Shown here: positions 1-27,682 of the stretch, in pieces
Layout: every line of letters starts with the position of its first letter
Numbering within the stretch: the stretch's first letter is position 1
Virus record (IMG/VR): IMGVR_UViG_3300032303_001047
Coordinates: 1 to 27,682 of that record
DNA: 27,682 bases
Reading direction: 5' to 3' (one strand)
Source of the DNA: a virus
Taxonomy: Duplodnaviria; Caudoviricetes
Position numbers and translations under genes: made by a program
The notes under the pieces: model-generated
The model's database searches: none
Seen by the model: only the letters and a program-made list of their open reading frames with translations
Told to the model about the DNA's origin: nothing

Positions 1-131
1 AGAGTAATGCCCAATTGAAAGAGTTTTTGGGTTCCCTTACAGATGAACAAAGGGATGTATATGACAGGGCTAAAGACAAGAGAAAGGATACGGCTAATGC
101 CGCTTTGGATCTTTTGAAAGAAATGCAATAA
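1..131 (+). CDS. 3' end of a gene truncated by the window edge (...SNAQLKEFLGSLTDEQRDVYDRAKDKRKDTANAALDLLKEMQ*)
   Basis: Open frame from base 3 to TAA at 129-131; helical, protein-like composition. Confidence 0.6.
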   Translation, partial: SNAQLKEFLGSLTDEQRDVYDRAKDKRKDTANAALDLLKEMQ

Positions 132-184
132 ACCTCTTGCAATCCTTTCCAAAATCGGATTGATTTGAGGCTCAAGCAACCACT

Positions 185-823
185 ATGAAAAAGTATAAAA
201 GAGGAGATAGGCGAGAGGATGGTATGATTTTTTGGAGATACAATCCTCGTTATAACAATGGAGAATATTGGATTACAAAAGATAAATTTGAATCCATGAA
301 TAAAGTTGAATTGGAAAGGGTTAAGAAATGGCAAATTGATAACCATTCCAAACGGAAAACTTATATTAGATATTGGAATAAACTAAATTATTATTCTATT
401 AGGAAAAAGCAGGGTGAGTATTTTAGAAATAGAATGAAATCTGATAAGGTTTTTAGGTTAATAAAAAATGTTAGACATAGAATATCAAGATCATTTTTGC
501 AAAAGGGATATACAAAAAAGTCTCAATCCTATCATATTATTGGATGTTCATGGGCTGATCTAATAAAACATATTGAATCACAATTCAAAGATGGCATGAG
601 TTGGGAAAATCGCCATTTGTGGCATATCGACCATATTATTCCTATAGCAATAGCAAAAACAGAAGAAGAAGTTTTTAGGTTGAATCATTATACAAATCTA
701 AGGCCGCTTTGGGCGCATGAGAACTTTGCCAAAAAAGACAAAATAACTCCTGAAGCATTGTTGTGGACATTCTGTAAAAACCTTGATATAAAATCATACT
801 TCAGCAACCACCAATATGTCTAA
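185..823 (+). CDS. HNH-type (homing) endonuclease
   Basis: WHIDHIIP...NHYTNLRPLWAHENFAK HNH core; basic N-terminus; AT-richer than neighbours. Confidence 0.8.
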   Translation: MKKYKRGDRREDGMIFWRYNPRYNNGEYWITKDKFESMNKVELERVKKWQIDNHSKRKTYIRYWNKLNYYSIRKKQGEYFRNRMKSDKVFRLIKNVRHRISRSFLQKGYTKKSQSYHIIGCSWADLIKHIESQFKDGMSWENRHLWHIDHIIPIAIAKTEEEVFRLNHYTNLRPLWAHENFAKKDKITPEALLWTFCKNLDIKSYFSNHQYV

Positions 824-1175
824 AAAATATATCCTACCGCCGTCCCTTAAATCCTCATTCGAGGAAGATCCCGTTCTAAAGCAAATCAAAGAACAGGGAG
901 AATCCAAGAAGATGCCTGAAGTCAGCTTCTATCAGGCTGTAGTTCTTGCTCTGCTTGAGCAGAGAAACTATTTCATGGTCGAGACTTTTCGTTATGCACA
1001 GCAATATGGACAACTGCCGCCACTAGAAAACAATGAGAATGAATCAGTCACCATCAAAGCAGAAACGGAAGTACCAGAGAAGGAAGAAGGCGTTGAACTC
1101 AAAGTCCTCCCTCCTCCCACAGAGCAACCTAGAACCAAGTTCACCAAGACCTATTCCGATGACAATCAAAGCTAA
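816..1175 (+). CDS. hypothetical protein
   Basis: 119-aa ORF overlapping the upstream stop; AACCAC leader motif. Confidence 0.6.
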   Translation: MSKKYILPPSLKSSFEEDPVLKQIKEQGESKKMPEVSFYQAVVLALLEQRNYFMVETFRYAQQYGQLPPLENNENESVTIKAETEVPEKEEGVELKVLPPPTEQPRTKFTKTYSDDNQS

Positions 1176-1362
1176 TCCTATTGCTGAAATGGAAAAGCAA
1201 TCTGCTTGGGAAGCAATTATCTCTGGGCTTGCGGCATCTGGTGAGCTATCTCCAGAGACGCTTGCTCAAAAGGGTGGATCGGAGCGTGTTAAGATCCTAG
1301 CAGTACACGCCGCTAATTTGGCTGGACATTTCCATGCCGCTTATAGCAAAGCCAGCAAGTAG
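1159..1362 (+). CDS. hypothetical protein (MTIKANPIAEMEKQ...)
   Basis: Internal ATG at 1159 of the 1033..1362 ORF gives coupled overlaps with both neighbours. Confidence 0.55.
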   Translation: MTIKANPIAEMEKQSAWEAIISGLAASGELSPETLAQKGGSERVKILAVHAANLAGHFHAAYSKASK

Positions 1363-2878
1363 GTTGGTAATCCAGTTAGGTCGGGCGGGGGATGTAATCA
1401 ATATCCTGCCAATCCTATATCAAGAGTTTCTTTTTACAGGGGAAAAGCAACGATTGATGGTTGCCAAGGATTATGCCGACATCCTTGAGGGTACATCCTA
1501 CATTGAACCTGTAATCTACGATGGGGATTTTGCTGATATTACAGGGGCTATTGAGTATGCCAAAACGCTTGGTGAGGAATATACAACCACTCAAGTAATC
1601 GGTATACCAGATGTTGTGGTATCACAGGTTTATGGAAACAACCATAGCCCAAAGATTATCTGTGATGGCTTCCAAAAAGATAGCTACAAGCTATTGGGCA
1701 AGCTGGATTTATGGCCTAACCAGCCTCCTCTGGTGTTTGATCGTAGGGATAAGAAGAGGGAAAAATTGCTATACAAGTATATCCCTACTGATAAGCCTTG
1801 GTTGGTAGTCAGCACAGGGGGCGTATCGTCTCCTTTTCTGTATAATGATTTGCTTTGGGAGCTACTGAACAATTCTCTAACAGAGTTTCATGTCGTTGAC
1901 CTATCGAAAATCAAGGCAGAACGCTTCTATGATATTTTAGGTATCATGGATCATCCGAATACAGCGGCAATGATCCTTACGGATAGTGGCAATCTGCATC
2001 TCTCCTATGCCTCTAAAAAGCCTGTTCATGCTATAGTGGCAGATTCTCCTACGATGTGGCATGGAGCCGCTTGGAGGCCATCCTACGCTTCTTATACACG
2101 CTATGGGAATTTCCCACGGGATGTCACTAGGATCTTGGATCTTATCAGAAAGCCACGCGCCAAGCCAAAGCTACCGAATATCATCCATGTTTATCAAAGA
2201 ACCCCTTGGGCTACAGGAGATGAAAAGCGCAGGAATGCCATAGCCACTATGACATGGGAGAATATCGGGTGGGTCGATTGTGGGTTGGATGACAACTGCT
2301 TTGTAAGAAACTCATCCAATGTAATACCCACAGAAAAGAAGAGCATTCCCATGATTAAGGATATGCTCCGAATGGCCTGTGTCGGGCGTGATGATAAGGA
2401 TGTATTGGTGCTGACTAATTCAGATACTTGTGTGGCATCAAACATAATTGAACGGCTTGCTGGACAACTCCCTGCTTATGCCTTCCGATATGACTTCAAA
2501 TACATAGATAAACCGATACCCGACGATAACATTATCTATGGTAATAAGTATGCGGGATGTGATCTTTTTGTGATGAGGGTAGGATGGTGGAGGCGTAACC
2601 ATACCCTTTTTCCCGACATGGTTCTAGGAAGGCATAGTTGGGACAGAATCTTCAGAGAACTGATTAAATTATCTCAAGGTCGTGAGATAAATTATCTAAT
2701 CTACCACGAACGGCATCCATCGGCATGGGAAGACCCTCGCAATCTCAACAACGACCCTTCCAACTTACGCAATTGCAAGTTGGCGAGAGAGTGGCTACAG
2801 GCAAGGAATATGCCCCTGCTTGAGATAGAGAACCTTAACTACGAGGGACGAAATAAGAAGCCAGCAAAGAAGCGTTAG
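1334..2878 (+). CDS. two-domain glycosyltransferase: N-terminal GT9 (heptosyltransferase-like), C-terminal putative GT-A-like domain
   Basis: QLGRAGDVINILP and LTDSGNLHLSYASKKPVHAI resemble the GT9 motifs (LGDxx / DSGxxHLAxA); second half has VLVLTNSD, a DxD-like motif. Confidence 0.7.
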   Translation: MPLIAKPASRLVIQLGRAGDVINILPILYQEFLFTGEKQRLMVAKDYADILEGTSYIEPVIYDGDFADITGAIEYAKTLGEEYTTTQVIGIPDVVVSQVYGNNHSPKIICDGFQKDSYKLLGKLDLWPNQPPLVFDRRDKKREKLLYKYIPTDKPWLVVSTGGVSSPFLYNDLLWELLNNSLTEFHVVDLSKIKAERFYDILGIMDHPNTAAMILTDSGNLHLSYASKKPVHAIVADSPTMWHGAAWRPSYASYTRYGNFPRDVTRILDLIRKPRAKPKLPNIIHVYQRTPWATGDEKRRNAIATMTWENIGWVDCGLDDNCFVRNSSNVIPTEKKSIPMIKDMLRMACVGRDDKDVLVLTNSDTCVASNIIERLAGQLPAYAFRYDFKYIDKPIPDDNIIYGNKYAGCDLFVMRVGWWRRNHTLFPDMVLGRHSWDRIFRELIKLSQGREINYLIYHERHPSAWEDPRNLNNDPSNLRNCKLAREWLQARNMPLLEIENLNYEGRNKKPAKKR

Positions 2879-3543
2879 CGTCTGGTGAAGATACAATCCC
2901 AATTTTGATCGTAATAACGGAATATTTCCCTGTACTCCCAATTGGGGAGATATTTCAGAATATCATCACAAACATAACCAAAGTTTGCTAGGGCATTAGG
3001 ATTAAATTCGCATACGATATACTTTAACGCAGGGTTGTTCAAAAGTTCTTTAGAACCTTCTAGGATCGCTGGTTCAAATCCTTCAGCGTCTAACTTTAGA
3101 AAGATATTAGCATCATCTTGAATGAAGTTTTTGTAATGATCGTCTAGTCGCATTGTTACTCTATTACCCCCTTCAACAACGGGTCTTCCCCCCATATTTC
3201 CTCCTTCAGAGTGATATATCTCAACAAGCCTTCCATCTCCAAGGGGTGTATGAATGCTTATTGCTTCTTTGCAGTTGTGCTTCAAGCATTGAAAGGCATC
3301 ACCTTGAGGTTCAAATGCAAGAACCTTAAATCCTTTGTCTATGAAGATCCTTGCTGTGTCTCCAATAAAAGCTCCCACATCAATTACCCATGATCCTTCT
3401 GGCATTGAATTAAGTTCTGGTAGATCAATAAAATCTTTATCATACCCTAGCTTGCCAAAGTATTTGACTTGCTTGGATATTGATTGGTCGTTTTTAAGCA
3501 ACCAATAACCTTTATATTCTTCAACAAAATTAGGTATTTTCAT
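2875..3543 (-). CDS. FkbM-family SAM-dependent methyltransferase
   Basis: VIDVGAFIG, VLAFEP, RLDD, FLKLDAEGFE...ILEG motifs. Confidence 0.9.
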   Translation of the reverse strand: MKIPNFVEEYKGYWLLKNDQSISKQVKYFGKLGYDKDFIDLPELNSMPEGSWVIDVGAFIGDTARIFIDKGFKVLAFEPQGDAFQCLKHNCKEAISIHTPLGDGRLVEIYHSEGGNMGGRPVVEGGNRVTMRLDDHYKNFIQDDANIFLKLDAEGFEPAILEGSKELLNNPALKYIVCEFNPNALANFGYVCDDILKYLPNWEYREIFRYYDQNWDCIFTRR

Positions 3544-3758
3544 TCGTCAGAATTGTCTTCTCTTTCCTCTGGCATAACGAATGGCGTTATGGGTGTAGGC
3601 TGGAGAATATCCTGTGCAACAGGCATGGGTGTAATGCTGATGTACTCGCCACATTTAGATCCATCGGTTTCCGAAAGGTTTGCGATATAGAATGTCTGCG
3701 GAACGATTGGAGCCATGTACATGGTTCCTGCGGTTATTAATGGTAGTATAGGGTTCAT
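3540..3758 (-). CDS. hypothetical protein
   Basis: 4-bp overlaps with both neighbours. Confidence 0.55.
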   Translation of the reverse strand: MNPILPLITAGTMYMAPIVPQTFYIANLSETDGSKCGEYISITPMPVAQDILQPTPITPFVMPEEREDNSDE

Positions 3759-4045
3759 AGTTTGTTTTTATGGTTTACGCTCGACATATGCCAGTTGCCT
3801 CGCACAATGTCACATTCATAGGCTCGGAGAAAACCTGTTCCTCCGAATCCTTGTTTGAGCCTATGCTTGATTGCGGCATCACATTTAGCTTCGGATGTAT
3901 AAGCCGACTTGCCACAGGCACATTTCTTGGGCTTTTCATGCCCTTTAATTAGCCCCATTTCTATGGCCTCCTGTTTATTGATTGGAGGAATGTCAGGGGT
4001 TTCTAACCCGATTTCGTTTAGAATAAAGTCAATTCTGCTTTTCAT
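3755..4045 (-). CDS. hypothetical phage protein, possibly Zn-binding
   Basis: Probable start MKSRIDF at 4045; CACGK and RAYEC...WHMSS motifs. Confidence 0.6.
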   Translation of the reverse strand: MKSRIDFILNEIGLETPDIPPINKQEAIEMGLIKGHEKPKKCACGKSAYTSEAKCDAAIKHRLKQGFGGTGFLRAYECDIVRGNWHMSSVNHKNKL

Positions 4046-4199
4046 ATTCTTTTGCATCGATGAAGTAATCGCACTTGTCTTTCCCATCTGGATCAAATTG
4101 TACATAGGATTGCCATTCTGGATGTGTAGGGGCTAGATACCTCCAACACTTCTTGTGTGATGGGCAATCTGTATTCTGGCATTTAGATATATCTGTCAT
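4029..4199 (-). CDS. small Cys-rich phage protein (MTDISKC...C...C.RY...QSY...CDYF)
   Basis: Four spaced Cys; ATGA overlap with upstream gene. Confidence 0.65.
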   Translation of the reverse strand: MTDISKCQNTDCPSHKKCWRYLAPTHPEWQSYVQFDPDGKDKCDYFIDAKEYEKQN

Positions 4200-4477
4200 T
4201 GATTTATTTCTTTTTTTAGGTCGCTCAAATCTTTGCATGATTTCCTGGCATCTGCTGGTGTGTCCAAATCCATGATGCGATTTGCTATTTCTATTGCCCT
4301 AGTAAGCTGACCTTCAATCTTCTTGCAAAGATCACGGCAAGCCGCTGTATCTTCCCAATGAGGGGTTTCAATCCAGTTATGGCGTAATGCCTCTCCAAAC
4401 TTATCTGATCGTGGGGTATCAGACTTGGATTGTTCCACAATGAAATCACCTACAAGATGTTTAATTTCTTCACTCAT
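4196..4477 (-). CDS. hypothetical protein
   Basis: 93-aa ORF in a tightly packed operon; SDTPRSD motif. Confidence 0.6.
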   Translation of the reverse strand: MSEEIKHLVGDFIVEQSKSDTPRSDKFGEALRHNWIETPHWEDTAACRDLCKKIEGQLTRAIEIANRIMDLDTPADARKSCKDLSDLKKEINQ

Positions 4478-4622
4478 CTATTGCGGCCTTGATTGCTTCG
4501 TCGATCTTTAGGGTCTTACCTAAAGCATTAAGCATCTGGATTTCCGATAGAACGGATTCAAGATAGCTGATGTGCTTTTTTAGGCGTTCAATTACTTCTA
4601 CCATAGGGTCTTGTGGTGTCAT
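4470..4622 (-). CDS. hypothetical coiled-coil microprotein (MTPQDPMVEVIERLKKHISYLE..., 50 aa)
   Basis: Translated manually; fills the gap exactly; AACCACGCA leader. Confidence 0.6.
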   Translation of the reverse strand: MTPQDPMVEVIERLKKHISYLESVLSEIQMLNALGKTLKIDEAIKAAIDE

Positions 4623-4630
4623 ATGCGTGG

Positions 4631-5125
4631 TTATTTGGTTATACTATCAAGGTATTCTTGTTGGATTGATTTAGGCCAGATTTTGAATGGGAATGTATTC
4701 CATGTAGGGTGGACAAGCATGGAGTCGGGATATACCCAACAACGCCAATCAAATGCTGATTGTTCATCTGCCCCAAGTCGTGAGGTGATGCTTGGCTTTT
4801 TGGATTTAAGGGCATCGTAATCCATTCCTTCATCCTCGTAGCGTCCTTGATTAAGCCAAGTGCTAGGGTTTGGGATAAACTTGCCACCCTCTTTTTGCCA
4901 ATCGGGAGAAGCGATAGCCTTTTTTAATGCTGGAAGAACTGATTCTATAGATAGCTTTTTGCGCTTCCATATCTCCTCACAATAGCCCTTTGCTACCTTT
5001 TTGGGGTATGCCCTCCAGAAGTCAAGGAAACCGCTTGCAGGGGCTTTCTTGGGCTTTACAGGGGCATCCTGTAGTTTGATTTGTTGCCCACAGCAGGGGC
5101 ATATCTCTGGATCAGAACTCTTCAT
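4631..5125 (-). CDS. replication-initiator / replisome-organiser C-terminal-like domain protein
   Basis: FLDFWRAYPKK...W.K.GGKFIPNPSTWLNQGRYEDE motif; N-terminal CPCCG. Confidence 0.65.
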   Translation of the reverse strand: MKSSDPEICPCCGQQIKLQDAPVKPKKAPASGFLDFWRAYPKKVAKGYCEEIWKRKKLSIESVLPALKKAIASPDWQKEGGKFIPNPSTWLNQGRYEDEGMDYDALKSKKPSITSRLGADEQSAFDWRCWVYPDSMLVHPTWNTFPFKIWPKSIQQEYLDSITK

Positions 5126-5450
5126 ATGACCATTCCTTCTTTTTGTATTGGACGGCAACGAACCGAAACCAAGGATGGTTTTCAGCCGCTACCTTTATTT
5201 TTACTCGACCTGTACCCTGCCAAAAACCTTTGACTTCATGGAACTCAATAGTGCCATCGGCATTAATTATGAAGAAGTCGGGAGTATAGGTTGTCAACTT
5301 TGCCAGCTTCAAAGCCATAGCCTCAAACTGGTAATGATGGATCTCCCCTGCCTTCTTTCGTTCCTCTAGCAATGCGGCATAGGCTTGCTCTGTTTTATTC
5401 ATCTGACCCGCCACTCGACGGATTGTATTTGCTTTGGCTCGGAATCTCAT
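5112..5450 (-). CDS. DUF1064-like PD-(D/E)xK nuclease
   Basis: MNKTE..YA..L, TYTPDF, EFHEVKG motifs. Confidence 0.8.
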   Translation of the reverse strand: MRFRAKANTIRRVAGQMNKTEQAYAALLEERKKAGEIHHYQFEAMALKLAKLTTYTPDFFIINADGTIEFHEVKGFWQGTGRVKIKVAAENHPWFRFVAVQYKKKEWSYEEF

Positions 5451-5785
5451 TCTTCGTCAAATGTTGATTTGGATAGCTTGAAAATGCCATCCAAGTCTTT
5501 TTCTTGCTTCATTATTAACCTTGAGTATCCCGCCGCAAAAGCATTGGGAAACTTGAATTGTTCATCGCTATCCACATTGATGAAATACTGCCAACGCAAT
5601 ACCTCAAACAACATTTGGATACCAATCACGGCATCGGGACGTTTACTCCTAAATTTACGAGCAAGCTGTACAAGGTTCCTGTACACATGAGGATTATTCG
5701 TATGAAACCTTTCAAACCTAGAAGCTAGATCATCAAAGATTTCATTCTCAACTGGAGAGAAATCAAAATCAAATTGGTCACTCAT
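5447..5785 (-). CDS. hypothetical phage protein
   Basis: F..FH..NPHVY...LFEVLRW...N...AGYSRLIM pattern; coupled overlaps. Confidence 0.65.
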   Translation of the reverse strand: MSDQFDFDFSPVENEIFDDLASRFERFHTNNPHVYRNLVQLARKFRSKRPDAVIGIQMLFEVLRWQYFINVDSDEQFKFPNAFAAGYSRLIMKQEKDLDGIFKLSKSTFDEE

Positions 5786-5994
5786 AATGTCACCCTAGGG
5801 AAATTGATTTGTCCCTTGTTTGAAGCAAAGCAATCTAGGTTGGAATAACTACGGCTTGCCGCTTTCATTCCTGCATCGAATGCTTCCATAACCCTCTCCT
5901 CAATAGAGGGGCATCGCTCTTGTTTATCCTCCTTGACGAGCAACCTAATGTGGTCGCTCTCAAGGTATTGGTATGCTTCTTTAGAATAGCTCAT
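5782..5994 (-). CDS. hypothetical protein
   Basis: 4-bp overlaps on both sides. Confidence 0.55.
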   Translation of the reverse strand: MSYSKEAYQYLESDHIRLLVKEDKQERCPSIEERVMEAFDAGMKAASRSYSNLDCFASNKGQINFPRVTL

Positions 5995-6227
5995 GTTAAT
6001 TTAGCTTCTCTGGCTAATCTGTCCATTTCGTTGCTAAAGAGTTGCGTGAACCTATAGCCATTAAGTTTACCATTGATTTCTTTGGCATTCTCCTTGGCGT
6101 ATTTGTATGCCTGTGGGATTAGCTTGTTTCGGCTTGCAATGTATTTGCAGGAGTGCCAGCGAGGAATGTTTTGATATTCCATGCCGTTCTTATCCAAAAT
6201 TTCTTGGCAGGAGCAGTAAGCAATCAT
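5991..6227 (-). CDS. hypothetical protein
   Basis: 4-bp overlaps on both sides. Confidence 0.55.
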   Translation of the reverse strand: MIAYCSCQEILDKNGMEYQNIPRWHSCKYIASRNKLIPQAYKYAKENAKEINGKLNGYRFTQLFSNEMDRLAREAKLT

Positions 6228-6472
6228 CGGCTGAAGTGGTATGAAGCGTAGGCAATGACTGCAATGGAGACACTAATCAAAAGAAGCAGGACTACTCCAA
6301 ACGACTTCTTCATGTCGGATAGATCCTCCTCTAAATTAAGAAGATGCTCGTAGTTCTTACGGATCATTGCCCATTGGGAATCAAGCTCCTTCTTCTGGAA
6401 CTCAAGACGAGCATCCAGTTGGTAAAGATACGAGTTTATGGTTGGCTTTTTTGTTGGTTCTTTCTTATTCAT
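6224..6472 (-). CDS. coiled-coil protein with C-terminal transmembrane helix
   Basis: Heptad pattern followed by FGVVLLLLISVSIAVIAYA. Confidence 0.65.
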   Translation of the reverse strand: MNKKEPTKKPTINSYLYQLDARLEFQKKELDSQWAMIRKNYEHLLNLEEDLSDMKKSFGVVLLLLISVSIAVIAYASYHFSR

Positions 6473-6504
6473 TTGCGTGGTTGGTTGCTTGTTTATTCTA
6501 CTGA

Positions 6505-6828
6505 TCAGAATGGAAGATTATCTTCGTCTTCGATAGGTATCTGTACTGGTTCTGGCCTCTTGAATGCCTTTGCTGGCTGAACCTTGGAAGCCCAAGAGGT
6601 GTTATCCTTGACCTTGTAGTTTCCAAGGATGGGTTGCTTCTTTTTAGCGGCTCGGCTTTCCTTAGATAGTGACTGCTTAATCACTCCATCGTTGCCATAC
6701 TGGTCGGGAACTTCTGCCCCTGTATCGTCTGTATTTGCAAACATAACGATGTCGAGGTATGTTCCTTTTTCGCCTTTGTAAAGCTCTTCCTTGTCGATTT
6801 TCGATACATCAATTTTGCCTTTAATCAT
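6505..6828 (-). CDS. putative single-stranded DNA-binding protein
   Basis: Acidic SSB-type tail EDEDNLPF; KIDVSKIDK...G.KG.YLD...DQYGN...ILGN; located beside annealase and nuclease. Confidence 0.65.
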   Translation of the reverse strand: MIKGKIDVSKIDKEELYKGEKGTYLDIVMFANTDDTGAEVPDQYGNDGVIKQSLSKESRAAKKKQPILGNYKVKDNTSWASKVQPAKAFKRPEPVQIPIEDEDNLPF

Positions 6829-6849
6829 GGTGTTGTTTTGGTTGTTGGT

Positions 6850-7068
6850 TTACTGCGGTTGAAGTTGTGTTGGTTCATTGTCATCGGTAATAAATCCCTC
6901 TGACTTTAGATAATTGAAAAGGTTCTGTAATTGTTTCGGGGTGACTTTCCGATTATCAGCAGGGAAAGCACTAAAGTGGTTGCCATGATACATAACGATC
7001 CACTCACGGCCTTTGAACATAATCCATAATGCCCTAGCGTCTTCTGGATATTCATTTTCAGCGATCAC
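6850..7068 (-). CDS. hypothetical protein (probable GTG start, IAENEYPEDARALW...)
   Basis: C-terminal part of the 6850..7395 ORF; the rest overlaps the nuclease gene. Confidence 0.55.
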   Translation of the reverse strand: MIAENEYPEDARALWIMFKGREWIVMYHGNHFSAFPADNRKVTPKQLQNLFNYLKSEGFITDDNEPTQLQPQ

Positions 7069-8128
7069 GGGAGATGGATGGTTCACCTTCCTTGGTTTCG
7101 ATGAGCCATCCAAGCTCTGCATCAAGTGCTGACTTGGCATCCTTTGGCTTGATTCCCTTTGCCTTTGCCAATGCTTTTTCGAGAGATGTGATGCTAACTT
7201 TTGTGCAAGCAAGAAACTCATCTGGTTTAAGAATACCAGAAAGCGTAGAAGCGGCGGCGGCGACATCGGGGACACTACGAGATGTTCGACCTTTTGTGAG
7301 CGATAGTCCAGCAATTTGCTGTCCTGCCATGAGCCTTGATTTGAGTTCTTTTCGGATCTCATCAATGAAATCCTCCACGACCTCGGCCTTGGCATCTAGG
7401 GAAGCCAACTCCTCATTGGAGAGGGTTGCTATGGCAACACCAGATAGGATTTGAAGTTGAGTCTTTGCGGCCTGTGCTTGCCCATAAGCGTCAGGGCAAA
7501 TGCTTTTAGCACGACACCACTTGCAAGCATCATGGGAAGGAGTTCTTGGAGCATCGGGTTTGAGAGAAGCATTTACAATGCCAAGGATCTCTTCCTTTGC
7601 GGCGGCAAGCTCACTCTCGTTGTATTCGGCAATCGTTGTGCCTCCTGCAAGCGGCTGGATGATGGAAACAAAGATCGTCTTTAATTCTGGATAAGCCTCC
7701 TTGACCAAGACGGCATAAGCCTTGAGTTGGGTGTTCTCACTTGCCCTGCCTTGGGCGGTGCGTCCTGTCTTGTAGTCGGTGACTACGGCTACATCTCCAA
7801 AGAAGTCGATACGATCAATGGCTCCAGAGAACAGGTCTTGATACCAAAAACGCTCTTCGATGATCTCCTTGGTGCGTTCTCCAAGATCCAGTTGACGGAT
7901 CATGTCAGAGAACTCGGATAGGCATCGGGTGGCGATCTCCTGACCCTCCTCGGATAGTTCCTCAAAGGGCTTTTGGTCGGCTAGGACGGCATGGACATCC
8001 GTTCCTAACTGCATATAAGGGTTAGCCTCCTGTTCTGGAAGCGTGGATTCTAGGTTCCATGACCCTGCACATAGGGCAAGTCGGCTAAAGCCACTTGCGG
8101 AGGGCTTTCCGTTTCGTTCGTTAGTCAT
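7058..8128 (-). CDS. DUF2800 / Cas4-like PD-(D/E)xK exonuclease
   Basis: PSAS...LC, GTDVH, GAIDRI, VTDYKTG, QLKAYA, CKWCRAKSICP (Fe-S-type Cys cluster). Confidence 0.85.
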   Translation of the reverse strand: MTNERNGKPSASGFSRLALCAGSWNLESTLPEQEANPYMQLGTDVHAVLADQKPFEELSEEGQEIATRCLSEFSDMIRQLDLGERTKEIIEERFWYQDLFSGAIDRIDFFGDVAVVTDYKTGRTAQGRASENTQLKAYAVLVKEAYPELKTIFVSIIQPLAGGTTIAEYNESELAAAKEEILGIVNASLKPDAPRTPSHDACKWCRAKSICPDAYGQAQAAKTQLQILSGVAIATLSNEELASLDAKAEVVEDFIDEIRKELKSRLMAGQQIAGLSLTKGRTSRSVPDVAAAASTLSGILKPDEFLACTKVSITSLEKALAKAKGIKPKDAKSALDAELGWLIETKEGEPSISRDR

Positions 8129-8301
8129 AATTTTTCAATAATGCAACGCTCATCAATAGCACCCTGACTCCAAAGTTGCCTTGCTCTATGATACATATCT
8201 TCCAATTCGTTTTCAGATATTTCTCCATTTGGAATTACAGGAGTTCCATCTGCATATTTCCATTTAGTCATATCCAAAGGGTTTTCTGGATCGGTTGTCA
8301 T
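8125..8301 (-). CDS. hypothetical microprotein (MTTDPENPLDMTKWKYADG..., 58 aa)
   Basis: Translated manually; ATGA overlap with the nuclease start. Confidence 0.55.
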   Translation of the reverse strand: MTTDPENPLDMTKWKYADGTPVIPNGEISENELEDMYHRARQLWSQGAIDERCIIEKL

Positions 8302-8302
8302 A

Positions 8303-9133
8303 TTACAGGATTGGCTTGAATGCCTTTACATCATCCCACTTGGCAATGAGTCGGTTAATGATAGCTTCGTCGATCAGGGGGTTGCCTTCCTTGTCAACTA
8401 GCTTGGATTCCTTGGTAATGCCCTTGACCTTCTTGGCAACAAGGAAGTGGATCACATGGGCATCGTTTATATCGTCACTCCACATCATGCTTTGAAGCAT
8501 GGTGATGGGGCTTGCAGGAAGCTCCTTGTGAGCGCAAGATTCATCGCAATTCTTGTGTTCATCCTCGACGATCTCGGCGGTGATGACTTCGGGTTCCTCA
8601 ACCTTGATTACAGGCTTCTCAACCTTGATCTGCTTCGTGTTCTCAAACTCGGAAACTTCCTCTGGTACATACATTCCTGATGTTGCCATCGGGCAAGTGG
8701 TTCTGATACCCTCACTCACTACCCTGCTCCGCAGCATTTGGCGAGGGAACTTGCGGAACATATCCCTGCCAGCAAGACCAGCTTGCTTGGCTCTCTCCAT
8801 GTCCCAAGTAATGCGAACCTTGCCCCCCTGTGGGTGGCTAAAGGTTGCATCGGCTAGATCATCAGTTAGATCATGCCACTCGACACTTCCCCCTGACTGA
8901 AGGAAGTCTCGGAGCATAGCTTCGGATTTCTTTGCTGGTCGGCCTTGGATGATGTCGTAATCCCTTGCGGCGAGAGCAGGGTGGCGACCTTCTGCAATGC
9001 TAATAAGCATGAGACTCATTGCGGCTTCTGGCGTTTTAATGCCAAATAAGCCCGATTTTGCGATAGCGGTTGCCATCGTTGCCATATCCCCCATAGAGGG
9101 TTGACTTGCTTGCGTGGTTATTGTATTCGTCAT
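8303..9133 (-). CDS. RecT/Red-beta-like single-strand annealing protein
   Basis: IIQGRP, AKQAGL...FRKFPRQMLRSR...IR...GMYVPEE motifs; adjacent exonuclease. Confidence 0.8.
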   Translation of the reverse strand: MTNTITTQASQPSMGDMATMATAIAKSGLFGIKTPEAAMSLMLISIAEGRHPALAARDYDIIQGRPAKKSEAMLRDFLQSGGSVEWHDLTDDLADATFSHPQGGKVRITWDMERAKQAGLAGRDMFRKFPRQMLRSRVVSEGIRTTCPMATSGMYVPEEVSEFENTKQIKVEKPVIKVEEPEVITAEIVEDEHKNCDESCAHKELPASPITMLQSMMWSDDINDAHVIHFLVAKKVKGITKESKLVDKEGNPLIDEAIINRLIAKWDDVKAFKPIL

Positions 9134-9166
9134 GTCGGTTGTGCGTGCGTGGTTGCTTGCTAACTG

Positions 9167-9208
9167 CCCCCTAGAGGTTGTCATGGCCTCTAGGGGGTTT
9201 CTTTGTTT
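9167..9208 (+). terminator. 11-bp perfect hairpin CCCCCTAGAGG/CCTCTAGGGGG with a T-rich tail on the + strand
   Basis: Arms at 9167-9177 and 9187-9197, then TTTCTTTGTTT; oriented antisense to the flanking genes. Confidence 0.5.
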
Positions 9209-9210
9209 AG

Positions 9211-9348
9211 TTACTTCTTTTTATATCCCTTGTTCATCATCGAACTAGCGGACTTCATCTTAGTGGATTTGGCTTTGAGCATCTTCATCTCCCTAGCTTC
9301 TTCCCTCATCGATTCGCCTTTTGCGGCTTTCTTTTTCTTGGTAGGCAT
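9211..9348 (-). CDS. Lys/Met-rich basic microprotein (MPTKKKAAKGESMREEAREMKMLK...)
   Basis: Translated manually, 45 aa. Confidence 0.6.
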   Translation of the reverse strand: MPTKKKKAAKGESMREEAREMKMLKAKSTKMKSASSMMNKGYKKK

Positions 9349-9349
9349 A

Positions 9350-9517
9350 TTACTTGTTTTTGTTTCGGGGTTTACGACCTTTCGTAACAGGGGTCGTTGC
9401 CTGTTTCTTAATCTTCGCCTTCTTTACTGGCTCCAGCTTTCGGGTGTCGATCAAAGTTTTGCCCGGAGTTGCCTTGGTTTTCATCCCTCGGATGGTATCA
9501 ATGATGTGTTTAAGCAT
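9350..9517 (-). CDS. Lys-rich microprotein (MLKHIIDTIRGMKTKATPGK...)
   Basis: Translated manually, 55 aa; coupled to neighbours. Confidence 0.5.
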   Translation of the reverse strand: MLKHIIDTIRGMKTKATPGKTLIDTRKLEPVKKAKIKKQATTPVTKGRKPRNKNK

Positions 9518-9650
9518 CGGTTTGTGGGGTTGCTTCCTCGGCGGTAGCTCCAGTTACGAGAGCGTGAACCTTCTGGAGAAGGTCAAGGTCAATCGTGCCA
9601 AGAGCGTTTGCGATCTCCTGTGCTAGGTTGTTTAGTTGTGCTAGGTTCAT
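9510..9650 (-). CDS. hypothetical microprotein (MNLAQLNNLAQEIANALG...)
   Basis: Translated manually, 46 aa; A/C-rich leader. Confidence 0.55.
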   Translation of the reverse strand: MNLAQLNNLAQEIANALGTIDLDLLQKVHALVTGATAEEATPQTDA

Positions 9651-9672
9651 TGTATTGTGTTGTTGTTTTTGG

Positions 9673-9933
9673 TTACTTGCATTTCCAAGCTCGGAGAGAC
9701 TTGTTGATGCGAGAGTTTGGATCTTTGGCGGTCTTGGAACTGGTCAACTTCGCTTTCATGCCTTTCATTCTGGCACAAAAGGAAGCCTTGCGTCCTGCGT
9801 CTTTCTTGGTCTTTGGGTTCGGAGCAGGGGGCTTTAGGTTGCCTCCGTGAGCCTTGTTGTATGATGCCCTGCCCTTGGCATTAAGCCCTCCCTTGGGATT
9901 CTTACCTTCCTTGCGTGTCCATGCTTCAGTCAT
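9673..9933 (-). CDS. small basic phage protein (DUF6321-like)
   Basis: AWTRKEGKNPKGGLNAKGRASYN...SFCARMKG...NSRINKSLRAWKC motif, recalled from aquatic phages. Confidence 0.8.
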   Translation of the reverse strand: MTEAWTRKEGKNPKGGLNAKGRASYNKAHGGNLKPPAPNPKTKKDAGRKASFCARMKGMKAKLTSSKTAKDPNSRINKSLRAWKCK

Positions 9934-9935
9934 AG

Positions 9936-10070
9936 TTATTTCTTTTTAGCGGTTTTCTTGGAGTCACGGAAAGCCTTTGCGGTGGGTGCGCCTTTGCTAC
10001 CTACCTTGCGTGGCTTTCCTCCCCTTTTGTGGAGAGCATTTATGTTTGCATAAAGACCTTTGGGTTTCAT
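9936..10070 (-). CDS. small basic phage protein (KGLYANI...GSKGAPTAKAF...TAKK)
   Basis: Recognisable motif; start at ATG 10070. Confidence 0.7.
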   Translation of the reverse strand: MKPKGLYANINALHKRGGKPRKVGSKGAPTAKAFRDSKKTAKKK

Positions 10071-10134
10071 CGGAATAGAATAGCTAGAATGATTAGAGTT
10101 GATGCAATCGTAAAAATCCAGAAGGCTCGGTGGC

Positions 10135-10326
10135 TCATGCGTTGGCAAAGTGCTTCTCGAAAACCATGACGGCGTACTGGCTCATGGATCGGCGTTCTGC
10201 CTTGGATGCTTCGGAAACCTTTTGCTTCAGTTGTTTTGGGAAGTAAAGGCCAAGGAAGCAGTTATCCTTTTCCTTGGAGGTTGCGGCGGCGATGGGTTCG
10301 GTGGTGTTTGTGTCGGTGGTTGTCAT
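10135..10326 (-). CDS. ribbon-helix-helix (Arc/CopG-like) regulator
   Basis: FLGLYFPKQLKQKVSEASKAERRSMSQY pattern. Confidence 0.75.
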   Translation of the reverse strand: MTTTDTNTTEPIAAATSKEKDNCFLGLYFPKQLKQKVSEASKAERRSMSQYAVMVFEKHFANA

Positions 10327-10506
10327 ATTCCAATGGTTAAAGTGAGCGAGTATCCTCGCCTTGGTTAAAAGGGATTTCAAGATAATTTTAGGATTTTTTT
10401 GTTGGGTAGGTGGATTTAGAGTATCGGGGGGTTCCGATCAAGCCTTTTTCTCGGAGAGAATGGAGCATGATCCAGATGAAGGGGATACAGGGTGGGTATA
10501 GGTCTT

Positions 10507-10701
10507 TCATCGGTCTATGTCGTTGTAGTAATCTGGGTCGGGTAGTGCGTCATTCTCTACTTCCTCAAAGTCAACCTCGGTGTCGCATTTGGGACATTCG
10601 GAGGGGCTGATTTCTGCTTCTGTCCATGCGTCCTTTCCGCAATAGTCTACCTTGAAGTCGTGCTGGCACTCTTCGTTCTGGCAAGTGTAATCGTAGTTCA
10701 T
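10507..10701 (-). CDS. zinc-ribbon protein (FmdB-like)
   Basis: YDYTCQNEECQHDF...CPKCD. Confidence 0.65.
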   Translation of the reverse strand: MNYDYTCQNEECQHDFKVDYCGKDAWTEAEISPSECPKCDTEVDFEEVENDALPDPDYYNDIDR

Positions 10702-10841
10702 AGGGATTCGATTGCGGTTTTATATTGTTCTTTCAGTTTCTCGGCGGCATCAAGCCTCTCGCAAAGAAGTTGAACCTCTAATTCAAGAATTCGGATTTGA
10801 TCGGCTATATCGTCGAGTCGTTTATTTTGTTCTTCGGTCAT
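10698..10841 (-). CDS. coiled-coil microprotein (MTEEQNKRLDDIADQIRILE...)
   Basis: Translated manually, 47 aa; ATGA overlap. Confidence 0.55.
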   Translation of the reverse strand: MTEEQNKRLDDIADQIRILELEVQLLCERLDAAEKLKEQYKTAIESL

Positions 10842-10848
10842 GGTTGTT

Positions 10849-11268
10849 TCAGTTAATGCCGAACATCCTGTCTAGGTGTCGGTCGGTGGTGATGCTATCG
10901 GCGGCGGCGGCTGTTGCAAGATTTTTCAGCTTCTTTTTTAAGGCTGAAAGTTCGTGTTGGATTTCTCTTGCCCTTGGCAGGGAGATTTGAATGGTTTCGA
11001 GTTCGTGATGCTCGGCGGTGCGTATAAGCGTATAGAACAGGGGTTCTAGGGTGCTTACAAGTTTGTGGGCATCGGTTAAGGCGGCGGTGTTGTGGGTTTC
11101 AGTTACAGGTTCGATCATGGTTTTATGGACGAGTTCAGAGGGGCGTATCCAATTGTCCCATTCAAGGGGTGAGATGAATCCTCGGTCGCCATTCCATTCG
11201 GTGATGACGTAGGTGATGCCATCGGGTTGCCAATCTTGGTGGATAGTTACAAGGTCGCCTGTTTTCAT
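10849..11268 (-). CDS. hypothetical protein (SH3/KOW-like N-terminus MKTGDLV)
   Basis: 139-aa ORF, coupled to upstream gene. Confidence 0.6.
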   Translation of the reverse strand: MKTGDLVTIHQDWQPDGITYVITEWNGDRGFISPLEWDNWIRPSELVHKTMIEPVTETHNTAALTDAHKLVSTLEPLFYTLIRTAEHHELETIQISLPRAREIQHELSALKKKLKNLATAAAADSITTDRHLDRMFGIN

Positions 11269-11492
11269 TTATTAAGTGATGCGGCGATCTCGTCGGCTAG
11301 TTTTGCTGATCGGTCACAAAGGTCGATCAGGCGTTGCAAGCGTTCCTCTAGGGTGAGAGGTGGCGGCGGTATCACTTGCCAATGGTCGCCTTGTGGGGCG
11401 ATTTCTAGGGCGTTTGTGGGCTTTTCTGGCGTGGTTTGCGTGGTCATGGTGGATCGTTTGGATGCGTAGAATGCTAGGGTTTCGGTGTTCAT
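11265..11492 (-). CDS. hypothetical protein
   Basis: ORF with ATAA overlap. Confidence 0.5.
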   Translation of the reverse strand: MNTETLAFYASKRSTMTTQTTPEKPTNALEIAPQGDHWQVIPPPPLTLEERLQRLIDLCDRSAKLADEIAASLNK

Positions 11493-11505
11493 GGCGGCGG
11501 CGGTT

Positions 11506-11613
11506 TCAGTTAAGGGTTAAAGCTCGGCCTATGCCTTGGGCATAGAATCTCCATGCTTTCGGATTTCGGATCATGCAGACAAGGTGGAGGGCAATCTGGT
11601 GCGGTTTGCTCAT
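11506..11613 (-). CDS. hypothetical microprotein (MSKPHQIALHLVCMIRNPKAWRFY...)
   Basis: Translated manually, 35 aa; ATGA overlap. Confidence 0.4.
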   Translation of the reverse strand: MSKPHQIALHLVCMIRNPKAWRFYAQGIGRALTLN

Positions 11614-11729
11614 TTGCTCTCCCTTAATGTGGTGTTGATGGTTTCGATTTGAGCCTCTATCTGTGTCAACTGCTGGCAGATTTTGGCTACGATTTGTTCT
11701 AGCGTGGGTTTTTGCGTTTCAGTTTCCAT
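11610..11729 (-). CDS. hypothetical microprotein (METETQKPTLEQIVAKICQQL...)
   Basis: Translated manually, 39 aa; AACCACGCAACCAC leader. Confidence 0.5.
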   Translation of the reverse strand: METETQKPTLEQIVAKICQQLTQIEAQIETINTTLRESK

Positions 11730-11756
11730 GTGGTTGCGTGGTTGTTGCGATTAGCT

Positions 11757-11781
11757 TTGGAGCCTGTATTTATGCGGTTCC
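11757..11781 (+). repeat. left copy of the 25-bp inverted repeat, TTGGAGCCTGTATTTATGCGGTTCC
   Basis: 21/25 identical to the reverse complement of 14546-14570. Confidence 0.7.
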
Positions 11782-11799
11782 GTAACCAATCGTGTTTAT

Positions 11800-11828
11800 A
11801 CTCTACAAGACGCTTGCAGGGATTGCAA
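11800..11828 (-). promoter_or_regulatory. sigma70-like promoter TTGCAA-N17-TAGAGT, overlapped by palindrome GCTTGCA-N5-TGCAAGC (11812-11830)
   Basis: Consensus spacing; heads the leftward operon. Confidence 0.55.
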
Positions 11829-11846
11829 GCATCTTTTGCAGGGCAT

Positions 11847-11903
11847 CCAGAAGTTTTTTCTGGCTACTGCTCCCCCCATGACAGGGGAAGCAGGGTGTCA
11901 GAA
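11847..11903 (-). ncRNA. structured intergenic repeat E5
   Basis: UUCUGAC-ACC-[11-bp stem, GUCAU loop]-UA-GCCAGAA, plus alternative hairpin CCAGAA/UUCUGG. Confidence 0.65.
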
Positions 11904-12212
11904 TCACTTACTGATCCTTGTACGGAATCTGCGTTTCAGTTCCTTTGCCTCTTCCTTGAGGCGTTTCTGTTCCTTCTTTGCCCTAGCCTTCTCCAAATAC
12001 TTTCTCTGGCATCGGGAACGGATTGCCCAATGATAGATATCATCGATCCTAACTACCTCCTCCCGACGAGTACCAAGGGGTCTAATCTTGAGGAGATCAC
12101 CCTCTGCTGATGATTCCAGAGTGACGCACAGGGGCTTGCCTGTATCGCACCCGAAACCATAGCCAAGGGTGATCCTAGTCTTGCGTTTGACAGGTTTATT
12201 TAGCGGAGTCAT
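11904..12212 (-). CDS. hypothetical basic early protein
   Basis: 102-aa ORF with Arg/Lys-rich helical C-terminus. Confidence 0.65.
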   Translation of the reverse strand: MTPLNKPVKRKTRITLGYGFGCDTGKPLCVTLESSAEGDLLKIRPLGTRREEVVRIDDIYHWAIRSRCQRKYLEKARAKKEQKRLKEEAKELKRRFRTRISK

Positions 12213-12403
12213 GCTACATCAACTTTCTTGATGATTTTTATGTCATCATTACCAGCATTCTCCCAATCATTACAAAGATCACGCAACAAGTCTTTAAGCC
12301 TGTCTAGGTGATCCTCTGCTTGCTTAATAAGCCCCTCTGTGGTGCGGATGCGATCCATGACGATCTTTTTCTTGGATATATGCTCAACTACGAACTTTTT
12401 CAT
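12209..12403 (-). CDS. hypothetical early protein
   Basis: AAAGGA SD; ATGA overlap. Confidence 0.6.
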   Translation of the reverse strand: MKKFVVEHISKKKIVMDRIRTTEGLIKQAEDHLDRLKDLLRDLCNDWENAGNDDIKIIKKVDVA

Positions 12404-12421
12404 GCTGTTTCCTTTCTGTTC

Positions 12422-12482
12422 CCAATAGCTTAATTACTACTGGCTACTGACCCTGTATCTCTACAGGATCAGTTTGCCAATA
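12422..12482 (-). ncRNA. structured intergenic repeat E4
   Basis: UAUUGGC-AAA-[11-bp stem, GAGA tetraloop]-UA-GCCAGUA, plus alternative hairpin CCAGUAGU/GCUAUUGG. Confidence 0.7.
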
Positions 12483-12839
12483 TTAGAGAGCTAAGATGTT
12501 TTCAACACTAACATCAACACTCCACTCACCAATCCAAGGCTCATAGTCATCGTCACGGATGCTATAAACACCATCAAAACCACCATCAATTGCAATGTAA
12601 GTACCACCATGCTCTCGACACTCCAAAGCAATCTCCTTCAACTCTTTTAGAGTAGGATTAGCCTTGGTAAAGATAGGCTCATCGTGCTTCTCAAGCCTAC
12701 CATTCTTATCCATCATTAGGAGAGAAGTTCCCCTTGAGCGAATCAGTTGGAAATCTCTGCTATAAGACTCACGCTTGCACTTGTCACGCTCGTACTTAAT
12801 CTCTTCAATTAGTTCTTTATAACTACTGAATGTTTTCAT
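12483..12839 (-). CDS. hypothetical early protein
   Basis: AAAGGAG SD; 118 aa. Confidence 0.7.
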   Translation of the reverse strand: MKTFSSYKELIEEIKYERDKCKRESYSRDFQLIRSRGTSLLMMDKNGRLEKHDEPIFTKANPTLKELKEIALECREHGGTYIAIDGGFDGVYSIRDDDYEPWIGEWSVDVSVENILAL

Positions 12840-12866
12840 GTTATACTCCTTTGTTTGCTGTTTGTT

Positions 12867-12923
12867 TCTGCACTTTATGCACAGATTATTGCCCCCCCCA
12901 TTACAGGAGGGGCAATGTATCTA
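12867..12923 (-). ncRNA. structured intergenic repeat E3
   Basis: UAGAU-ACA-[11-bp stem, GUAAU loop]-UA-AUCUG, plus alternative hairpin UCUGUGC/GUGCAGA. Confidence 0.7.
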
Positions 12924-13772
12924 GGCACTAACTCCAAGAATGAAATCAGTAGATTGGTGCGCTTTAGCTGAAGCACTAACTACCAATTTTTTGTCGTTCT
13001 TCAGTCTCTTTAGCCAGCTTGCAATATAGGATGCAGAATTGTCAATCGTACGATCAACAATTCCAGCAGTTGCACAGAGGAAACTTGCCCCCATTTCTGC
13101 AACTAACTCTTCCTTTGCGTAACAGGCATCACCAAACTTGCTTACATCGTTCTGTAGCCTTCCAAGCCTATTCTCATGCCCTGTGGCATGGGTCAGTTCA
13201 TGGAACAACACAGAGTAGTAGTTCTCTACCTTATCAAATGTCTCCTTCTGTGGCATATTAACAAAGTCACTTGACCTGTTATAATATGCCTGTTGCTCAC
13301 CATGTAGAATGGTAGGCTTTTTAGGCATATTCGCCACAATCTTTTCAGCTTCCCCGATAGGGTCAAACTGAATCTTTTCCAGTTCTTCTGGCGTAGGATA
13401 TTTAATCCCATCACATTGGCTAACATTAAAAACGCTGTAGTATTTCAACATGGGAATCGTTTTCTTTTCCCCTGTTGCCTTGTCTAGCGTCTCAAACATC
13501 TTCCAGTAGACAACTGGTGTTGACTTCTCACCCTTGCGTACCTGTCCTCCCATCTCTGTGGCTTGTTTATAGCTGACCCAATAAGGGGAAGCATAACCAG
13601 CACAGGAGAGTAGCCAGACATTCACGCCTCGATAGGCTTTCTTACTGACTAGATTCATTGGTGCTTCTGAACCTGTTGCCCAAGGTTTATTCCAAGGTAC
13701 AACACCATCTTCTAACATCCCGATGATCCTGTCAGTTACGATTTGATATACGTCAACTTTTTCTTTGCTCAT
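12921..13772 (-). CDS. ardC: ArdC-family antirestriction protein (ssDNA-binding DUF1738 domain + zincin-like metallopeptidase)
   Basis: YQIVTDRII..LE.GVVPWNKPW, YRGVN, SYKQA..MGGQVRKGEK, HELTHATG, YAKEELVAEMGA; AAGGAG SD. Confidence 0.92.
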   Translation of the reverse strand: MSKEKVDVYQIVTDRIIGMLEDGVVPWNKPWATGSEAPMNLVSKKAYRGVNVWLLSCAGYASPYWVSYKQATEMGGQVRKGEKSTPVVYWKMFETLDKATGEKKTIPMLKYYSVFNVSQCDGIKYPTPEELEKIQFDPIGEAEKIVANMPKKPTILHGEQQAYYNRSSDFVNMPQKETFDKVENYYSVLFHELTHATGHENRLGRLQNDVSKFGDACYAKEELVAEMGASFLCATAGIVDRTIDNSASYIASWLKRLKNDKKLVVSASAKAHQSTDFILGVSA

Positions 13773-13804
13773 AATAACTCCTTTTTTGCGTTTTTGTTTT
13801 GATC

Positions 13805-13861
13805 TCAATAGCGTTATTGCTACTGATTACTACCCTCCCGAAAGAGGGTAGTTTATCAATA
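13805..13861 (-). ncRNA. structured intergenic repeat E2
   Basis: UAUUGAU-AAA-[9-bp stem, UUCG tetraloop]-UA-AUCAGUA, plus alternative hairpin UCAGUAGC/GCUAUUGA. Confidence 0.7.
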
Positions 13862-14104
13862 TCAACTTATATGCAATTTTGCAGTAAACTTACTAAACAT
13901 TAAGAAAGCAAAATCATCCTCTCTACCTTTGGGTATTCCTTGCGTTTTAGCTTTCAACCTATCAGAAAAAGGCTTAAACTTTTCCATAATATAGTCACTA
14001 GCTTTACCTTCAATTAGAGTAGATTCATATAACCAGTTTTCTCTCTCATATGCCCTTAATGCTGAAAGCATGATTGCATTATAATCTGAAGTGTTTATTT
14101 TCAT
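13862..14104 (-). CDS. hypothetical protein, first gene of the early cassette
   Basis: AAAGGAG SD; 80 aa. Confidence 0.7.
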   Translation of the reverse strand: MKINTSDYNAIMLSALRAYERENWLYESTLIEGKASDYIMEKFKPFSDRLKAKTQGIPKGREDDFAFLMFSKFTAKLHIS

Positions 14105-14149
14105 AACTAACTCCTTTGTTTTGATGCCTTAAATGGTAAGGCTACCATC

Positions 14150-14213
14150 ATCACACTCTGTGCTGATTATTGCCCCCTGTTTAATCGAAACTAAACAAGG
14201 GGCAATTTATCAA
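14150..14213 (-). ncRNA. structured intergenic repeat E1
   Basis: UUGAU-AAA-[16-bp stem, UUCG tetraloop]-UA-AUCAG, plus alternative pairing AUCA/UGAU. Confidence 0.7.
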
Positions 14214-14307
14214 AACAGCTTTTATGAGTTTTTCCAGCGTCTCTCGCAACGGATTTACAACCAACGTTCACCCTAGAGGGGGTTCCATTGTAACTTACTG
14301 CCTAATG

Positions 14308-14464
14308 CCATAGGGTGAGATCGTCACCAGCATTCGTCGGCAGGGTCAGGTCAGGAACCAGTTCGGGAATGAACTAGTCAACCAGCAAGGTCAAAATGTC
14401 AAAGAACAAAGGCTGAATCATCGTTCAACCTATCGGGAAAACCATTGGGTGAGATCGTCACCAG
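14308..14464 (-). repeat. two copies of CTGGTGACGATCTCACCCWATGG (14308-14330 and 14442-14464), each forming a GGUGA-CGAUC-UCACC hairpin
   Basis: 22/23 identical direct repeat. Confidence 0.85.
14397..14431 (-). promoter_or_regulatory. boxB-like hairpin followed by a boxA-like antitermination element (AGGTTGAA-N6-TTCAGCCT ... TGTTCTTTGACA)
   Basis: 10/12 match to rrn boxA TGCTCTTTAACA, directly after an 8-bp hairpin in the leader. Confidence 0.55.
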
Positions 14465-14482
14465 TTCGCCGTCGATGAAACC

Positions 14483-14510
14483 AATCTACCACACCCAAAA
14501 ACATTGTCTA
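14483..14510 (-). promoter_or_regulatory. early promoter TAGACA-N16-TAGATT with extended -10 TG and upstream A-tract
   Basis: Sequence match; lies upstream of the structured leader. Confidence 0.55.
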
Positions 14511-14545
14511 CAAGTTTTTTTTAGAATCTTTCAAGAATAGCCCCT

Positions 14546-14570
14546 GGAGCCGCATAAACACTAGCTCCAA
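14546..14570 (-). repeat. right copy of the 25-bp inverted repeat (minus strand TTGGAGCTAGTGTTTATGCGGCTCC)
   Basis: 21/25 identical to 11757-11781 in opposite orientation. Confidence 0.7.
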
Positions 14571-14811
14571 GCCCCTAAAACTTTTTTTTGACACCCTCAC
14601 CAGAAACCACAAAAACGACCTCTAGAAGCCCATTCTATCAACCTCCAGCCCTCCAAGCCCATTTCATCAGCATCTAGCCATTTCTTGCAACTCATAAAAA
14701 GCACACACACACCCACAATATGCTTGACAAAATCACCCCCCTTGCCCTTAAAATAGAAGCCCAAAGGAAAGCCCCGAACAAGCCCCGAAAAGCCCCTGCT
14801 CAAAAAGCCCC
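14569..14811 (+). repeat. AAGCCC(C) repeats in an A/C-rich non-coding zone
   Basis: Copies at 14569, 14626, 14654, 14757, 14769, 14780, 14790, 14805. Confidence 0.6.
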
Positions 14812-14837
14812 ACACACCTTAATTGTTCATATATCAA

Positions 14838-14880
14838 AATAGTTCATTGACATTAACTATTCAGCTAGGTAAATAGTTCA
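14838..14880 (+). promoter_or_regulatory. terS promoter TTGACA-N17-TAAATA with three AATAGTT boxes
   Basis: TTGACA at 14847-14852; AATAGTT at 14838 (+), 14855 (-), 14872 (+). Confidence 0.5.
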
Positions 14881-14886
14881 CCACAC

Positions 14887-15417
14887 ATGAGCAACCTACC
14901 TAACCTAACTACCAAACAATTAGCCTACTGCACATACAGAGCAAAGGGTGAGAATAAAGCACGATCATATCTGTTAGCAGGATATAAAGCCGCTAACTCT
15001 GAACAAGCAGGATCAGCCGCTTGTAAGTTAGAGTCAGATAACAGAGTGAGTTCCTATATCTCTACTCTTCGAGAGAGTAGCTTCTTAAAAGATGCACTAA
15101 CATTAGCGGAGAAGAGGGCATATTTAGCTAGGGCAGTTAGGTGTGATGTTAGTAATGCTGACGTAGATTTAGTGCAGGAAGTTAGTGAGACTGCTAACGA
15201 GCATGGAGTTAGTAAGAAAGTCAAGGTTGTTGATAAGTTAAGAGCTTTAGAGTTAGACAGCAAGATAGCTGGTGACTTTTACTCTGATAGGGAACCTCAA
15301 GTTAGTAATCCCTTTATGTTCATCGTCTCTCTGTCAAAGCCCATTACATTAGATGAACCTTCCCCTGTGATAGATGCCGAGTTAGTTATAGAGGGGGAAA
15401 CCTTGTTAGCTAACTGA
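14887..15417 (+). CDS. terS: terminase small subunit
   Basis: LTTKQLAYC....G.N...SY..AGY HTH start; DKLRALEL.SKI.G.F oligomerisation motif. Confidence 0.85.
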   Translation: MSNLPNLTTKQLAYCTYRAKGENKARSYLLAGYKAANSEQAGSAACKLESDNRVSSYISTLRESSFLKDALTLAEKRAYLARAVRCDVSNADVDLVQEVSETANEHGVSKKVKVVDKLRALELDSKIAGDFYSDREPQVSNPFMFIVSLSKPITLDEPSPVIDAELVIEGETLLAN

Positions 15418-15558
15418 TTTCTTAAGGAATCTCTTCGGGTGGTCGCCCCCCCCACGCACCCAGACGGACGGCGGCCGATATACGACAGGAGCCAATGAAA
15501 AAAAATCAGTAATGAGGATTTTCCCATATTGAAAGATTCTTGCAGTTTAAGGGTGATA

Positions 15559-15587
15559 TTGACATGGGGTTGGTGAGTTGATAGGGT
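15559..15587 (+). promoter_or_regulatory. promoter TTGACA-N17-TAGGGT (extended -10), likely leaderless transcript
   Basis: ATG follows 7 nt after the -10 box. Confidence 0.5.
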
Positions 15588-15594
15588 TGTTGTA

Positions 15595-15807
15595 ATGAGC
15601 TTGAGGTATCCTGCCAAAGATTTGAATAAGCCTAGTATTATGTTGTTGAGGTCATTGGCGTTGGAGTTGGGTGAGATGCCAGAGAGGGGGAGTGGTGGGT
15701 ATGGTGGGATTAGGTTGGAGAGGGAGAGGTTGAGCAAGATTTTGAAAGAGCATATAAATGATGCTAGACTTTCTGATTGGGATAGGGATATGATACGGGG
15801 ACTATGA
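15595..15807 (+). CDS. hypothetical protein
   Basis: ORF after promoter; ATGA overlap. Confidence 0.55.
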   Translation: MSLRYPAKDLNKPSIMLLRSLALELGEMPERGSGGYGGIRLERERLSKILKEHINDARLSDWDRDMIRGL

Positions 15808-16166
15808 AAGCAGGAGAACTACTTATTACATTATTGAATGCGGCAACGATTGGTCATGTATTGCACTTGAGGAGTCGGAGTTATTCGGAGCATAAGGCTT
15901 TGCAGGGATTTTACCAAGGGTTGCCAGACTTGGTTGATAGTGTGATTGAGGCGTGGCAGGGAAGGAATGGAGAGTTGGTGGAGTATCCTGACCAGATGGT
16001 TGATTTGAGCGAGCATGATGATGCATTGGTGTATGTGATGTATTTGAAGATGTTGCTGGAGGAGGAGAGGGGAGTATTGGGGGGTGCTAGTGAGATCCAG
16101 AATTTGGTTGATGGGATAGCGGAGTTGATTGATTCAACGCTTTACAAGCTGACGTTCCTCAAGTAG
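15804..16166 (+). CDS. ferritin/Dps-like four-helix protein (DUF5856-like)
   Basis: HVLHL...SYSEHKAL..FY..L.DLVD..IEAWQG ... IQN..D.I..LI.STLYKL.FL. Confidence 0.8.
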   Translation: MKAGELLITLLNAATIGHVLHLRSRSYSEHKALQGFYQGLPDLVDSVIEAWQGRNGELVEYPDQMVDLSEHDDALVYVMYLKMLLEEERGVLGGASEIQNLVDGIAELIDSTLYKLTFLK

Positions 16167-16287
16167 TTTTTTGTTGTCTCCCATCAAAGAGGGGGATTGT
16201 ATCAACTTATAGCGTTATGCGTAGCCGATCTGGCTGTTGATAGAATCTAGCGACCTGTTATGGGAGGCACAATTTTACAACCACGCA

Positions 16288-16491
16288 ATGATCCATCAGT
16301 TTTATAATCCAATGCCTGTGGTAACACCTATGGGTGATGGGTATGTTATTTATGTGGAGAGTGGGGGGATGTTTGAGAATGATGTATGGACTGTTTGCTT
16401 GAGCAAGGATGGCTCTATAAAGCACTTTAACAGCAGTCAGGTGAGGATGTGGCAGAATGCTACATTTGGGATAGAAAAGGGGGATGAGTGA
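16288..16491 (+). CDS. hypothetical phage protein (MIHQFYNPMPVVTPMGDG...)
   Basis: AACCACGCA leader directly before the ATG; beta-rich sequence. Confidence 0.65.
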   Translation: MIHQFYNPMPVVTPMGDGYVIYVESGGMFENDVWTVCLSKDGSIKHFNSSQVRMWQNATFGIEKGDE

Positions 16492-16657
16492 TTGGATTAG
16501 ATTTTTTACACTTGCCGAGTTTATCGTTCATGATAAGTACAGCGTTCACGATTGCGTAAACATCCTGTCCTTCTGAAAAGGACAATGTTCATTATAACTG
16601 TCCTTATACGGAGGATGGGTAGATATATGAAACTTTTTATGGCTACCCCTCATAATA

Positions 16658-16686
16658 TTGACATCTCCCCAAATGTTGTGTAACCT
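16658..16686 (+). promoter_or_regulatory. promoter TTGACA-N17-TAACCT
   Basis: Consensus spacing; 8 nt before the HNH-AP2 ATG. Confidence 0.55.
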
Positions 16687-16694
16687 ATATTGAT

Positions 16695-17201
16695 ATGAAA
16701 AAATCGTATCCTATCCTTAATTACGTTTCAATCTCTGAAATTCTAAATTATGATCCATTTACTGGTGAAATAACTTGGAAAGTTAAAAGAGCAAATAATA
16801 TTTCAATAGGTCAAGTTGCTGGTGTTATAGATAAAAACGGATACAGAAGGATTAAAATAAGACCAAAGCTATATCTAGCTCATCGCATAGCTTGGTTATT
16901 GCATTACAAAGAATGGCCCAAAAATTTAATTGATCATATTAACATGAACCGTGATGACAATAGAATTGAAAATTTAAGAGAGGCTACTAAATCTCAAAAC
17001 ATGATGAACACAAAAAAATATCAGACTAATACATCTGGTATAAAAGGCGTTAGTTGGCATAAAAGAGATAAAGTATATCGTGCTGATATTACCATCATGG
17101 GAAAACATATAACTGTAGGAAGATTTGAAACAAAAGAAGAAGCTGAAAAAGCAATCATAAAAAAACGATTAGAAATTCACGGAGAATATTCTAATCAATA
17201 A
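16695..17201 (+). CDS. HNH endonuclease with C-terminal AP2 DNA-binding domain
   Basis: YDPFTG, AHRIAW, IDHINMNRDDNRIENLREAT..QN, NTSGIKGVSW, GRFETKEEA. Confidence 0.92.
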   Translation: MKKSYPILNYVSISEILNYDPFTGEITWKVKRANNISIGQVAGVIDKNGYRRIKIRPKLYLAHRIAWLLHYKEWPKNLIDHINMNRDDNRIENLREATKSQNMMNTKKYQTNTSGIKGVSWHKRDKVYRADITIMGKHITVGRFETKEEAEKAIIKKRLEIHGEYSNQ

Positions 17202-17204
17202 AAA

Positions 17205-17275
17205 CTGCCTTGCTAGGACTCGAACCTAGACAAGATCCTCCAAAGGGATCGGTGCTACCATTACACCACAAGGCA
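17205..17275 (-). tRNA. tRNA-Gln (UUG), CCA not encoded
   Basis: Full cloverleaf: TGCCTTG/CAAGGCA acceptor, GTGT/GCAC D-stem, GATCC-CT-TTG-GA-GGATC anticodon arm, CTAGG-TTCGAGT-CCTAG T-arm. Confidence 0.93.
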
Positions 17276-17277
17276 AT

Positions 17278-17303
17278 CTGTGCTACCGTTACACCAAAGG
17301 GTA
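17278..17303 (-). pseudogene. 5' remnant of a second tRNA (acceptor 5' strand + D-arm)
   Basis: TACCCTT-TGGTGTAACGGTAGCAC parallels TGCCTTG-TGGTGTAATGGTAGCAC of the adjacent tRNA. Confidence 0.7.
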
Positions 17304-17350
17304 AAATTAGGCTTTAATAAGAAATATCGTTATTAAAGTTTGAGTATAGT

Positions 17351-17575
17351 CTAACTCTTGCGTGGTCTTCCTCTCCCTTTTGGGACATTCTCTCTCTGGC
17401 TCCATGCTACACGCCCATAAATGGTCTTGGAAGCAGTTTCTTCATCTAGGTTGAGGACATAGTGCTTTAGCATCATTGCCTTGTCTGGGGTCAATTTAGC
17501 GATGAGGTGGCTATATTCCTCGCCCTTCATAGCTAGGACAATCGCCTCCAAGTATGTAGACTCTTGTGTATTCAT
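17351..17575 (-). CDS. small protein with C-terminal AT-hook
   Basis: Ends in PKGRGRPRKS. Confidence 0.65.
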   Translation of the reverse strand: MNTQESTYLEAIVLAMKGEEYSHLIAKLTPDKAMMLKHYVLNLDEETASKTIYGRVAWSQRENVPKGRGRPRKS

Positions 17576-17626
17576 TTATAAAAAAGGTATTGACAGAAAT
17601 AAAAAAAACCTTAAAAGGGAGAACGT

Positions 17627-17827
17627 ATGAATACCATACTACACAAACTCAATCCACTTGAGAAGACTTGCGACGAGTGCGGAGGTACTGGTCGTGATTT
17701 TTATGATGATGGACAGGGGGAGCCTTGCTGGAAATGCCAAGGTACAGGTCATGTCGCTACTGAAGACGGCAAGGCTATTCTCCAACTGCTTGCACATCAC
17801 CAAGGGGCATTGCTTCAATTTGCTTAA
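17627..17827 (+). CDS. anti-TRAP (RtpA)-like DnaJ-type zinc-finger protein
   Basis: LEKTCDECGGTG...GEPCWKCQGTG...TEDGKAILQLL..H has the same layout as B. subtilis AT. Confidence 0.65.
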   Translation: MNTILHKLNPLEKTCDECGGTGRDFYDDGQGEPCWKCQGTGHVATEDGKAILQLLAHHQGALLQFA

Positions 17828-18182
17828 TCGCCTCTAGGAAGCGGCGCATTAGGTAGCCTACGAAATACGCGAGTGTTTCGTCTTGGCCTTTCTTTTCCCT
17901 AACTCCTTTGTCGAGGAGGATGTGATTGGCTATGTGGACGCATTCATGTGAAAGAAAAGCTATTTTCTCTACACTTGTCTCCCATTCACGCATAAAAATA
18001 ATCCTTTTGTTTCCACAATAGGAAACCATGTCGCCATCTACAAGTTGGGGAAAGTCTTCTGGATCACTCTTTGGAAACTTTTCTTTATACCAATCTTCTG
18101 CCTGTTGTTGGTTGACAGGCCAGACAAGTAGGCAATGATCATCCCAAAAGTCTATATCAAGATAAAATTCGTGTGGTTTCAT
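17775..18182 (-). CDS. zincin-like HExxH metalloprotein
   Basis: LSHECVHIA...DETLAYFVGYL; start MKPHEF at 18182. Confidence 0.7.
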   Translation of the reverse strand: MKPHEFYLDIDFWDDHCLLVWPVNQQQAEDWYKEKFPKSDPEDFPQLVDGDMVSYCGNKRIIFMREWETSVEKIAFLSHECVHIANHILLDKGVREKKGQDETLAYFVGYLMRRFLEAIKQIEAMPLGDVQAVGE

Positions 18183-18454
18183 TTGACGGATTTGTAGTAG
18201 GGAGTTGGGTAAATCTTCTTTCCTGTAAAAACACGGAATTTCTTTTCTTGAAGGATGCCAGCTTTTACAGCTTCTCTTATATTCCTGCCTGTTTGGGATG
18301 ATTCTAAATGCCAGAGCTTTTGAAGGTAATCTTTGTTTACCCAACCAAAAGGGATTTCATCTTCTTTAGTAGATACTTGTTTTTTGACTTCCATGAGGGA
18401 AGCCCGTAGTTCTGCCTCGCTAGGATTTAATCGGGGTTGTTTCGCGTGGTTCAT
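18179..18454 (-). CDS. hypothetical protein, possible winged HTH
   Basis: IPFGW...LQKLW....SQTGR.IREAVKAG.L. Confidence 0.55.
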   Translation of the reverse strand: MNHAKQPRLNPSEAELRASLMEVKKQVSTKEDEIPFGWVNKDYLQKLWHLESSQTGRNIREAVKAGILQEKKFRVFTGKKIYPTPYYKSVK

Positions 18455-19223
18455 ATTGGATAATTTTTGCTGAAGGTAATTCTCCGTGGTCGCAACCTCT
18501 CCAATCTAGGATTCCAAAACCGGGACGGCAAATAGAATCTCCAACTACTTTATGGGCATATCTGGTAAGCATCTGCCAAGCAGGAGTTACCATGAAAATC
18601 CCACACCCATCGTTGAATATTCCTGCTGTGTGTCGATGGCCTCGTAGATATATTTTTGGAACCTTATGACCAACACGGGAGTAATTCTGTCTGGCATTAC
18701 CCATTGTGATGCTCATAGCACCAGCTTCAAGGTATGCCCTAGCTGATGTAGGCATATGGTGGGCTATGTCGATAAGGGTTCCATTGATTTCAATAAGACC
18801 CTTGTCACCAAGCCAAGTAGCACCAATTTCTTTGGCTATCATCTTTTCCCAATCTCCCACATGGCATTCTGTTCCTGCCGTCATGTAGGTTTTGGTAGCA
18901 ATCTTTGACAATGGCTTGAGGCATTCAATTGCCGCAAGCGTATGGTCAAAATTAAGAGCCGCTACAATTTCGCTTGTTCCGTGATGGCGACCCTCTATGC
19001 AGTCACCATTGACAAACAAAACAAAGGGATCGTTTTTGAAATGGGCTTTGATCTTGGGGATGATTTCATTCCAGCATTGCCATAGCCATAACTGGTGAAG
19101 GTTGTTTCCAAGGCCAATTTTATTTCCTGTTGATGTGATATGGTTGTCAGGCCACAAACCAACAGAGCTTCCACAATGGAGATCGGAGACAATGACTGCC
19201 CCGACAGGTTTATTTTTAGTCAT
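18420..19223 (-). CDS. calcineurin-like metallophosphoesterase
   Basis: SDLHCG, NGDCIEG, AGTECH, IAHH, RGHRH motifs. Confidence 0.85.
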   Translation of the reverse strand: MTKNKPVGAVIVSDLHCGSSVGLWPDNHITSTGNKIGLGNNLHQLWLWQCWNEIIPKIKAHFKNDPFVLFVNGDCIEGRHHGTSEIVAALNFDHTLAAIECLKPLSKIATKTYMTAGTECHVGDWEKMIAKEIGATWLGDKGLIEINGTLIDIAHHMPTSARAYLEAGAMSITMGNARQNYSRVGHKVPKIYLRGHRHTAGIFNDGCGIFMVTPAWQMLTRYAHKVVGDSICRPGFGILDWRGCDHGELPSAKIIQYEPRETTPIKS

Positions 19224-19533
19224 GTGATTGGTGCGGCAAAGATTGCGGGGGGCAATCAGAGCATAGATTTTTCAAGAGGGTAGCCGCATCCCTTAAAGAT
19301 ACTTCTTCATCTTCCATCATTTTTGCTAGAAGTTGCATGAGCTTGATTCGCTCTGAAAGATGATGGAGATAGCTGATAAGGTCGAGCTGTTCGTCACGGA
19401 GGTTCTTGGCATACCAACCAGCACCAGCAGTCCAGAATTGGGTTTTATGTTCCTTGCTACCAGCAAGGTATTTATTCATTCCAGCAGTTCCCGCTTTAGA
19501 CCAAATATCAAAAGCATCTTGCTCTGGATTCAT
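19216..19533 (-). CDS. phage protein, possibly all-alpha NTP-pyrophosphatase-like
   Basis: G.NKY..G..EH...W...LRDEQLDLISYL; upstream ATG at 19620 is an alternative start. Confidence 0.55.
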   Translation of the reverse strand: MNPEQDAFDIWSKAGTAGMNKYLAGSKEHKTQFWTAGAGWYAKNLRDEQLDLISYLHHLSERIKLMQLLAKMMEDEEVSLRDAATLLKNLCSDCPPQSLPHQSHD

Positions 19534-19534
19534 A

Positions 19535-19654
19535 TTAAAGTTTTCTAGCTTTACGTTTGGTTTTTGTTTTTGGCTTTTGAATGAAGCCGTAAGAAACTCT
19601 AGCAGGACGAAGAGTGGCATTGGGTTTTGTAGATTGCGTGGTTGCTGATTTCAT
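19535..19654 (-). CDS. basic microprotein (MKSATTQSTKPNATLRPARVSYGFIQKPKTKTKRKARKL)
   Basis: Translated manually; TAATG coupling with upstream gene. Confidence 0.45.
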   Translation of the reverse strand: MKSATTQSTKPNATLRPARVSYGFIQKPKTKTKRKARKL

Positions 19655-19839
19655 TACTTGCTCTTACGGCCTGTGTGCTTCCACTTTGCGGCATTGGCGG
19701 CAAAGGTTGCCATCTTTCGCACAGCAGGAGACTTGGAATGCTTTAGCTCGGTTGTGGTTTTGCCTGTCTTTTTCTTGATCGCGGTGAAACGACCCTTGTG
19801 ACTTTCCTTGATATGGATACCGCTTTTTTTGGTTGGCAT
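19654..19839 (-). CDS. small basic phage protein (IHIK.SHKGRFT...RKMATFAANAAKWKH)
   Basis: Recognisable motif; Lys-rich. Confidence 0.7.
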   Translation of the reverse strand: MPTKKSGIHIKESHKGRFTAIKKKTGKTTTELKHSKSPAVRKMATFAANAAKWKHTGRKSK

Positions 19840-19850
19840 AGTATTTAGGA

Positions 19851-20021
19851 TTACGTTTTTGCTTTGATGAATCTATTCCAAATCCGAGGAGGACGGAAGT
19901 GACCCGCTACGTTGCATACGATGCATGGTTGGGTATTGCAAGCCCTTAATTCATTCCAGCAAAAAGGGCAACATCCCATCAGATAAGCCGCTAACCCCCC
20001 TATGATTTTGAAGGGTTTCAT
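19851..20021 (-). CDS. Cys-rich microprotein (MKPFKIIGGLAAYLMGCCPFCWNELRACNTQPCIVC...)
   Basis: Translated manually, 56 aa; two CxxC pairs; fills the gap. Confidence 0.5.
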   Translation of the reverse strand: MKPFKIIGGLAAYLMGCCPFCWNELRACNTQPCIVCNVAGHFRPPRIWNRFIKAKT

Positions 20022-20030
20022 TAAAAACAA

Positions 20031-20225
20031 TTAAACTCTGGTTTGGATAAGAATAGAACCTTGAGTATTGTCTTGGATAAAAATCTCAATTTGAGAAACT
20101 TGATCCCAAGCTGTTCCAGCAGGAATATCAATTACTGATGAAAGTGCGGTGATCAAATCAGAAATATTACTTTGATCAAGAACAGCATTGTTGTTGTTTG
20201 AATTTTCGGAAACGATAATAGCCAT
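20031..20225 (-). CDS. hypothetical acidic protein
   Basis: 64-aa ORF; A/C-rich leader. Confidence 0.55.
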   Translation of the reverse strand: MAIIVSENSNNNNAVLDQSNISDLITALSSVIDIPAGTAWDQVSQIEIFIQDNTQGSILIQTRV

Positions 20226-20242
20226 AATTTTTGTTGTTGGTG

Positions 20243-21217
20243 TTAAAAATCTAAATGCATGACTATACAGGATATGTCTGCACCAGATTTATCTGCTTCA
20301 TCAATGTCACAGAAAACAATGGAATAACCTAGTTTATCCATTGTGGTCAACATCCATTCCATACTTTTTTGGTACTTTTTTTCCTCTGGGAAGAACATGC
20401 CAGAAAGGATAATCTTCTTGTTGCCGGGAATTTTAACACAATTTGTAGCACCCGTGGACATAACATCATTTGGAACCTCAATAATGTTGGCTACTTTCTC
20501 AAGACGCTTGAACGATTCCTTGTCCATGCCACCCCTGCATACCATGAAGTTTTTTTCATCAATCACGAAAAGAGAACAGTCAAGGTGATACAGGGAGTCT
20601 GAAATTTCACGGATGGGTATAATCTCAACCCCTGCTTTTTTGGAAATCCATTCATGGGCTTTCCAATCAGAGAACTTTCCATGACCACCAAAATAAACAC
20701 CATCTTTCCATTTTTTAAGATCAGCTTCTCCTTCAAAAGCATGGGGGGGTTGAACAACTGTATATCCTCTTCTTTCAAAAAACTTCTTGGCAGGAGCTTC
20801 TTCTATAGTTCTCCCTGCGGCACTCATCTTTGCAAGAACTATAAAAGGATTAAGCGATATTCCAATGTTTGCAGTATAGTGTTGATCTTGTGCGCCTTTG
20901 ATTGGAGGTATTTCCAAAACAGCCACATCGAGTGCCGTCATCAATCTTTTTATCCTATCATACTGACGCATTGCCCTTTCGGTATCAACCTTTTGGCTAC
21001 GCATGAAAACATTGTTGGGTATGCGTGTAGAAAGATATTTTGGAGGGCACATCACAAATTGTGGCTTCCTTTTGTATAACTCACCAGAGGTATGGTTTGG
21101 TGCTATACCAGAATGTGTACTTTTTATAAGGCTAGAAACAGATGAATCAGTCCTTTTGTGAAGGACAGAAGGAATCATTGAACCGTTTCGGAAATCTTGT
21201 GTGCTGAACCTAGCCAT
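20243..21217 (-). CDS. pentein-superfamily amidinotransferase / arginine (di)hydrolase (ArgZ N-terminal / DDAH-like)
   Basis: MCPP, DQHYTANIG, R..EE, FEGEAD, YHLDC, C-terminal GADISC with the catalytic Cys. Confidence 0.88.
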   Translation of the reverse strand: MARFSTQDFRNGSMIPSVLHKRTDSSVSSLIKSTHSGIAPNHTSGELYKRKPQFVMCPPKYLSTRIPNNVFMRSQKVDTERAMRQYDRIKRLMTALDVAVLEIPPIKGAQDQHYTANIGISLNPFIVLAKMSAAGRTIEEAPAKKFFERRGYTVVQPPHAFEGEADLKKWKDGVYFGGHGKFSDWKAHEWISKKAGVEIIPIREISDSLYHLDCSLFVIDEKNFMVCRGGMDKESFKRLEKVANIIEVPNDVMSTGATNCVKIPGNKKIILSGMFFPEEKKYQKSMEWMLTTMDKLGYSIVFCDIDEADKSGADISCIVMHLDF

Positions 21218-21226
21218 ATTGTTAAA

Positions 21227-21255
21227 AGTATGCTTGTGGTTAAGAGTTGCGTCAA
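21227..21255 (-). promoter_or_regulatory. promoter TTGACG-N17-CATACT for the pentein operon
   Basis: Consensus spacing; 9 nt before the ATG. Confidence 0.5.
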
Positions 21256-21335
21256 TTCTAACTTTCTGTTATAAAAAACAAAGCTGGCGAGAATTGCGTT
21301 CTCAACCAGCTTTTAACCTCAACCATAATGCGTCT

Positions 21336-21875
21336 ATGAATGAAGCTGATGTAAATGTATTCCATTGTGATAATGGATCGCAAGCTCAATGTTTGCACAA
21401 AAAATTGTTGATAAAGTTTTGGAAATATTTCCTTGAAGATAAATCTGTCAAAGGGCCAAACAAAATCAAAAGGGAAGCATTGAAGGGAAACTTTAATGGC
21501 GGTTTAAAAAGCAAAGAAGAAAGACTTTATGTTTTAATCGACTACGCAAAAATCGTTATTGGTTGGAAAACTGATCCATCGAAAAAACGAACACAATTTA
21601 ACCAGATCAAAAAAACACTTCACAGAGTAGAGTTAAAAATAAACACCAAGTGTTTTGTTTGTCTTGGTCAGGCTCATTGCCGTCATCACATCATTCAGCT
21701 TAAACATGGTGGATTAAACCAAAAGAAGAATATCGTCAGTCTTTGCTCTAGTTGCCATGCTGAAATACACCCATGGCTAAAAAGTCCAACAAACCCCCCT
21801 ACCCCCCAGAAAAGATTTGCTGGCGAAAAATCGCTACCCTCAACAATAGCCGAAGGCAGAACATTTTTCTCCTAG
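21336..21875 (+). CDS. HNH endonuclease (Zn-binding CxxC...HH...CxxCH type)
   Basis: CFVC...HHIIQLKHGGLNQKKNIVSLCSSCHAEIH. Confidence 0.8.
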   Translation: MNEADVNVFHCDNGSQAQCLHKKLLIKFWKYFLEDKSVKGPNKIKREALKGNFNGGLKSKEERLYVLIDYAKIVIGWKTDPSKKRTQFNQIKKTLHRVELKINTKCFVCLGQAHCRHHIIQLKHGGLNQKKNIVSLCSSCHAEIHPWLKSPTNPPTPQKRFAGEKSLPSTIAEGRTFFS

Positions 21876-21996
21876 CAGACGGGGATAGCGTTTTGGTTCG
21901 CTACCGCCGTTTTCTTGGCCTACATGGGACGCATTCATGCTTGGCCTCAATCTTGAGATGATTGAAATTTTCATTAACCTCCATCATTGTCAAGCA

Positions 21997-23925
21997 TCAA
22001 AATCCATCGGGATCAACACCGCTACCGCCATACCCCCAATCTTGTTCATCCTCTACTTCATTCCCCACACCTTTTTCAGCATAAACCAATTTCTCCTCCC
22101 AATCACGGATCTCTAGAATATCCAAGGATTCCGTTTCTTCCTCAAAAGTAAACTCTAGTCCCGCCTTGCGGAGCATCTGCACGGCATAGGTTAAAGAGTC
22201 AGCCAAATCGGGTGACTTCTTGATGCGCTGTTTCATATCCAGCTTCTTTTCAACGGCAACCTTCCTGCCCTTATGTGTATAAAGCCTACTGCAAAGTTCG
22301 TTTACCATTAAGCTGTGTTTTTCCACATCAATTCCAACTAAACTTCTTGTTGACATAGCCGTATGGACTGCAAACCAGTACTCCGTAACCAAACGATCAT
22401 AGGCTTCCTTGCAAGTACGTTTATCAATATTGCTGATTTTTCGTTCAGTCGGCATTCCCATAGAAGAGATAGGGAATACAAACATAGCCTCTGGATGGAA
22501 TTTACTCCATTCGATGATGATTGCCCTCATCATCTTGCCGCCATCACCAGATATATCCAATCCAAAGTCTCTTGGGTGGACTCCATACTCCAAACAATCC
22601 TTAACCAACTGCATTGCAATGCTTTCTTCAAAAACATCGCCCACAGATGAGCTATATTCTCTTGTGCCAAGGTAAAAACCAACCCTTCTACCAGTATCAT
22701 TCGGCCCATATCGGCAAAATGTAGCGGCACATCTATCTCCACCAGCAGTAAAAGCAGGGTCAAAGCCGCAAACAACCTTGGTTCTATCGCTCCAAGTGGG
22801 TTCCCAAGCAATATCGCAGGCTTGGATGAACTGTTTTGAGAAAATTGTGAGTTCTACAGAGGAATCGGGCCACCATCCATACACATTTCGCCAGTATTCT
22901 AGGGCATTCTTATTACCATAACACCGCTTTAGGGTAGCCGCCTCTCCTTGGATTGTAAGAAACCTATCAAATGGAGGTATTTCGGCATCTGGTAACTTAA
23001 AATTAGGGCTTTCTTCTCCAGAGAGGTGCAAGGCAACCCCTGTTCGGGTTTTCCATTTATGAGTATAGCGGTTTACAGCATCCCATTCCATAGGATCGTC
23101 TGGCTGGCACAACTCTGTATGGGGATTGTTGGAAGTATTGGAAGGATTTGCCATACCTCCAAATATGAAGTCAGGATTGGCTCCAAGGTTCACGCGAGTA
23201 TCAAGGGCATACAGATCCATTTCAGCCAACTCATCAAGAAATAGACGCATCCTAGCGTTCTTACGACCCCTTGTGTTCTCTACTGACCGCTTACCCTCGC
23301 CTCCACGGGGAAAGGCCAAGGCTTTTATAGCATTTGTGTAGTCTCTTTCAGCATCACGGGTATCAATTGACTCAAAAACAATCATCCTGCGGTACTCTAC
23401 AAGGTTGCCAATAGAAGTATCTTTGCCGTATTTAGCCTGTAAATTACGCATTGCGATACGATAAAGGGTACATACTTTACCCCACAATCGGTCTTCAGAA
23501 GCATCCAAAGAGGTAGAAGCAACGTAAGTTGAAGTGCAATCTGGGGCGCATAGCCAATCAATCACGATACAAGCCGCAACCGAAAAGGTTTTTCCGCTAC
23601 TAGCACACCCTGCAATACCCCAATCGTTCTCGTTGCAGAACAAATCTATGATATCTAGTGCATAATTATTTGGTATCCCTTGAGAATGGAGCAAAACATC
23701 ATTGCCATAAATCAATTGGAAGCAATTGATCATGTGCTGTGCAGGGCTTTTTAAGTCACAATCATCTAATTTGATTTTCCTTTTTATTCTTTCTCTCCTG
23801 CCAAATTCTCCACGAGTCAAACGATATGCCGTTAGTTCACGAATAAATTGTGGAACACTTTCCAAAAAAGAAAGCCCATATGTTGTGTCCTGTGGTGGTT
23901 GCAGACTCAATCCGTTGTATTCCAT
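21997..23925 (-). CDS. terL: terminase large subunit
   Basis: Walker A GCASSGKT, Walker B LFLDE, motif III GMANP, nuclease motifs GFDPA..GGD and KSPDLADSL; start MEYNG at 23925. Confidence 0.88.
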   Translation of the reverse strand: MEYNGLSLQPPQDTTYGLSFLESVPQFIRELTAYRLTRGEFGRRERIKRKIKLDDCDLKSPAQHMINCFQLIYGNDVLLHSQGIPNNYALDIIDLFCNENDWGIAGCASSGKTFSVAACIVIDWLCAPDCTSTYVASTSLDASEDRLWGKVCTLYRIAMRNLQAKYGKDTSIGNLVEYRRMIVFESIDTRDAERDYTNAIKALAFPRGGEGKRSVENTRGRKNARMRLFLDELAEMDLYALDTRVNLGANPDFIFGGMANPSNTSNNPHTELCQPDDPMEWDAVNRYTHKWKTRTGVALHLSGEESPNFKLPDAEIPPFDRFLTIQGEAATLKRCYGNKNALEYWRNVYGWWPDSSVELTIFSKQFIQACDIAWEPTWSDRTKVVCGFDPAFTAGGDRCAATFCRYGPNDTGRRVGFYLGTREYSSSVGDVFEESIAMQLVKDCLEYGVHPRDFGLDISGDGGKMMRAIIIEWSKFHPEAMFVFPISSMGMPTERKISNIDKRTCKEAYDRLVTEYWFAVHTAMSTRSLVGIDVEKHSLMVNELCSRLYTHKGRKVAVEKKLDMKQRIKKSPDLADSLTYAVQMLRKAGLEFTFEEETESLDILEIRDWEEKLVYAEKGVGNEVEDEQDWGYGGSGVDPDGF

Positions 23926-23977
23926 GTATAAAAATATTGACAAGTTTATATAAGAAAGGCAAGAAAGAGGTTCAACC

Positions 23978-24367
23978 ATGAGATTAAAAGATCGCAACGG
24001 CCCTATCCCAACTGGACTTTGGTATCAATATAGCGACGATCAAGGTAATACTTATCGTGTTAATGGAATGGATCTCACATTTGGAAAACAATTTCTCCAA
24101 AAAGTGAAATCTGACATGGCAAATAAAAATGTCGCCATTCCCGAAAATTTAGAATACCTTATTGAGCAACAAATTTGTCAAAGGATTCCGGGGCAATATT
24201 GCTGGCAAGAAGCTGGTGATGCCGTTGCCAATGTAATCCACAAATTTGCACATCTTGGTGATAAGGTAGCTTCTACATTTGGCATTAATGCTCAATTGGA
24301 GAAGAGGGCAAAGAATTGCCCTTCCTGTCAAAAACGCCGTGAGGCAATGAATAAAGCAATTGGATGA
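23978..24367 (+). CDS. hypothetical protein (Cys-containing, CPSCQKRREAMN)
   Basis: First gene of the portal operon. Confidence 0.65.
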   Translation: MRLKDRNGPIPTGLWYQYSDDQGNTYRVNGMDLTFGKQFLQKVKSDMANKNVAIPENLEYLIEQQICQRIPGQYCWQEAGDAVANVIHKFAHLGDKVASTFGINAQLEKRAKNCPSCQKRREAMNKAIG

Positions 24368-24762
24368 TTACCCAAGAGAAAAAGGATCGGTATAATTTTA
24401 ACCGAAGGGTCAGGTATCAAAATAACAAAGAGTTGTTTAAGGAAAAAAATGCACGTTGGTATCAAAAAAACAAAGCAACCCATCGTTCTTTATCAACCAA
24501 ATACAGGAAAACCTTTCAAGAAAAGGCAAATGCTTTCAAACTTTCTAAAGGATGCATTGATTGTGGATACAAAGAACACGCTGTAGCATTGCACTTTGAT
24601 CATGTGACAGGAAAAAAAGTAAGGCAAATTTGTGATTTTAGAAACTGGGATTTAGCTCTTGAAGAGGTATCAAAATGTGTAGTAAGGTGTTCAAATTGTC
24701 ATGCCATCAAAACTTTTAAAAACAAAGAGTTTCGTGGATGGCGCAAAAGAATAGACAATTAA
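24364..24762 (+). CDS. HNH endonuclease-like protein
   Basis: CIDCGY...ALHFDHV...EEVSKCVVRCSNCHAIKT. Confidence 0.8.
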   Translation: MITQEKKDRYNFNRRVRYQNNKELFKEKNARWYQKNKATHRSLSTKYRKTFQEKANAFKLSKGCIDCGYKEHAVALHFDHVTGKKVRQICDFRNWDLALEEVSKCVVRCSNCHAIKTFKNKEFRGWRKRIDN

Positions 24763-24763
24763 A

Positions 24764-27379
24764 ATGGCAAAAACAAAAAAGATTGTTAATCGTGAAGGAG
24801 TCTCCTCTTGGGGATTCAATACCATTAATTCTAATGGCGTTGCCCCTACTAGCCGTGTCCAGACTGCCAATGATGCTTTTACAATTTGTTGGAATTTGCG
24901 TTTAGATAACGCTGGTCGTGAGCGCAAATGGGGACGCATCTATAAGTGCTATAAAGGTTTCCCCCCTACTGATTATAGCCAAGTTGCGTCCCGACAGCTT
25001 TCGGGAATGAGCAATGTTCCATTCCGTCAGATGAAGTTTATTGTGGACAATCAGAAGTCCAGCTTTATGGACATGGTGATGGAGCGTAATACTGCCGCAA
25101 CCATTACCACAAAGTTAGGAAATCCTACCGAGAAAAAAGAATGGAGTGATCTTATTGGTGTTGGATTTGATCGAATGCTTCGTGCGTGGAACAGCTACAA
25201 CTACAATGTTGAACTAGATGTTGAGGAGATGACCCTGTTTGGAAAGGGATTTGAAATTGCCGAGGATCGTGACGGATGGCCTACCAAGAGCTTCCATAAT
25301 TCCAATGTTCTTATACCAGACAAGACCTTTGCCGATCTTACAAACCTTGGAGAGCTTTGCATTAAACGTTCTTATACTCCGCTTGAGTTTTGGTTGAAGA
25401 TTACTGGCGGTGAAGAAGATCCAGAAAAGGCAAGAGCGTATGCTACAGAAATGGGTTGGAACTTCTGGGCTTGCGTTGATGCCTTGCGAATGTTCACCAC
25501 CAATTACCGCAATACTTATACCAACACGGAATGGTTGCGTGATGTTGCTAGTGGCAACTTAAACCTTTCACGTCTTTATACTCTACGCATCGAATTGTAT
25601 GAGCTTTATATCATGGAGTTTAACGGAAGCATTTCCAAGATGCTCCTACTGCAAAATTATGGAGGTCTTGTCCTTGGTTACAAAGAAAACGGACGCAAGG
25701 ATCTGACCGAGGAGGAATACCGTGACCAGACAGGATTCCTTTATTATCGCAAAGATTGGGTTGAAAAGGGTGGAGATGGATGGGATGACATCATTGCCCC
25801 AATGTGCGATTCCACGGGATCTGGTATCTGGCACGAAATCCAAGGTCTTGCTGAATCTATCTTTATCCAATGTCGTGCTTATGACATCCACATGAATCGT
25901 TTCATGGATTCTGTTGATTGGAATACACGCCTCATGTTCAAGGGTGGATCTGCTGAAGCTACTAAAAAGCTAAAGCAAATGGAGTGGATGCCTTGGATGG
26001 TTCTTCCACAAGACGTTGAACCTCAACAGGTATCAGTCAATATTCCTTTCCAAGAAGTCCTAGCTGGAATCCAATTCTATCAAGCCGATATGTACCGAGG
26101 AATTGGTGCATATAACATTAGCCAATCGACTAAAGGTGGCAAACAAAGGACAAAGGGAGAGGCTGAACTTGATGCCGCTGAATCTGCAAAGCTCCAAGGA
26201 ACACAAATTCGCCGATTTAATGACAATCAAACCCGATGGCTTCGTATGCTCTACAAGAGGATGAGCAATACAACCAAGGGTGGAAATGGATACAGGCTCA
26301 AACAAAAGTTTGTGGATTTCATGGAAGAAAATGGAGTTCCAAAAGAGGCTTGGAAATGGGAAAACATTGAAAACTTGGAGAGCAATATGCTTTCTGGTTC
26401 TGGAAGTCCATCTTACAAACTGATGGCGGCACAGCAAACCGTATCACTCACGGGCATGACTCCAATGAATGAGGGGCAAGCCAATGCTATCGCTGATGCT
26501 ATTGCGGCTCTTAATGGTCGCCAGAATGTCAACCGATACGTCAAACAAACCAAGGTTGATATTCCAGATGAACAGGGAATCATCTCAATGGAAAACATTG
26601 GTATGACTGACCCCAAGGGCAATCCTGCGAACTTCCGAGTTTACCCCGATCAAAACCATGTCGAGCATTTCAAAGGACATATCCAAGATGCAATGGTTTC
26701 TATGCAAGAGGCACAACAAGCCCTCCAATCGGGTGGAGTTAATCCGCAAGCTCCCTCCCGTGGGCAGGAAGCTCAAGCACTACCCGATGAGGCTATTGAA
26801 CTTATCCGCGACATCTACGCCTGTCTCATGCGATTCAAAGGGCCGCATATGGTTGCCCACCTCGGATTTATTCAGAAAGATCCAACCAAGAAAGAAGTGG
26901 CAAAAGAATTTGGTATGCAGATGCAACAGCTTCAGCGTGGAACCGATGAACTTGGTAGCCAACTTGCACAGCTTGAAAAGGCTCGTCAGCAACAACAGGG
27001 TCAAGGTCAAGCCCAAAGCCCAGATGACATCAAGCTACAGGCATTGATTGCTAAAGAATCTATCCAAGCAAACTTCCTCCAAAAGAAGGAAGACATCAGA
27101 TTGGCGGCAATGGCTCAAAAAGCCCAACTGCATAACTCCAATGCAATGGAAAGGGTAGCAACTGATCTTGCTACCAAAAGAGCAAGAGCCGCAAACGAGA
27201 TTCAGATTCGTCGCGCAAAAGCGGCACATGATACCGCAATTATGCAGGATCAGCATGAACAAACGATTAGTAACAATGAACAAATGAATGCCCAAGACAT
27301 GATGGCTCAACAACAAGCTATCCAAGGTCAAGAGGCAGTAACCCAAAGCAACCCGCAAATAGGACAAGAAAATGGCTGA
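24764..27379 (+). CDS. portal (head-tail connector) protein with long Gln-rich helical C-terminal extension
   Basis: 871 aa next to terL; G.GF, RT..EA motif, D..QNH..H segment, coiled-coil C-terminus as in P22-like portals. Confidence 0.75.
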   Translation: MAKTKKIVNREGVSSWGFNTINSNGVAPTSRVQTANDAFTICWNLRLDNAGRERKWGRIYKCYKGFPPTDYSQVASRQLSGMSNVPFRQMKFIVDNQKSSFMDMVMERNTAATITTKLGNPTEKKEWSDLIGVGFDRMLRAWNSYNYNVELDVEEMTLFGKGFEIAEDRDGWPTKSFHNSNVLIPDKTFADLTNLGELCIKRSYTPLEFWLKITGGEEDPEKARAYATEMGWNFWACVDALRMFTTNYRNTYTNTEWLRDVASGNLNLSRLYTLRIELYELYIMEFNGSISKMLLLQNYGGLVLGYKENGRKDLTEEEYRDQTGFLYYRKDWVEKGGDGWDDIIAPMCDSTGSGIWHEIQGLAESIFIQCRAYDIHMNRFMDSVDWNTRLMFKGGSAEATKKLKQMEWMPWMVLPQDVEPQQVSVNIPFQEVLAGIQFYQADMYRGIGAYNISQSTKGGKQRTKGEAELDAAESAKLQGTQIRRFNDNQTRWLRMLYKRMSNTTKGGNGYRLKQKFVDFMEENGVPKEAWKWENIENLESNMLSGSGSPSYKLMAAQQTVSLTGMTPMNEGQANAIADAIAALNGRQNVNRYVKQTKVDIPDEQGIISMENIGMTDPKGNPANFRVYPDQNHVEHFKGHIQDAMVSMQEAQQALQSGGVNPQAPSRGQEAQALPDEAIELIRDIYACLMRFKGPHMVAHLGFIQKDPTKKEVAKEFGMQMQQLQRGTDELGSQLAQLEKARQQQQGQGQAQSPDDIKLQALIAKESIQANFLQKKEDIRLAAMAQKAQLHNSNAMERVATDLATKRARAANEIQIRRAKAAHDTAIMQDQHEQTISNNEQMNAQDMMAQQQAIQGQEAVTQSNPQIGQENG

Positions 27380-27656
27380 TATAAACGTAGTAAACCTTGC
27401 CGCCGCAATCATTAACGACAAACGCTACAGCGAACTTAAAACAGCAATCTATGAGGATCTGGTCAAGAGTGATCACGCCAGCGTAGTTGCCGTATTTAAG
27501 GCTTTGCAAGAGTATGCGTCCGATGCGGAAGACAATACCTTTTATGCTGGTGACAAACCTAAACTTATCCAAAGCAAAGTAGGGTCACATGATTTAGATA
27601 TTGACCCCGATTTAGATGACACTTTAACTGAAGAAGAAGTTTCCCTTCGCAAGTAA
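27372..27656 (+). CDS. hypothetical protein downstream of the portal
   Basis: 8-bp overlap with the portal; the next ATG is at 27680. Confidence 0.65.
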   Translation: MADINVVNLAAAIINDKRYSELKTAIYEDLVKSDHASVVAVFKALQEYASDAEDNTFYAGDKPKLIQSKVGSHDLDIDPDLDDTLTEEEVSLRK

Positions 27657-27682
27657 CCACACCATAACCAAAAAATAATATG

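Follow-up and report, generated by a model that had tools for sequence, protein, structure and literature searches.

The window, that is, the whole 27.7-kb stretch of DNA analysed here, is a phage fragment (completeness about 53%) that encodes the small and large terminase (TerS and TerL), a RecT-like protein and an exonuclease. Adjoining terS there is a run of small genes on the minus strand, and the genes at the head of this run are separated by five hairpin elements (E1 to E5, counted from the head). The E1-E2 interval holds an 80-aa gene (13862-14104), an open reading frame to which domain searches assigned no function; the E2-E3 interval, an ardC-type anti-restriction gene (12921-13772) in which domain searches recognised ArdcN and MPTase-PolyVal; the E3-E4 interval, an open reading frame of 118 aa (12483-12839), also left without assigned function by domain searches; and the E4-E5 interval, two genes of 64 and 102 aa (11904-12403), function unassigned. 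Four of these five genes gave no match in Pfam or PHROG. Downstream of E5 there is a further strong hairpin and no gene close by.

A sigma70-like promoter with an A-tract upstream (14483-14510, minus strand) precedes the run, and its position is kept in all nine aligned leaders. It is followed on the same strand by a leader hairpin (14431-14410), a boxA-like sequence (14408-14397) and a long irregular stem (14243-14389, ends approximate) with covariation among nine relatives. The boxA-like sequence agrees at 10 of 11 positions with GYTCTTTAANA, the consensus given in the accessible part of PMC5725501. Bacterial rRNA operons are led by the same succession of promoter, hairpin, boxA-like sequence and long stem, and this likeness suggests that host antitermination may act on the phage transcript. 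Besides, the base skew reverses at the edge of the element cassette, and 14 other terL relatives, read 0.9-5 kb beyond terS, contain neither ardC nor early elements; for these reasons the cassette looks as if it had been acquired by one subclade.

All five elements are built, on the minus strand, as an outer stem, a 3x2 internal loop, an inner stem and a terminal loop. E1 (14150-14213) has a 16-bp inner stem and a UUCG loop, with the predicted nick (discussed below) at 14167/14166 and a second hairpin, the putative product hairpin, from 14166. E2 (13805-13861) has a 9-bp inner stem (10 with the pair called pb4 below), a UUCG loop, a predicted nick at 13827/13826 and the product hairpin at 13826-13805. 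E3 (12867-12923) overlaps the ardC stop codon and has a GUAAU loop, a predicted nick at 12886/12885 and the product hairpin at 12885-12867. The corresponding features are GAGA, 12444/12443 and 12443-12422 in E4 (12422-12482), and GUCAU, 11864/11863 and 11863-11847 in E5 (11847-11903), whose outer stem includes one A.C mismatch. After terL there is a sixth hairpin (21869-21825, minus strand), which has diverged but keeps the 3x2 geometry of the internal loop; it has no product hairpin at its first base, and it is orthologous to matches of the covariance model after terL in relatives.

The coordinates, the strand and the five loops given in an earlier note on this DNA were all recovered, as were the inner stems of 9-16 bp with UA on the 3' side. 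It was likewise correct that in each element a hairpin further downstream excludes the first fold (its energy is here within about 3 kcal/mol), that E2-E5 begin at or overlap the upstream stop codon, that E1-E4 stand upstream of an AAGGA site and that a U-tail is lacking, the terminator scan calling none of E1-E5. Each of the five element cores folds better on the minus than on the plus strand, by 2-7 kcal/mol. A strict descriptor gave 4 matches in the window as against 0.1 per shuffled window (30 shuffles); E5 escapes it because of its A.C mismatch. The covariance model described below recovers all five elements and nothing else in the window.

Sequence family and covariation

Relatives gathered via ArdC, TerS and a DNA pattern have the same structure. 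In an alignment of 42 copies, 95.8% of the cells pair, and double changes occur at all 16 pairs, which none of the 500 shuffles and none of the slid controls reached. These 42 training copies had been chosen for pairing, and the covariance model built from them in order to gather others gave 95 matches in 35 sources. Four of the 95 (L018, L026, L041 and an antisense match in L077) and then the duplicates were dropped before counting, which left 73 distinct copies, 52 selected for pairing and 21 outside the training set. The 73 copies are related (14 classes), so that the counts below overstate independence. They come from the phage group of the window and from a distant group, and 12 more copies in other lineages complete the family; about half of the DNA-pattern matches, in both pattern searches, were chance or duplicates.

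The stem pairs of the 21 held-out copies are Watson-Crick in 231 cases, G.U in 34, A.C in 6 and of other kinds in 2. Over the 73 copies G.U pairs number 136 and A.C pairs 8, and the loop is GNRA or UUCG in 40 copies. Both the excess of G.U over A.C and these loops indicate that the sense-strand RNA is the folding molecule, in agreement with the RNA fold that had been argued from G-U pairs; the covariation that had been proposed as a check exceeds that of the shuffles. The primary sequence, on the other hand, is shared to a greater extent than the little that had been reported, with a core YURC...GYAR-UA-R. As regards the UA described as invariant, the A is present in all 73 copies and the U in 64. 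The AMM motif holds in 59 of the 73 copies but fails in most of those outside the training set, where it is present in 7 of 21.

The family had not been recognised as a named one, and this stands: a gathering-score search of Rfam 15 found only tRNA matches, in 9 sources, and around the elements the best Rfam hit had an E value of 0.9, with no family. C-loop, sarcin-ricin and tetraloop-receptor motifs were considered and rejected, as the covarying pairs impose a different loop geometry. The literature search, whose coverage took in few subscription papers, found no description of this family or of a built-in product hairpin. Four short motifs and two sample prefixes were absent from six supplementary files of PMC10690425, and the family may be among the 10,000 unnamed candidates of that work.

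Register against RNase III sites and the second fold

In the accessible part of PMC1540722, the rules for E. coli RNase III comprise an 11-bp helix, G-C at position 1 of the proximal box, A-U or U-A at position 2, neither G-C nor C-G at position 4, and a distal box U-A/U-G. Mapped cuts are given, in the part of PMC8708148 that is available, for T7 R1.1 (at base 5887) and for E. coli pre-16S (at -115 and +33). The register of the elements was set from these T7 R1.1 and E. coli 16S cuts, and pb4, the fourth proximal-box pair, is then made by the third loop base and the U. With this register, pb2 is A-U or U-A in 69/73 copies versus 72/438 at six other stem positions, and in 21/21 held-out copies and 13/14 classes. 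At pb1 the 5' strand has G in 57/73 (G-C 46, G.U 11, other 16), and pb4 is never G-C or C-G (0/73; A-U 42, C.U 18). Counted from pb4, the helix reaches at least 11 in 68/73 copies and 10 in the other 5, never less, the search thresholds having already demanded at least 9. The invariant A sits at -2 from the predicted cut in 73/73. An A is likewise two bases ahead of the cut at four of the five T7 sites, the cuts other than that of R1.1 having been placed by motif analogy.

The outer stem reads as a mirror image of this box, with A-U or U-A at pb2' in 59/73, G at pb1' in 61/73 and C-G at pb3' in 53/73; position 4 of the mirror half is C-G in 16/73. The two-fold symmetry is best at zero shift among the seven shifts tried, also in the 21 held-out copies. 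Symmetry about a 2-nt stagger is what selection by a homodimeric staggered cutter would give. Some features depart from the E. coli preferences: pb3 is C-G in 47, U-A in 22 and G-C in 4 of the 73 copies, whereas E. coli prefers A-U, and the distal box is partly canonical (U-G in 28 or C-G in 26, and U-A in 32 of 73). So does the mapped E. coli 16S site, where pb3 is G-C and the distal box C-G/U-A. Among the elements, one class (4/73) carries at pb2, in the inner and the mirror half alike, the G-C pair that is inhibitory. Taken by class, each rule is followed in 10-14 of the 14 (10 to 13 for pb2, pb1, the mirror box and the product hairpin), except for the distal box, with 8.

This register puts the predicted nick behind UAR, where the outer stem has begun by one base. 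A cut inside the AMM/UA loop had been proposed; the register places it instead outside, one base 3' of the loop. The broader proposal of T7-like RNase III processing is supported by these register tests in silico. None of the five phage records searched (four of them at least 90% complete) has an RNase III gene, so the enzyme would be that of the host.

The second fold begins precisely where the predicted nick would leave a new 5' end: the mean pairing probability rises from 0.15 at the base before the nick to 0.87 at the base behind it. The predicted product hairpin has -7.6 kcal/mol versus -2.4 in shuffles, and its first base is paired in 68/70 early copies, whereas base 1 or 2 is paired in 36% of shuffles. 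A mere rival partner should span the whole outer strand; the second hairpin omits the base that the nick would remove. On this modelling, the most likely reading of the two folds is a substrate and its product, and not a ligand switch. For uncut RNA, the computed energies are on the side of the product hairpin in 42/70 copies and on that of the outer stem in only 22/70, the outer stem being near zero in E2 and E5. The outer stem forms first in transcription and a single box set suffices in the minimal substrate; the cut may nevertheless be gated by folding or by a terminating ribosome. The product hairpin is not universal, as the first base is paired in 7/14 copies of other lineages and in 0/3 post-terL copies. 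On the upstream side, the predicted product would terminate with the inner hairpin, 2 nt of which overhang. According to the available part of PMC3997798, base-paired 5' ends withstand RNase E and RppH, and from this known resistance a protective role of the product hairpin may be inferred.

Gene exchange and the phages that carry the elements

The earlier note asked whether related phages keep the elements and swap the genes between them. They do so in ten cassettes, which carry 3 to 11 elements each and between them some 30 gene families, 13 of which occur a single time, the genes being swapped and reordered; for instance, two genes that lie upstream of ardC in L001 are found downstream of ardC and reversed in L011 and L075. 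Three exchanges could be resolved, and each used another short homology: one lies in a 24-nt repeat that ends in the loop, one in the 3' outer strand and one around the Shine-Dalgarno site and the start. Alignment ends fall in the loop and inner stem in 3/275 cases (5.9% of the length; pairs not independent) and in the product hairpin and spacer in 123/275 (11% of the length; ends at gene borders are expected anyway). A tyrosine recombinase (PF00589) was found in none of five phage records (four at least 90% complete), although a host might supply one. The lack of an integrase and the scattered crossovers point to homology-driven exchange, in which the repeats would recombine where they share short homologies, probably through the phage RecT-like protein and exonuclease.

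Outside the closest relatives, a distant group (terL 27%, with DNA polymerase A; G003 and G004) carries the element between early genes. A second DNA pattern, which fixed the loop and the inner core and neither the outer stem nor the mirror box, gave 25 distinct matches outside the clade of the window. The outer stem is present in 14 of them, with A-U at pb2' in 12 and G at pb1' in 13. Five records with such matches, one of them complete, are devoid of this terL family, and this recurrence in phages with no shared terL indicates a host factor.

As regards the host, no cultured phage matches terL, and the only genome matches are distant copies (27-28%) in an Opitutae MAG and an Altibacter MAG. 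In the phylum of the Opitutae MAG, the covariance model matched 0/151 genomes and the DNA pattern 4/401, no more than the reversed control; the seed MAG alone among those 401 gave a strong terL match. The 16S processing stems of that phylum have a U-G-C/G-C-A run like the inner box in 13/14 cases, judged by eye at stems whose cuts are unmapped, and they were not counted.

Likely function and rival explanations

On the strength of these models, the elements are probably cutting sites of host RNase III in the phage early transcript. The small genes follow a single promoter-like site and are split by conserved, strand-specific and covarying units of stem, 3x2 loop and stem. In both halves of these units the conserved pairs fall on the positions of the RNase III proximal box, symmetric about the 2-nt stagger. 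In the proposed mechanism, the extra base and the mismatch on the 5' strand would block a second cut, as at T7 sites; internal loops prevent it at natural RNase III sites, according to the accessible part of PMC3867540. After a single nick, the message upstream would finish with the inner hairpin at its 3' end, and the one downstream would form, as it does in silico, a new hairpin from its very first base. The base-paired ends would shield the monophosphorylated products from end-dependent decay, and each early gene, ardC included, would get its own stable message. As each gene carries such a unit, swapping and reordering would spare expression. A tentative extension, which may well prove wrong, is a 'cut-and-cap' module in which the outer stem is transient, existing just after transcription or when the upstream gene is untranslated, and RNase III cleavage is thereby gated. 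The 60 bases would make captured genes self-stabilising and, together with the rRNA-like antitermination leader, would constitute an anti-defence shuffling array present in several unrelated phage lineages.

The closest known parallel is the series of T7 sites R0.3-R1.3, asymmetric internal-loop hairpins between early genes whose first gene(s) are anti-restriction. The elements share with them the proximal-box register, GNRA loops and the 11-bp upper helix, and T7 R1.1 has U.C at pb4 where 18/73 elements have C.U. A single nick that leaves a 3' hairpin is also common to both, here as a prediction and in T7 according to the available parts of PMC1540722, PMC3867540 and PMC8708148. The sequences are unrelated, however (the covariance model R1 finds no match in T7 300-8000 at E up to 1), and the elements differ in their 3x2 loop, pb2 U-A and pb3 C-G, in their number, which reaches 11 in a cassette and goes with swapped genes, and in a product hairpin that nearly all early copies form from base 1 onwards, while in T7 it is weak, starts from base 2 and occurs at 2/5 sites. 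They would work like T7 R sites but are not homologous to them in sequence. The PeSL of the T4-like phages RB49 and phi1, as presented in the accessible parts of PMC2839356 and PMC4122927, are also repeated intergenic elements of a hypervariable early region, and genes are exchanged at them by recombination, much as is suggested here. Unlike the elements, PeSL combine promoter and terminator, neither of which is called at E1-E5, and what is conserved here are RNase III substrate features. The E. coli 16S site shares pb2, pb1 and distal-box pairs with the elements, but an rRNA stem pairs distant segments and is cut in both of them, whereas these are local hairpins with a predicted single nick.

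Among the alternatives, the two folds could be a two-state switch in uncut RNA, in which a terminating ribosome melts the outer stem and the second fold gates cleavage or downstream expression. The near-equal energies of the folds and the position of the upstream stop, which ends 9-10 bases before pb4 in 27/51 copies and 5 bases before it in 11/51, at or inside the outer stem, would suit such a switch. We regard it as unlikely, since the Shine-Dalgarno lies outside both folds (5' leaders are mostly 35-66 nt), E1 has no upstream gene, and a pure switch has no reason to avoid the outer-stem base removed by the nick. Somewhat less likely still is the action of another dsRNA-binding or processing protein (Mini-III or a phage protein), or a site where RNase III binds and stabilises the message with no cut. 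The symmetry shows a dimer only, some copies violate the E. coli rules and a function is known for few of the phage's genes; against this, the conserved pairs fit the RNase III boxes and the 11-bp minimum specifically, and the spread across phages of different terL points to a host factor.

Partial intrinsic terminators or pause hairpins grading operon expression seem improbable: the strong G+C hairpins come right after stop codons, and the post-terL copies have a U-rich 3' strand, yet E1-E5 show neither U-tract nor terminator call, and the conserved internal loop, outer stem and mirror box would be needless for termination. Single-strand DNA recombination sites defining mobile cassettes, as in integrons, were another earlier suggestion. 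The attC site is likewise a hairpin at the stop codon after each gene in an array of exchangeable genes, with a conserved AAC/GTT core. Of this suggestion, the exchange of genes between elements stands, their content and order differing among the ten cassettes, and so does the start at stop codons. The elements lack an integrase, a fixed crossover and, except in a minority of classes, that core; they have RNA-type loops and G.U pairs, and the resolved exchanges use three different homologies, with alignment ends that shun the loop and inner stem. We therefore give the attC-like reading very little weight. Self-cleaving ribozymes, also suggested before, are just as hard to sustain: the intergenic position and the downstream 5' hairpin recall phage ribozyme arrays, but there is no Rfam match to a ribozyme family, and an unbranched stem with one invariant unpaired base offers no recognisable catalytic core.

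RNase III cutting normally exposes a 5' monophosphate on the downstream RNA and so speeds its decay. The elements appear to carry the cure within the substrate, since the nick would release a strand that folds anew into a blunt hairpin at the 5' end. Both the enzyme and the overall strategy are long familiar from T7, and to that extent the finding is less surprising; what differs from the T7 sites is the systematic product hairpin and the use of the elements as repeated joints of a shuffled array. If confirmed, they would be a compact natural device to obtain stable single-gene messages from an operon, and would provide about 85 natural variants, each with a cut predicted to the base, on which RNase III rules could be tested beyond model bacteria. 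They would also explain how the early genes of these phages can be reshuffled with no loss of expression.

The leader of the early cassette

On the minus strand, the leader that separates the sigma70-like promoter (14510-14483) from E1, the first of the five RNA elements, contains a hairpin followed by a boxA-like sequence and then by a long covarying stem (14431-14243), an arrangement that resembles an rRNA leader. The boxA variants present in relatives match the ones found in bacterial rRNA leaders. Two identical copies of a 15-nt hairpin are also located on this strand of the leader (14462-14448 and about 14330-14316), the second of which is absent from some relatives or is replaced there by other hairpins.

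Hairpins in phage T7 and after terL

Folding predictions indicate that, at the RNase III sites R0.5 and R1.1 of phage T7, the downstream products (after positions 1468 and 5887) would also be able to form a weak hairpin, from the second base. RNase III-like hairpins lacking the product hairpin are found 3' of terL in the window (21869-21825, minus strand) and after terL in the relatives L009 (14398-14458) and L093 (3764-3821). Some of these post-terL hairpins have a long inserted stem, and their 3' strand is U-rich in relatives, so they could possibly act as terminators as well.

Other genes of the window include, on the minus strand, a tRNA-Gln(UUG) gene (17204-17276) and an amidinotransferase-like gene (20243-21217; Pfam DDAH_eukar), which has no counterpart at the corresponding place in L009 and near which lie ORFs judged HNH-like by eye (16695-17201 and 21201-21875). 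A DUF5856/ferritin-like gene adjoining terS (15804-16166) and an FkbM methyltransferase gene (2875-3543) are present too.

Cassette edges and gene neighbours

The base skew of 11850-14800 is unlike that of the same-strand genes downstream, and the cassette is missing from 14 relatives, which carry A/C-rich early genes instead. Immediately 3' of E5, the last element, lies a strong minus-strand hairpin (11843-11790) whose shape is conserved after the last element in several cassettes; a plus-strand terminator-like call falls inside it. In other lineages (L200, 400-1407; L188, 1701-2621; L042, 2170-3213), the element is also located 3' of an ArdC-type gene or of phrog_12094/phrog_1221 (DUF932-like) genes. 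Both kinds of genes are typical of early transferred regions.
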